This document shows, in pieces, positions 1 to 64,000 of a DNA stretch of 64,000 nt. How positions within the stretch are numbered: the first letter of the stretch is position 1; each line of letters begins with the position of its first letter. The notes under the pieces are model-generated. The model was not told the DNA's origin. It worked only from the letters and a program-made list of their open reading frames with translations, and did no database searches. The position numbers and the translations under genes were made by a program. Source of the stretch: a virus (lineage: Duplodnaviria > Caudoviricetes); the IMG/VR virus record IMGVR_UViG_3300033519_000155, positions 1 to 64,000 of that record; one strand, 5' to 3'.

Positions 1-2738
1 AGTAGTGATAGTGTTCCCTCCGGTTTTATGCAAGTATGAAGTAAAGGTTTATTAATACTTAAATTATTTTCACAGAAATTTTCTGCTACGGCGTGAATAA
101 ATCTATTTAAAAAATTTAGTATCTTTTCTTCAGCCTCAATAGATACGTTGTGCATTGCAACAAAATCTTGCCACCCAGTTAGGCTTACACCAATGATTAT
201 CTCTCTGTCTTTGTTCCACTTTTTGAAATTTTTTGTTATGTGCAAATGCGAAGGATTATCGGTTTCCAAAGCAGGGAGAGTCATTCTAATAGCCGATTTC
301 ACGATTTCTGAAATTTGAAAAATAGCCATGTGTGTTTTTCTACATGGATGAGCATTTTCGAGTTTACCCTGACAAGATTTGGAAAATCGAAAAAGCCTAG
401 ATGGTTCTTTTTCACATTCGGAAATAATTTCCATGAGTGCTTCAAAATCAAACTGAGTAGCGTCCATAGTAACTAAATTACAAAGCTCTCGGTTGCGCAA
501 TAAAATTTCTCCGCAGTTATGAACCAAAAAACCATTAACAAATCCCCAATGAGTTTTAGGTTCAGTAAAATCATAAACTTTTTCTACTCTTTCATTCTTA
601 TATAATTTAATCCTCTGAACTTTTTGAGCACGAAGATTTATAAAATTTCTTGACATAGTTTCTAATTGCTTTTTTATAAACCCTATATTTTCAAAAAATA
701 ATCTTTGAGGTTTGCAGTTCTTTATATAAACAGTAAAACATTCCTGATTAAAAAATTTCGTTGTTAATCCTGAATGTTTTAGTATGGACTTCCATCTGGT
801 ATCTGACACTTCTGCTTTAATACCAAAATCTTCCTGCAAAGTTTTTTGAATTTCTTCTGCTAATTTCCCTGAATAAAATTGAATAACAATATCTCCATGC
901 TTGTAAATATATGTTGAGGGAGCACAAATACCTCTAAGGAAACTTGCTTTCTGCTGTTTTGTATAGGAATAATATTCTTCAGGTAAAGACCTATACTTTA
1001 TTGGGATTGCTGAAATATCTACAGGTTTTACGTCTATAACATTATTTATTTTAGACTTATTATCTAATAATTTCGGGAAAAAATATGAAAGTAAGGAATT
1101 ATTAGGGAAGAATTTTGGTTGCCAAAAAGAAACTTTCTCTTCTCCGTTTACCGTTTCTCTAAGTGCCCCGATGTATAAGTAACCTTTCTTCTCATAATCG
1201 AAAAGAATATCACTCGGAGGTTGAAGATTATATTTTAATTGTCTGCCTTTTAGATTTCTTGCTTGAAGAGTTTTTCCATCTTGCGTTTTAAATTTATGGT
1301 CAGGTGTGCATCTTATTCTTGTTCCATCAGATATATAAAGACCTATTACTTGTTTTTTTCCCGAACAAAATACTTTTGCTTTAGAGTATTCATTATTACC
1401 ATTTAATATTTCTACTTCCTGACCTTCTAATTCCGCAAAAGTTTTATAACCATCTTTGGTTAGAAGTTTCATATCACCAGTGAAACAGGGATTAGTTAAA
1501 GCAAAATCTTTTCTACGATTTTTTGCCGCTTTATAGTTAATAAATCCCGGTTCACCAGAATATCGAATTCTAGCCAAATGATGATGAAGTTGTTCTCTTG
1601 TTGGCTTTCTTTTATATAATACAGAGTTATTACTTATACGGCGATGTATTAATTCTTTATTCTCTGTAAATTCGGCTGTGTCTTTATTATAAGTATATAG
1701 GTTTTGCTTGGCGTTTAAAATATCATTATCTTCTGCATCAAATACTGCCATTTCAGAAGTTCTTCTTATTCCTCCGAAAGTTACATTTTCTCCTATTATA
1801 TTTGCTATATCTAAACAATCTAATGTGGATAACTTTCTCTGTGAAGAAATCTGTTGGTTAAATGTGAGGAGCTTATGAATTTTTTCAAACATTTTTCTTA
1901 GACTTTCGTGTCCAGATGCAGTTCCCCCGAATGTTTTTAATCTTTCTCCTTTTCCTCTTATGTTATCAAAATTTAATAGAATTTTTTCTACCTGTCTATA
2001 CTTCTTTTTGAAAGGTTTAAAAAGATTTAAGAATAATACCAGAGCTTTTACCCAACCATCTTTACTATCCCCGATGGTTATTTTCGCAATTTTTCCGTCA
2101 ATTATTTTCATTGTAGTTTCGTCTTTTCTATACTCAGGGAACAATGGAAAATACTCATTACAGATAAGCATAATGTCTGTTCTAATCTCAGGTATCTTTT
2201 TTACATCAGACTTTAAAATTCTAAATCCTACACCTGCACCTATGAGAAGAAAATAGAAAAGTTCTCCAAAACACTCTAAATTATCTATAACAAGACCACA
2301 ACAATTGAAATTACTACTCACATAACGCTCTACTGCTTTTGTCAGTCCTACCCAATAAGTTCTACCGGAAAGGAATATCTTTCTTTCCAAAGCATATTGA
2401 TAAAGTTCTTGTGCGTCTTTCTGAAGTATATCTATTAGGCTTTGTCTATATAAAGTTTTTACATCAAAATCTGTTAAAATGGCTGTATTAAATCTATCTT
2501 TTAATGCTTTTTCTCCCATTTCTCTGTTATATTTGCTCATTAAATGATTATATTCCAGAGAAATATTATATTCTACTGCTCTTCTTACGGTTTCGTGCCA
2601 ATTTTCCCTTCTTTGTTTTTCATCATCCCATCGGGAATAAGTTCTATAATAAACAAATTTCCCTAATTCATTGGGAAAATCTTTAGTCTTGTCTGTTGTT
2701 TCTATAAATTCATTAGTTAAAAATTGATAATTATACAT
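1..2738 (-). CDS. nrdJ: Class II (B12-dependent) ribonucleotide reductase with intein; 3' end runs off the window
   Basis: Hand translation from ATG 2738 (GGAGG RBS upstream): YYRTYSRW..RRENWHETVRRAV, FLSGRTYWVG..NFNCCG, EPGFIN..TNP/CGEILLRNRELCNL, TCIKPEGTLSLL. Absent from the ORF track because no stop lies inside the window. Confidence 0.93.
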   Translation of the reverse strand, partial: MYNYQFLTNEFIETTDKTKDFPNELGKFVYYRTYSRWDDEKQRRENWHETVRRAVEYNISLEYNHLMSKYNREMGEKALKDRFNTAILTDFDVKTLYRQSLIDILQKDAQELYQYALERKIFLSGRTYWVGLTKAVERYVSSNFNCCGLVIDNLECFGELFYFLLIGAGVGFRILKSDVKKIPEIRTDIMLICNEYFPLFPEYRKDETTMKIIDGKIAKITIGDSKDGWVKALVLFLNLFKPFKKKYRQVEKILLNFDNIRGKGERLKTFGGTASGHESLRKMFEKIHKLLTFNQQISSQRKLSTLDCLDIANIIGENVTFGGIRRTSEMAVFDAEDNDILNAKQNLYTYNKDTAEFTENKELIHRRISNNSVLYKRKPTREQLHHHLARIRYSGEPGFINYKAAKNRRKDFALTNPCFTGDMKLLTKDGYKTFAELEGQEVEILNGNNEYSKAKVFCSGKKQVIGLYISDGTRIRCTPDHKFKTQDGKTLQARNLKGRQLKYNLQPPSDILFDYEKKGYLYIGALRETVNGEEKVSFWQPKFFPNNSLLSYFFPKLLDNKSKINNVIDVKPVDISAIPIKYRSLPEEYYSYTKQQKASFLRGICAPSTYIYKHGDIVIQFYSGKLAEEIQKTLQEDFGIKAEVSDTRWKSILKHSGLTTKFFNQECFTVYIKNCKPQRLFFENIGFIKKQLETMSRNFINLRAQKVQRIKLYKNERVEKVYDFTEPKTHWGFVNGFLVHNCGEILLRNRELCNLVTMDATQFDFEALMEIISECEKEPSRLFRFSKSCQGKLENAHPCRKTHMAIFQISEIVKSAIRMTLPALETDNPSHLHITKNFKKWNKDREIIIGVSLTGWQDFVAMHNVSIEAEEKILNFLNRFIHAVAENFCENNLSINKPLLHTCIKPEGTLSL
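516..1487 (-). mobile_element. Intein (324 aa) at the RNR active-site NP/CGE position, with degenerate LAGLIDADG-like domain
   Basis: Begins CFTGDMKLLTKDG, block B CTPDHKF, ends GFLVHN followed by C. Removal restores TNP-CGEILL. Confidence 0.92.
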
Positions 2739-2838
2739 AACTACCTCCAAAAAATAATAGTGACCTTAACTAAATTAAAGTCACCGATTTATAAATTATT
2801 TAAGTTCTATGAAAAATTCCCCTCATTACACTATCCCT

Positions 2839-3699
2839 TTAATCAATTAAATATGCTGCTTCTTTTTCTTCTTTACATTTATTACTTTCCAACATTGTAT
2901 AATACAACGCATCTACTTTTATTGTGTTCCCAAACGTAACGAAATGGGGTTTCCTGCCATTAGAATATTCTTTATCTACTATTTCACCTAGAATGGGAAG
3001 CTCACGTTTTAGATGCCCTACCATTCTTTCTACAGCGTCTTTAAGTTCAGGGTGTGCTTTACTGTGTTTTCCCCGAACTTTATAAATATGCCTGAAATCT
3101 ATAAAATTAATTGAAAAGATACAATTACTATCTACAGATAAAGGATAATTCCCTCTTAAAACATCTTTATCTTCCTCATATCCAGCTTTAACATACCCGA
3201 AAGGTCGGAGAATATATTCTTCTCCTTTGTATTTTAAAACTGGAGGAATAAGACCTTCTGCCTGTAAATATTCTGTGGGATTAAGAATTTTATCCTTATA
3301 CCATTCACTTTTTTCTGTTCCATTATATTCGGCTAAACGTGTTGAACTTCTTACAATACGATTATTCATTCTCATTGAGTGGCTATCTAAATCTGCAAGT
3401 CCACCATAATGTAAACCTTCTATAGTAAAGGTCAGGTCAATAAACCTGAGAAGAGTTTCATGCTCATGAATAATTCCATATTTTAAAAGCTTATTCAACC
3501 AGTCTATATACTCTGTTTTTTCCTGCTGATAATCTTTAGAATTAAATATTTCTGTATTTAAAAGTCCATTACTTCTAGTAAAATGACTAACTAAATACTG
3601 AATATACTTACCTTTACTTTCTGTGTAAGTTCTTTTTGACATCATCAGGGAAATTATTGCATTTTCTATTCCCCTGATGCTCATTAACGAAACATTCAT
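2839..3699 (-). CDS. Divergent ThyX/Thy1-like (flavin-dependent thymidylate synthase-like) protein
   Basis: FIDLTFTIEG, SSTRL and FRHIYKVR..AHPELK resemble ThyX motifs; canonical RHRxxS motif absent; next to nrdJ. Confidence 0.5.
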   Translation of the reverse strand: MNVSLMSIRGIENAIISLMMSKRTYTESKGKYIQYLVSHFTRSNGLLNTEIFNSKDYQQEKTEYIDWLNKLLKYGIIHEHETLLRFIDLTFTIEGLHYGGLADLDSHSMRMNNRIVRSSTRLAEYNGTEKSEWYKDKILNPTEYLQAEGLIPPVLKYKGEEYILRPFGYVKAGYEEDKDVLRGNYPLSVDSNCIFSINFIDFRHIYKVRGKHSKAHPELKDAVERMVGHLKRELPILGEIVDKEYSNGRKPHFVTFGNTIKVDALYYTMLESNKCKEEKEAAYLID

Positions 3700-3983
3700 T
3701 CTTTCCCCTCCATGATTAATTCCTTTTTTAAATGCTCTGGAAAAGCAAATTCGCTTACTCTTAAAGAAGGTTGTTCGTGCTCAATAATCTCTATTGTATT
3801 AATATCAATTATTAAGTTCTTTAACGCATCTAATGAGTTCATAATTGCATTATCTATTGCATGTCTATATCTGCAATTATCATTTTGTATTGAGGAAGAG
3901 AGAAGAGTTAATTCCTGTTTTATTATTAATCCTAAAGAAGTTACTGTTTTAAATATCTTCTCCCTATCATTGGCATCTAACAT
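3696..3983 (-). CDS. Hypothetical protein
   Basis: ORF track; GGAGG RBS; operonic packing. Confidence 0.7.
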   Translation of the reverse strand: MLDANDREKIFKTVTSLGLIIKQELTLLSSSIQNDNCRYRHAIDNAIMNSLDALKNLIIDINTIEIIEHEQPSLRVSEFAFPEHLKKELIMEGKE

Positions 3984-3995
3984 ATACTTACCTCC

Positions 3996-4238
3996 CTAAA
4001 TTATGTTATCTAAATCTTCTAAGGTTATTACTTTCATTCCTTCTATTCTCAGGCAATTTTCATTCGCAAAAATTTTTTCTTTTTTATTATCTGACTCCTT
4101 AAACTTATTTAAGGCAAACCCCCATAACTCTTTTGCGTCAGGACTTTCATTAACATCAAACCACTGGTCATTACAAAGAATTTCTACCTTTGACATTTTT
4201 TCCTCCTGAATTACACAGGAATTAAACGCAAAGAACAA
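3996..4238 (-). CDS. Hypothetical protein
   Basis: ORF track; co-oriented and tightly packed. Confidence 0.6.
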   Translation of the reverse strand: MFFAFNSCVIQEEKMSKVEILCNDQWFDVNESPDAKELWGFALNKFKESDNKKEKIFANENCLRIEGMKVITLEDLDNII

Positions 4239-4537
4239 ACAATAATTGTAAATTCCTCTTTACCAAACTCCTGTAATAAGTTTTTTACATCATACCCAAA
4301 TACAATTTTTATATCTTTTGCATACTGAGATATAATGCCACGAGCAACTATAATACCATAAACAGTATTTGCTATAGCGTCTTTTCCTGCTGCTTGAACA
4401 ACTAATGTTTCCTGCTCCCTTAAAGTAAGAGCTATAGCGTGACCAAGATTTTTCGGGGAAGTCTTGCCACTCACTTTAAAAATTTGAACTTTGTTTTCTT
4501 CTGTTATTTCTACAGAAGCAAGACTCTCTGTTTCCAT
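4211..4537 (-). CDS. spoVS: SpoVS-family (Alba-like fold) protein
   Basis: FKVSGKTSPKNLGHAIA...QAAGKDAIANTVYGIIVARG aligns with SpoVS LKVSAKSNPNSVAGALA...QAIGAGALNQAVKAVAIARG. Confidence 0.8.
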   Translation of the reverse strand: METESLASVEITEENKVQIFKVSGKTSPKNLGHAIALTLREQETLVVQAAGKDAIANTVYGIIVARGIISQYAKDIKIVFGYDVKNLLQEFGKEEFTIIVCSLRLIPV

Positions 4538-4839
4538 TACTCTTCCTCCTTTAGTTCTCGAATTTCATGTCCCCGATAAGAATAAAAAATCCAGAGTTCC
4601 TTCTTTGTATTTTCTGGAACACCTAAATTTTTTGCTAATTTACAATTTTTGTCTTCTGTGTATTTATCTTTTTCTGTAAATTTCACTTGAATTAATCTTA
4701 CCTCACATGAATTAATTGCTATTACATCAAACAATCCCTTTGACCCGGCAGAACGAAAACAAGTATAACCCTCATTTTCTAAAGTCTTTCTCACTTTATA
4801 TTCTGCTCGTTTACCCTGTTCATACTTTTTATTTGCCAT
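4537..4839 (-). CDS. Hjc-type Holliday junction resolvase (PD-(D/E)xK)
   Basis: GKRAEYKVRKTLENEGY..FRSAGSKGLFDVIA..LIQVK. Confidence 0.8.
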   Translation of the reverse strand: MANKKYEQGKRAEYKVRKTLENEGYTCFRSAGSKGLFDVIAINSCEVRLIQVKFTEKDKYTEDKNCKLAKNLGVPENTKKELWIFYSYRGHEIRELKEEE

Positions 4840-4901
4840 AATACCCCTATAATAACATACAATTTTTAGTGATTAAAGATTTTTTGCAAAAATTCTATAA
4901 T

Positions 4902-5405
4902 TTATTCTCGATTTTCATTAAAACCTCTTCGGGTCAATTCTCTGGATAAAACTTTATAACTTTGCATATACCCGAATAATAGGGCATCAGTTAATAAAAA
5001 AGTGGACTCTGCTATATCACAGTCTCTTTTAAGTTTAGTTAAAACTGTATTTGCTTCTAACAATAACTTAATTTCAGTATCTTTTTTATTTTCGGATTTT
5101 AAATTAACATGAGCACAAGATTTTTTCCACATATAAGCATTATGCTTTGCTGTGCGTTCTATATCTAATTTCGAGGACTCAAATTTTGCAAAACTAATTA
5201 AACTTGAATAATAGCTCATATAGGCAACTAACATATTATCAGGAAGTTCCGACAGGTCAAAAGGAAGATGCTCTGGTGCATTTGCATTTTGTGGCATCAT
5301 GGGAGTCGGAAACTTCTTACTTACAATATAGTCCATTCCTTTCTGTAACGTATGAGTTATTTGTTCCTCAAAAATAGGTGCTGTAGCAATTCTATTCTCC
5401 ATCAC
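4902..5405 (-). CDS. Hypothetical helical protein in recombination cluster
   Basis: ORF track; lies between the exonuclease and resolvase genes. Confidence 0.7.
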   Translation of the reverse strand: MMENRIATAPIFEEQITHTLQKGMDYIVSKKFPTPMMPQNANAPEHLPFDLSELPDNMLVAYMSYYSSLISFAKFESSKLDIERTAKHNAYMWKKSCAHVNLKSENKKDTEIKLLLEANTVLTKLKRDCDIAESTFLLTDALLFGYMQSYKVLSRELTRRGFNENRE

Positions 5406-5417
5406 ATTTCTCCTTCC

Positions 5418-6413
5418 TCAAATAAATAATTCTGCATTTTTTAAACAATTTAAATTACAGTAGTATAATTTACACTCTGCTTCATTTCGGCAAATTCTTT
5501 TTGGTAATTCTCCAGTGGTTAGATATTTCTTACACTCTAAGAGTTTTGGGAATAAGGTTTTCTTCATATAACCGTCAACATCAGAGTCATAAGGAACAAA
5601 AAATTCTTTATGCGTAGAATTATCTTTATTTAAATAGAGAACTACCATACCTTTAAAAGGCATTTCATGGTATTGGATATTCTCTTCCAGCATATTCATA
5701 ATTAACTGCGTATCTTCTCCAAATTCTCCTTTTCCTGACTTTAATACCTCTCTTTCTCCATAAAGTAATCGTAAATTATCTATTCTATCCTGCTCTAAAC
5801 ACCACATATAGATAGATGCCTGATTTCTGTGTCCTCCCATAGACTCTTTCAACCCGGAGTAAGTTCTACTATTAGAAGTTTTAAATTCAAAAACGTATTT
5901 TCTATTCATTTCTGGAGGAATAAGTATTCCATCGGTTCTTCCATGAATATTCCATTCCTCATTATCAATTCGAGGTTCAATGTATTCCCAATCATTTTCA
6001 CCACAGGAACAACATTTAGTCATATAACCAAGAAACCCTTTTATTAAGGTATTACATATTTGACACCTATATTTTCCCCAAAGCAATCCTGTCTGACTCA
6101 AATATTTTTGCATCATAGCATGTAGATAATGTCCTATGTCAAAAGTTATTCGTAACGTCATAGGAATACGTTTTTCCACAAGATGTTCATACTTGTGTGT
6201 TATACACCAAGCTCTCGGACAAAAATGGTCTTTTGATATTTCTGAAGGGTGAAATACTCCTTTAGCTCTCCCATCATCTTCGTAATTTAATTTCTCTGTG
6301 TATTCAGCTAAATAAGGAAGAATACTAAAAGGTTCAACTTTATTTCGTATCTTTGCTAAACTCTCAGAAGACCTCATTGAACCACGTTCTTTTAATAAAT
6401 CTGATAATCCCAT
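5418..6413 (-). CDS. Cas4-like/RecB-family PD-(D/E)xK exonuclease
   Basis: FHPSE..CPR, GRTDG, FEFKT, QASIYM, C-terminal Cys cluster, internal CxxC..CxxC ribbon. Confidence 0.8.
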   Translation of the reverse strand: MGLSDLLKERGSMRSSESLAKIRNKVEPFSILPYLAEYTEKLNYEDDGRAKGVFHPSEISKDHFCPRAWCITHKYEHLVEKRIPMTLRITFDIGHYLHAMMQKYLSQTGLLWGKYRCQICNTLIKGFLGYMTKCCSCGENDWEYIEPRIDNEEWNIHGRTDGILIPPEMNRKYVFEFKTSNSRTYSGLKESMGGHRNQASIYMWCLEQDRIDNLRLLYGEREVLKSGKGEFGEDTQLIMNMLEENIQYHEMPFKGMVVLYLNKDNSTHKEFFVPYDSDVDGYMKKTLFPKLLECKKYLTTGELPKRICRNEAECKLYYCNLNCLKNAELFI

Positions 6414-6424
6414 TTGATAACCTC

Positions 6425-7639
6425 CTAAATAAATCTAGTATCTAAACACTCTGTTTTAATTGGTGTAAGAGATGAATTTACACCTTTTATGTGAGTTAAA
6501 CTGTGTCCTACATTAGGCAAATTTTGACACACAAAAAGAACTTCTTTTCCTAAACTTCTATTAATACACATGAGTTCCATCACTCTTGCTGCTCTTGCCC
6601 TTTCACTCATTCTTAAAAGAAATTCATAAGCAGATATGTTATAATAAGAAGCAGCAAAATCTTTCTTTGTATTAAGAAAAATCTTATGTCGAGTATCAAA
6701 CAAAAATCCATTTTCACTTTGCCGTCTTTGTCGAGCAATGAATGTTTCTGCTTTCATATCTTTTAATCTTCTTAATTTTTGGTTATAATCTTCTACTAAA
6801 GAGAAAAAAGACCCAAGAAATTCACATAAATCAATTGCAAAAGCAGTTAACCTATTTTTTGCTTTTTTCTGCCCTGCTAAAGAAGATTGAGTAAAAGAAA
6901 TAGTTCCAAGAGGTTTACTATTCGTAACACTATAATCTAATAACAACTTCCCACAACAAGTTTCACTAAAACTAATAGTAAATCCCGGATACTCAAAAGT
7001 ATTTGATGGACTGGGATAAACAAAATTTAAATATAAAATATCATAGTCAAAATAATATTCCCATACCTTAAAAGTTAATCCATTCTTAGAAAATTGAGAA
7101 AGATAAAGATGTAATAGTTTTAATATTTCCTCATAAAATATTCTGTGCTTTTTGTGCTCGGAAGAAAAAACATTTCTTATTATTGGATAAGTTTCATCAG
7201 GATAAATTTTTGTCTTTAAAAATAAATCCCTGTCACTCATTCTAAGATAACCATTTAGAGTTTCTTCAAATAGTTTAAATTCTCGTTTACCAATCATTTT
7301 ATTTAAAGAACCTCTCGGTGCTTTAATTAAATCACATAACATTTTGTAGGAACTAAATTTTAATTTATACTGTTCCTCTGTAGTTACATCAATAAGAAAA
7401 ATCTCTTTCGTTTTTTCATTAAGAGAAGAAACAAAATCTTTTGATGCTATTATATAATCAGTGCAAAGTAATCTCTGGTCTTCTGCTTCTTGCAAAAGTT
7501 TTTCAATAATAGTTATGGCAAATACATTCTCTTTAAAAGACACTATTTTAGGCACAGCAGAACAATAACCTAAGTATTCGTCCATAAACTGTTCATCACC
7601 AAGTTTAAAATTTCTCCACGCTTCTCTGGTTAATCCCAT
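6425..7639 (-). CDS. Divergent DUF932-like protein (probable paralog of neighbour)
   Basis: IRNVFSSEH..GFTISFSETCCG parallels VRGLLSDRY..GFQVINSDVG of 7697-8797. Confidence 0.45.
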   Translation of the reverse strand: MGLTREAWRNFKLGDEQFMDEYLGYCSAVPKIVSFKENVFAITIIEKLLQEAEDQRLLCTDYIIASKDFVSSLNEKTKEIFLIDVTTEEQYKLKFSSYKMLCDLIKAPRGSLNKMIGKREFKLFEETLNGYLRMSDRDLFLKTKIYPDETYPIIRNVFSSEHKKHRIFYEEILKLLHLYLSQFSKNGLTFKVWEYYFDYDILYLNFVYPSPSNTFEYPGFTISFSETCCGKLLLDYSVTNSKPLGTISFTQSSLAGQKKAKNRLTAFAIDLCEFLGSFFSLVEDYNQKLRRLKDMKAETFIARQRRQSENGFLFDTRHKIFLNTKKDFAASYYNISAYEFLLRMSERARAARVMELMCINRSLGKEVLFVCQNLPNVGHSLTHIKGVNSSLTPIKTECLDTRFI

Positions 7640-7654
7640 ACAATCCTCCTAACT

Positions 7655-7680
7655 AAAAAGGGGAAGATTAATCTTCCCCC
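7655..7680 (-). terminator. Rho-independent terminator
   Basis: GGGGAAGAT-TA-ATCTTCCCC hairpin followed by a T-run on the minus strand. Confidence 0.7.
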
Positions 7681-7696
7681 TCTTGTTTTATATTAA

Positions 7697-8797
7697 TTAT
7701 GATACATAAACTTTTTCCAGCAGTTCCCCTGCATACTCTTCTAATTCTAACTGTCTGTCTATTTCATGTGTCTGTGCATACTCAGTAATAGTATTAACGA
7801 AACCCCATACTGTTTGAGGGTATTTGTCTTGAAAATTGGTGAAATCTTTTACTACTCTATCACCAATATTCATTTCCTGTCTAAACCGTAAAAAATACTT
7901 TTCATAGTCCGAGTCCGATAATTTTGTTTCTTTAGCAATTAAAATTTTTGGTTTAAATTGGTCTATATACCCCTGAAACTCGTTAAGGAAATAGACAAAC
8001 TTCTCAATCATATTATCAGCATTACCTATATGCCTTTTCATCATACTGGCAATTGCCCTTTTCCCAAAAAGAAGTCCATTAGAACAAGCAGAACGATAAA
8101 GGAAATAACGACAACCTAAACTTCTTTGCCCTACGTCACTATTTATAACCTGAAATCCATAGTGAAGGTCTTCCCCATCAACATTTATTCTATCTTTTCC
8201 TACTATACGTGTAACGAGTCTTTCAGCATCATAATACTTACTGAGAACTGCATAATTCCCTTTGTCTTTTAAGTTATCCTGCACCATCTTTAAAACAGTA
8301 TGACTATCACAAATGGTATATCTATCACTTAGTAAACCCCTGACCCGATTATTTAATCTACGAATTAAAACTTTTTTATTCACATCTACAAGGTCTCTCC
8401 ACTGTTGAAGATTATTTTCTGCAAGTTTTATAAAATTATGACCTATACAAGACTTAATATATTCAGCAGGAACACCTAATAACTGGCAATACTGTTGTAA
8501 TGACCAGTTTGTTAATTGTGAATTAAGAACACTATCCTCTGTCTTTAACATTAATTTATTAATATTATGATTATACACAGGATAAAGATTTACTAAATTT
8601 TCATAGGTATCTGTTCCATATGTTTCAATGTCCTTTGCTGTGTCTAAAAGATACTGAAAATTCTGTATTTCTCCATCATCTTTTACCCCAAGATTAGAAA
8701 AGCTGAATTTTTCAAGCTTTCTGTCCTTGATTTCAAACACTGTGTTCGTATCAATTACCATATTATCCTTATTACTCATCTTATTTACCCCTCTCAA
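7697..8797 (-). CDS. DUF932-family protein
   Basis: RGLLSDRY, GFQVINSDVG, YRSACSNGL motifs. Confidence 0.7.
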   Translation of the reverse strand: MRGVNKMSNKDNMVIDTNTVFEIKDRKLEKFSFSNLGVKDDGEIQNFQYLLDTAKDIETYGTDTYENLVNLYPVYNHNINKLMLKTEDSVLNSQLTNWSLQQYCQLLGVPAEYIKSCIGHNFIKLAENNLQQWRDLVDVNKKVLIRRLNNRVRGLLSDRYTICDSHTVLKMVQDNLKDKGNYAVLSKYYDAERLVTRIVGKDRINVDGEDLHYGFQVINSDVGQRSLGCRYFLYRSACSNGLLFGKRAIASMMKRHIGNADNMIEKFVYFLNEFQGYIDQFKPKILIAKETKLSDSDYEKYFLRFRQEMNIGDRVVKDFTNFQDKYPQTVWGFVNTITEYAQTHEIDRQLELEEYAGELLEKVYVS

Positions 8798-8822
8798 AAT
8801 ATTGTATTTTTAACTTACTTAC

Positions 8823-8851
8823 ATAATACAATAGATTTTTTGAATTGTCAA
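8823..8851 (-). promoter_or_regulatory. Sigma70/SigA-type promoter
   Basis: TTGACA-17-TATTAT upstream of the DUF932 gene. Confidence 0.8.
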
Positions 8852-9621
8852 GAGTGAAAAAAATGCTTTTTTATTCTTAATTTTGCTTTAACATAAATAG
8901 TTTCGTCTTTTTCCGAACCTAACCATCGTCTTTTTGTGTTCATTGCTGCAATAGCTGTTGTTCCTGACCCCATAGTTGGGTCAAAAACTATATCACCCTT
9001 TAAAGTAAAAGATTTAATCAAATATTCAAATAATTTAACAGGTTTTTGTGTTGCATGAAAAGTATTACCCTCAGAAGCAAATTTAAGAATAGTTGTAGGG
9101 TAATTCGTAAACCTGCTGGTATAATTTACAGTTCTTTCAGTCCTACCGGGTCTGTGGTCGCTAGTATCTCCTCCGTCAGTTCGTTTTATACTCTGCTCAT
9201 ATAAAATAAGACCCTGTGGGTAATACTTTATCTTATTTTTGGCATTACTGCTGCAACCCCCTTTGGAAAACACTAAAATATCCTCATGTTTATTAAGAAA
9301 TTTTCCATTACACTGAGCAAAATCTGTTACTTTTGTCTTTTCCCATACAGCAGAATATTTAAATAATTTTTTATTACTCACAACAAGGTCTGAAGTAAAA
9401 GGTTGAACTCCTGTTAATACTATTACTCCATTATCTTTTATAATACGTTCTACTTCTACCCAAAATTTATCTAAGGGAATATCACTCTCCCAAAAACATT
9501 CCGTCAAAGAATATGGGAGGTCTCCTATGATACAATCTATGTATTTATCAGGAATTAAAGACATTAAGTCAAAACAATCACTATGATAGAGCTTATTTAA
9601 TTCCAGTTGACCCAAAACCAC
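8848..9621 (-). CDS. Amino (N6A/N4C) DNA methyltransferase, beta class
   Basis: DLPY motif IV, HATQKPVKL, DPTMGSGTT motif I. Confidence 0.9.
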   Translation of the reverse strand: MVLGQLELNKLYHSDCFDLMSLIPDKYIDCIIGDLPYSLTECFWESDIPLDKFWVEVERIIKDNGVIVLTGVQPFTSDLVVSNKKLFKYSAVWEKTKVTDFAQCNGKFLNKHEDILVFSKGGCSSNAKNKIKYYPQGLILYEQSIKRTDGGDTSDHRPGRTERTVNYTSRFTNYPTTILKFASEGNTFHATQKPVKLFEYLIKSFTLKGDIVFDPTMGSGTTAIAAMNTKRRWLGSEKDETIYVKAKLRIKKHFFHS

Positions 9622-10135
9622 CAGAACCCCTTTCTGTCGGAGGTAAATTTTCTACTTTCATAAAATCACACTGAACAACTGCTGAAATTACTCCCTGTGC
9701 AATTCTATCACCTGCATTAACAGAAAAAGCAGAACTTCCTAAGTTTGTTAAAATAACCTTTAATTCCCCTCTGTAATCACTATCAATAGTGCCCGGAGAA
9801 TTAAGAACTGTTAACTGATGATTTGCAGCAAGTCCACTTCTCGGTCTAATTTGCATTTCATAACCCTGTGGAATAGCAAAAAATAGTCCTGTGTCTATAA
9901 CTTTTGTTTCTCCGGGTAATAATGTAATAGACACTATAGACTTTATATCAAATCCTGCTGCTCCATCAGATTGATATTCAGGTATCTCTATTCCCGGAAC
10001 AAGAGTTTTTACTAAAATTTTAGGACTTTTAATGTCTATTTTTATTGTAGATAAATATTTTCTAACTTCTATTCTAACAGCATCCATTATGCTTTCCATT
10101 CCACAACATAATAATTCTCTAACTCCGTTTTCCAT
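9593..10135 (-). CDS. dut: Trimeric dUTPase
   Basis: AAGFDI, RPRSGLA, GTIDSDYRGE, RIAQ, RGSGGFGSTG. Confidence 0.97.
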   Translation of the reverse strand: MENGVRELLCCGMESIMDAVRIEVRKYLSTIKIDIKSPKILVKTLVPGIEIPEYQSDGAAGFDIKSIVSITLLPGETKVIDTGLFFAIPQGYEMQIRPRSGLAANHQLTVLNSPGTIDSDYRGELKVILTNLGSSAFSVNAGDRIAQGVISAVVQCDFMKVENLPPTERGSGGFGSTGIK

Positions 10136-10667
10136 TTTTTAACTCCTCCTTTAAATCAAGCATACAAATTTTAGTTTCACCCTTATAACCTCTTTGTAAA
10201 TAATAAATAGCACAAGGAAACCCAAAAGGAAATCCTGCTTTACTTGCAGGTAAGGCATGAATGGAAACAAAACCCCCATAAGAAAATATAGACCTTAAAG
10301 TTCCCATACTTTTAAACATTTTTGCCACCGGAACTAACAGAACAATATTATCTGCAAGATAAAAAGAATGGTCAAGAAACCTATTAAAATCTGAATATGG
10401 AGGATTAGTTACAATCCAGTCAACCTTTTTTGTATAGTCATAACAATTTCTCCCATCAACAATTTCACACCACTCAGTATCCTTTGGTAGATAATTTAAA
10501 AATACCCCCTCCCCTTTACAAGGTTCTAGCACCTTACCACCTATCGGAAATAGCTCACATATTTGTTTTGCTAACCAATCAGGAGTAAATACCACATCAT
10601 TAGGATTTATATGAGCATACCTACCTAAGATATAAGGATTATGTTTCTGACCTTTTATACTACCCAT
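10119..10667 (-). CDS. Compact N6-adenine DNA methyltransferase
   Basis: VFTP, LEPCKGEG, NPPY. Confidence 0.85.
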   Translation of the reverse strand: MGSIKGQKHNPYILGRYAHINPNDVVFTPDWLAKQICELFPIGGKVLEPCKGEGVFLNYLPKDTEWCEIVDGRNCYDYTKKVDWIVTNPPYSDFNRFLDHSFYLADNIVLLVPVAKMFKSMGTLRSIFSYGGFVSIHALPASKAGFPFGFPCAIYYLQRGYKGETKICMLDLKEELKNGKRS

Positions 10668-10860
10668 TCAAATTTGCCTCCACGTTTTCTATAACCTTTT
10701 TTAAATCTGAAAAATCTACATTTAATTTTTGTTCTACAAATTTTAAATTATCCTGATAACAACCATTTCGAGCATCAGGATAATTACATTCTTCTTTCAT
10801 TCCTCCATAATAAGGACACTTACTACACTTTTTATACCAATCACATTCTAAACAACCCAT
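10660..10860 (-). CDS. Small Cys-rich hypothetical protein
   Basis: ORF track; CxxC/CxxC. Confidence 0.6.
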   Translation of the reverse strand: MGCLECDWYKKCSKCPYYGGMKEECNYPDARNGCYQDNLKFVEQKLNVDFSDLKKVIENVEANLNG

Positions 10861-11447
10861 TATTTATTCCCCCAAGTTATAATTTTATAAATTCGGTCAA
10901 CTGTATTTTCCAAATTATTTTCATTATTTACTAATGTATAACCTCCTTCTTCTCCAAAAGTTTCATACAAAGCATTAACCTTTTCAAGTAATTCTATATT
11001 CTTTTCATTATTATCTCGGAAAGGTCTTGCTAAAAGTCTTTCCTTTACTATTTCCATACTACAAGTAAGTAAAATCCTATGGTCTGGAACTAAGAAATAT
11101 CTTCCAATAGTTTCACACCAGTCTTTATCAAACCCTTTTGCTACTCCATAAACTATATTACTTAGTCTATACCTATCAAGAAAAAGAAAATCATTCTGCT
11201 TTAACAAAAGAGTTAAATTGTCCTGACAAGATAATTTATCCGTTTCAAACAAAAGGTGAATGTAATAAGGGTTGTAACAACCTCCTTTTAGTAACATTGC
11301 TTTTAGCTTTTTTCCTTCTGTAGTTTCCGATGGGAATTTAAAACAGAAAGAGTCAAACCCTTCAGCTTTTAATTTTTCTTGTAACTTTTTTATAACCGTA
11401 GTTTTACCTGACCCATCTATACCTTCCAAGCAAATTAATTTTCCCAT
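10860..11447 (-). CDS. tmk: Thymidylate kinase
   Basis: LEGIDGSGKTT, FPS, DRY..S..VYG. Confidence 0.93.
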   Translation of the reverse strand: MGKLICLEGIDGSGKTTVIKKLQEKLKAEGFDSFCFKFPSETTEGKKLKAMLLKGGCYNPYYIHLLFETDKLSCQDNLTLLLKQNDFLFLDRYRLSNIVYGVAKGFDKDWCETIGRYFLVPDHRILLTCSMEIVKERLLARPFRDNNEKNIELLEKVNALYETFGEEGGYTLVNNENNLENTVDRIYKIITWGNK

Positions 11448-11958
11448 TAAGCACTTATTACCCCCTGCTCTATTAGAGCTTTATAGTTTTCATCAGTTAT
11501 GTAAATATGAACAGTGTTCCCACATTCGGCATTACAGTTGTAATAATAAAATTCATTCAACAAACGATTAGGATTTCTTTTTTCGGCACACACAGTTGTG
11601 TGAAATGCCATTGTTGAATAAGGTGATACTTTATTTGCTGTTATAATAATAGGTGTGTCCAATTCAAGTTTGTGCAATTTATTATATGTTTTTTTATCTA
11701 TACGTGTTAATCCTAAATACTGTGAAGGGTTCATCATTTTATTACCTCCTAAATAGCAACTACTAAAGAACTATCACGTTTGATTTCTTTAGTAATTACA
11801 TAAGCACTCTGAATTATTCCTACCATATAGTTCTCCATTACAATATCTGTAACTTCATCAGCGATTTCCTTTTTATTACTTACTGGTCTTTTCAATGGTA
11901 AACTTATTACTCCGGGTAAAGTTTCATACCAAGCTTTATTTTCGTTAGTGTTTCTCAT
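11447..11958 (-). CDS. Two small hypothetical proteins (11447-11737, 11749-11958)
   Basis: ORF track; GGAGG RBSs. Confidence 0.65.
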
Positions 11959-11987
11959 TTGAAAATTCCTCCTTCATATTTTCTTAC

Positions 11988-12016
11988 ATAATATCATATG
12001 TTTTTTGAATTGTCAA
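11988..12016 (-). promoter_or_regulatory. Sigma70/SigA-type promoter
   Basis: TTGACA-17-TATTAT with TG extension. Confidence 0.8.
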
Positions 12017-12453
12017 GAGTTATTTTCATATAAATATTTTTGCTCTGTTTCTAATAATTGGTATAATCTACTTTGAGGAATAGCTGACCAAGTATAATTA
12101 GTAAACTTTTGTCCTCCACAAAATTGAAACTCAAACACAGGTTCTTTCATAACATTCATAGACTCCTCTAATAATTTTTGTAAGTCTTTTAGTTTAACAA
12201 CAAATTGCTCTTTCTCTGTTATCTTACACTCAATCATCAAACTCTCAGTCTGAATATCCCCTTTAATGCTTTTATTTCCGCTTCCCGGAGTTAAACGAGC
12301 ATTAAAACCCTTTTGCAGGAGAAGATGCTTTGTTTTCTTCTCCTGCGTTTTACTCATATTTTTCTTCTTTGAGGAGTCTTTAAACAACCATTGAGGTTCA
12401 ACCACTAACTTTTTTCCTCCTTTTGTTAAAACATCCTCTCGGAATAGACACAA
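12013..12453 (-). CDS. PD-(D/E)xK nuclease, phage resolvase-like
   Basis: TPGSG..KGDI..IECK. Confidence 0.7.
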   Translation of the reverse strand: MCLFREDVLTKGGKKLVVEPQWLFKDSSKKKNMSKTQEKKTKHLLLQKGFNARLTPGSGNKSIKGDIQTESLMIECKITEKEQFVVKLKDLQKLLEESMNVMKEPVFEFQFCGGQKFTNYTWSAIPQSRLYQLLETEQKYLYENNS

Positions 12454-12697
12454 AACCTTTTAAAAAATATTCATCAAGGGTTAAATTATTGTTCTCATAC
12501 TTACTAAGAGATTGAGCAACTTCCCAATTCATCAGGTAATTACCACATTCTAAAAGTGCTAATGTTCCTAATGCTATACCTGTTAAATTACAAAGTTCCT
12601 GCTGTGATAAATTATTTACTTTTCTCAAATCTTTCAAATGCTTTGCTAAATCAGGATACTTAACGACTTTGTTTTTTTGTGGGGGATTTCGGAACAC
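12398..12697 (-). CDS. XRE-family HTH protein
   Basis: LKDLRKVNNLSQQEL..TGI..GTLALLECG. Confidence 0.85.
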   Translation of the reverse strand: MFRNPPQKNKVVKYPDLAKHLKDLRKVNNLSQQELCNLTGIALGTLALLECGNYLMNWEVAQSLSKYENNNLTLDEYFLKGFVSIPRGCFNKRRKKVSG

Positions 12698-13076
12698 TTA
12701 ATTTAGATACCTCCTGTGTAGTTAAATGTCCATTTGAAATTTTCTCAAATTCACGTTCATTAAGAAAATACTGGACACCAAAACCAAAATCTTTTAGCAA
12801 ATCCGTTTCAAGAAATTTAATAAGGTCTGCCATATAAGTTCCAGTAGGAGTTGAAATTACTAAATAAGTGAAATTCTTTGCTATTAATCTATGACAAACC
12901 TTACAATCAAGACCCCAAAATGCTGTGCCTGTTCTTCTTGCTTCTGACACAGAAAAACCCTCACTTCGATATAAGTGTTTTTTTGGATTTCTTTTAACAT
13001 AAAGTATATAATTATTAATTAAAAACCCTATGTATGGAAGAGACCCATTAATCCTTATTCTACTAAGAGGAAACAT
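12660..13076 (-). CDS. Hypothetical protein
   Basis: ORF track. Confidence 0.65.
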   Translation of the reverse strand: MFPLSRIRINGSLPYIGFLINNYILYVKRNPKKHLYRSEGFSVSEARRTGTAFWGLDCKVCHRLIAKNFTYLVISTPTGTYMADLIKFLETDLLKDFGFGVQYFLNEREFEKISNGHLTTQEVSKLSVPKSPTKKQSR

Positions 13077-14221
13077 TACATATCAAGTTCCTTTCGCAAA
13101 ATTGCTAGTTTAAGCTCTGAAACCTGTTCATCTGAAAGATTTCTAGAGGCATTTACTATTCCCTGCCCTAATTTATGAGTTTGATATGAATACCAAGCAC
13201 CTGTCTTTTCAATAAAACCATGTGCTACTCCATATTGGAAAATTTGTTCCTGTTCATTATGCGAACCCTTCTTATAATCTATTTCATCCATTGTATAAGA
13301 AGTATTAAAAAGTTTAAAACTTCCTCTTTTAAAAGGAGAGAAAGTTTTATTTTTTGTAATTTCAAAATTATGCACTGTGCCAATTATAGATTGTGTAGCA
13401 TCTATAAATTTATCTTGTTTTGGATTTATAGTGCCATCACTCCCTATCCTTTGGGCAGGTTTCATCTCTATTGTAATTGCAGAAAGATGATGTTGCCCTC
13501 TCCCTCCGGGAATTACTAAAGGTGAACCATAACTTATACCAAGTTTTTCCCTAAATTGATTTATCATAATTACATGAGGTTTTTGCATGTAATCTAAACC
13601 TAAGTTATTAAATGCTGCGGTAATTGCCCTGCACATTTTATTAAGTAATCGTGCATGAACCCCCATGAACTGGTCTTCTGAAGAAGCTTCAATTTCAACA
13701 GAAGGAACTAACGCAGCATTAGAGTCTATAACAAGTAAATCTATTTCTCCAGTTCTTAATAACAGTTCAATAGTATCTACTGCCATTTCCGCAAAATCAG
13801 GTTGAACCATATGAACATTATCATTATTAACACCAAGACTTTTAGACCACACAGGGTCATATGTTCCTTCAGCATCTACATAAGCAATTCTCATTGGTTC
13901 AGGGTCTTTACACTTACATAAAGTAAGAAGAGAAGAACAATTACGACAATGTTTTTGAAAAGAAGCAACTACTTTATTTGCAACAGTTGTTTTTCCAGAA
14001 GACTTTTCTCCGATTATTAAACTTGCTCTACCACGAGGAAATCCCCCTCCTATAGCAATATCTAATGAAAAAATCCCTGAAGAAATTCGTTGCAAAGATA
14101 AAGATTTTGCTTCTGTAACTTTCTTAATTGCATGTTGACCAAACTTTTTATTTACTGCACTAATTACTGCTTCAAGGGACATTCTATTCTTATCTTTTTT
14201 TTCGTCTTTTTCTTTACTCAT
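13076..14221 (-). CDS. recA: RecA recombinase
   Basis: ISSGIFSLDIAIGGGFPRGR, GEKSSGKTT, YVDAEG, VIDSNAAL, INQFREKLG. Confidence 0.96.
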   Translation of the reverse strand: MSKEKDEKKDKNRMSLEAVISAVNKKFGQHAIKKVTEAKSLSLQRISSGIFSLDIAIGGGFPRGRASLIIGEKSSGKTTVANKVVASFQKHCRNCSSLLTLCKCKDPEPMRIAYVDAEGTYDPVWSKSLGVNNDNVHMVQPDFAEMAVDTIELLLRTGEIDLLVIDSNAALVPSVEIEASSEDQFMGVHARLLNKMCRAITAAFNNLGLDYMQKPHVIMINQFREKLGISYGSPLVIPGGRGQHHLSAITIEMKPAQRIGSDGTINPKQDKFIDATQSIIGTVHNFEITKNKTFSPFKRGSFKLFNTSYTMDEIDYKKGSHNEQEQIFQYGVAHGFIEKTGAWYSYQTHKLGQGIVNASRNLSDEQVSELKLAILRKELDM

Positions 14222-14505
14222 AGATTTTTTTGTGCCTCTCCTTTTATTCTGCTCAATTCATTTTCTGCTGTTTTATAACAGAATTTTTGAGCTTGTTCCA
14301 CTTCTTCTAAATAACAAGGAATATCAACTCCTGTTTCTATTCGTAAAGACTCAAAATTACCGAGATTGAGAGTAAGACCTAAAGAACATCTTACTCGTGC
14401 AGGTTCAACTTCAAATTCTCTTACCACAAGCTTTTCATCTCTACTCTTTAAAAGAGTTCCATCTTTATACATCATTGTTACAGTCTTTTCACCGTTTCTT
14501 ATCAT
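14218..14505 (-). CDS. Phage hypothetical protein
   Basis: ORF track; LNLGNFESLRIE motif. Confidence 0.65.
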   Translation of the reverse strand: MIRNGEKTVTMMYKDGTLLKSRDEKLVVREFEVEPARVRCSLGLTLNLGNFESLRIETGVDIPCYLEEVEQAQKFCYKTAENELSRIKGEAQKNL

Positions 14506-14522
14506 TATGTATTCCTCCTTAA

Positions 14523-15128
14523 TTATGCGTTTAATGTGTATTGAATTTTTATTCCATCTGGATATTTCTCTAACACTTCATCAAGTGTTTTGAAAAATAC
14601 TTCTTTTCCATTTACTGTTTTATACATATCTCGAAGAAGTAAAACTTCTTTTACAATATCTTCCGAAATATAATAATGTCTGCCTATGTAAGGCATTAAT
14701 AATTTGCATCTTGTAATAATAAAATTATCAAAATTCTTTAATTTGGTTCTCCAATGAGCAACCGTTGTGCCAATAATAGAAAATAATCTACCGAATTCCT
14801 GTAATGTAACTGCTTTTATCATTACAGGCAAACCTTTCCTTATATCATAATCACATTGAGGAAAAACCATTATATTAATCCATACTAAATCTTCAAAATT
14901 TGCTCTCTGCTCTGCAAATTTATGTAATTTATCAAGACTCCTCTTTAATTTCTGTTTTTCTTGTGCTCTTTTTGCAGACTCGGCATTTGCTATACGAAAT
15001 TGCCGTCTTTTTGCCATAATAAGAGCTTTATTCTTCTCATAATACTCTTTGTTATAAGATAAGCGTTGTTCCTGTGCCCTTTGTTGGGCAAAGAACTCTT
15101 CTTCATCTGTTAATCTCCTTCTTCCCAT
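14523..15128 (-). CDS. Hypothetical basic protein
   Basis: ORF track; own promoter at 15172-15200. Confidence 0.7.
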   Translation of the reverse strand: MGRRRLTDEEEFFAQQRAQEQRLSYNKEYYEKNKALIMAKRRQFRIANAESAKRAQEKQKLKRSLDKLHKFAEQRANFEDLVWINIMVFPQCDYDIRKGLPVMIKAVTLQEFGRLFSIIGTTVAHWRTKLKNFDNFIITRCKLLMPYIGRHYYISEDIVKEVLLLRDMYKTVNGKEVFFKTLDEVLEKYPDGIKIQYTLNA

Positions 15129-15171
15129 AGATTAACTCCTTTCTTTCAGAATTCCTAATTTATATATTTAC

Positions 15172-15200
15172 ATTATATCATAAGTTTTATGATAAATCAA
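15172..15200 (-). promoter_or_regulatory. Sigma70/SigA-type promoter
   Basis: TTGATT-17-TATAAT with TG extension. Confidence 0.7.
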
Positions 15201-15895
15201 GTAGAAAAAATACAACCCATTTTTTTATAATTAACTTTCCTCTTCATTTCCATACTCTTACATAACTTTATAGAGGTGTCAACAAAATCTACAATAACAG
15301 GCAATTTCTTATCTTCTACTACTCGGAGTATTCTTCCAACAGATTGAATTATATCCCCTCTTGGAGTTGCTAATATAAGAGTATCTATGTCAGGAATATC
15401 CAAACCCTCTGCTGCCATTGAATAAGTTCCAAAAATTACCTGTTTTCTTGCAGAAACATCTAAAACTGTCTGGTCTAGACCCCCTGCATAAAAACCCATA
15501 ATATCTGTAGGGACATTTAACTTTTTTAACTCTATAACAAGTTTATCATAAAGCATAGCAAGATGTGTTCTTCTACCGCTTAAAATTAAAACTTTTCTTT
15601 TCTTTTCTACTGCTTTTAATATTACTTTTATAATCTTATTATTTCTTACCTCAGAATTTACTAAAAAAGTTTCATACTGCACAAATAAAGGTTTAAATCT
15701 ATTTAGTTTTCCTGTAAATTGTATTTTAGTATCAACTAAATTTACTGTTGCCTTATAACCTAACAATTCCCCTTTTACAGAAATTTTTCCTATATGCTGA
15801 AAAAATACTTCTTCTAACCCATCTTTCCTGTTCATAGTGGCAGTTACACCAAGTCTATAACGAGCAGGAAATCTCCAAATAACTGTTCTAAAACA
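15197..15895 (-). CDS. SF2 (UvsW/XPB-like) helicase, exon 2
   Basis: CFRTVIWRFPARYRLGVTAT (motif III), EGLDIP (motif V), IQSVGRILR (motif VI). Confidence 0.9.
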   Translation of the reverse strand, partial: CFRTVIWRFPARYRLGVTATMNRKDGLEEVFFQHIGKISVKGELLGYKATVNLVDTKIQFTGKLNRFKPLFVQYETFLVNSEVRNNKIIKVILKAVEKKRKVLILSGRRTHLAMLYDKLVIELKKLNVPTDIMGFYAGGLDQTVLDVSARKQVIFGTYSMAAEGLDIPDIDTLILATPRGDIIQSVGRILRVVEDKKLPVIVDFVDTSIKLCKSMEMKRKVNYKKMGCIFST

Positions 15896-16954
15896 CATTA
15901 CTACCGTCTCTTTCGAGATATTTACTACGGATTAGACTATCTCTTCACCTTCAGCTTTTACCTGTTCAGGTGGGGGGCACTTCGTAACAAGGAATTTCAC
16001 CTTGAAACTACTTCCCTTCGGAATAGTCGTTACACCTTCTAAAAATTTCTTTTTAGCTTGGCACGGTATTAGCATATCTATTAAAACTTAGCTTTTCACC
16101 GTTAGCAGTATTACTACCACACCCTGTAATTACAGGTTCACCCCCATTTAATTCGTTTATTTCTAAACGAAACTCCTGTTTATTCATGTCTTTTAATCCT
16201 ATTAGTCTAACAAATTTCCAACCTTTATGATGTTTTAATTTTCCAGCAAACACATCACTTACACCGGAACGTGTCAAACGAACTTCACTATTACTAAATT
16301 TAGCACAAAATTCTTTAATATTATAACAAATATACTCTTCCCCTAAAGGAGAAATAGCTTTAAATTTTATACGGTCTCTTAAATATTGACTATTCTCTTG
16401 TGATGTTAACCAACAACAAGTTTCTTTAGAATATACTTTTTGATTAATATAAATACCACGTTGCTTTTTATCTTTATCTAATTGCAAAATTCCTAAATTA
16501 AATAACTCTTCATTCCACCCATCTAGAAATTTTAAGTCTTTTAAAAAAGCAGTAAAACAAAACCACTCATCCACTACAGTTATTCCTAAACCTCCATACC
16601 TATAATAATCTTTAGCTCTAGTATTATAACATCTACGTAACATTCTTGCCCAAATACTATAAGCTCTTCGGTTTTCCGATATTTTACAATCCCCAAGATA
16701 ACCTATACCTGCAACACTTATTGCGTATCTATCTCTTACATCACCTTTTAAAATATCATCTTTTCGGGCATATTTTTCTGTTCCCGTGTTTAAAAATTTA
16801 ATTTTAAAATACTGTTTTTTTCCTTTATCAAACCAATTTACTTCAAATTTTCCGAAATGTTTACTAGAAAATATAGTTTGCATTTATACTCACCTCCTTT
16901 ATATAATAAACTTTTGTCCGAAATTTGCCAACATAAATCGAATTAATTTAAACA
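15896..16954 (-). mobile_element. Group I intron (1059 nt) in helicase gene
   Basis: 5' exon ends in U and intron ends in G. Core elements AACGGTGAAAAGC, GCTAATACCGTGCCAAGC, GAAGGTGTAACGACT, GAAGAGATAGTCTAATCC. P1 guide TAAACAGGA (16174-16182) gives a U-G pair at the 5' splice site. Splicing restores DEEHRFGAS-CFRTVIW. Confidence 0.93.
16053..16883 (-). CDS. Intron-encoded HNH (His-Me finger) homing endonuclease with C-terminal NUMOD-like domain
   Basis: W..ML.RCY..Y.RYGG.GI.V..EW, LDKD..YSKETCCW, HKGWKF; own GGAGG RBS. Confidence 0.88.
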   Translation of the reverse strand: MQTIFSSKHFGKFEVNWFDKGKKQYFKIKFLNTGTEKYARKDDILKGDVRDRYAISVAGIGYLGDCKISENRRAYSIWARMLRRCYNTRAKDYYRYGGLGITVVDEWFCFTAFLKDLKFLDGWNEELFNLGILQLDKDKKQRGIYINQKVYSKETCCWLTSQENSQYLRDRIKFKAISPLGEEYICYNIKEFCAKFSNSEVRLTRSGVSDVFAGKLKHHKGWKFVRLIGLKDMNKQEFRLEINELNGGEPVITGCGSNTANGEKLSFNRYANTVPS

Positions 16955-17614
16955 AGATGCACCAAATCTATGTTCTTCATCTAAAACAAGAAATCCAAAA
17001 CTTTCATAAAACTCTTTTGGTAAATCTTTTGCAAGTAAAGACTGAACTAAAACAATAGTAATAGTTTTATCCTTATCCCATTCAACAGTATCACCAGAAA
17101 CAATCCCAATATCTTTATCCGGGACAAGTAAAAATTTTTGGATATTCTCTAACCATTGGTTTACTAAAAAAGTTTTGTGCACAATTATTATTGTGGGAAC
17201 ATTTAATTTTGAAATCATATATAAACTACAAATAGTTTTTCCAAATCCACAACCTGCCTGTGCAGATGTGCCATAAGTAGTTAACAGTGTATCAAGAAGA
17301 GTAGAACAAAACTTTTCTTGATTAGGTCTTAGTTGAATTCTATTACCAATTCTACAAGGTTTACCTGTTACAGTGTTATCAGTAAATTCAAAAGATGGGT
17401 CTTTTATATAATTATTAATTAAAGCTCTCGGAAAAGCAGTATAAACATCTCCTTCCTCATAAAGAATATCAAATCTACTCATATTCCCAACAGGTAAACC
17501 ATAGGCAATATTACGTGAATAAGCTAGATTGGTAACACAGCATTTTAACTTTAGCTTTTCTACTAAAGGGTGATTATTTTTTAAATAGAACTTACTATTG
17601 AGAAGGCAGTCCAT
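16955..17614 (-). CDS. SF2 helicase, exon 1
   Basis: LRPNQ, AGCGFGKT (Walker A), LDEEH (motif II). Confidence 0.9.
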
Positions 17615-18954
17615 TCTTTTTCTCCTTTTTTTGGTTTCGTTAATTTATGAAAATACGGAACATTTATTTTACGAGATACAGAACAATCTTTATAAGAAAC
17701 AATAGTTTTTATTCCTACAGGTAAAGTTTTCTTATCACAATCTACATTAAAAGTAAACTCTATTAACTCTTTGCGTAACTGATTTTTTAATAAAGAAAGT
17801 TTTTCCCGAAATATTGTTCGTAAATCAGAAATTGTAGGGTCTTGTAAATTTCTGTATAATAATTGTAAATGATTATCCACAGAAATTAAAAAAACTTCAA
17901 AAATAAAATTTATAGGAACTATTGTATTATCTAATTTTAAATACTCAGGAGGACAAAATACATTCATTGTAACTCTTTTTAAGTCAGAAATATCTCTATA
18001 GATTTTTTTACGCATACTTAATCTCCTGTAAATCTTTTTATTTTTCTTCTTGTTTTCTCTGGTAACTGTTCATACCAGTCAATTTGCAAAACTTTTGTCT
18101 TTTTTAATTTACTATTTTTACGTGCCTGTCTTGAATTTTCTATGTTTTTTACTTTAATACCTCTTTCTGCCAATTCCCGATAAGATTTATCCGAGTTCAC
18201 ATAACCTATTTGGTGTCCATCAGATGTTATAGTAAAATCTCCAAGAGTCCCATCAACCATTTTAAATATCCTCCTTAATAAATTTTAATGTTACTTGTTT
18301 TCTATAAACAGTTACCCTATGTTCAGGTGTAGCAAAAAATGATAATGTAATTTGTGGTATTTTATAATGAAATTGAAATCTTCTTCTCATATGAATATTT
18401 AACTTCTTTATTTCATACCAGACCTTCCAATAATAATCTCTACAAGCATCTACTAATTCTTTTGAATATTTATAATCAAACTTTTGTAAAATTAAATTAA
18501 AATTATAGTGTAAATACTCAATAAGAACTTCAATTTTTACCCAATAATCTAAACAATAATATTTAGCATACTTCCCCCCTTTTAATATCCACTGAATACC
18601 TTTCCCGGTTAAATTATCTAAAGAATTACATTTTAATCTACAAACACGATTACCCACAAAATTAACTGCTGCTAGTTCTAAATAATAACTCGGAATATCT
18701 GCTGGAATTATTGATAATAAATCATCTAACTTATCTGACACACCTAAAATTAAACTGTTATTAAATATTATATCTGCATCTATATTTTCAAACTGTGTTA
18801 AGACATAATTAAAAGGTAATTTTCTTGCTTTTAAATACTTAAAATCTAAAAGATGTATAGGTGTATCACTATAAACATCACTCTTGAACTTCTGTATATT
18901 CAGGTTCGCTATGTTTTTCATAATAAACACAAGCTGATGTAAATTCTGACTCAA
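17581..18954 (-). CDS. Three hypothetical proteins (17581-18015, 18018-18260, 18262-18954)
   Basis: ORF track; operonic packing. Confidence 0.65.
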
Positions 18955-19291
18955 ATACTTCTACTGAGTGCAAATCCACATATACTTCAGCAAGAATAAA
19001 CTCCTTCTTAATTAATGCGTAAATTAATAAAGCAATATTTTCTGCTGTAGGATTTTTTATAATGTCATTTAAATTCTTATGGTCAAAAATATGAATAACC
19101 TTATCCCCTAAATTTTTCATATCTTTAAAATCTACAACCATACCTGTTTCATTTAATAAATTAGCAGGTAAACTCACTGTTATTATAACTTTATAATTAT
19201 GTCCATGTAACTGAGAACAATCCCCATCATAATCAGGTAAAGAATGAGCAGCAGAAAAATTAAATGTTCTTGAAACTCTTATTTTTTCCAT
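18878..19291 (-). CDS. queD: 6-carboxytetrahydropterin synthase QueD
   Basis: FSAAHSL..CSQLHGHNY, DHKNLND, PTAENIA, VFESE. Start placed at ATG 19291 after GGAGG (ORF track starts at 19327). Confidence 0.92.
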   Translation of the reverse strand: MEKIRVSRTFNFSAAHSLPDYDGDCSQLHGHNYKVIITVSLPANLLNETGMVVDFKDMKNLGDKVIHIFDHKNLNDIIKNPTAENIALLIYALIKKEFILAEVYVDLHSVEVFESEFTSACVYYEKHSEPEYTEVQE

Positions 19292-19644
19292 TACATAACC
19301 TCCTTCAAACTTTTGCTTTTTAACCAATCTCTATAAATTACTATATCTTCCATACAAGCTTCACATAAACATAGGTCATTACCTTTCACACAATAAACAT
19401 CTTTATCTATTCCGCAAAAAATACAATTCTTATTATTTTGAGTAGTTGCTTCCACAATATTTAATGCTTCTTTTAAAATAGCATTACGTTTTTTTCCAAA
19501 TTTATACGCTCGACAATCATCACAACCACAAGAACGTAAATGATTTTTTCCACGCCTAAAATAAATTATTAAATCTTTAATATCCTTATATATTAATCTC
19601 GTTAGAAACACGCTTTTTAACCCCCTGTATTCTCTCTTCCGCAA
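19291..19644 (-). CDS. Hypothetical protein with C-terminal CxxC..CxxC zinc finger
   Basis: CIFCG..LCEAC. Confidence 0.6.
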   Translation of the reverse strand: MRKREYRGLKSVFLTRLIYKDIKDLIIYFRRGKNHLRSCGCDDCRAYKFGKKRNAILKEALNIVEATTQNNKNCIFCGIDKDVYCVKGNDLCLCEACMEDIVIYRDWLKSKSLKEVM

Positions 19645-20497
19645 GTTTTATATAATTAGAATTTAATTCTATTCCTAAATAATGCCTGTTAGTTTCTATT
19701 GCAACTTCAGCAACCGTTCCAGACCCCATAAAAGGGTCTAAAACAAGTCCTCCTACCGGACAAGTAGCAAGTATGGGTGTTCTTACTAAGTCTGGAGGAA
19801 ATGTCCCACAATGTCCCTTATAGGGTTTAACACATATAGTCCAAACAGCTCTCTTATTTCTCATTCCTTCAGGAGAATTAGAATGAAAAGAAGGTAACTC
19901 TATTACTTTATCAGTTAAACCTTTCTCCAATCGAAATTGGTTTACTGCTTTTTCCTGCTTTTTCCTTAAACCTGAATTTACAGACCCTACTACTCCCTGA
20001 CTACCATAAGGAGCAGTTCCCCCTTCACTCACACGAGGTTCAAATTGTTGTTCAAAATAATAATCATCTAATTTCGTGAAAAAGAATAAATATTCAAAAT
20101 CATTTGTAAATCTATCTTTTACACTCTCAGGAACTATCGCAGGTTTTTTCCAAATTATAGTATTTCTAAGGATTAAACCTGTGTCTAACAACATTGTTGC
20201 AAGTCTAAAAGGAATACCTAATAAACTTTTATTTACTTTACTATAAGTATCTCCTAGATTAATCCATAATGAACCTGTTGATTTTAATACTCTTTTACAT
20301 TCCATAAAGATATTAAAAAGAGTTTTTAAATAATCGTTAACTGTTTTTTCCTGCCCTATTTCCAATTTTCCTGAATGATATTCTCGGAGTTGATAATAAG
20401 GACTGGAGGTTATAATACAATCAACAAGTTCATTAGGAAATCTTTTTAATAAAACTCGAACATCACCATGTAAAATCCTATTTTTCATTCTAAACAC
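19586..20497 (-). CDS. Amino DNA methyltransferase, beta class (N4C-like)
   Basis: ITSSPYY, WINLGDTY, FPPDLV, DPFMGSGT. Confidence 0.9.
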   Translation of the reverse strand: MFRMKNRILHGDVRVLLKRFPNELVDCIITSSPYYQLREYHSGKLEIGQEKTVNDYLKTLFNIFMECKRVLKSTGSLWINLGDTYSKVNKSLLGIPFRLATMLLDTGLILRNTIIWKKPAIVPESVKDRFTNDFEYLFFFTKLDDYYFEQQFEPRVSEGGTAPYGSQGVVGSVNSGLRKKQEKAVNQFRLEKGLTDKVIELPSFHSNSPEGMRNKRAVWTICVKPYKGHCGTFPPDLVRTPILATCPVGGLVLDPFMGSGTVAEVAIETNRHYLGIELNSNYIKLAEERIQGVKKRVSNEINI

Positions 20498-21042
20498 CTA
20501 TAACACAACACAATTTTTGGTCGCAACTCATCGGAGTTTGTATTCCAGACTCTTTTACCAGTCCATTCATCTGTTCCTTTTCCAGCGACCCTCTTACACG
20601 TATATCCTTTAGTTTCTCCTATTGGTGTCCACCCTGCCCGAATGTATAACTCACCTGTTCTTGGTTTTTCTATCAATGTTTCAAAACCGACACAAACATC
20701 ACCGTATTTGCTTTGCCAATCTTTTTGAGATTGATTAACAAATAGTTTAACCACAGAAGACGTAAAATTACGTATGGGATACGCTCCATTATGCGGAGTT
20801 ACATTAAAAAAGATGTTATTAATAACACAATTTAGGTCTTTGATGGTAATTCCTAAAAATTCATTCCTATTGGGCAAGAACCTTGTAGCTGACCCTGCAA
20901 CAATATGTCCGTAATATATTGAGTCGTAAAATATAGCATAACAAATATTGCGACCAACGAACCCTTTTGGCATCGAGTAATGATTTTCCATTCTCAAAAG
21001 AAGATTTTTATCTGTTCTTTTTGTTTGTAACAATTCCAACAT
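20485..21042 (-). CDS. Mom/DUF4338-like GNAT-fold protein
   Basis: DWQSKYG..FETLIE..G.LY.RAGW..IGETKG resembles the DUF4338/Mom C-terminal motif. Confidence 0.6.
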   Translation of the reverse strand: MLELLQTKRTDKNLLLRMENHYSMPKGFVGRNICYAIFYDSIYYGHIVAGSATRFLPNRNEFLGITIKDLNCVINNIFFNVTPHNGAYPIRNFTSSVVKLFVNQSQKDWQSKYGDVCVGFETLIEKPRTGELYIRAGWTPIGETKGYTCKRVAGKGTDEWTGKRVWNTNSDELRPKIVLCYRCLE

Positions 21043-21050
21043 TAATACCT

Positions 21051-22187
21051 TTACTCCTTATCTAATGCTATATCAAAGGGTAATACAATAAAAGATTGTC
21101 CACCATGCGTTGTAATTTCTATAGTGCTAAAAGGTGCATAGGGTTCTTCAATTATTCCTGTAACTGTTCCGCAAATTCCAGTAAACTTATGTTCTCCAAT
21201 AACTATTACTTTATCCCCAAATTTAAACAACTTCTTCAACCTCCTCAAAGGTGTCGATAGGTCGTAAATCTGTAGGTAAATCTGCAAAATTTAAATACGC
21301 ACCGCACTCTTCACAGAGTATTCTATCTGTTTCCACAATAGTAAGAGTATGTTTACAATCTTCTTTTCCTTCCTTCCACAGAGGTTTTAATTTACGTTTT
21401 TTGAGAGAGTCAAGTAAACTCCCAACCATAGCATTTTCAAGGTCTTGTTTATAAGTTTTTACTCCTTCCTCAAATGCTATGTTTACTGCCTGATTAAGAA
21501 CATCCATAACTCTTTCAAAACAAGCATCAATTTTTTGTCTCATTACTACAGGTTTATAAACATCAACCCCAAATTTTAATTTTCTGCTTATTTCTGTTAA
21601 TTCTGTTCTAAATTTATTAAACTGTTTCTGCATTTTCATTATTATTTAGTCCTTTCAATTATAAATCACTGATTTCCCTTACACAGACTTCATAAACACC
21701 TAAGCAATCATAACATTCATACCAACTTGTGCTTATACCTCGTCTTTTTCTTGCTTTAAGAGGGTTTTTTCTATTTGTGAGCATTTCCCCACAATGAGGA
21801 CAAGGTAGGATATTGTCCACACTGACCCTCTCTTCTCTTGTTGTAGTTTTTATTATCTCCCTTCTTTCTTCAATTTCTTTCACTATTTCCTCATCTGTTT
21901 TTATCATCTTTTTTGCCCTTCTTCTTTTTTCTTCAATTTCTTTTATTAATTCTTCATCTGTTTTGCACATCTTTTTTACTCCTCCTCTTTTTTCGTAACA
22001 TTTTATTATAGCAATCGTTACATATTAATCCAGTATGATTATCAAAATAATGTTGTAGAGGATATTCTTTTCCACAGTCTTTGCAAAATCGAGAATTTTG
22101 TTCTTTAAACTCTCTGTTATTTCTTTTTTCAAGTAATACTATTACTTGTTCAGTAAATAATCGAAAAGAAATACCCTCTATACTCAT
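21051..22187 (-). CDS. Four small hypothetical proteins (21051-21287, 21223-21639, 21659-21970, 21954-22187), several with CxxC ribbons
   Basis: ORF track; tight packing. Confidence 0.6.
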
Positions 22188-22190
22188 AGT

Positions 22191-22586
22191 TTAATACTTT
22201 ACCTCCGGGTAAACTTTAATTGTGAGGTATTTACGACCCCAAGTTATACAATCGTTATAGTTAGGCATATACACATCTATAATGTTTCCGTTTAAAGCAC
22301 CACCTGTATCGAGTGACCAACCATAACCATAACCGGGAACATACATATATGAATAATAAGGGATAACATAAGGGTCAACTGCTATTGTTCCCCAACATAC
22401 AGATGTTCCCCTAGAAGTTGTTGTTCCCTGACAGTATGCGGTAACTTCTACGTCTAGCGTATAAAATTTGCCGACTTTATCCTTCTTGAAAGTTTCGCTT
22501 GAAACTTGTAGTGTGAGAACCAGTAGAAACACCACTGACATAAGTAATCTGAAAATCATTAATTCTCTCCTTTTGAGTTTTAGCAT
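22191..22586 (-). CDS. Exported 3D-domain (MltA-like) cell-wall protein
   Basis: N-terminal hydrophobic signal; VTAY, IAVDP.VIP, DTGGA..IDVYM. Confidence 0.88.
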   Translation of the reverse strand: MLKLKRRELMIFRLLMSVVFLLVLTLQVSSETFKKDKVGKFYTLDVEVTAYCQGTTTSRGTSVCWGTIAVDPYVIPYYSYMYVPGYGYGWSLDTGGALNGNIIDVYMPNYNDCITWGRKYLTIKVYPEVKY

Positions 22587-22602
22587 CTTCTAAGTATGTT
22601 AA

Positions 22603-22630
22603 ATTATACCATATATAATTTGAAAGTCAA
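22603..22630 (-). promoter_or_regulatory. Sigma70/SigA-type promoter
   Basis: TTGACT-16-TATAAT with TG extension, upstream of the 3D-domain gene. Confidence 0.6.
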
Positions 22631-22643
22631 CATTAAAAACAAT

Positions 22644-25600
22644 CTATTTTTCTTTATTATCTGGAGGTTGAATAAGAATTGTATAGGTGCTAACAAAACC
22701 GTCATACTCTGTTCTACAATTCTTACACCGAGCAGAAACATTTTCGTTACAAAAATCAAAGTGTAATTTTTCTCCACGGGAACATTCACAATCACATAAA
22801 TCTCCCTCAGTATAATCTTTACCATGTTCTAGTAATAAGGGTTTTTCTTCTATTACACCAGTTACTTCATGCCAAAATCCCTGACTAATAACATCTTCAT
22901 GGTCTTTCATCTTTTTCTACCTCCAATTCTCTTCCACATTCGCATTTATCATTATAAAAGTCTAAACATCCCCCACAAAAATAACCAGATAATCCACAGG
23001 AACATTTCCAAGCGTAATAAACCACTTTACCCTTATCTTCTCCGCATCTATCACAAATTGTATAACCCGATGCTCTTTCTTTTACTTTTAAATACGCTTG
23101 CTCTAATTCAAGATTTATATGGGCAAACGCATCACTTATTTGAGTATCCATATCTTTTAACTGACAGGAAATTTCTATAACCATATCTTGAAATTTCTCC
23201 CTAACATTTTTTTCTAAGTCATGAAATTTTGTTTTTAATACATTATATTCTTTATAAAGCTCTCTCTTTTCATTCATTTATTTTTTCCTCCATTTCTTTC
23301 CAACAATCTTTACAATATAAAAAACTATCCATATCACAGTCTGAACATTCGTGAAATATCTTTCCACAACCCCGACAAAGAAACTCCCAAATTTTATCAC
23401 AGTCCTCTCCGCACCATTCACAAGTTGTCATAGCTTCAGGCATTTGAACTCCCCCAAGTCAATTTAGGTTCGTGACTACATAAAGGACATAAGTATTGTT
23501 GTCTTGTCTTATTAAATTTAGGGTCTTTCGTATAACAGTATTCACATAACTGAACCTCTGAAAAATCGTAAATAAACTGATTTTTCTTAAAATAATGTTT
23601 CAAATACAAACCACTATTAGGATAAACACGAATTCGAGTCATTTTTGGTAGAGGTGCTACATCATTCCAATCCTCTAATTTAGTAATTTCTGCATCTTCC
23701 GAGAATACCCACATAGGTTTATTACGAAGTCCTAATCGAACTTCCATCACCTCAAATGTTCCCGTAGCTTCAAAACAATTATCACAGGCAACCACTCCAT
23801 CATCTTCATACTCAACCTGATATAATTTACCAGTTTTAAGTTGCTTTAATCCTATGTATCTTCCAGCAAAATAAATATCTTTTCGTTGATTTATTGGTCT
23901 TGTCTGGTCAACGTGATATTTGATTATTACTTTCTGCCCATTCCATCTTTCAGGAACTACAAATTTTTGAAAAGTTACATTCATACCTAATTTAGCATCT
24001 TCTAATTTACAAATAGACATTACTTATCCTCCTTATACTTTGAATATAATTTTTTAAGTAACTTCCAATCTTTATGATATTTGTTTAATCTTTTCCAGTC
24101 CTCTTCAGAAATTCGTGGAAATTTCTGTTTTAACTCATTAATAGAAGGTTTATCCCAACCTATAATAACTCCATACACCCATACATCTTCACTACATAAA
24201 GACATATCTTTACTTGTAGTTGCTAATAGAGTTTCTAATGACTCAAACATATCTTTAGGTTCATATCTGCCCATAAAATTTCTCCTTACTCGTAGTAATT
24301 ACTTTTTAATTTTTCAATCTTACCATCTAGCATTTTTACTATTTTTTCTTTTAAATCTGCCACTACTACTGCTGTTATTTCATCAATTTCCATATCTGTT
24401 TTGCATTTCTTTTTTGGTTTTTTAGGTTTCACATAAGGTATTACAATACCATCAATAGTAGTTTCATAAAATCCTCGTTTCATTGTTTATTCCTCCACAT
24501 AAATAGTCTTGCCTTTTTCAAAATTTACTTTATTCTCAAAAGGTTTTGTTTTATACTTTACTATATCATCAGGATAAACTTTCATTTTCAAAAGCATTTT
24601 AAAACTTTCATATGTTCGTATATTTTTTGGGGGGAAATTAAGATAACCTGTTTTACTTAAAATATCCTGCTCTCTCACATAAAAAGGTTTATTCATTATA
24701 CCAATCCTTATCTCATAACAACCTAAAGAACCAGTTGCAAAAAAAGCATAACCATAATCACTGTCATAATCTCTATCACCCATTAGCAGATACTTAAATC
24801 CAGTTACCTGCCCAACTGGAAAAGGTTCTTGTAATTTTACAACGTGCAAAATTCTTCCTGCACCATATATTTTTCCTTTTACTACTCTTGAAAATTCAAC
24901 AAAATTTCCTATATCGTAACGCATATAAACCTCCCTATGATACTTTTTTAGTATCGTTCATATTTACAACTTTTACTATAGGAATATAAGGTAAATAAAT
25001 ATACCCTTTATTTTTAGATTTAGGTTCTTTGTATTTTTCATCTAATCTATTAAAACTTTCTTCTGCTTCACATTCCATACTTGGGATTTTTACTTCATCA
25101 ACTTTATACAATTTTATAAAATACCTATTCTTACAAATATGGCAGTAACCCATTAATTGAAGATTTTCTACCACCTCACTCTCTATAGCAAAATCTTCTT
25201 CCTCTGAGTCTTTATTAACACAGTTAGGACAATAAAGTATCATTTTATTTCCTCCGGTAACTTATAGGTATTAAAACCTACATAGTCCAGATATTTTACA
25301 TCCTTAGTTTCAACAATTTCATAACAGCGTAACTCATATTTATATTTAGCTTTTAATCTTTTTAAAGCATCTTTCATACTAAGCTCAGACATAGTATTAA
25401 AATTACTCTTTTGAAATCCACAAAAAGACCACCCTTCTCTCTGTGTATTATGCCTGTCTTGGTAAAGATTTCTTTGTGTTACTATACCGAGAAACATTTG
25501 TCTGTGGTTTAATACTACCCATTGTCTCTTTTTATCACTCTCTATCATCTTTAATTCCCTCCTCAAATATTTCTGTTTTTTGTTTTTCCAGAATTAATTT

Positions 25601-28600
25601 TCCATCTTTAAATACTGGAATGTAAACATAAGTTCCATCTTCTTCCTCTGTTGCCAATATATCAAAAGTATAACCTTTATATAATATGCACATATTAAAT
25701 CTCCTTAAATAAAGAAAGATTTCATATATGCTTCGTGTTCTGCTTGAAGTTTTTCTTTTTCAACTAAAAATTTTGCGTCTTTAATTAATTCTTCAGGTTC
25801 TATATTTCCGACAGCATTATCTTGAATAAACTCTACAAGTATTTCTATCACTTTTATTAATACTTTCTCACTCACAAAATTAGACATAATTAAACACCCC
25901 AATCATCTTCTTTTTCAAATTCTTCTACTCCTGCACCTGCATAAGGTAACTTAATTTTCCCTCTATGCAATTCTGGTAACTCTCCTGTTTCAGCAAAATA
26001 CTCTAAAATTTGTGCAACTTGTCTAGCTTGACTTCGGGTCAGGTGCATACGTCTATTAAGATATTCTCCAGTGCTGGCAACAACAGGATTATCACACCCT
26101 ACCCATATACAATTTTTTGATGCTAAAGAACTTTTTTGAATTGAGTAGGGTTCTTTATAAAAATCTTTAGCATCAATATAGGAAAATCCTCTAAGTGTTA
26201 CTTGGTTTTTCATAATTTTACCTCCTTAATACCATTGTCCACCTTGATATGTTACTTCCTTTACTTGAATTTTGAAATGACTGTTGCACTCTTCACAATG
26301 GAGGATTTCTTTTTCAACATCTTCCATTTCGCACTCTAACTCATTAGCATCTCCATCATACTTTCCACAATAAGGACAATACAGTTTCATACCTAGTCCT
26401 CCAATCTCTGTTCTATTTTTGCAATTTTTTCAAACAAAACTTCTTCTAATTTACTATTTATTGCAAATAACATTTGAACTTGCCCTGTTAACATATTCAA
26501 TCGGTCAACCATTTCCCATAAACCCTTATCTAATTCAGCAATGTAAGGTGCAATTACCTTTTCAACATTCTGTTTAAATGCTTCATCATACAAATTCTGT
26601 AAAACTTTATCCATTAACTATTTCCCCCTAAACTTAAATTATTAAAAGCACATTCTCTTTTCTTTATTAGCGTAACAAGACAATCTTTATTTACATAAAT
26701 CTCCAACTTTATCATATCTACATCAGCTAATTTGTAACCTTTAGGTTTTAGCATTTTTAAAATAGTATAATCTATGTTGTTTAAAGTAATCTCTTTCTTC
26801 ATTACCTGTTACCTATTTGTTATCCTTTCTTGAAATATAAACAGTCCCGGAATATTCTTTACGCAAATCTCTAAATAAGTCATTTATCCGAGTGTTCATT
26901 CTGTCTTTCTTTCCCTGAGAAGTTACAAAATTTGTTAACTTCCTTATTTCAATTTTAACCATATCAACAAAATCATCAAAGGACAGTTCTTTACCCAAAA
27001 ATTCTACAAAACTTTTCCCGGAACAATACGGACATTTAACTATAGGTTTATTATAGGGTTCTATTAAACTTTCTATAAATAAGTCTAAATTACGTAATAA
27101 ATCTCCATAATCTTTTCCCACTAATGGAGGAATATGGTCTCTTTTTATAACATAAATACTATGTTTTTCCTGAGTAAAAGGATTTTTTCTATATAAACGA
27201 ATTTCCCCTGAATATTCATACATATCTACCTCTAAATAATTTTTATTAACCCTTTCAGCTAATTCCTTACAGAGAATAGTCCAAACAACATCTCTATGAA
27301 ACGTGCAGGGTAAATTTATCCACTCTTTTTTTGGATAAGTTATTTCATGCAATAAAGAAACATCAATATTACCCAAGTATTTTATATTTGAAACTTCAAG
27401 CTCGGTTTGAGAGCTACTTATCTGAAAAGGCACAAGGGTAAATACATCTGAATATTCTCCTGTGCGTTCGTAATAATCATCAAGTCCTTCTGGAAGATTT
27501 TGATATTCTTCCGCAGAAATATCCGATTTTGCCACATAGGGAGATGTGGAAACATAACGAGGATTTATCATTTCCTGTGATTTTCTTGTTAATTCCACTG
27601 GATATTCCTCACATTCCCACCAGTGAGTTAATTCAGTAGATTTACAAAATTCTAAAAAAGGTTTACCATTTACTAAATAATTTTTTCTATCTCCCGAATA
27701 AATATCACCAAAATTTATAAAATATCCTCCCTTAGTCTTTTTGATTATCTCTAAATTTATCATCATATTCTCTCCTTATCTTTTTTATAAATTTTCTACC
27801 TTTTTTGATAAACCAGTTATAATTTGAAATATCCTCACTTATTGACGTAATAAAATCTTCAGCATCTTCTTCATTATCAAACTCTAATTTCATACCTCCA
27901 TTATCACAATCTACTATCATATTTAAAGTATCATCAAAAGACTCATAACTATTGCTATCTAAACTTCTCCATTTCCCCTTTGAAAAAGTAAAAATAATAC
28001 TTTCATTATCCGAATACGTAACAGTTGCTTTTAACATCTTATTTCCCCTTTCTCACTAATGTTTTGCTACTAAAGAAACAAACCAAAATTCCCTATGACA
28101 ATTAATACAAGAACACCTGTAAAAACTTTTTGTTTTTACTAACCCGAAATGTTCGTTCTTATCATCTTTTTCAAGAATTTTTATATTATTACTCTGACAA
28201 TAAGGACATTCCAATAGGTTTGACAACTTTTAAGTCCTCCTCTCTTACATAGAAAGGTTTACGAGAAAGATTTACCTTTACTTCAACAAAATTCTCTGCT
28301 GCTGTAGGTCTAAACCTACTAACATTAACATAAATCCCTTCTCTTAAATTAGTAGTTCCTGTTACAACTCCTCGTATAGGTAAACCAAAATTATACTGAA
28401 CAAATCTCTTTTTCTTCCTTTCTCCAACTCGTTCCAATTCCTCAGTAAACCATTCAGATTTCGTGTGTTTACAAAATTCTACAATGTCTCCAAGCTGGAT
28501 ATTGAATTTGTATTTTCCCATTTTATCACCCCCTCATTAATTAAATCTAAAAACTTGTTTCTACTAACAAGATAAATTCCGGTAGGGTCTTGCACAGGAA

Positions 28601-28673
28601 TTAATAAATGGAGTAAGATTAATCTTCTCATTAATTCTATACTCCATTTATACATTTTTTCTTCAAAAATCAT
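22644..28673 (-). other. Dense array of about 20 small hypothetical ORFs (e.g. 22644-22910, 22897-23277, 23436-24020, 24020-24274, 24286-24483, 24487-24924, 24935-25243, 25240-25566, 25705-25902, 25890-26213, 26393-26614, 26614-26802, 26813-27766, 27732-28037, 28189-28521, 28479-28673)
   Basis: ORF track plus short zinc-ribbon ORFs read by hand in the gaps; GGAGG RBSs; promoter at 28701-28729. Confidence 0.7.
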
Positions 28674-28700
28674 ATGATACCCTCCTTACTTACAAGTTAC

Positions 28701-28729
28701 ATTATATCATATGATTTTATGATTGTCAA
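28701..28729 (-). promoter_or_regulatory. Consensus sigma70/SigA promoter
   Basis: TTGACA-17-TATAAT with TG extension. Confidence 0.85.
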
Positions 28730-28738
28730 CTTATTTAA

Positions 28739-31726
28739 TTATTTTGCATCAAACCAATTAGTTGCCATATGTCCTTCTACAGGTAACTCAATTCTAAGTT
28801 TAACGGCATTTTCCATCAAATCTTTTGTCATATTAAATAGTTCCTCTGCTTTTTCTTTTTTAATAATTATGTTGATCTCATCATGGATTTGACTTAATAA
28901 TCTATAATTTACAAATAAATCTCCAGATTTTCTTAATTTACTTCTTATATTTCGCATTGCTATAGCAACTATATCTGCTGCCCCTCCTTGAATACCTGTT
29001 TGACCTGTAATATAGGTCATACCTTCTCTACGAGCAACAACAGTTCCATGTTTCATAGTTGGACACCACATTAAACATGTGGTCTTATATACTTGTAAAT
29101 CTTTTTTCTGTAATTGCACTTTGTCTCTTTTTAATAAAGATATATTATAACACCCAGTCATTTTAGGAACATTTTTTAATTTATCACTTTGTGGAGAATA
29201 CTTACTCATATCTCTATATTTACCATTACTACTTATACCAGACAACACACAAAGCATTTGAAACATATCCATCTTCTTCTTTGTTCCACAACACATAACT
29301 TCTTTAATTGTTCCCACACCTGCGCCATCACCTCTTAACATTTCTCTTAATAAAATATTACATTGCCGTTGAGACAAAGAACATAAAAATTCAGAAGTTA
29401 ACACACGTTCAGGAAATAACTTACGTATTTCCCTACTAAAACTAATGTTTAATTTCCAGCAACAACACTCTGTAAATTTAGCAGTATAACAATTATATCT
29501 TATATTTAAATTATTTAATAACTTGTTTATATCTGCCACTTTTTCAGGATTTGCTCTTTTACTTTGAGAAATACCTATTATACCCCTATGTTTACAATAA
29601 TAACCATCAGTTAAAATCCAACCAACTAAACGAATAAAATCATCAGAATATAAATCATTATCAGGCATCATATTTTCACACGTTCTTAATATTCTATCAT
29701 CTCCCCATAATGAAATTGTAGAAGATGTAACAAATCTATTTCGTTTAGGTTCTTTACTATAAACTAACCATTTATGGTTAGGAGTTGTAAGAGCACTAAA
29801 AGCTCGATGTTTAAATTCATAAACATCTCCATGATAATCTGGAAATATAGACAATCCTATAGGATAATCCCACTCCATCTTACCATCTAATGAAACAGTC
29901 GCACATTTAACTTCCCCCAGTGCATTTTTTATTTCCCAAACATTCATCCATCCCTGTTCAGTTAAAATTTCAGTTTTTTCATCAAAACAGTTAACCGCAC
30001 GTCTTTCATCGGAAGAAATTTCACTATAAATTTTTCGTCTTTCCACAGGGTCTTCTATTCGACCGAGAGTTTTTGCCATTTGCAAAGCTAATAAAGGTCT
30101 TTTCCTACCAACTAGAGTTTTTACAAAACCAAATTCTCTACCATAGCGTTTCTGTCGGAGAACATATTTTGCTACACCTTCATATTTGTGCATAAACACA
30201 TCTAAACTATTCCGTGCTTCTTCTACAGAAATTTCATCTGCAAAAGTTTCTGCTTCTTTATTTATAATATCTGCCATACCTCTTCCCGAAATTCCATAAA
30301 CTGTGCCGAAGGAAACTTGCTTGCCCTTTCTACGCACATCAGGGTATTTGTCTTTTACTTCATGCACTTCACAGGGAAGATTAAAACAGTCTTTTGTAAC
30401 TTGTGAATGAACATCTCCATTATTTTGATAAACTTTTAAAAGAATTTTATCCTGAGAAACATGTGTTACTATTCTTAACTCTAATTGGTTATAGTCAAGA
30501 GTTCCCCATACCCAATTATCATCAGGTATTTTAAATACTTTGCGTATTGGAAATTCCTTACTTGTAGGAATATTCTGAAAATTTGGCATAGAGCTTGATA
30601 ATCTACCTGTCCGAGTTCCTAATTGCCAAAAATTTGAATAAAGTTTTCTGTCAACTATTTGGTCTAAAAAACCATCAACATATGTGCCCAAAAGCTTTTT
30701 TAATTTTCTATAACGTAATAAAGCAGTAGCAATTTCATACTTCTTGTTTTCAAGTTTTTCTCCAGAAAGATATTCTTTATGCCTTTTTCTAAAATTTAAA
30801 AGCACATTAACATCGGTGCAGAAATCACCTTTTTTATTCTCTTCTCCGAGAGGTTCTAACTTTAAAGTTGAGAAAAGAATTTTACTAAGTTGCTTTGTGG
30901 AATTAATATTAAATTCTTCTCCTGCTAATTCATAAAGCTGTTTCTTTAATATTTCAAGTTCTGCTCTTATCTTTTCACCCATTTCTATTAAATACTCTGT
31001 GTCTATATCTGACCCCTGAGTTTCCATTTCAGTAACTACTTTTACAAAGGGTAATTCCAAATCATAGTAAACAGTATTATATTCTGCTTCTATTAAAGGT
31101 TTAAAGTATTCATATAACTTATAAGTCTGAATAGCATCGTGCCATGCATATCCCCCTAAATCTTTTATGGGAACTAAATCCACTCGGAGAACTCCAGTTT
31201 TAGACTCCTTTGTGGCAAGTTCCGCTAACTCGGTCATTTCTTCCCCTAATAATTCTTTTGATAAAGTTTTTAATTTATGTTCTCTGTCCATTTGTAGCAA
31301 CCAACTGGCAATCATAGTATCCCAAAATTGTGTTTCCGTATTTATATCAGAATACTCAGGAGGTTTACCTACAGGATTTTTTGACCACCTAAAATATCTA
31401 CTATCATAAAGATAAACGTCTTGCAAACCATAACTTTTAAAATCTGCTTTTGCATTATGAAGTATCTTTAGTTTAGTTTCATCTTCTAAATATGGTTTAA
31501 GTTTATCCATTGTTTCTTTTATGTCCAACTGAGGTTCTAATGTATTGTGCCCTAATGGAATATAATAACCATGATAATTATTCCCTTCTTTAAAGGCAAA
31601 AGAAGTTCCTACGAAATGAACATCTGGATAACCCCTATCCACATACTCTGAGTCCAATGCAAATGTTTGATATTTGTCTAAATCTTTTAATAAACAATCC
31701 AGTTCTTTCTCATTCCTTACTATCAT
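28739..31726 (-). CDS. polA: Family A DNA polymerase (3'-5' exo + polymerase) with intein
   Basis: ALDSE, HNAKAD, RLSSSMPNFQNIP, DYNQLELRI, RRKGKQVSFGTVYG, IQGGAADI, QIHDEI. Confidence 0.96.
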   Translation of the reverse strand: MIVRNEKELDCLLKDLDKYQTFALDSEYVDRGYPDVHFVGTSFAFKEGNNYHGYYIPLGHNTLEPQLDIKETMDKLKPYLEDETKLKILHNAKADFKSYGLQDVYLYDSRYFRWSKNPVGKPPEYSDINTETQFWDTMIASWLLQMDREHKLKTLSKELLGEEMTELAELATKESKTGVLRVDLVPIKDLGGYAWHDAIQTYKLYEYFKPLIEAEYNTVYYDLELPFVKVVTEMETQGSDIDTEYLIEMGEKIRAELEILKKQLYELAGEEFNINSTKQLSKILFSTLKLEPLGEENKKGDFCTDVNVLLNFRKRHKEYLSGEKLENKKYEIATALLRYRKLKKLLGTYVDGFLDQIVDRKLYSNFWQLGTRTGRLSSSMPNFQNIPTSKEFPIRKVFKIPDDNWVWGTLDYNQLELRIVTHVSQDKILLKVYQNNGDVHSQVTKDCFNLPCEVHEVKDKYPDVRRKGKQVSFGTVYGISGRGMADIINKEAETFADEISVEEARNSLDVFMHKYEGVAKYVLRQKRYGREFGFVKTLVGRKRPLLALQMAKTLGRIEDPVERRKIYSEISSDERRAVNCFDEKTEILTEQGWMNVWEIKNALGEVKCATVSLDGKMEWDYPIGLSIFPDYHGDVYEFKHRAFSALTTPNHKWLVYSKEPKRNRFVTSSTISLWGDDRILRTCENMMPDNDLYSDDFIRLVGWILTDGYYCKHRGIIGISQSKRANPEKVADINKLLNNLNIRYNCYTAKFTECCCWKLNISFSREIRKLFPERVLTSEFLCSLSQRQCNILLREMLRGDGAGVGTIKEVMCCGTKKKMDMFQMLCVLSGISSNGKYRDMSKYSPQSDKLKNVPKMTGCYNISLLKRDKVQLQKKDLQVYKTTCLMWCPTMKHGTVVARREGMTYITGQTGIQGGAADIVAIAMRNIRSKLRKSGDLFVNYRLLSQIHDEINIIIKKEKAEELFNMTKDLMENAVKLRIELPVEGHMATNWFDAK
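29000..29989 (-). mobile_element. Intein (330 aa) ending in Gln, with LAGLIDADG domain
   Basis: AVN/CFDEKTEILTEQGW..TPNHKW..LVGWILTDG..EMLRGDG..ITGQ/TGIQGGAAD. Confidence 0.9.
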
Positions 31727-31737
31727 AACTATCCCCC

Positions 31738-40097: not shown

Positions 40098-40532
40098 ATG
40101 AAAAAACTAGGTAAAGTCCAAAAATTAGTGCTAAAAGAGTTTGCAAAACTTGAAAAGAGAATAGAAAAAATATTTGAAAAAGCAGAAAGAGAAGGTCTAG
40201 AGAAACTAAAAGCTAATGGAATAGTAGTAAAACCATCAAAAAGAATAGAAAAACCTATAAAGATAGCAAAAAACCTAAAAAACGCAAAAGTAGGTGATTA
40301 TGTTACACTTAATACAAAAATACAAGAAGAACAACCTAAAAGAGTAAGTCGAGGGGGTGTTAAACCTGTTTGTCAGGTATGCCATTGCATAGTAGAAAAC
40401 GTAGATGAATACGGAATATGCAGAGCTTGTTCATCTACTATGGATGCAAAAAATCTAAGGGAAAAACTAGACCATGAATTTACTAAAATGGGGGGATTTG
40501 CCCTATTTGAACTAGAGGAAGGGAGATACTAA
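40098..40532 (+). CDS. Basic hypothetical protein with C-terminal zinc finger
   Basis: CQVC..CRAC. Confidence 0.7.
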   Translation: MKKLGKVQKLVLKEFAKLEKRIEKIFEKAEREGLEKLKANGIVVKPSKRIEKPIKIAKNLKNAKVGDYVTLNTKIQEEQPKRVSRGGVKPVCQVCHCIVENVDEYGICRACSSTMDAKNLREKLDHEFTKMGGFALFELEEGRY

Positions 40533-40771
40533 AATGACAGAGTTTGAAAAAGAAGTATTAGGAAAAGTAGATAGAATTTGCAGAGTTGCAACATACATAT
40601 TCGCTTTACTTCTATTGGACATAATAGGAAGTATTATATTTTTCTCAGCACCTAAATAACATGCAAAAAGACTGGAAAGAGCAGTAATCCAGTTTTTTTA
40701 TTTTTAATTATAATTATATTTCAATCACTAATAGTATAGCATAAAAGGTCTAAAAATCAATATGGAAATTT

Positions 40772-40807
40772 AAAAACCTCTCGGTTAATTACTCCGGGAG
40801 GTTTTTT
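40772..40807 (+). terminator. Terminator ending plus-strand block
   Basis: AAAAACCTCTCGG..CCGGGAGGTTTTTT. Confidence 0.8.
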
Positions 40808-41097
40808 GTGAGAAAGGGGAAAAAAAGACGAACTGGATAGTGTATATATTTTAGTATCTATATATTATCACAAGGTTTATTCTTTTTCAAGAGGTAATTT
40901 TAAATTTCTAAAATACCTATCCCGAAATAGAAATTTTCCAGAGAGAAACGAAATCTTTTAGGGGTAGGTGCTTCTATAACCTCTTAAAAGGTCAATTATT
41001 ACCTTCAGATATTCTAATGCAACTGAGAGCTTCACAGTTCGTTTTACGAGGGGTATGCTAAAAAGCGGTCGCTTCCCATATTTTTTATTAACTCTCT

Positions 41098-41210
41098 TAG
41101 TATATATACTATTAATTTTAATGTTTTTATTCATTTCTTTTAATTATTCCTTATATCTATTATCTTTTTCTTATATTAATTATTTATTTTATTATTAGTA
41201 TATATACTAA
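41098..41210. repeat. Two copies of palindrome TAGTATATATACTA (41098-41111, 41196-41209)
   Basis: Perfect 14-bp palindromes, 98 bp apart, in an AT-rich non-coding region. Confidence 0.75.
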
Positions 41211-41345
41211 GTAATATTATTTTATATTAATTATACTATCAATATATCCAGTTCTTGCAACATATAAAAAATAATATACCTATACCTCCGGGATTACACC
41301 TTTATTTAAAAATTTACTATAAATATTATAATAATGTGAAATTTA

Positions 41346-42806
41346 TTATAATAATATTTCTTCTGTTATAGGAACTAAATGTAAAGTAGTTAAATCCTCT
41401 GAGTATTTAAACATTCTCCCATAACCAATAAAATTTTTATAAGGAGAAGCTTTCTTTCTTGCTTTTCTTGTTTTGTAGGGTTTCCGTTTCTTTCGAGGTT
41501 TAACTATTATTTCCTCAGATATGATATGTGGAGTATAGTGTTTTTGATAAAGTTCTTCTTGTTCTGGTGTCAGGGGTAATGTTTTTTCTACACTGGGAGC
41601 TATTGTTTCAATAACTCCAGTTCTAGCATCTCCACAAGGATAAGTTTCACTCTTTTCCTTGCTTCGTGGAATTTCTTCCTTTACGGTATTACCGCAGGTT
41701 GCCGCACACAACATTCGATTTTTAAGGTTACGTGCAGAATTAACATTACGGTCTTCCTCCATACCACAATTTGAACATTTATAAACACGTTCATTTAACT
41801 TTTGTTTTTGCTCTGCTCCACAGCAGGAACAAATTTGACTTGTCTTATATTCATCAACAAAATAAACAGTTCTTCCTTCACGCTCTGCTAAAGTCTTAAA
41901 GGTGCGTAAGAACAAATCTTTTGATGGCATAACCATATTTTTATTACCTACAAATATCTGTCCTTCGGGATTATGCTGGAGAAAACTGTGGATTTTTTCT
42001 TCATATTTTCTTTTTAGGTATCTCTTTACTTTACGTTCCAGTTTATCAATTCTTATTGCTAAATCTCTTTTCTTACTGTTAGATAAGTATTTATGATTAT
42101 TTTTAGTTTTAAGAAGAGTTTTCAGGTGTTTTATTTTTTTGTTTGACCTGTCTAAATAAGGTATTATTTCAGGGGCAGTTTCCTTATATCCTTTGTCTGT
42201 TGTGATTAAGTCTATTCTGCCACAGTCAACAAATATTTTTTCTATGTTTTCAGATATTTCTATTGAATATGGGATATGAAAGTTTAAAAAGATTTCATTT
42301 GTATTTTTATTCTGGTAAACCACTAAATCTGTTATTTTACACTCAGGGACAGGGTGCTGTAAGTTAACAGTTATATTAGATTGGTTTTTTCCTGTATGCA
42401 AGCTAATAGTGTATTTGTCTATTAGGGTAAATGCTTTACGAGAGTAACGCATCGCAAAAATATATCCGGGTTCTTGCTGTTTTAACTGTTTGGCAGTTAC
42501 AGCGTTACCCCGAATATCTCTAAAAATATTACTATAGACATAGCTTGATACTAAAGATGATTGTTCAAACTTACGTATATGTTGTAAGGAATTGCTTTTT
42601 AAATGATTGAATATTTTATTATTCTGTAAATCTGATGGGTTCTTTACACTGTTACAGAAATGGTTATAAACCTCTCTACAATAGAAGGATAGTCTGATTA
42701 ACGTATTATGTAAATCTTTTGTGTAATAAGCTTTTATACTCTGAGTTTTAAAACCATCTATTTTCATTAAATAATTTTTACACCTTTTATTAAAATCTGT
42801 TGACAT
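41346..42806 (-). CDS. tnpB: Stand-alone TnpB-family RNA-guided nuclease homolog with altered RuvC site and about 120-aa C-terminal extension
   Basis: FVDCG (RuvC-I), IFVG at RuvC-II, VDEYKTSQICSCCG, YKCSNCG, DRNVNSARN; no transposase adjacent. Confidence 0.85.
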   Translation of the reverse strand: MSTDFNKRCKNYLMKIDGFKTQSIKAYYTKDLHNTLIRLSFYCREVYNHFCNSVKNPSDLQNNKIFNHLKSNSLQHIRKFEQSSLVSSYVYSNIFRDIRGNAVTAKQLKQQEPGYIFAMRYSRKAFTLIDKYTISLHTGKNQSNITVNLQHPVPECKITDLVVYQNKNTNEIFLNFHIPYSIEISENIEKIFVDCGRIDLITTDKGYKETAPEIIPYLDRSNKKIKHLKTLLKTKNNHKYLSNSKKRDLAIRIDKLERKVKRYLKRKYEEKIHSFLQHNPEGQIFVGNKNMVMPSKDLFLRTFKTLAEREGRTVYFVDEYKTSQICSCCGAEQKQKLNERVYKCSNCGMEEDRNVNSARNLKNRMLCAATCGNTVKEEIPRSKEKSETYPCGDARTGVIETIAPSVEKTLPLTPEQEELYQKHYTPHIISEEIIVKPRKKRKPYKTRKARKKASPYKNFIGYGRMFKYSEDLTTLHLVPITEEILL

Positions 42807-42828
42807 TTTTAATTGAATAAGGTATAAA
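42800..42828 (+). promoter_or_regulatory. Plus-strand promoter overlapping tnpB start (antisense to tnpB leader)
   Basis: TTGACA-17-TATAAA. Confidence 0.55.
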
Positions 42829-42930
42829 TGATGTATAACCTTTTTTCAATTTTTGTCGGATATTAGTTGAAAAAGGGTTGCTTGATTTTAACCCCTTATT
42901 TTCATCTAGTTTAGTGTAACGAATATTTTT

Positions 42931-42959
42931 ATCCTATCATACATTTTTTAGATTGTAAA
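42931..42959 (-). promoter_or_regulatory. Candidate tnpB promoter
   Basis: TTTACA-17-TAGGAT with the TG extension seen in other promoters of this genome. Confidence 0.5.
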
Positions 42960-43216
42960 TAATGTTTTAAAACTTTTTTTAAATTGTCGTTATATTATGT
43001 AAAATACAACGAGAAATAAATAAAAATTCTTTTCTCTGCCTCACGTAAAGAAAAGAATAAAACCGTTAATTTTTTAATGGACTGTCCTAATATAACACAA
43101 AAACCCATATGTTACAAGTTCGACTTACTTATAACCCTATGGGTTTTGTGGATAATTAAATTTTTCAATTAATTTAGATGTCTGTATCTAAATTATAGCA
43201 CAGGAAACTGTTAAAA

Positions 43217-44122
43217 TCAACATCGAGAGAGAATATCCCTTGCATATTTTACACCTACGGAATTCAATCCCTGATTATATGCTATGCTCATGACCATAGC
43301 ATGTTGTCGGTTAAATTCCGCTAGTTGAATTCTTGAAAAAATCTGTGTTCTTATCCAATCCAGATAAAAGCAACCACAGTGAATATTTATATCTATATTA
43401 AAAGGGTCTGACCCTTCCGGGAGATTTAATTTCTTCAAGCACTCTTCAAAAGTTGCAGGAAGAAGTTGCATTAATCCTTTTGCATTAGAGGAGGAAACTG
43501 CTCTAGGATTAAAGGAACTCTCTCTTCTTATTACATTAGAAATATAAGAGTTTTTCTGAGTTCCTAAAGGGTTTAAAAAATATTTTTCGGAATACAGGGA
43601 GATTGCTTTATTTATTATTTGCATTTCTGTATCTATATGAGGACTAAACACAGGGACAATAGGTTTTAGTGTATGCCTTTGATTGTAATACCATAAAGCT
43701 TTATCTCTAATTAGCTCATAAACATTCTTTTCTTGTCCTTTAAGATACTTTCTGCAATCCCATCGTTCTGAGGGATAACCGTCTAATTGAGCAAAATGAG
43801 CATGGTCGTAAACATCTTCAATAGGTATGTCGTGTTTACTCATAAGATTAGCAACTAGGGTTGCAGCAAGTTCTATTTGCTCTAATCGAGGAGGGCAATC
43901 CCCATCTGTTTTTTCAGTCATATTAAGTCCAGAGCATATAGTAACACCAATATTATCTGTATTTCTTCTCCAAGTATGAGCTAAAATATCATCGTCAGAG
44001 TCACACATCTGAACTACTTTAGCTTTACCTAATTTTTTATCAAAAGTAATTGAATAATGATAATCAGGAGAGCAATATGTATAGTTCCCGGCACTCCAAT
44101 GTAATGTTACAATTTTACCCAT
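43217..44122 (-). CDS. Two-domain endolysin: N-terminal amidase-like + C-terminal SLT lytic transglycosylase
   Basis: LHWSAG..HTWRRN..IGV..DH; RRESSFNPRAVSSSNAKGLMQL..YNQG. Confidence 0.88.
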   Translation of the reverse strand: MGKIVTLHWSAGNYTYCSPDYHYSITFDKKLGKAKVVQMCDSDDDILAHTWRRNTDNIGVTICSGLNMTEKTDGDCPPRLEQIELAATLVANLMSKHDIPIEDVYDHAHFAQLDGYPSERWDCRKYLKGQEKNVYELIRDKALWYYNQRHTLKPIVPVFSPHIDTEMQIINKAISLYSEKYFLNPLGTQKNSYISNVIRRESSFNPRAVSSSNAKGLMQLLPATFEECLKKLNLPEGSDPFNIDINIHCGCFYLDWIRTQIFSRIQLAEFNRQHAMVMSIAYNQGLNSVGVKYARDILSRC

Positions 44123-44238
44123 AATTACATTCCTTTCTTATTTTACTAATTTTAATTTAAGAAGTATTCTAAATATTCCGTAATAAAAGAAAAAAGCAAT
44201 TTGCATAATTATAAATAGAACACATCTTTTTATAAAGG

Positions 44239-44646
44239 TCATTTCTTTATTTTTCCTATAAGAACATTTATCCCATTAACTACATTGGAAACAGACTCAG
44301 GGAAATTGAATTTTGTGTGTTCGAGTTCAGGAAGATTTGCCTGTGCAACTTTTACTGCTTTTTCAAGTTTCTGTTCAGAACTCATTCCGAAAGGCATAGA
44401 AATTTCTTCGGCATATCTTATACCTTTTAAAAGTTCATTAAGAATTTTTGGTTCATGTTCATTTATTTTTGATACTGCATTTTTGAAGGGTTGATAAGGA
44501 ACTGCATCTGCCACTGTTCCTAATACTTCTCTAATAGCTTCATCTTTGCTATCTACGTAATTAAGGAAATCTTTTACTGTATCTTTTACACCTACGTATT
44601 TTTGAATTGTGTCTCTCATTTCATTAACTGTTTCTATAAAACCCAT
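44239..44646 (-). CDS. Hypothetical protein with weak LL-H holin-like motif
   Basis: GIRYAEE..SEQKLEKAV; directly upstream of endolysin; no clear TM helix. Confidence 0.4.
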   Translation of the reverse strand: MGFIETVNEMRDTIQKYVGVKDTVKDFLNYVDSKDEAIREVLGTVADAVPYQPFKNAVSKINEHEPKILNELLKGIRYAEEISMPFGMSSEQKLEKAVKVAQANLPELEHTKFNFPESVSNVVNGINVLIGKIKK

Positions 44647-44660
44647 TAATAAACACTCCT

Positions 44661-46250
44661 TTAATCTAATGTAAAATAAAATGTTGTTCCTCTGTCAGGT
44701 TCGCTGTCAAACCAAATATTTCCTCCATGTTCTAAAATTATTTTCTTTACTAAAGAGAGTCCTATACCTGTGCCGGGATACCTTTTAGAGTGAATTCTAA
44801 AGAAAGGTTTACATAGATTTTTTGCACTCTCCATATTAAAACCAATTCCGTTATCACTAATAAAGTAAATATCTTGGTCTCCTGTATTAGACTTACCGAA
44901 TTGAATTTTTAATTTTCTGTAAACATCTCTATACTTTAGACTATTACTTATAAAATTTTCAAACACCGAGCGAAATAATGTTTCATCTACTTCTGCATAT
45001 AAATCTTCTTGGATAATTATTTCAGGAAATTCCCTTGTGTCGAGTTTTAACAGGGTGTTGTAACACTGTTTAAATAATAAACTCAAATTTACTTTTTGAA
45101 TATTGAGAGAAGCTTTCCCGATTTTTAGAAGTCCTATGAGTGAGTGAAGAGTTTCTAATATATGGTGCAGTTCTAAATGAATACTGCCCATAATTTTCAT
45201 ATGTTTTTCGCAGTTTTTTTCTTCCTCATTTAGCAATAGATGAAAATACTGGTCTATTGTTTGTATGGGTGTTTGAACATCATGAGATAAAGCGGAAACA
45301 TAATTTTCCAGTTCAAGATTTTTATATGTAATTTCTTGGGTTCTTTCGGTAATAGTTTCTTCTAAATTTTCTTTTGCCTGTATAAGAGTATCTTCAAATT
45401 GTTTTTTAAGTATATAGAACCCTACTAATTCTGCACAAATTTGTAGAATATCAATAATATCCTGTGATATGTTTAGTTCTTCAACGGTATTATCAAATTC
45501 TAAAAATCCCCATAGCTTATCTTCTATTATTATAGGTAATAATACTAAAGTTCTTACTTCTAAACTTTTTAAGAAAGCAAATTCTTCCTCAGAAAGATGC
45601 TTTGCATGGGTAATAAGTGGTCGTTTTTCCTCACATAGTAATTTTAAAGTTTTAAAGGTATCACAGTCTATTTTTTGTAATTTAGGGTCTAACCCAACAA
45701 AACGAATTCCTGTTTTACAGGTTTCAATAATTTTTTGTAAGTATTTTTCTTTTTCAAAATACTGAAATATACAACAAGAGGTAAATGCTGAAACATCAAG
45801 CATATGTTTTAATCCTGCTTCTAATGCAAGAATAAGTCCACCATTTTTTAAGAGTGCCTTAGAACATTTGTATAAAGCACTCTTATAATTTAATAAAGTT
45901 TTTAGCTTTTTTTCTGATAAATTTTTAGTTGTAACGTCTTTTACAGCTACTAAAAAATAATCTTTGCGTGAATTACTTATATTAGCTACTTTAAACTCTC
46001 CGTAAAATTTTTGTCCACCTTTTTTTATTTGAACTGCTTCAAATTCTGACATTTCTTTAGTTATTTTATTTCGGAAAATAGAAAAATCATATTCTCCTAT
46101 TAAACATCTTTTGTCTAATCTATAGAGAACTTCTGCTTTTCTATTTGCATATGTAATCTGCCCTTTTTCAACAACAAATGTTGCTTCAGGATACTCCTCA
46201 AAAATTTCATAAAAATTGTCAATCTTTTTCCTAAATAGAAACCCTAGCAT
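44661..46250 (-). CDS. Cytoplasmic sensor histidine kinase (PAS-GAF-HisKA-HATPase)
   Basis: PAS (FEEYPEATFVVEKGQITYANRKAE), GAF (LVLLPIIIEDKLWGFLEF), H-box SHDVQTPI, N-box NFISNSLKY, DNGIGF, PFFRIH, GTGIGL, HGGNIW. Start placed at ATG 46250 (track start 46364 overlaps neighbour). Confidence 0.95.
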   Translation of the reverse strand: MLGFLFRKKIDNFYEIFEEYPEATFVVEKGQITYANRKAEVLYRLDKRCLIGEYDFSIFRNKITKEMSEFEAVQIKKGGQKFYGEFKVANISNSRKDYFLVAVKDVTTKNLSEKKLKTLLNYKSALYKCSKALLKNGGLILALEAGLKHMLDVSAFTSCCIFQYFEKEKYLQKIIETCKTGIRFVGLDPKLQKIDCDTFKTLKLLCEEKRPLITHAKHLSEEEFAFLKSLEVRTLVLLPIIIEDKLWGFLEFDNTVEELNISQDIIDILQICAELVGFYILKKQFEDTLIQAKENLEETITERTQEITYKNLELENYVSALSHDVQTPIQTIDQYFHLLLNEEEKNCEKHMKIMGSIHLELHHILETLHSLIGLLKIGKASLNIQKVNLSLLFKQCYNTLLKLDTREFPEIIIQEDLYAEVDETLFRSVFENFISNSLKYRDVYRKLKIQFGKSNTGDQDIYFISDNGIGFNMESAKNLCKPFFRIHSKRYPGTGIGLSLVKKIILEHGGNIWFDSEPDRGTTFYFTLD

Positions 46251-46264
46251 AGAAACACCAACTT

Positions 46265-46645
46265 CTATTTTCCACCCGGAAAGAATTTTTCCCAATTTGT
46301 TAAAATATAAATGACTATTGCTCCAAATCCACCACCAACAGCATATAATACTTTTTGATACCACGCAATATTATTGTCCTGTTGTTTATTTCCGTTCCTT
46401 ACCATCTCCTGTAATAATTCTATATTAGCGTTCTCGGCAGTTCTAACAGCAAGGTCTTGTTTTCGAGCAATTTCAGCTACAACAGCAGTTAGTGTATTTA
46501 CTGCGACTTTCATTTCAACTATATTACCAGAAAAATACTCATACGCTCGAACCATCATAGCAATATCCTGATTGCTAATATTCTTATTTGGGTCTATTTG
46601 AGTTATTGGTGTCTGCGTGTTCTGTAAATTTGTCTGAGAGTCCAA
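46265..46645 (-). CDS. Coiled-coil protein with single C-terminal TM helix (XhlA/holin-like)
   Basis: Coiled coil followed by VLYAVGGGFGAIVIYIL; probable TTG start 46645 after GAGGTG (track start 46678). Confidence 0.6.
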   Translation of the reverse strand: MDSQTNLQNTQTPITQIDPNKNISNQDIAMMVRAYEYFSGNIVEMKVAVNTLTAVVAEIARKQDLAVRTAENANIELLQEMVRNGNKQQDNNIAWYQKVLYAVGGGFGAIVIYILTNWEKFFPGGK

Positions 46646-47303
46646 AGCTGTCACCTCTTTTGTATATTGTATTTGCAAATCCTAATAGATTATCACGACT
46701 GGAATTAATTTCGTCAAGAGATAAATCACCATAAAAACATAAAGGTGAAGAATTTCTTTCTTTCTGTTCATTCGCTGCCCAAGTTCCACTCCATTCATCA
46801 GGAATATCTAATTTAGTTTTACTTAATTTTTCTTCTGTTTTTCCAAAATCGCAATAAGAAAGGGCATCAGCAAAAGTTTTTACAGGTTTTGTTACTTTTA
46901 TACCTTTAAAAACATTATCTAATGCTTTAAGGTCAAAAGGTTTATGTAAGTAATCTACAATATTTAATTTCTTCATTATAACTTCTGAAATTGGACATTC
47001 ATCACTAAAACCAGTCATTAAGCAAATTTTAACATTTGGATTTATTGCATTTAAATATTTAACAACATCTTCACCTGTCATTCCCGGCATACGATAATCT
47101 GTGAGAACTAAATCTAATTCTTTAGAGTGTTCTTCAAAATAATCAATACCCAATTCTGGAGAAAGCATTGTTATTATTTCATAATTATCTTCAAATACTT
47201 CTTTCATTACTTGGAGGAAGAAAATATCATCATCTATCATTAGTATTCTTTTTCTATTACAGTTAATTGATTTATTAATTTTATTTTTTCCTTTTATTAT
47301 CAT
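46584..47303 (-). CDS. Response-regulator receiver protein with unrecognised C-terminal tail
   Basis: ILMIDDD, LTDYRMPGMTG (phospho-Asp), LMTG, KPF; start ATG 47303 after AAGGAGG. Confidence 0.93.
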   Translation of the reverse strand: MIIKGKNKINKSINCNRKRILMIDDDIFFLQVMKEVFEDNYEIITMLSPELGIDYFEEHSKELDLVLTDYRMPGMTGEDVVKYLNAINPNVKICLMTGFSDECPISEVIMKKLNIVDYLHKPFDLKALDNVFKGIKVTKPVKTFADALSYCDFGKTEEKLSKTKLDIPDEWSGTWAANEQKERNSSPLCFYGDLSLDEINSSRDNLLGFANTIYKRGDSFGLSDKFTEHADTNNSNRPK

Positions 47304-47319
47304 TATTCTTACCTCCTTT

Positions 47320-47592
47320 TTATGTAATATCAACGTCTATGTCTAAAACGCCAAGGATAGTTGTCTGAATATTAATTTGTGTTTCAATAATGTTAACTTC
47401 AGTTCTTATATTGTTTATATAAGCAACCATGTCTAAATATTCCTGTTCAATATAACCAAAATCTGACCACTTATGTAAATTTAATTGTTTATACTCAGGA
47501 TATAGGTTTGTTATTTGTGCATAAGCTTGGTCTTTGAGAAAGGTAATTCTTATAACTTTCCACTCTTCCAGAGTGTGTTGTGTGTAATACAT
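47320..47592 (-). CDS. Tail-fibre-associated small protein
   Basis: ORF track; position after the fibre gene. Confidence 0.55.
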   Translation of the reverse strand: MYYTQHTLEEWKVIRITFLKDQAYAQITNLYPEYKQLNLHKWSDFGYIEQEYLDMVAYINNIRTEVNIIETQINIQTTILGVLDIDVDIT

Positions 47593-47766
47593 TCAGGTAA
47601 ATGTATCAGTTTCCGGGTCATAACACATACCAACCATTACAGAAGGATTTTCTGTAATGTCATAAAGTGTTAGTCCTTCTTCTAAAATAGGAGGATTTTC
47701 TTCCTCCCACTCAAAAATATTTATTACACTATTATTTTGTATTACTGCATATACTTTATGATACAT
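47593..47766 (-). CDS. Small tail-fibre-associated protein (57 aa, not in track)
   Basis: Hand translation: YAVIQNNSVINIFEW..GMCYDPETDTF. Confidence 0.6.
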   Translation of the reverse strand: MYHKVYAVIQNNSVINIFEWEEENPPILEEGLTLYDITENPSVMVGMCYDPETDTFT

Positions 47767-48410
47767 AAACCCTTTCCTCCACTACCACCATTTCCATTAG
47801 TATGAGCACAATATCCTCCACCACCACCTGCACCACTATTTGCAGAAGCGTTTCCTCCAGCAACACCAGAACTATTTCCCCCGTTACCTCCAGTGCCATT
47901 GTAACCTCCACCCCCACCACCTCCGCAATTTCCAGAATTTCCGATAGTTCCACCAGAAAATCTTTGACTACTTCCACCGGGAAATGCTTTAATTCCTCCG
48001 TTACAAGCACCATATCCCCATTGAGGAACAGCTTGTTTTCCACCTAGTCCACCATTCACAGATAAATAAGTTCCTAATGTAGAAATTCCACCATTACCCC
48101 CATTTACAACAGTTGCATTTCCTCCTGTTCCACCTGAACCTAATACTATTGAAATAGATTGACTGGGGGTTACATTTACAGGGAAATTTTCATACCAATA
48201 ACCAGAACCTCCACCTCCACCTGCTCTAGCACCTCCACCTCCACCCCCAACAAGTGTTGCGTATAACATATAAACATTTGCTGGAACAATGAAAGTTCCA
48301 GAGGAAGTAAAGGTTTGTGTAATTAAAGAGTCCATGTCAATATCAACAGGAGTTAATATTCTTTCTTCTGGAAAACCCTCTAAATTTACGACTAAAACTT
48401 TACTTCCCAT
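47742..48410 (-). CDS. Glycine-rich tail fibre protein
   Basis: TFTSSGTFIVP..GGGGGG repeats..GGSGGKGLCII. Confidence 0.75.
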   Translation of the reverse strand: MGSKVLVVNLEGFPEERILTPVDIDMDSLITQTFTSSGTFIVPANVYMLYATLVGGGGGGARAGGGGGSGYWYENFPVNVTPSQSISIVLGSGGTGGNATVVNGGNGGISTLGTYLSVNGGLGGKQAVPQWGYGACNGGIKAFPGGSSQRFSGGTIGNSGNCGGGGGGGYNGTGGNGGNSSGVAGGNASANSGAGGGGGYCAHTNGNGGSGGKGLCIIKYMQ

Positions 48411-48418
48411 ATAAAAAC

Positions 48419-49924
48419 CTATGCCCTTTTGATTGGTGTTCCGGGTTCAAATTCAAGTTCAGTTGCACTGATAGCTTTTCCAACATACTGAACAACATTT
48501 CCTGAACCTGTTGGAACTGTAGTTGTAATTTTTCCTGCGGAAGAAGGATTGAGGAAATATTTTGCCCCTACAGTAAGACCAGAAAGTTGATTGTTTATTC
48601 TTCCGAAGTAAACTAAAGCTGTATCTCCTGTGTTAAATGCTGCAAGAACATAACCTTCGGCAATTTTTCCAGAAGCAGAGGCATCAGCTAATCTTGCTTT
48701 TGCTGCTCCACCATCGTCAAATATGTTAATCATATCTCCTGCTACTACATCTTCAAATGCTGGAAGATTTTTAGCATCTGCCCCGAAACCCGGAGGCATT
48801 ACTGATGGGTCGAGTGTGCCTGTGTCGAGTAAAGCTACTAAGTCTCCAGCGTTACCCACTCCACCAGAAGTAGCTGTCCCTGCTTTTTCTTCGGGAAATC
48901 CGTCTGTTCCTAATTGCAAATATTTTTTCGCTGCCATTTGTTATTCCACCTTTCGTTATTTAAACCCTTGTAAAGGGTAATTTTATATCTATAAAAATCT
49001 TAGTCGGGGTAATTACATACCCTAAAACAAAAACTAAACCTACAGAAGGAGGAGTTTGGGTTAACATTCCATTAGTTCCTAAATATATAGGTTTGTTATA
49101 TTCCCAATTCCAAGAAGGTTCAGTAAATTCACCTTTTACTGCTATGTTTAACCTACTGCCGATATTTTGAACAGCGTGTTTTGATATACCAATAAAGTAT
49201 TTTTTATGCTCTAAATTTGAATTGTCCGCATAATAAGCAGTATTATTATTTACAATAACTGCTCTTTGTCCACCAATAATTTCTCCAGCTAAAACTTCAA
49301 TGTCAGTAGTATAGTAATTAAAGGTATATGTTCCACCTTCAACTATATCTAATTTAGTAACTTGCTTTTGAGTTTTTAGTATAACATTTTTAGTTTCTGC
49401 TTTTAATTTTGTTGGTGTTTTTCTTACAATAAGTTTTACGTTTTCACTGTCCAGAACTTTAACTTTTAAAGGTTTCTTTTCTGTTTTTAATAGTGTAGAG
49501 GAAACAACAGGTTTTACTATTGTTATATCTTTTTCAGTTTTTAAAATCATAAGTTTAATTCCTATCTTGTTACTGCTGGAACTATATTAATTGTTCCTTT
49601 TATTAGTGTTTCTTTTTCATTAGTAATAGAAACCATTTCTAAATCATACACATAAGTATTTTCAAAAGTTGCTGTTTCTAAAGCAGAAAGATTTAAAACT
49701 ATTGTTCCTAAAGCACCACCTAAAACAATGTTTCCTGATGTAGTTGAAAGTTCTTTTACAATATTTGTATCTTCTACAAATTTTCGTATTTGCATTTTTG
49801 CGGTGTAATCTGTAAGATTTATGGGTGTTTCAAGAGCATCATCATCACATAGTGTAAAAGTCATATTAAAATTTCTTGCTTGATTTATTTCTAAATTATA
49901 TTCGATTTCTTTTATTCCTAACAT
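48419..49924 (-). CDS. Three virion/tail-tip structural proteins (48419-48937, 48960-49550, 49562-49924)
   Basis: Beta-rich; GAKYFL..G.ITT and KPIYLGTNG motifs typical of fibre-associated proteins; context. Confidence 0.6.
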
Positions 49925-49991
49925 TGACAGTCTCCTTATTTTTTATTTATTATAACAGGTTATTTTTAATAGTAAAACACTTATTTTAATT

Positions 49992-50957
49992 TTATTGAGA
50001 AATTCCAAAAATTCCTAGACAGTAATAATATCTATACTTAGAGGTAAGAGGATAAATAATTTCTAAATTTCCAGTTTGTATATCAAATCTATGAATATTA
50101 TGAGGGTGTGTTAAATCTCCAGATAATACAAATAGTTTTCCCTGATATGAAACAACATCTATTGCCTGCCCGGTTGAACTTTCAAAATACATACCTGAAC
50201 CATCAAAATCCCCAACAGACCCAAGATAATTTAAAGTGTTAGCATCAAATTTAAAAAGGCATTTAATGTTTTGCGCACCCACTACCTGAGAGGTATCACA
50301 CCGACCCCAAGCGTATAAATACCCCTGATAGTAAAATATTTTACTAATTCCATACCACCCTGAGTTATTTACGTTAATCGGAGAAATAGTTTGGTGTTGC
50401 AAAATTATATCTGCCGAACCTGAAACAATTTCAACCTTTACAAGACCAAGAGAAAGGTCTTTATTATACTTTAAATATAAATATCTTGACTCATTCCCAA
50501 CGGCAATTTTCACATCTTCTAAATGTCCAGAAGGAATTAAATCTGGAAAAGTAGAAAATTTAAAAACATCTGTGGCATAATCAGGATGCCAAAATAATAT
50601 TACAATTCCTCTGTTTGATAAATCACAGGCAACAAAATGACCTTTTTTATTCACGCATATTATGTCTGTTAAATTATAATTATTAAAAAGACCAGACATT
50701 TGAGTTAAATCATAAGTTCTTATTCTTCCCGGAATTATTTCTGAAATTCGAGGATACTCAGGGTCTCCAAAACCAATAGTGGGATAATGTTTTCTATGAT
50801 AGTAAGTATAGTAAACATCTCTTTCTCCAGCAGCTTTATGAACATAAGCAAGATTGCTTTTATCTGGAATAGCGTCTGTTATTATATTTTGTTGAGATGT
50901 TAAGTTAGAGTCAAGTTTTATTAGCTCTCTCCAAGACATCGGAATTCCACTACCCAT
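49992..50957 (-). CDS. Putative receptor-binding/beta-propeller-like protein, copy B
   Basis: Paralog of 51353-52300 (RDVYY, PRI.EI.PGR.R, LGLVK.EIV.G, KFDANTL.YLG). Confidence 0.55.
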   Translation of the reverse strand: MGSGIPMSWRELIKLDSNLTSQQNIITDAIPDKSNLAYVHKAAGERDVYYTYYHRKHYPTIGFGDPEYPRISEIIPGRIRTYDLTQMSGLFNNYNLTDIICVNKKGHFVACDLSNRGIVILFWHPDYATDVFKFSTFPDLIPSGHLEDVKIAVGNESRYLYLKYNKDLSLGLVKVEIVSGSADIILQHQTISPINVNNSGWYGISKIFYYQGYLYAWGRCDTSQVVGAQNIKCLFKFDANTLNYLGSVGDFDGSGMYFESSTGQAIDVVSYQGKLFVLSGDLTHPHNIHRFDIQTGNLEIIYPLTSKYRYYYCLGIFGISQ

Positions 50958-50971
50958 AATTTACACACCCT

Positions 50972-51328
50972 TTAACCGGGTTCTCCTCCTTCAATGTAAT
51001 GAGAAAACACCTGTATTCCAAAAGGAATTCCCCCACCATAACCTCTTTCTTTTTCTGGAGATAAAGTCCAGTTTGAAAGAGAAGTTATCTGAGGCATATT
51101 TTTATTTCCATTTAAATAGTAAACGATTACATCGTCTTTTTCTTTTAAAATTAAATCGGAAGAAACTCTAGGAACTCTTACCAATTCAGCATTTCTTGAC
51201 ATAATTAAAACATTATAGAACCCATCAGTATAATCTCTGGTAATCTGCCCTGTTTCATTTTGGACTCCTTCAATTACGGCACGTCTGGCAACATAATTTC
51301 CTCTTTCGATATTTGACATTAAATCCAT
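50972..51328 (-). CDS. 118-aa adaptor-like protein, copy B
   Basis: Near-identical paralog of 52314-52670. Confidence 0.7.
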   Translation of the reverse strand: MDLMSNIERGNYVARRAVIEGVQNETGQITRDYTDGFYNVLIMSRNAELVRVPRVSSDLILKEKDDVIVYYLNGNKNMPQITSLSNWTLSPEKERGYGGGIPFGIQVFSHYIEGGEPG

Positions 51329-51352
51329 TGTTTATTATCCTTTTATTTTAAA

Positions 51353-52300
51353 TTATTGTGAAATTCCAAAAACTCCTATTGCCCCATTAGACCCATATTT
51401 ATTTACTATATCTATTGAGTTTTCTAACACACCTGTTTGAAAATTAAATTTATGTATTTGCAACATTTTACAAACAAAAACTTTATCTTGATAAAATGTA
51501 ATTTTATCTTTTGTGCTAATAAGTAATTCTCCATAAGCTGTTTCTATATGACCAAGATATTCAAGAGTATTTGCATCGAACTTATGTATGTATTTATATA
51601 AAGGATTAAGACGTTCTCCTGTATTAACTTCTCCAATAGCATAAATGTAACCGTTATAGTAATGAAATTTGTGTAATCCAATCCAACCTGTGCTACCAGT
51701 TCCATCAAATGTAGGAATAATATTTTGATTTACTATTATGTCAGTCCCACCATTAACTATTTCAAGTTTCACTAATCCTAATACTCCTGCATTAACATTA
51801 GGCATATAACTAACAAAAATATATTTTCCATCAGGTGTTCCACAAATATGTAGATATTCTATATTATTAGTGTCTAAATTTGGAAAAAACGAATACCGAA
51901 TATCACCATCTGCTAATTCTTTATACATATATTGTATTACTATGCCTTTGTAAGTTTTATCACGAAATAAAAATAATCCTCTTTTATTTAGACACACTAA
52001 ATCATAAAACTCAATTCCATAATAATTAATAACTTCTCCACAAGCATCAGCATCCATAATTCGTTTTCTTCCCGGTGTTATTTCTGCTATACGAGGAAGA
52101 GTTTCCCAATCAAAAAATTGCCCATCCCACTCCCAAAAATACATATAATATACATCTCTATCTCCTGCAACAGCTTTTACATGACCTGTTTTTTTTGTCT
52201 CTATAAGAGGCACAGCAGTCGTTATAATGTTTTTATTGTTTTCTAAATTTGTATTACAATTTGTAAGTTGTTTGAATTCCGAAAACGTTGACCAAGCCAA
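51353..52300 (-). CDS. Putative receptor-binding/beta-propeller-like protein, copy A
   Basis: Paralog of 49992-50957. Confidence 0.55.
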   Translation of the reverse strand: MAWSTFSEFKQLTNCNTNLENNKNIITTAVPLIETKKTGHVKAVAGDRDVYYMYFWEWDGQFFDWETLPRIAEITPGRKRIMDADACGEVINYYGIEFYDLVCLNKRGLFLFRDKTYKGIVIQYMYKELADGDIRYSFFPNLDTNNIEYLHICGTPDGKYIFVSYMPNVNAGVLGLVKLEIVNGGTDIIVNQNIIPTFDGTGSTGWIGLHKFHYYNGYIYAIGEVNTGERLNPLYKYIHKFDANTLEYLGHIETAYGELLISTKDKITFYQDKVFVCKMLQIHKFNFQTGVLENSIDIVNKYGSNGAIGVFGISQ

Positions 52301-52313
52301 AATTTACCACTCC

Positions 52314-52670
52314 TTATTCGGGTTCTGTCCCTGCCATGTAAGTTACAAACATATTAATTCCAAAAGGAATTCCTCCACCATAACCTTTCTCTTTCTCAGG
52401 AGATAAAGTCCAATTAGAAAGAGAAACTATTTGAGGCATGTTCTTGTTACCATTAATATAATAAACAACTACATCATCTTTATCCTTTAAAACTAAGGAA
52501 GATGCAACTCTTGGGACTCTTACCAGTTCCTCATTTCTTGCAGTAATTAATACATCATAAAACCCATCAGTATAATCTCTGGTAATCTGCCCTGTTTCAT
52601 TTTGAACACCTTCAATTACTGCTCTCCGAGCAACGTAATTTCCACGTTCAATATTCGTCATTGAGTCCAT
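52314..52670 (-). CDS. 118-aa adaptor-like protein, copy A
   Basis: NIERGNYVARRAVIEGVQNETGQITRDYTDGFY shared verbatim with copy B. Confidence 0.7.
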   Translation of the reverse strand: MDSMTNIERGNYVARRAVIEGVQNETGQITRDYTDGFYDVLITARNEELVRVPRVASSLVLKDKDDVVVYYINGNKNMPQIVSLSNWTLSPEKEKGYGGGIPFGINMFVTYMAGTEPE

Positions 52671-55600
52671 TATGAATTGTCCTTTCCGATGCCTTTTAGG
52701 GTAATTCCATAATCACTTTTATCTGCGGAAATTTCAAATTTCAAGCTATCTATTGGTTCAAATACAGTCATATTTTTTGCTGAAATAGGCATTGATAAAT
52801 ATTTTCCCGGTTCAAGCTGAAACATCGGAGGGGCAAGAACATTAATATCAAGATTTCTTTTAGTTTTTTGAATTGCTATTTGTCCAATTCTAAAAGCAGT
52901 ATCTTCATCTTTAACATTATTATTTATAATATTTTCTTTTCCTCTAAGTTCACCATTACCCATAGTATCCCTGTGAAAGGTATCTACGACTTTAAGATTT
53001 ATTCCTGCTTGTAATGCTTTTCTTTGCTCTAAATATTCAGGTTCAGCATCAACAGTCGGGGGAAATGGGTCTGGAACTGGTGTAACTATAGGTTTCTGTG
53101 TTGGTGCAGTATAAGGAGTTAAAGGTATCCATGTATAAAAATCTAATGCTGCGGTGTCAGGATATTGATTTAAAAATCCTATTTTTCCATCAGAAGAAAA
53201 AGCATTATAATTTTGGTTTAAAAACCACTGATTGTTGAAATCATCAAGTAAAAAATTTTGTCCATTTCCTGTATAAGCAGCAGTTTTATAATCATCAACA
53301 GAATAACCATCCAACCAAGCTTTAAAAATAGGAGTTGTATTTGCGTAGAAAGCTATACCTGTGCAATTTTTACCGCTAGCGTCAACACCAATGTGTTTTA
53401 TTCTTATAGTAGGTTTTCCTGATGTTCCATTAGTAAGAAAATAAAAAAATCCTCTTTTTCTTGGAAAAGGCATCGTAGAAGTTGCCATATTTCCGTTTGC
53501 ATACACATATTTTTCTGAAACATATTGAAGTTTTGTTGGGTCAACATATAGATAAGGATAATATTGATACAATCCACCATCCTGTATCCAAATCTGACCT
53601 ATATTTACACTACTAATAGTCCGATATTCCGGTGTAGGGTCGTTTCCTTCTGTTCTAAAATAAGAAGGATTTAATTTAATTGTTCCAGTTGTTCCGGGTT
53701 CATTTTTTAAAGCACTAAAATAAAGAACTTTTCCACCGGGAGGGGTTTCTGTTGACGATGGATTATTATGAATAAGATTAATCATTTGAGGAAGTAAAGA
53801 TTTCATTTCCAAAAGGTTTAATCTTATTCTGACATTTTTAGTTAATGTATTTGCGGAACTTCCCTCCATTACAGGCATTACACAACCTCCTCATAATATG
53901 TGGCAACCTTAATTAGTTTCACAACATTCACAGTATTTATCCTATCAACATCATTATCTGATACATCAATATCCCCTCTGGTTAATGACTCAGGTAAAAA
54001 GAAATCAGCATTTTCAGGATATTCTTCTTCCAGAAGCATAGGTCTAATTTCAAGACTTAACCTATCCGCATCTAAAGGAATAATTACCCAATATGCAGGA
54101 ACAGCTTGACAGATTTCTTCAATAGTTTTTATTGGTTCAGCATCTTGAAAATTAAATTCAGTATATAAATTAAAGTCTGTAAACTTACATTTTATTGGAA
54201 AATAATCTCTTGCAACTTTAGTATTTTGACTATCTATTACTTTTTTAGCAATGTCATTAATTAACCATTGTGCTGTGTAAGGATTTTGAATAAGAACAGG
54301 GAATTTATCACTTACCCCCTGTGACCATTTAGTATCTGTAAGTTCTAATATTTTTGTATTCTTATCCAATTTATAGTTATTTTCTTGGTCTAGGGCATTT
54401 ACAAATACTTTAGTTATGCCATATCTTGCCTCTGTTATAGTAAGAGAATTTGCTATAAAATGCCTTCCTGTGTTTAATGGGGCAGTTGCTACTCTTGCAA
54501 GACATTCTTCTGCACAATAAGATTTAAAGTTAACATTTCTGAATAAATATTCACTAATTTCATCAACACCAGAATAAGTTACTTCTGTTGTTCCCTCAAT
54601 TTGTTTAATTACGAGTCTTGGAAATATTCTGTAATAAATTTCTGAACCGCATTTTGCCATAAATACTATTTTTAGAAAATGCCGTTGTCCAAGTTCCGCA
54701 GAATAAATTCCTTTTTTTAATTTTTGAGAAATTGAATTTGCAGGATTGGTATAATATCTGGAAAAATTACATAAGGTAACAGAAAAAGAAATAGGTTTAT
54801 TCTTACCCCAATCTACAGAAACCGCAATAACATCTTGATAATTTATTAATGTTTCTTTTGTGGTTTTATTATCAGGAGTTTGCACGTAAACACAAACATA
54901 AAATTCTGCTAAATATTCATCAAGAATAGGTTCATCTAAAGAACCTTTCTGCATTGAGGGAAAGTATAATTCCTTTCCATAGGTCGCTGTAATTGGAATA
55001 GCTTTTGACCAATTTCTAGGAATAAATCCAATATCATTTTGAACTCTTGGTAAATCTTCATAAACTGCCCCTATTAATTTTGTGTCAAAGTAAAATTTAT
55101 GATATTCTCCTATAACTTTATTAATGTTATCTTTATTCCATTCTAAATGATTGTTTGTGTATTTAGAAGTTATTTTTTGTCCTTCTGTTCCACCATAAAA
55201 ACTTGAAAACTCATATTCACTTTCAATGTAAGGACTTTCATCTAACTCGGAAGCTAAATGATTACTTGTTAATTTACTCTGTGTAATTGGAGAATTATCT
55301 GAATTCCAGTCCATAAAATTACTCCTTAATCATTTCCATAGAAAAAGAATGTGGTTTGTCTGGTGTTACCATTTGCGTCTTTTGTTCTGGAGGGTCTTAA
55401 CATTGCCCAAAAAGGTAATGTTGCATCAGTATCTAAATCACCAAGTAACAAATCTGAATTTGTTAAAGTGTTTCCATCATAATTATTTTCGTCTGCTTCT
55501 TTTGCTAAGTATAAATCTTCTATTTCATCAGAAATTACAACAGTTGAAGTATTTCCATCAGCAGTAAGAGCAGAAAATCTAATATTCATTCCGAATATTT

Positions 55601-57065
55601 CATTATTAGTTGTGCCATCACAAACTATTGTAAATTCTTGCGTTTCATTTTCAGGAGTGGTGACATTTACGGTTGTGGAACTGGTAAAAGCAAAAGAGTA
55701 TGTTCCTATAAGAGGTAATTTATAAGCACCTTCAAATAATATATCAAAATCGTCAGGACTTTCACCCTCGTAAGGGTCATCATTAAATGCCACGAATCCA
55801 GCATTAGGGTATTCACATTCTGTAATATCTGTTTTCTCAATATATTCAACATCTTTGTTCCACCTGTAGTATTTTGCAATATGATTGGGGTCAAAATTAT
55901 TCCACCCTGTTTTAGCATAAGCACCAAGAATAGCTTTAGGTGTAGTATAAAGATGTTCTACATAAATATTATTTAATATTGCTCTTGTAGTGCAACCAAC
56001 ACATTTAAATCTTATCCATAGCATCATTTTATTATTTATTTTGTTTCGTAACCATTCATCTCTATTAATATCTAAAAATAATCTTCCGTTCTGAGTCATT
56101 CCTAAAGTTGCGTCATCTAAAAATGAAGTAAACCAGTCTGTTCCATTAAATATCTCAATTCCAAGAGTATCGTATTCTCCGACTGTAGCAAAATCGAAAT
56201 AAATTCTTCTGTAAAATTGATTTAACCCTACGTAAAAGAAATCATCTGCTCCACTTAGAAAAGGAATTTCCCCTGTAGGTAATTCTGCGTAATTTCCAGA
56301 GGTATATAAAAGACAGGTAAGTCTTGAAGTATTTTTTGTAACTATTTTATGACTTTCTTTTGCTTTATACACCTGTTTGATATTATCCATAGCATCGGCA
56401 CGAATAATATCAACTCCAGTAAGGGCATTTCCCGAAGTGTTTGTATATGTGCCATTTTTTAGTCCGGGAAATAATGAAACTTTAAAAGCACCAATAGGAC
56501 TTCCTATATTATTTTTTACTCCCAATCTTTTTGCTTTTTCATTTCCGGGAATAACTATTCCGAAATCGTGCGATTGAATAATTTCTAATTGGTCGCTGTT
56601 TAATAAATCAATAAAACTCATGTCGATACTCCTTTATAATATTTGTATTACTAACAAACTTAATGTAAATGAATAAATTTCTATATTATCTATAGCACCA
56701 CCAGAAGGTGTTCCATCAAAATCTTCAATTATTACTCTATACTCTCTGTAAGAGTCATTAGTGTAATATCTACGCAAAATCTTGTGTGTTGCAGGTTTTT
56801 CCTTATACCAAGCATCAAATTCTTCAAATAAAGTTCTACTCATCCAATCCCCTTCGACAACTATTTTACTTCCTCGTTCACTAACACCTCTGTCAAGGAA
56901 AGTATCTACAGAAGGAAGAGGATTTCCTGAACCGTCATAACTTGGTGCAGAAGAGCAGGATATAATTCTTTTAGATGCTCTTGGAACAGGACTAAAATAA
57001 GGTTCGTAATCAAAATACTTAATTGTTGTTCTGGTTAAATTTGCTAAAAAAGACTGACTTGCCAT
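52670..57065 (-). CDS. Tail tip/hub proteins (52670-53878, 53878-55314, 55326-56621, 56634-57065)
   Basis: Synteny directly downstream of tape measure gene. Confidence 0.65.
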
Positions 57066-60000
57066 TTATAAAATACTCCTTCCGTAATACTTAGAAGCTA
57101 TTACAGAATTTACTAATCCTCTTGTGTTCTGTTTAATATCTCCATTCGGTTTCACTGACTTATTATCAATATACGCATTATAAGAATTACCTTGTGCAGT
57201 TGCTAAAGATTTCTTTATGTCTCCCAAAAGTCCTGCTACTCCATCTTTTAATTCTGAGAAAAATTGTTTTGTTTCTCCAGAAGGCATTGTTACAGTTTGT
57301 TTGCTCTGTAAGTTTGCCATATTGTATCCTTCTTTCTGGACAAGTATATTTTGCGTTTGCACACCACTTACCATACCAGTTCTGAAGTAATTTGTAAAGT
57401 CCTCAACTGATTTTGCTACAAGTTTTGTTCCAAATCTTTCTCCTGCTTCTTGTGCCATTCTATCATTAGAAGGATTATCAAATCCATACAAAGGTTTAAA
57501 TGTGTAAATTACTCCAGAACTTTGTTGACCTGAAGGACCAGAAATTGCACCGGGCATTTGTGGAGCTTGCCCTAATCCTGAAGAAACTGTTGCAGAATTT
57601 ACTCCTATACCACTTACTGTAACACCAATACCACTTAATCCTCCTGTTGCCTGTGTGGGTCTTCCCATATTTGCTTCATTTTGTGCTTGAATTAAAGGAT
57701 TAAGTGTTTCTACTTGTGATTGAATTGCCGCAGTTTGTTTGCTTAATATATCTGTTTGTTCTTTTAATACTTCATCATCTAATGTTCCTTGAATATTAGT
57801 ATCAACAGTTTGATTTGGTTGACTAAACCTACTCCCAGTATCATTAAGCTGCTGTAATTTACCTTTATTTTTTTCTATTTCCGCATAATTAGCTTTGACC
57901 TGTGCTGCGTTATCATTAGCAATTTTAGTTGATATTTGAACATTATCAATTTGACTCTGTAAATCTGTTACAGATTTACCCAATGATTGATAAGTTGATA
58001 AAATACTTTTTCCTGTATCAGATAAATACTGACCCTGTTTTGCGTTTTCTTGAAGAACCAAACCAATTTTTCTGTATTCTTCTAACATTGCTTTAGTAGA
58101 GGACATTCTTTTAGCAAAATATATTTCTTCAGAAATAATTTCTGCATCTACGAGCATACGTAAAAGTTCATCTTCTAAATCATATCTATCCTTTATTCTA
58201 TTTAATTTTGCTTCATCTTCTTTAGACCAGAAAGTTGCTTCTTTGTCTAATTGCTCTTGCATTTTAGCTTCTTTATCAGTAATTCTTTTTGTTTCTGCTG
58301 CGTCTTTGTCTGCTATATATTTTTCTTCCAGAGCTTTTTTCTGAATTTGATACCATTCATCTACTTGATACCTGCTTAAACCCATAGCTTCATAAGCTTT
58401 TTTCTGTTTATCTAAAGACTCTAAAGCATTTTTATAGTCTATTTCATAAGCTCTATAATTTGCTTCTGCTATAGCATATTCTAATGCTTTTGCTGCTTCT
58501 GCTTTTTCTGCATCTTTAGCTTTCTGAGCTTCAACCATCTCAGTATAACGAGCTAAACTTGATTGATAAACCTCAGAATATTTACCTTTCATAGCTTCAG
58601 CGTAATCTTTATCTATTTCTGCCCTGCGTTTAGTGAACCATTCTTCTACTTTTACTCTTTCTATTCCACCCTGAAGATATTTTTGTGCTTGTTCTTTTGC
58701 AGAATAAATTGACTGTTCTCTGGAAAGTTCTTCATTACCTTTTTCCATTCGAGTCTTTTCCCAATAGAAATCTAAAGCGGTTTCTTTTCTTGTTCCTGCA
58801 CTAATAATAGCATTTGTATTAACACTATCAAGGAAACCATAAGGTTTTTTAGGGTCTTCAAAAGTTAAGAGTAAATCGGAAGAAATATCAGCAGATTTTT
58901 CAGTGTTTATGGTTGTTAACTTTGCCTGTGCTAAGATTGCATCAAGAGTCTTTGCTGCTTCTGATAATCCTGTTTCTATGATTGTGTAAGGAGAATAAGA
59001 TTGAGTTTCCATACCAGAAGAAACATATCCACTCTCTCCAGTTTTTAAAGAAGAACCGTATTGTGCTACTGCTTCAACTGTCCCTGCTTTGAAATAATTT
59101 GCTAAATCCTGTGAACTTTTATTAATAGTTTGTAAAGCCGTATCATATCCTGCCTTTATTGCCATAGCATCATTTACAGGGTCATCAAATCCTAAAATTT
59201 GAGCATTTGACAGAGTTTTGGTCGATGCTTTTTGCCTACCACTAACTCCGGGAGGGGCATTTACTTTTATAGTGGTAGTTAAATCAACTTTAGTGGGTTC
59301 TTTTTGTGCTTCTATTAATTTCCCAAACATGTTATTTACATCAGGGTTATTCCACATGTTTTTTACTATATCTTCACGCTCGGAATATGATTTATTGGTA
59401 GAATATTGACTCCCACCTGAAATAGATGTGCTTTTATTAGATGTTCCTTTATTTTTTCCAAAAGCAGATAAGTCTAAAGTATTTAATGCTTCTGACATAT
59501 CCATGAAGTTACCAAGACCACTTACCTGCGGTGCAGTAATTGTATTTATAGTTCTGAGTGAATTTGCAAGTTCATTAGCGGATTTAACAGACCCATCAAG
59601 ACCTGTTTTCATTGAATTAATATTTCCTGCTACACCTGTGGAAGCATCAGCAACAATACCTAATTCTTCTCCCATTTTTTGAATTGCTGTGTTTATGTCA
59701 TTTGTTGAAGCAACACCATTTACCATTGTAAAACCAAATTTTTGAAGTTCTGCCACATTCTTTTTTAAACTTTGATAATATGCTTCTTGTTCACCTGATA
59801 ATTTATTTCCTGAATTTATAAAATCTTGTGCTTTTTTTAACCATTCCAGAGCAGCAGGATTTACAGACTCTTTTAAATATCTTATAGCATTATTAGTAAC
59901 TGTCTGAGCATTAATAGAAGTATCTCCCATAGCAACCCTTAATTTTTGAGAGTCTATATAATTAGCATAAGCTAAATCTGCTCGTTCACGTTCTTTTATA

Positions 60001-63000
60001 AGAATTTCTTTTAATTTATCATCAACAGCATCTAAAGCTTGCTCTTCACTGGTATAACTTTTAATTAAGCTTTTAGCGTAACCATCAAGTTCTTGTCCTG
60101 CTTCAAGTTGAGCAATTAAGGGTTCAACCATATCTTTTTGTAGGTCTAAGGAAGCTTCTAAAATATCACGCTGTTTTAAAAGTAATTCAGTTTCTTGTTC
60201 TATAGTATAAGTTTTTGTAACATCTTGTTTTTTTGCTTCTTCAGTAGCTAAAAGAGCTAATTTTAAATCTTGCTCTTCTTTTACTAATCGTATTCTTTCA
60301 TCTAATTCTTTTCTTGCAAAATCACGTTCTAAAAGAAATCTTCTGCTTGCATAGTCCGAAGCAAGTTTAGTTTTATCAGTTTCATATTTAGCATATTCTT
60401 TAAATTCTTCCTGAAGAGCAAATATAGCTTTTTTCTTTTCAATATCTATAGACTGGAAGTTATTAGTTCCACCGGAAGCAATTTTACTTGCCATTTCTAA
60501 TCTTATCTTATAAGTATCAATAGCAAGTTTTTTCATTCCATCTGCTATAGATTTTTCTATTGCTAATCTTCTTTCAGCATCATCTTTAAATTCTCCTGCG
60601 TATTTATGCATGTAACCTTCGATAGCTTTATAGTAGTCTGCTTGTGTTATTTTACCATCTGCAAGTTTTTCAGTTTGGAATTTTGTAAAATCTTGGAAAG
60701 AAGTTTGGGAAAGCTGATTTAATTTTGTTTCTGCTTTTGCTAAATCTTCAGGAACTTTTTCTAATTCTTTTCTATGAGTATCAATATAGGTTTTTTGGGC
60801 ATCATAGAATTGTCTTGAATTAATTATTCCTTGTTTATATGCCCCCTCATGAGTTTTTGTAAAAAAGTTTAGACCATCAGAGATAGATTGAATATACTCT
60901 TTATTTGCTTTTTCAGATAAAGCTGTGGAAGTATTTGTAGCATCTCCACCTTTAATAGCTAAATCTAAAGTTTTAGCAAAAAGTCTATTTTTTTCTTCTC
61001 TAGTTTTATTACTTTCATTATCAAGCACTTTTTGTTCATGCAGGAGTGCTATATGTTTAGGAGTATCTTTTAGTCCAGCTTTTTCTAATTTTTCTAAATC
61101 TGTTTTTATAATTTTTGCTTTGGCATCTTGGGCAATAATAGTTTGGTCAACAAATAGTAATTTATTTTTAGACTCTTTATATTCTATAGTAATATTATTT
61201 AGATTTTCAAATGTCTTTGCATGATGTTCTGCCTGTTTTGTGTAATTTTCATAATCTGCCTGAGTAACAAGAGCAGTTTTTTGACCTTTAAAATCACTTA
61301 ATACTTTAGCTAAAGCAACATCTAATTTTTTCTTTTCTTTTTCAAAAAGTTTATCAAATTCTACTTCAACACCTGCATCCATCTTATAATTTCTAGAAAA
61401 AGTCGCTGCTTTAGAAGTATCTTTTGTATCAGATTGGTAAGTTTTCATATTTCGGAGCATTGCAAGTCTGTTAAAAGCTATGCCTGTTTCATTTGCACCT
61501 TGATTTTTTGAGTATATGTCAGCTTCTTTTAAAGCATCTTTAACAAAAGTTTGCATTTTTCCTGCATTATCTAGGGTTTTTACTTGTGGTGTTATACCTT
61601 TCCCTACTACAGAAGATTTACCTTTGTCTAGCATATCAAATGCTTTAGTTTTCCAGTCTTGAAATATGTTTGTAGTTACAGTTATGTCTTTTAAAATACC
61701 TTCAATTTGAGAAAGTAATTTTTTTCTACCTGTGTTAGAGTCGAATTGTTCTGAAGGAGCTTTTTTTATTTGCGTGTGTGCTTTTTCTAAAAGTTCAACC
61801 CCTATTTTATATTTTTCATTTAATTCTGTCCACGTTTCTAAATCTTTTTTACTTAATTCTACACCATCAGTTTTTAATTTATTTAATCTTGTATAATTAG
61901 CAAATTGTTCTTTATTTTCACCTAAGTCAGTTAAAATATTTTTTGTGCCCTCAAGTAAAGTTGTGCGTTTAAAAGGGTCTTTTTTGTCAGGAGAAAAATA
62001 AATAGGTGTATTATTAAATTTCATACCACTTTTTTTCATTAGGGGGTTTTCATCTGACGTGAACGGAGTAATATCTAAAGGTGTTTGTGCATACTCTTCT
62101 CGTTCAAATTCTTTTAAATATGTGGGGTTTAATCCAGAAAAATCAGGTTTTTTAGTTAATTTAAAACCTTGATTATCCATTTTTTCTTTAAAATAATTAC
62201 GTTGTGCTGCTTTATCTAAATCTACAAAAGCACCATATATAGCTTCACCAGTATCATAAAGAATTTTATTAAACACTGAAGATTTTTCAAAAGTATTTTT
62301 TATATTAGACAAAGCTGTAGGTCTTGAATTTGTTCCTAAAGTATCAATAACATTTTTAGTATTAGCAACATTATCAGATAGGGATTGAGGTATTGTTGAC
62401 CCCTCAGTTTTTATTTGTAAAGGGGTTTTATTTACTTCTAAAATAGAGTCTTTAAGGTCTCTTACACTTTTATCTAAATTTTTAACTTCATCAGTTACGT
62501 GTAGTTTTTTTGCCCCTAAATAAATTAATGCCTGTGTAGCTTCTTCTGTTTTAATTTTTGTTTCCAAAGCAGCTAAAGAAATACCTCCTAATACTGTTGC
62601 TATGGCAGCAGCACCTAATGTAAAAGGTAAAACTCTTGAAATTGTTGTATATAAACTAATTAATGTAGATTGAACACCTATTAATTTCATGCCTGATGAT
62701 GCTGCTAATGCTTGGGCATGAGCAATTGCAGTATAAGCTTGTATTAATGTTCCACCTGCGGCAGCAGCAGCAAATAATTTTTGCCCTATCTGTGACATGG
62801 CATAACCAGAATATAAAATTCCACCTGCAAGATTTTTATATGCTAAAGGTGCTTTATTTAATTCCATTACTAAATCAGTTAATGATAAAGTTATACTTCT
62901 AAATTGGGGTAATACTACCTGTGCCATCGAGTCTGCTAAAGCTTCTTGGGCATCTTGTAAATTTGATACTGCTATTTTATAGGTATTAGACATTCTCTGC

Positions 63001-64000
63001 ATAGCACCTTTAGAACTATCTTCAATGTATGCCATTAAAGCAGTATTCATTGCTTGCATGTCAGTAATTTGTCCACGAGCGTTTATAACAGTTTCACCAG
63101 TCATTTCTTTAGCTTTTGCAGCAATCATTTGTTTTGTTATACCAAAACCATTTTTCAAACGAACATACATACCATTCATGGCATCTGCTACTGCTTGTGT
63201 TGCTCTTGGGAGGGGTTGAGAGAACGCAGTTGCTAAATCACCAACAACAGTAACCATATCTTTTGTATCTTTTTTAAATGACCCAGCAAACATTTTTAAT
63301 CTTGCATAAGAACCCATAATTTCTGTAACTTGGAAAGGAGTTCTGATTGCTTCTGCTTTTATCCAAGCAATAGTTTCTTCAGTTTTTTGCACATCTCCAC
63401 CATAAGATGTGAGTAATCTTGTTCTTAAAGATTGGAATAAATTACCAACTCTAACAACCTCATTTGTTACTCTTGCAAAACCGTTTGCAACACCATCCAT
63501 TACAACACGAGCTTGTTGCAAAGCGTGAACATTAGCTTGTTCTGCTATTCCTTTTAATTCTTCTTTACTTTTTGCTAACGCTTTATTTTGGTTTTCAACT
63601 GCCTTTGTAGCTTTATCTTCAGCTTTAGCAAATTCATTAGCGGATTTTGTTCTTTCAGAAGCAGTTTGTTTTGCTGTTTTCATTTGGTTATTTAATATTT
63701 GTGTTTGTGCATTTAATTGTGTAATTTTTAACTGTTCATCTTTTAAAATTTGTTTTGAGTCCAATAATTCTTTGTTTACGAGAGCTAATTTTGCTGCTGT
63801 TAATTTTACTGACCCGTCTAGATGATTTTGTATTTGTTTTTCTAATGTTCTTATATTTGTTTTTTCTAGAGAAATATTATGATTTACTCCAGCAATGGTT
63901 CTTTCTTGTGTTAATTTTAATTCTTCAATTCTAGCAACTTCTTTTGCTGCTCGACCTAATTTATTTTGTGCTAATACATTATTTATATTCGCAGTTCTTT
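57066..64000 (-). CDS. Tape measure protein (more than 2300 aa; 5' end beyond window)
   Basis: Frame stays open from 63764 to the window edge; tape-measure domain (AIRTPFQVTEIM..GDLATAF..QAVADA..RLKNGFGI); long Ala/Lys/Glu helical repeats. Confidence 0.92.
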   Translation of the reverse strand, partial: RTANINNVLAQNKLGRAAKEVARIEELKLTQERTIAGVNHNISLEKTNIRTLEKQIQNHLDGSVKLTAAKLALVNKELLDSKQILKDEQLKITQLNAQTQILNNQMKTAKQTASERTKSANEFAKAEDKATKAVENQNKALAKSKEELKGIAEQANVHALQQARVVMDGVANGFARVTNEVVRVGNLFQSLRTRLLTSYGGDVQKTEETIAWIKAEAIRTPFQVTEIMGSYARLKMFAGSFKKDTKDMVTVVGDLATAFSQPLPRATQAVADAMNGMYVRLKNGFGITKQMIAAKAKEMTGETVINARGQITDMQAMNTALMAYIEDSSKGAMQRMSNTYKIAVSNLQDAQEALADSMAQVVLPQFRSITLSLTDLVMELNKAPLAYKNLAGGILYSGYAMSQIGQKLFAAAAAGGTLIQAYTAIAHAQALAASSGMKLIGVQSTLISLYTTISRVLPFTLGAAAIATVLGGISLAALETKIKTEEATQALIYLGAKKLHVTDEVKNLDKSVRDLKDSILEVNKTPLQIKTEGSTIPQSLSDNVANTKNVIDTLGTNSRPTALSNIKNTFEKSSVFNKILYDTGEAIYGAFVDLDKAAQRNYFKEKMDNQGFKLTKKPDFSGLNPTYLKEFEREEYAQTPLDITPFTSDENPLMKKSGMKFNNTPIYFSPDKKDPFKRTTLLEGTKNILTDLGENKEQFANYTRLNKLKTDGVELSKKDLETWTELNEKYKIGVELLEKAHTQIKKAPSEQFDSNTGRKKLLSQIEGILKDITVTTNIFQDWKTKAFDMLDKGKSSVVGKGITPQVKTLDNAGKMQTFVKDALKEADIYSKNQGANETGIAFNRLAMLRNMKTYQSDTKDTSKAATFSRNYKMDAGVEVEFDKLFEKEKKKLDVALAKVLSDFKGQKTALVTQADYENYTKQAEHHAKTFENLNNITIEYKESKNKLLFVDQTIIAQDAKAKIIKTDLEKLEKAGLKDTPKHIALLHEQKVLDNESNKTREEKNRLFAKTLDLAIKGGDATNTSTALSEKANKEYIQSISDGLNFFTKTHEGAYKQGIINSRQFYDAQKTYIDTHRKELEKVPEDLAKAETKLNQLSQTSFQDFTKFQTEKLADGKITQADYYKAIEGYMHKYAGEFKDDAERRLAIEKSIADGMKKLAIDTYKIRLEMASKIASGGTNNFQSIDIEKKKAIFALQEEFKEYAKYETDKTKLASDYASRRFLLERDFARKELDERIRLVKEEQDLKLALLATEEAKKQDVTKTYTIEQETELLLKQRDILEASLDLQKDMVEPLIAQLEAGQELDGYAKSLIKSYTSEEQALDAVDDKLKEILIKERERADLAYANYIDSQKLRVAMGDTSINAQTVTNNAIRYLKESVNPAALEWLKKAQDFINSGNKLSGEQEAYYQSLKKNVAELQKFGFTMVNGVASTNDINTAIQKMGEELGIVADASTGVAGNINSMKTGLDGSVKSANELANSLRTINTITAPQVSGLGNFMDMSEALNTLDLSAFGKNKGTSNKSTSISGGSQYSTNKSYSEREDIVKNMWNNPDVNNMFGKLIEAQKEPTKVDLTTTIKVNAPPGVSGRQKASTKTLSNAQILGFDDPVNDAMAIKAGYDTALQTINKSSQDLANYFKAGTVEAVAQYGSSLKTGESGYVSSGMETQSYSPYTIIETGLSEAAKTLDAILAQAKLTTINTEKSADISSDLLLTFEDPKKPYGFLDSVNTNAIISAGTRKETALDFYWEKTRMEKGNEELSREQSIYSAKEQAQKYLQGGIERVKVEEWFTKRRAEIDKDYAEAMKGKYSEVYQSSLARYTEMVEAQKAKDAEKAEAAKALEYAIAEANYRAYEIDYKNALESLDKQKKAYEAMGLSRYQVDEWYQIQKKALEEKYIADKDAAETKRITDKEAKMQEQLDKEATFWSKEDEAKLNRIKDRYDLEDELLRMLVDAEIISEEIYFAKRMSSTKAMLEEYRKIGLVLQENAKQGQYLSDTGKSILSTYQSLGKSVTDLQSQIDNVQISTKIANDNAAQVKANYAEIEKNKGKLQQLNDTGSRFSQPNQTVDTNIQGTLDDEVLKEQTDILSKQTAAIQSQVETLNPLIQAQNEANMGRPTQATGGLSGIGVTVSGIGVNSATVSSGLGQAPQMPGAISGPSGQQSSGVIYTFKPLYGFDNPSNDRMAQEAGERFGTKLVAKSVEDFTNYFRTGMVSGVQTQNILVQKEGYNMANLQSKQTVTMPSGETKQFFSELKDGVAGLLGDIKKSLATAQGNSYNAYIDNKSVKPNGDIKQNTRGLVNSVIASKYYGRSIL

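Follow-up and report, generated by a model that had tools for sequence, protein, structure and literature searches.

Among natural RNA-guided transcription factors, TldRs have been recognised only recently; to our knowledge, those studied so far in phages come from temperate enterobacterial phages, in connection with flagella remodelling. They are TnpB-like, nuclease-dead repressors with fliC-, oppF- and csrA-associated clades, some of them carried in prophages (Wiegand et al., PMC10705468). The guide RNAs of both TnpB and TldR start just after the RuvC-III region, the TldR scaffolds being 97-100 nt long, and mutation of any residue of the DED triad abolishes cleavage by TnpB (PMC10705468). 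A second described class consists of the RuvC-II-rearranged (RIIr) branches of TnpB, of which RIIr-5 has the catalytic Glu replaced by Gly and RIIr-4 is enriched in viruses (Altae-Tran et al., PMC10691335); the alternate Glu position was also remarked upon, with a warning about the relocation, by Wiegand et al. (PMC10705468). Whole branches with conserved substitutions in RuvC-III (e.g. Asp to His) have been reported as well, and for these retained activity was inferred (PMC10691335).

The gene compared here with these systems lies in the window, a stretch of 64,000 nt from the 86.9-kb record of a tailed phage that carries genes for a portal, a major head protein, an endolysin and a tail fibre. 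The best phage matches of its DNA polymerase are only ~30% identical and gave no clue to the host. A first-pass annotation, made from the letters of the window, had described a transposase-free tnpB with a rearranged RuvC, and the ORF was present as described:

41346..42806, minus strand: tnpB-derived ORF of 486 aa (gene listing, Pfam, NCBIfam, AF2 and Foldseek)
41766..41831, minus strand: intact C4 zinc ribbon (Cys326, Cys329, Cys344, Cys347), its columns invariant in alignments and within the Pfam TNB domain

The product is a TnpB-family protein whose WED-REC-RuvC-zinc ribbon (TNB) architecture is recognisable by both profile and fold. It matched Pfam PF07282 (E 1.2e-16), PHROG 506 'transposase' (8e-27) and, over residues 25-364, NCBIfam guided_TnpB (E 2.4e-16), the last at 60 bits, which is below NCBI's 100-bit cut-off. 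The AF2 core was confident over residues 14-370 and the best Foldseek matches of the model were ISFba1 TnpB (8iaz), ISDra2 TnpB (8h1j) and mimivirus Fanzor2 (9b0l), at E 5e-15 to 5e-13. Fold, domain order and zinc ribbon are those of canonical IS200/IS605 TnpB (ISDra2, 8h1j/8exa; ISFba1, 8iaz). The true start is probably Met14 at 42767, which gives 473 aa and agrees with both the called 473-aa protein and the protein of a relative described below.

The canonical RuvC D-E-D triad is incomplete. The state of each catalytic position is as follows:

42225..42227, minus strand: codon (GAC) of RuvC-I Asp194, intact, motif FVDCG
41946..41948, minus strand: Gly287, where the canonical RuvC-II Glu would stand (IFVG; gap/Gly in the alignment column)
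41850..41852, minus strand: Glu319 (VDEYKTS), the relocated RuvC-II glutamate
41745..41747, minus strand: Asn354 codon (AAT) in place of the RuvC-III catalytic Asp (DRD to DRN)

These are the residues that had been singled out in the first-pass annotation, and alignments of homologues bore out each of them. The column of Asp194 is D in 68/70 homologues. The pair 'DE' at position 318-319 was found in 4/4 other homologues that lack the canonical Glu and in 0/63 that have it; because loss of the canonical Glu and presence of 'DE' covary perfectly, Glu319 is read as the relocated RuvC-II Glu. By alignment, the Gly287/Glu319 arrangement is that of the RIIr class, whose alternative Glu comes in the loop that follows the next strand. 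In common with RIIr, Fanzor and IS607-type TnpB with the alternate Glu, Gly occupies the canonical position and the compensating Glu lies two positions ahead of the 'TS' in front of the zinc ribbon. In a quick tree with long branches, the window protein and its relative clustered with P0020 and other relocated-Glu sequences (P0119, P0140 and P0113), with SH-aLRT values of 98 and 87; as noted, Fanzor2 is among the best fold matches. A Fanzor, by contrast, has a eukaryotic or giant-virus host and usually carries an NLS and introns; the carrier here is a bacteriophage.

In alignments Asn354 takes the place of the second Asp of DRD (D361 in ISDra2). Among 70 aligned sequences, Asn at this position is confined to the protein of the window and to its sole close relative; P0020, the nearest relative outside this pair, retains DRD. 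The codons read GAC CGT AAT in the window and GAT AGA AAT in the relative, so that the two preceding codons have changed synonymously and Asn has been kept. Since the Glu has moved and is not missing, the alignments indicate that just one catalytic residue, the RuvC-III Asp, has truly been lost. In RIIr proteins this Asp is kept and the proteins are taken as active, whereas canonical IS200/IS605 TnpB has neither the moved Glu nor the Asn.

Asparagine lacks the charge of the metal-binding aspartate. Together with the abolition of TnpB cleavage by any DED mutation (PMC10705468), this suggests that cleavage would be lost. It weighs against the view that, with its active site rearranged twice (Asp194, Glu319, Asn354), the protein has remained an RNA-guided nuclease or nickase, which the phage would keep for homing or to cut host DNA, plasmids or rival phages. 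That the RuvC fold and zinc ribbon are whole and strongly conserved, that conserved RuvC-III substitutions such as Asp to His have been inferred to be active (PMC10691335) and that P0020 keeps DRD all speak for such an enzyme. Nonetheless, no IS ends, mobility or empty-site alleles were seen, no self or non-self target was found in the searches run, and we consider it unlikely, though with a real minority chance. The phage-competition nuclease that had been suggested for this gene is likewise weakened by Asn354.

Relatives were sought by a protein word search, an exhaustive profile search of 1.84 billion representatives and a tail-only search. One close relative (P0003, 72% identity) was found on another phage contig, with tnpB at the same locus, synteny on both sides and Asn likewise in place of the RuvC-III Asp; the next homologue is 32% identical. 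A protein scan and two DNA patterns returned no further relatives from viral_contigs, and a 19-mer scan of metagenome_contigs gave five chance matches on high-GC contigs without tnpB and no further relative. Divergence between the cores of the two phage genes is high in synonymous terms (dS 1.36) with dN/dS of 0.15. Neither frame contains frameshifts or stops, and full length has been kept while synonymous sites became saturated (dS 1.0-1.4). Because the same Asn occupies the same site in the relative at dS of about 1.4 and dN/dS of 0.15, this comparison identifies tnpB as an old, selected resident at a fixed locus and not a fresh IS.

The gene is transposase-free, as had been claimed. No Y1 or serine recombinase (PF01797, PF00239) and no TnpA were detected in the 86.9-kb phage record, which is ~54% complete by estimate, and integrase was absent from the ~87 kb. 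IS ends and a second tnpB copy were looked for in the record and none was found. This differs from canonical IS200/IS605 TnpB, with its TnpA and LE/RE. No empty-site alleles were seen at the relative's locus or among contigs of the sequencing runs. Two 'joints' in run X5 were considered as empty sites and rejected, their sides being <30 nt and lying on terminator-like sequence. The remains of an old IS200/IS605 or IS607 insertion, functionless and in decay, would fit the missing transposase, the one catalytic residue gone, the frame that continues past the usual end and the weak ribosome-binding site before Met14 in the window. This reading is strongly disfavoured, and has very little probability in our view, given a full-length frame in two phages at dS 1.0-1.4, free of frameshifts and stops, with dN/dS of 0.15 for the core and 0.20 for the tail.

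The frame extends ~121 aa beyond the usual end of TnpB, and two stretches of different character follow one another there:

41588..41713, minus strand: five-hairpin structured RNA, a candidate guide-RNA scaffold, within the ORF (codons about 365-407; folding z, dS and pair conservation)
41349..41576, minus strand: C-terminal extension, residues 411-486, protein-selected (dS/dN, AF2)
41436..41501, minus strand: basic patch, residues 436-457, 13 K/R in 22, with PRKKRKPYK kept in the relative

The RNA block (125 nt) has a folding energy z of -4.9 against shuffles in the window and is the sole folding outlier in a scan of the whole gene; the block of the relative adopts the same fold (z -3.6). The hairpin reported in the first-pass annotation is real, and is the last of the five. 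Codons 366-410, which overlap the RNA, have dS of 0.15 versus 1.36 in the core (Fisher p 2e-7) and dN/dS of 0.94, a pattern of substitution that reflects constraint at the nucleotide level, with the protein unconstrained there. Comparison of the two phages showed 97.5% of pair cells preserved and compensatory changes at two pairs; covariation in two sequences is not significant, as 135/500 shuffles reach the same level. In position the block resembles the RNA element of canonical IS200/IS605 TnpB, beginning right after the RuvC-III coding region, and in size it is near the TldR scaffolds. The block is a candidate guide scaffold. Tests of homology to known omega-RNAs were negative: a covariance model (R1) made from the 3' regions of five distant TnpBs gave no significant match to the block (best E 2.3), another difference from canonical TnpB, and Rfam gave no significant match either. 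No separate guide-RNA promoter was seen by eye inside the ORF.

In canonical IS200/IS605 TnpB the ORF does not pass through the RNA element, whereas here it does so and continues for 230 nt. The first-pass annotation had read the tail as translation through sequence resembling an omega-RNA scaffold. The first ~45 tail codons do coincide with the constrained RNA, but the last 76 are translated, selected as protein (residues 411-486, dS 0.98, dN/dS 0.20; N versus S, Fisher p 4e-7) and free of RNA structure (z -0.7). The last 30 residues are conserved, and the very basic patch described earlier was found in the relative also; it only resembles a nuclear localisation signal. AF2 confidence for the extension is low (pLDDT <50 except for a helix at 414-423), and because of this the extension may be disordered. 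Atlas-feature and structure look-alikes of the tail all scored below a useful level. A 176-aa fragment with DRD (P0041) was considered as a tail homologue and rejected, its weak alignment into the tail being insufficient to call homology.

If the block is a scaffold, the guide would be expected directly 3' of it:

41568..41587, minus strand: putative 3' guide position, which differs between the two phages

Conservation falls off after the last hairpin. Mapping of the guide, which had been proposed as a check in the first-pass annotation, gave no target. Against the 86.9-kb phage record the presumed guide region had no match of at least 13 nt and no 18-mer with <=3 mismatches; this search used exact 12/13-mers and 18-mers with <=3 mismatches, returned low-complexity noise only and could not reach guides of 9-11 nt. 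A 20-mer scan of 185,579 genomes produced a single 22-nt match, about as many as chance predicts. It lies in lysS of a Lachnospiraceae MAG that is far more GC-rich than the phage, and lysS was rejected as a guide target on both counts.

Taken together, the sequence data make it most likely that the protein binds rather than cuts DNA, because transposon features are missing, one cutting residue of three has changed, a basic tail has been added and a folded RNA lies in the gene. We give about an even chance to independent domestication into an RNA-guided DNA binder with a TldR-like mode of action. The gene would then be an immobilised, phage-resident descendant of a RuvC-II-rearranged TnpB (Gly for Glu, replacement Glu319) in which the RuvC-III Asp became Asn354 in the lineage that led to the two phages. 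The protein would bind the five-hairpin RNA from the 3' portion of the tnpB gene itself, the sequence 3' of this scaffold would serve as guide, and matching DNA would be bound without cutting, or with little cutting, giving an RNA-guided binder or repressor. The extension with its Lys/Arg patch most likely contributes binding to a partner or, non-specifically, to nucleic acids.

A TldR-like binder had been among the functions put forward earlier; the lack of mobility, the fixed locus and the conserved Asn354 favour it, while no guide target and no partner gene were found. The likeness to TldRs lies in a TnpB-derived, phage-borne gene without transposase at a fixed locus, an incomplete triad (fewer than two canonical DED residues by the alignment rule of PMC10705468, 2/3 positions being non-canonical if the relocation is included), an inactivating-type RuvC change in both members of the pair, and a scaffold-sized structured RNA that overlaps the 3' end of the gene. 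Unlike TldRs, a single residue is really lost here, the Glu being relocated; zinc ribbon and RuvC-III region are retained, where many TldRs are truncated; and a ~120-aa C-terminal extension takes the place of truncation. Neither an associated target-paralogue gene nor a guide-promoter match was found, the phage shows no integrase in ~87 kb, and the protein has no sequence kinship with the described clades, its nearest homologue outside the pair being 32% identical.

If domestication is the true history, it was an independent taming event that started from the relocated-Glu branch of TnpB, took place in a large uncultured phage of microbial mats without sign of lysogeny, and followed the opposite structural route, in that one Asp was exchanged for Asn and a tail was gained instead of a truncation. 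The locus is a clean natural case of a stretch selected as RNA and not as protein inside an ORF whose flanks are both protein-selected. With its scaffold, this TnpB, compact at 473 aa and inactive or altered by nature, is one from which programmable binding tools might be made, and Asn354 in a relocated-Glu background offers a simple test of active-site tolerance. This value is limited by there being two sequences only and no target for the guide in the searches run.

The surroundings of the gene bear on its expression. It had been placed just after the endolysin, and it is indeed downstream of it, but at a distance of 410 nt that holds a promoter-to-terminator, small-RNA-like unit and tnpB's own promoter:

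42931..42959, minus strand: sigma-70-like promoter TTTACA-17-TAGGAT with upstream TG, which probably drives tnpB; the relative has the same promoter with 5 substitutions
42938..42961, no strand assigned: 24-bp stretch identical to genome positions 74205-74228, covering the promoter -35 element and spacer
42868..42894, minus strand: GC hairpin and T-run in the tnpB leader, terminator- or attenuator-like, absent from the relative

The second copy of the 24-bp stretch lies just upstream of the portal gene. A plus-strand 'guide-RNA scaffold' at 42800-42937 was rejected, this region not being conserved in the relative; for this reason, and because the relative has the same promoter, the 24-mer reads as a duplicated promoter core and not as a guide. 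Downstream of tnpB, the non-coding block 41095-41345 (92% identical) was also rejected as a scaffold, its first half being unstructured (z +1.1), and it looks like DNA-level regulatory sequence.

The shared promoter core suggests co-expression of tnpB with structural genes. This would suit a protein that has abandoned RNA-guided targeting and serves the phage in a structural or general nucleic-acid-binding role, by way of its basic tail. The RNA within the ORF would then regulate the tnpB mRNA in cis, through stability or translation or through autoregulation in which the protein binds the transcript that encodes it. The selected, highly basic tail, the location of the RNA inside the coding region and a 3' sequence that is not conserved as a shared-target guide would be all agree with it. 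On the other side, the WED, REC and RuvC core serves to hold guide RNA and target DNA, and here AF2 models it with confidence and purifying selection is strong along the whole of it (dN/dS 0.15); we hold such a role to be rather improbable. A bolder version of the favoured RNA-guided binder would have a large, virulent-type phage turn TnpB into a regulator of its own or its host's transcription, with the newly acquired basic tail needed and the 24-bp core tying tnpB to the late programme. The guide-RNA scaffold would there be translated as a protein linker, and the stretch would therefore code for protein and RNA both. We regard this version as quite improbable.

In the relative, too, tnpB stands between the lysis cassette and a small module on the plus strand. 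The relative carries three small genes where the window has the leader hairpin and, just upstream of tnpB, an HTH protein that the window is without. No known or conserved partner gene of TldR type adjoins tnpB in the window or the relative. The sequencing runs with fragments of the locus are microbial-mat metagenomes, with no RNA runs among them. Their contigs are mostly identical fragments, and one variant has ~90% identity over 41544-41692.

The tnpB-derived gene is a single open frame of 486 codons (41346-42806, minus strand), and its assignment as TnpB in the first-pass annotation was borne out by family and fold matches. The window protein carries a Cas12f1-like TNB domain (Pfam, E = 1.2e-16), aligns over residues 25-364 with guided_TnpB (NCBIfam, E = 2.4e-16, under the model's curated cut-off) and matches PHROG 506 'transposase' (8e-27). 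An AlphaFold2 model built from a 70-sequence alignment was confident for residues 14-370, with ISFba1 TnpB, ISDra2 TnpB, mimivirus Fanzor2 and Cas12f as its top structural matches (E = 5e-15 to 1e-12). By these matches the protein has the TnpB fold. Translation of the called gene (473 aa) begins at the position of Met14, as does that of its single close relative, P0003, making 42767 the likelier start.

The active site is rearranged as had been proposed from the sequence: RuvC-I Asp present, RuvC-II Glu relocated from IFVG to VDEYKTS and RuvC-III Asp replaced by Asn. In the 70-sequence alignment Asp194 occupies the RuvC-I position. The canonical RuvC-II column holds Glu in 63 of the 70 sequences, while the window protein reads IFVG. 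The other four without the canonical Glu (the homologues P0020, P0119, P0140 and P0113) all have 'DE' two positions ahead of the 'TS' preceding the zinc ribbon, where Glu319 of VDEYKTS also falls; none of the 63 sequences with the canonical residue has Glu there. RIIr branches of TnpB carry Gly for Glu, with an alternative Glu facing the site (PMC10691335), and Wiegand et al. describe an alternate Glu position found in Fanzors too (PMC10705468). Judged from the alignment, the Gly287/Glu319 change is the rearrangement known from the RIIr branches. A quick maximum-likelihood tree placed the window protein and P0003 as sister to P0020 (SH-aLRT 98) and the six relocated-Glu sequences in one group (SH-aLRT 87), a grouping that is tentative because of long branches. 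All four zinc-ribbon cysteines are intact. The RuvC-III motif reads DRN in place of DRD, with Asn354 aligned to the second Asp (ISDra2 D361); among the 70 sequences Asn occurs here in the window protein and P0003 only, and Lys in one other. Conserved RuvC-III changes can retain activity, as argued in PMC10691335; that this enzyme is still active despite its doubly rearranged site is an explanation we consider rather unlikely.

A search of 5.8 billion proteins and 1.84 billion cluster representatives found one close relative, P0003 (72-74% identical), encoded by a second phage on a 6.2-kb contig from a different sample (L001). Its synteny with the window extends to both sides of tnpB, the shared order being endolysin gene end and non-coding stretch, promoter, tnpB, conserved non-coding region and a small plus-strand gene module. 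The sole structural difference is that three small genes lie between promoter and tnpB in L001 (503-1339), where the window has about 160 nt and a hairpin. Between the two genes, residues 14-365 gave a dS of 1.36 and dN/dS of 0.15. The codons for Asp352-Arg353 have changed synonymously (GAC CGT vs GAT AGA), and Asn354 is AAT in both phages. The record contains one copy of tnpB, and searches of it, at an estimated completeness of about 54%, turned up no Y1 transposase, serine recombinase or integrase. Taken together, synteny, codon divergence, single copy and lack of detected transposase or integrase support the earlier terms 'transposase-free' and 'domesticated', as far as an incomplete record allows; by the sequence comparison, tnpB is a long-standing resident and no recent insertion.

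The first of the small L001 genes (168 aa) has weak HTH matches (UPF0122/YlxM, sigma-70 region 4, resolvase HTH), and the last runs 20 nt into the start of tnpB. Were a dead TnpB to have such an HTH or sigma-like partner, that would be of interest; the matches are weak. Separately, a 672-nt metagenome contig (L005) carries about 118 nt (408-525) near-identical to the RuvC-I region of the L001 tnpB, with Glu in place of the catalytic Asp, joined in frame to an unrelated ORF whose C-terminus is hydrolase-like; this fusion is probably an assembly chimera.

The C-terminal tail consists of two distinct parts, so that its description as read-through of scaffold-like RNA applies to the first only. 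In residues 366-410 synonymous change is suppressed (dS 0.15, dN/dS 0.94; Fisher p = 2e-7 vs core, p = 3e-4 vs remaining tail), and the codon comparison indicates no constraint at the protein level. The overlapping RNA (41586-41716) folds into five hairpins (-39.1 kcal/mol, z = -4.9), and the relative's matching RNA takes the same fold (z = -3.6). When the entire locus was scanned in sliding windows, this block was the sole strong outlier (z = -5.5), other windows ranging from +0.8 to -2.8 save one over its 3′ half (z = -3.5). Pairing is kept in 97.5% of the cells of its 40 pairs, and two third-hairpin pairs changed on both sides, a covariation that with two sequences is statistically not significant. 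In the partial sequence of a third variant, from a different run, seven of nine listed changes in this stretch are non-synonymous, and both last-hairpin changes retain pairing via G-U. Residues 411-486, judged from their codons, are a translated, selected protein segment (dS 0.98, dN/dS 0.20; N vs S, p = 4e-7), and their RNA has no unusual structure (z = -0.7). They include the basic patch (PRKKRKPYK...RKK) and end in 30 well-conserved residues; AlphaFold2 confidence here is low, and tail searches found no look-alikes.

The block begins just past the RuvC-III coding region. Scaffolds of TldRs are 97-100 nt, with guides of 9-16 nt (PMC10705468), and the block's position and size fit an omega-RNA. 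By eye, a CC(U)UGUGGAGA motif is common to the block and the 3′ regions of distant IS605-type TnpBs with C-termini ...HACGE...SLKQE. However, a covariance model of five such relatives, with good covariation of its own (17/25 pairs), found no match in the window (best E = 2.3), and Rfam gave no match to the block. CCUGU pairs with a downstream GCAGG in the distant relatives and with an upstream segment in the window, so the RNA architecture differs. The proposed omega-RNA scaffold is thus a real hairpin RNA of fitting place and size whose homology is unproven; omega-RNA function is a candidate based on place, size, structure and constraint.

Were the block a scaffold, its guide would be expected to begin near 41587. 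This stretch differs between the two phages, and a search of the 86.9-kb phage record for matches of 13 nt or more, and for 18-mers with up to three mismatches, gave none. Scanning one genome of each prokaryotic species with 20-mers turned up one match, 22 nt within a lysyl-tRNA synthetase gene from a Lachnospiraceae MAG, which was rejected as a target: about this number is expected by chance, and the genome is far more GC-rich than the phage. Overall the first-pass observations stood and their interpretation was supported in part. The best reading, at about even odds, is that the window protein is an independently domesticated RNA-guided DNA binder working like TldR; it is not filed as one because that class requires a guide-target pair and repression. 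Distinctive here is the relocated Glu and RuvC-III Asn combined with an ORF running through its own RNA element and a gained, selected basic tail.

Around the gene lie the following elements.

43015-43190, minus strand: small-RNA-like unit; promoter TTGATT-17-TATAAT with TG, long hairpin with 13-bp stem, intrinsic terminator (z = -4.0)
42938-42961 and genome 74205-74228 (10205-10228 of L011, the record stretch beyond the window): exact 24-bp repeat covering -35 element and spacer of two minus-strand TTTACA-17-TAG(G/T)AT promoters
41095-41345: non-coding block past the tnpB stop; 250 nt, very AT-rich, 92% identical to L001

The gene lies downstream of the endolysin gene, as noted previously, but not directly: the 410-nt gap holds the small-RNA-like unit, directly past the endolysin stop with its strong promoter at the endolysin gene end, and then a TTTACA-17-TAGGAT promoter. 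L001 keeps the unit with 61-nt and 39-nt insertions, one repeating a 19-nt motif (GGGTTTTTGTGTTATATTR). The 24-bp copies are 31 kb apart, upstream of tnpB and of the portal gene, where the promoter is 7 nt from the ATG, so portal mRNA would be nearly leaderless. As a guide the 24-bp stretch was rejected, since L001 has the same tnpB-side promoter with five substitutions and the presumed upstream scaffold is not conserved there. We read the repeat as a duplicated promoter core, suggesting that tnpB is expressed with the head genes.

The 41095-41345 block is more conserved between the phages than tnpB. Its first half is not RNA-structured (z = +1.1), and it holds two perfect 16-bp palindromes (TTAGTATATATACTAA) 98 bp apart (41096-41111, 41195-41210) and promoter-like sites on both strands. 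With these features it looks like DNA-level regulatory sequence of an operator or origin type rather than an RNA. Further on, 40770-40890 (minus strand) has a TTGAAA-17-TAATAT promoter with TG and, about 80 nt further, a bidirectional terminator hairpin; this segment, conserved in L001 (about 84% identical), may give a short non-coding RNA between the convergent units.

The window covers the first 64 kb of the 86.9-kb IMG/VR record, which has no end repeats. The record is a tailed phage encoding a family-A DNA polymerase, an amidase/transglycosylase endolysin and a tail-fibre protein, with portal, protease and major head proteins past the window; public runs containing the stretch are microbial-mat metagenomes. 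Amid the tail-fibre and lysis genes (44661-47333) it also encodes a PAS/GAF-type histidine kinase (PHROG, 1e-31) and a receiver-domain protein (Pfam Response_reg, 4e-17). Near-consensus sigma-70 promoters (TTGACA, TG-extended TATTAT/TATAAT) occur at 12018, 28731, 36117, 37055 and 38080 and at genome 77090, ahead of strong GGAGG ribosome-binding sites. About 43 nt are common to two of the copies, and the element recurs in L001; the family suggests a host that relies on classical sigma-70 promoters and Shine-Dalgarno sequences.

Follow-up and report, generated by a model that had tools for sequence, protein, structure and literature searches.

Why would a phage carry a histidine kinase and a response-regulator protein among its lysis genes? 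Lysis timing determines burst size and phage fitness, and it is known to be controlled by clocks intrinsic to the holin and by antiholins, T4 RI among them. In a literature search, no publication was found that describes a kinase-receiver pair within a phage lysis cassette. The pair considered here lies in a 64,000-nucleotide stretch of viral DNA (IMGVR_UViG_3300033519_000155:1-64000; the window), whose source, a large uncultivated phage, carries replication genes of its own. The 87-kb contig is about 54% complete and encodes one kinase (HK) and one receiver protein (REC) only.

On the minus strand, just 3' of the tail-fibre genes, six close-set genes form a module: REC, p97, HK, p135, p34 and the endolysin (Table 1). 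The co-oriented order proposed in the initial annotation (tail fibre, REC, p97, HK, p135, endolysin) is thus confirmed, with two small ORFs, p57 and p90, lying before REC. With the best-supported starts, the gaps from the one ahead of REC onward are 16, 25, 14, 14, -4 and 15 nt. Strong Shine-Dalgarno sites precede REC, p135 and the endolysin, that of REC being an AGGAGG 8 nt upstream of the ATG. The tail-fibre protein is the product of the final recognisable structural gene upstream of the module, and it shares 60% amino acid identity with the first ORF, itself partial, of L004, an independent contig of 4.7 kb that comes from a different sample and run. The p90 ATG comes immediately after the stop of p57, which matches phrog_14370; in L004, a single fused 154-aa ORF matches both p57 (37%) and p90 (34%) by blastp. 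A scan of the minus strand from 48410 to 43217 reported no terminator-like site between genes, its sole site being a weak 5-bp stem within the HK gene (45721-45709). The terminator-like hairpin about 320 nt past the endolysin stop and ahead of tnpB, which the terminator scan also flagged on the plus strand, is probably the end of the late/lysis transcript. This tnpB gene follows the endolysin gene at a distance of 410 bp.

Table 1. Coordinates of the lysis module and its flanking features in the window.
Feature	Coordinates	Strand	Evidence
Tail-fibre protein, 222 aa	47742..48410	-	Pfam Gly_rich_2 E 2.6e-14; phrog_863 tail fibre assembly E 9e-25
Small ORFs p57 (47593-47766) and p90 (47320-47592), between tail fibre and REC	47320..47766	-	
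REC, response-regulator protein, 239 aa; receiver ~18-135, then orphan C-terminal region	46584..47303	-	Response_reg 62.8 bits
p97, 97-aa tail-anchored membrane protein	46265..46558	-	TM prediction
HK, soluble sensor histidine kinase, 529 aa; PAS, GAF, DHp (HisKA type, H323), CA (HATPase_c)	44661..46250	-	Pfam, phrog_10912, phrog_857, alignments
p135, soluble all-helical orphan protein	44239..44646	-	No TM; AF2
p34, 34-aa one-TM micro-ORF	44138..44242	-	Hydrophobicity, conservation in L004
Endolysin, 301 aa; N-terminal Amidase_2, C-terminal SLT lytic transglycosylase	43217..44122	-	Pfam, PHROG
Terminator-like hairpin GGGTT/AACCC, then T-run	42870..42895	-	Sequence read directly

Both signalling proteins keep their signature residues intact. 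HK has the make-up of a class I (HisKA-type) kinase, with a HATPase_c domain carrying N, G1, F and G2 boxes and a DHp domain carrying the H-box histidine. In Pfam, HATPase_c (PF02518) scored 73.9 bits against a cut-off of 26.4 and GAF 23.3 bits against 22.4; PAS_9 and HisKA fell under their cut-offs, the latter at 16.4 against 26.9. The DHp and CA domains align over about 225 residues with solved HisKA kinases (best PDB match 8F71, E 6e-27) and with HK853 (E 1.7e-19). The H-box S-H323-D-V-Q-T-P aligns to SHDIKEP of 8F71 and is invariant in the kinase alignment. All of the boxes that the initial annotation had called intact were found (H323, N432/N436, D466xG468xG470, F480/F483 and G493xG495xG497), and their residues fall in invariant or near-invariant columns of an alignment of 21 kinases. 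HK also lacks a TM segment, as had been claimed, its lone hydrophobic window sitting within the GAF domain. For REC, the Response_reg (PF00072) score stands against a Pfam cut-off of 30.2 bits, and alignment of D24/D25, D69, T97 and K121 to D10/D11, D54, T82 and K104 of Spo0F bears out the intact DD/D/T/K set.

Beyond the receiver, no output domain (winged helix, LuxR, LytTR, GGDEF, EAL, CheB and similar) was found in Pfam, NCBIfam or PHROG, and there was no HTH or other DNA-binding match, in agreement with the earlier claim that REC has no recognisable DNA-binding domain. The C-terminal region is about 100-104 aa long and mildly acidic (pI 5.4). An exhaustive HMMER search with it returned only itself and two repeat proteins, the latter at E ~1e-6, and an Atlas search gave no usable match.

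The affinities of the two proteins bear on whether they act on the host instead. Among the best 25 NCBIfam families, generic PhoR/WalK/LvrA models come nearest to the HK core, and NosR/PorX/NtrC-type models to the REC receiver. It has been suggested that the pair cross-talks with sporulation. More broadly, HK could phosphorylate host regulators, or REC could drain host kinases or phosphorelays, for example those of sporulation if the host is a Firmicute. The PDB matches of the REC receiver include Spo0F (E 1e-10), four of nine weak database matches are Spo0A-type proteins, and orphan sporulation kinases have a soluble PAS-kinase architecture comparable to that of HK. However, Spo0F is over-represented in the PDB, and no sporulation kinase, Spo0F or Spo0A model is among the best 25 NCBIfam families for either protein, so that nothing specific speaks for sporulation cross-talk. 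Moreover, a dedicated one-to-one pair with a private membrane protein encoded between its genes argues for an insulated circuit. Interference with host signalling is therefore quite improbable.

The pair belongs to the phage. From REC to the endolysin, gene order in L004 is identical, and nucleotide identity is about 82%. The block is collinear, with 74-92% nucleotide identity compared to only 41-68% in the upstream tail-fibre region, and the junctions on both sides of each gene are shared. The dN/dS values relative to L004 indicate purifying selection (REC 0.20, p97 0.05, HK 0.095, p135 0.16, endolysin 0.08), and the L004 orthologue of HK is 531 aa. GC3 of HK and REC, at 0.16-0.19, is that of the phage core genes. 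No close cellular homologue of the pair was found among 5.8 billion clusters, the nearest cellular kinases being at most 36% identical to HK and in the catalytic core only. Database searches found the module in two genomes only. The initial annotation had left synteny and contig integrity to be checked, and the comparison gives no sign of a recent host insertion or a chimera, the pair being present in the one known relative. That the locus arose by chimeric assembly, or is a host operon captured recently and decaying without a phage function, is scarcely credible. The contig is a metagenomic assembly and a TnpB gene lies nearby, but this reading is effectively refuted by the same junctions around every gene in an independent run, dN/dS of 0.05-0.20 for five genes, intact motifs throughout, phage-like GC3 and the absence of a close cellular homologue. 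As in a cognate pair, REC and HK are encoded by neighbouring genes (with p97 between them) at a ratio of 1:1, co-inherited and in the same order in L004. Judged by its sequence, the pair is an intact, phage-owned system of the two-component type, and it is an integral, co-inherited part of the REC-p97-HK-p135-p34-endolysin module at the 3' end of the tail-fibre operon.

The endolysin matches SLT (E 1e-17, 64 bits against a cut-off of 21.3) and Amidase_2 (E 1.5e-7, 32.2 bits against 26) in Pfam, as well as phrog_5867 and phrog_669 (endolysin), and has no predicted signal peptide. The contig was found to encode no multi-TM holin, which leaves p97 and p34 as the only membrane-protein candidates beside this signal-less endolysin, although a canonical holin could be encoded elsewhere given that the contig is about 54% complete. 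By sequence, both are candidate holins: each has a predicted TM segment and a position beside the endolysin, and p34 has a basic tail.

p97 is predicted to have a helical N-terminus, one Gly-rich TM segment (~69-89) and a tail of 8 aa. Translation from a TTG at 46678 could give a longer form, overlapping the 3' end of REC, and in both genomes the frame is open upstream; the gene caller gave the L004 orthologue as 97 aa. The description of p97 as a single-TM XhlA/holin-like protein stands as to its one C-terminal TM segment and XhlA-like architecture, and its position ahead of an amidase is XhlA-like as well. It does not stand as to family, since p97 had no match in Pfam, PHROG or NCBIfam and none to XhlA (PF10779) even at E<=10. 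In the Atlas, the nearest clusters comprise hypothetical proteins of viruses, 90-96 aa long, and the Atlas feature score to an XhlA-annotated cluster was 0.89, under the lead threshold. The contig also lacks an XhlB-like holin. p135, which had been taken for a second holin-like protein, is not holin-like because it has no TM segment; it lacks a hydrophobic window of at least 1.6 and is predicted to be soluble. Its AF2 model is all-helical at a pLDDT of 51, too poor to use, and its sole relative found is the L004 orthologue (86%), apart from a weak match to phrog_15380 (E 6e-4). The 117-bp "gap" ahead of the endolysin contains instead the conserved p34, which the initial annotation had missed. 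The p34 ATG overlaps the p135 stop (ATGA), and the peptide is hydrophobic in its N-terminal half and ends in a basic tail (pI 10.3). The ORF is retained in L004 despite three indels, and within its last 18 codons, 8 differ synonymously and none non-synonymously. p34 is a candidate small lysis membrane peptide.

Taken together, the phage relay may time lysis by reading the internal state of the host, a reading to which we give slightly less than an even chance; what links the relay to lysis is solely the position of its genes. Under this scenario, the module would be transcribed late together with the tail genes. HK would sense a cytoplasmic cue via its PAS and GAF domains and autophosphorylate on H323, and the phosphate would pass to D69 of REC, with the H-D-x-x-T motif of HK suggesting that it may dephosphorylate REC too. 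Phosphorylation would alter the contacts of the REC tail with p97, p34 or p135, so that the membrane would become permeable, and the signal-less endolysin be released, earlier or later. Just as well, p97 could precede the relay, anchoring the soluble HK to the membrane or serving as its co-sensor. A more far-reaching version, on the unlikely side, is that His-Asp phosphotransfer is itself the lysis clock, with HK reading host energy, redox or nucleotide state and phosphorylated REC, its tail being a new protein-binding element, directly gating a non-canonical holin system made up of the single-TM proteins p97 and p34.

It is informative how far this arrangement is shared by other phages. Such pairs had been called very unusual in phage late operons, which needs qualifying for kinase-receiver pairs as such: they recur in large uncultivated phages, an adjacent receiver gene being present at 49 of 79 IMG/VR kinase loci and in the Microcoleus phage My-WqHQDG. 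The setting differs: none of those IMG/VR loci has a layout like the present module, and none of the pairs lies in a lysis cassette so laid out. A non-signalling gene inside the HK/REC cluster, as p97 is here, was found at 0 of 70 other viral HK loci. There is no enrichment of small TM genes beside phage HK/REC loci (6 of 88 versus 71 of 824). At loci L044 and L046, a divergently transcribed GH19+M23 lysin-like gene lies next to tail-fibre genes. Other phage HK-REC pairs adjoin replication, portal or tail genes, and therefore phage two-component systems have no general tie to lysis. Such non-lysis settings, beside a primase/helicase (My-WqHQDG), a portal (L008) and in many REC-HK-REC cassettes, would fit a pair that is regulatory cargo at the end of a late operon, where accessory genes are often found. 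Its REC tail would then bind RNA polymerase, DNA, RNA or another non-lysis target and tune late expression or host metabolism; as no fold could be identified for the tail, it may bind nucleic acid or polymerase. This is nevertheless unlikely, given that REC and HK are interleaved with p97, p135, p34 and the endolysin rather than appended, that the whole block was inherited as a unit with uniform divergence, and that the tail is acidic with no HTH or DNA-binding match.

If a relay that times lysis is indeed encoded here, phages could make lysis depend on a sensed intracellular signal, and gating of p97 and p34 would amount to a holin switch that a virus encodes and a signal controls, of which no counterpart has been described. 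It would also offer a compact sensor-to-lysis module for synthetic biology. In any case, the locus provides a clean, minimal module of six genes that can be compared with its counterpart in a second genome.

Known systems related in kind include the IMG/VR REC-HK-REC cassettes and My-WqHQDG (OR578706), which likewise have a phage HisKA kinase beside stand-alone receivers. They differ in that their kinases are at most 34% identical to HK, in the catalytic core, bar two short partial matches. In the IMG/VR cassettes, a short kinase of about 360 aa lies between receivers of about 300 and 150 aa, unlike the present layout. Relatives of p97, p135 and the endolysin are absent from both, and none of those examined lies inside a lysis cassette.

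Response-regulator control of holin- or endolysin-type lysis is known from cells. The LytSR two-component system controls the holin-like cid/lrg genes. The PhoB-like RoeA controls a lysis cassette in Yersinia entomophaga (PMC10101115). Both act in cells and at the level of transcription, through LytTR or winged-helix outputs, whereas the present system is viral and REC has no DNA-binding domain. A histidine kinase in a phage genome is also found in the Clostridioides difficile phage phiCDHM1, which carries a membrane AgrC with AgrB and AgrD; the agr homologues listed for this phage include no response regulator, and their horizontal acquisition from the host has been proposed (PMC3901668). In contrast, HK is soluble, has its own receiver and no close host homologue, and lies inside a lysis module. 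In PBSX of Bacillus subtilis (xhlA-xhlB-xlyA), the small membrane protein XhlA works with the holin and is encoded upstream of the amidase endolysin and after the tail-fibre genes (PMC5589764). p97 resembles it in size and in its single C-terminal TM segment but has no XhlA profile match or XhlB-like holin partner, and HK, p135 and p34 fill the space before the endolysin. For the proposed output, T4 lysis inhibition provides a functional analogy, in that a phage regulator controls holin triggering at the protein level on a signal: holin T and antiholin RI respond to superinfection, sensed in the periplasm (PMC11413866), though without phosphotransfer or any sequence relationship to the present module. 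Finally, the pair shares its DHp and CA core, kinase boxes and receiver DD/D/T/K residues with the class I HK853-RR468 type (PDB 2C2A/3DGE), but here the system is phage-encoded, with a soluble PAS and GAF kinase, a membrane-protein gene between kinase and receiver, and an orphan receiver tail of about 100 aa.

The kinase and receiver genes of this phage are interleaved with its lysis genes, as the initial annotation had claimed, in the order REC (the receiver protein), p97, HK (a PAS-GAF histidine kinase), p135, p34 and endolysin, with the small proteins named by their length in amino acids. The six genes are co-oriented and sit downstream of a tail fibre gene and the small ORFs p57 and p90. 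With the best-supported start codons, the spacings from upstream of REC through endolysin are 16, 25, 14, 14, -4 and 15 nt, and strong Shine-Dalgarno sites are found at REC, p135 and the endolysin. The sole terminator-like site on the minus strand from 48410 to 43217 is a weak 5-bp stem within the HK gene. Promoter-like sites number 48, a chance level given how AT-rich the sequence is (38.8 expected); therefore, no internal promoter is claimed. A GGGTT/AACCC hairpin with a T-run at about 42870-42895 on the minus strand, between the endolysin gene and tnpB, could end the late/lysis transcript. This hairpin precedes the gene for TnpB (Cas12f1-like TNB; 41346-42806, minus strand) by about 60 nt.

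Genes of the lysis module in the window
Gene	Position	Strand	Length
REC	46584-47303	-	239 aa
p97	46265-46558	-	97 aa
HK	44661-46250	-	529 aa
p135	44239-44646	-	135 aa
p34	44138-44242	-	34 aa
endolysin	43217-44122	-	301 aa

The IMG/VR record totals 86.9 kb, of which the window covers the first 64 kb, and is about 54% complete by CheckV. Almost all genes of the window are carried on the minus strand, where a 2232-aa ORF (57066-63764) is followed by a run of large ORFs that match no family and presumably encode tail and baseplate proteins, and then by tail-fibre genes (47742-49924). Past the lysis region are the TnpB gene, a small cluster on the plus strand and a single tRNA-Gln, the sole match in an Rfam scan, and then a replication module with a DnaB-like helicase, primase, DNA polymerase and UvsX-like recombinase. 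Searches of the 87 kb, about half of the genome, revealed neither an integrase nor a resolvase. A search of GenBank phages returned no DNA match to the window, and the cultured phages are all distant from this phage. Matches to its DNA polymerase among phages gave no information on the host, and no close relative of TnpB was found in GTDB species genomes.

The kinase boxes described in the initial annotation are indeed intact. HK residues 304-528 match the solved HisKA-class kinases 8F71 (E 6e-27) and HK853 (1.7e-19), and the phospho-accepting H323 along with N436, D466, G468, G470, F483, G493, G495 and G497 are invariant in an alignment of HK with 20 homologues. In Pfam, HATPase_c scored well over the cut-off and GAF slightly over it, while PAS_9 and HisKA fell under. 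The H-box reads H-D-V-Q-T, a motif that in HisKA kinases also supports phosphatase activity. HK is without a TM segment, again as described, its single hydrophobic window falling within the GAF domain. Among the NCBIfam matches listed, the HK core is near generic PhoR, WalK and LvrA models, none over the cut-off; this comparison lends no specific support to interference of the pair with host phosphorelays, a role that we consider quite improbable.

REC matches Response_reg with 62.8 bits, and its D24/D25, D69 (the phospho-acceptor), T97 and K121 align with the catalytic residues of Spo0F, confirming the DD/D/T/K set reported for the receiver. The C-terminal tail of roughly 104 residues gave no family hit in Pfam, PHROG or NCBIfam and has no usable neighbour in the Atlas. 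An exhaustive HMMER search over 1.84 billion representatives matched this tail to just two proteins (E about 1e-6), both with repeats, one a junk repeat protein and the other a TPR_12 STAND protein; there are at most hints of one TPR-like hairpin in the tail, on which we do not rely. The AF2 model of REC (pLDDT 45) is too poor for a fold search, and has the tail helical at very low confidence. The proposal that REC output does not involve DNA binding fits a tail that is mildly acidic (pI 5.4) and without a family match, but the fit falls short of proof.

Among 5.8 billion protein clusters searched, HK, REC and p135 each have one close relative, with identities of 86% for HK, 78% by BLASTP (81% over aligned columns) for REC and 86% for p135. 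All three relatives are encoded by a single Logan contig of 4.7 kb (L004), which comes from another sequencing run, SRR30464860; IMG/VR single-protein scans with HK, REC, the endolysin and p135 found no close relatives. Synteny in relatives, proposed in the initial annotation as a check, holds in L004, where the order is likewise tail fibre, a fused p57/p90 homologue, REC, p97, HK, p135, p34 and the start of the endolysin gene. From the REC ribosome-binding site as far as the end of the contig, the two share 74-92% nucleotide identity; upstream of that site, they share 41-68%. Therefore, in this comparison of two genomes, the region from REC to the endolysin behaves as one inherited block. Upstream of it, p57 and p90 (47320-47766, minus strand) are adjacent ORFs, the p57 stop directly followed by the p90 ATG, and their counterpart in the relative is a single 154-aa ORF (L004:461-925; 37% identity to p57 and 34% to p90); the arrangement after the tail fibre reflects either a naturally split gene or a broken one.

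Relative to L004, dN/dS is 0.20 for REC, 0.05 for p97, 0.095 for HK, 0.16 for p135 and 0.08 for the endolysin. GC3 of HK and REC (0.16-0.19) is the same as that of the 2232-aa ORF and the polymerase of the phage, and the next-best HK homologues are cellular, with at most 36% identity over the catalytic half only. The 87-kb contig encodes a single HK and a single REC. Given the above and the conserved gene order on an independent contig, an assembly chimera and a recent host insertion were both rejected and can be regarded as effectively excluded. Likewise, that the pair is an artefact or in decay appears a very distant prospect with the same gene order in L004, dN/dS of 0.05-0.20 and phage-like GC3. 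At the level of sequence, these comparisons show a kinase-receiver pair that is intact, selected, phage-specific, and both embedded in and co-inherited with lysis genes.

The small proteins of the module differ in part from their first description. The N-terminal part of p97 is helical; a single Gly-rich TM segment lies close to the C-terminus and is followed by a tail of 8 residues. p97 matches neither XhlA nor any other profile, the Atlas clusters closest to it comprise viral proteins without a name, 90-96 aa long, and a search of GenBank phages found no relatives. The XhlA identity first given to p97 was therefore rejected, and its likeness to PBSX XhlA (PMC5589764) is an architectural analogy without family membership. 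The p97 frame is open for 41 codons 5' of the ATG (46559-46678, minus strand) and for 49 in L004. In both genomes this stretch overlaps the REC 3' end in a different frame, and an 8-codon indel is in frame for both ORFs; the stretch may represent dual coding or a longer, overlapping p97. An independent gene call on L004 also picked the short forms of p97 and HK. p135, initially taken for a holin-like protein, was rejected as a holin since it has zero TM segments; it is an orphan helical protein (AF2 pLDDT 51, too poor for a fold search) with the L004 orthologue as its only homologue.

The 117-bp 'gap' 5' of the endolysin gene contains the p34 ORF, the ATG of which overlaps the p135 stop; the encoded peptide is hydrophobic and has a basic tail. 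Three indels in L004 leave this ORF open, and its last 18 codons have 8 synonymous and 0 non-synonymous codon differences, so p34 is very probably a real gene and a candidate for an unusually small lysis membrane peptide. The endolysin combines an Amidase_2 with an SLT domain and lacks a signal peptide. As no multi-TM holin candidate was found anywhere in the 87 kb, about half of the genome, p97 and p34 are the sole membrane proteins placed to serve the endolysin there.

In all likelihood, the pair is a functional phage two-component system belonging to the lysis module. Under the full lysis-timing mechanism, to which we give slightly less than an even chance, the module would be co-transcribed late, phosphate would pass from H323 to D69, and the REC tail would act at the protein level on p97, p34 or p135, setting the moment when the signal-less endolysin reaches the wall. 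Alternatively, p97 could be a membrane anchor or co-sensor of the soluble HK.

Kinase-receiver pairs are also found in other phages. Most HK matches in GenBank phages are records resembling host contigs. Phage-labelled records with kinase matches include Listeria phage LM 4-14-1 and Staphylococcus phage SA 1306 Kay; many are unannotated, some are 160-390 kb, and they resemble host chromosome fragments. Such records inflate the apparent number of phage kinases. A genuine case is Microcoleus phage My-WqHQDG (OR578706.1, 88856-90906), in which a 545-aa kinase annotated 'hypothetical protein' is directly followed by an annotated stand-alone receiver, the pair adjoining primase and PIF1-like helicase genes. 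A profile-guided IMG/VR scan found 92 kinase relatives at 79 loci: 49 with a receiver encoded separately no more than 1.5 kb away, 13 with hybrid kinases only and 17 with neither. A cassette of REC (about 300 aa), a short HisKA kinase (about 360 aa) and REC (about 150 aa) recurs on contigs of 100-550 kb. It is present in many large viral contigs, among them L013, L015, L017, L018, L024, L033, L035, L041, L048 and L053 (65-452 kb; kinases of about 350-390 aa), and looks like a separate and widespread type of two-component module in phages. Two-component pairs in phages are therefore rare, but they recur, which qualifies the rarity initially claimed for them. None of the IMG/VR kinase loci has relatives of p97, p135 or the endolysin.

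In 70 compared loci, no non-signalling gene was found inside an HK/REC cluster, and small TM genes beside the clusters were not enriched (6/88 versus 71/824, Fisher p 0.69). It is unlikely, in our view, that the pair described here is regulatory cargo with a non-lysis role. Pfam matches of 279 neighbouring ORFs, listed as the best 25 families per batch such that rare lysin families could escape, include as sole peptidoglycan hydrolases the GH19+M23 proteins of L044 and L046. At these loci (L044:2515-8032; L046:2622-8062), on contigs of about 189 kb each with a GC of 40-44%, a kinase gene is followed by two receiver genes, divergent from the gene of a lysin-like protein (504 aa, GH19+M23) adjoining tail-fibre genes; the second receiver has a hydrophobic C-terminal segment. 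No published account of a phage lysis cassette that includes a two-component pair was found in the literature; the nearest published systems are the AgrC kinase of phage phiCDHM1 (PMC3901668), holin/antiholin control in T4 (PMC11413866) and cellular lysis cassettes under regulator control (PMC10101115).
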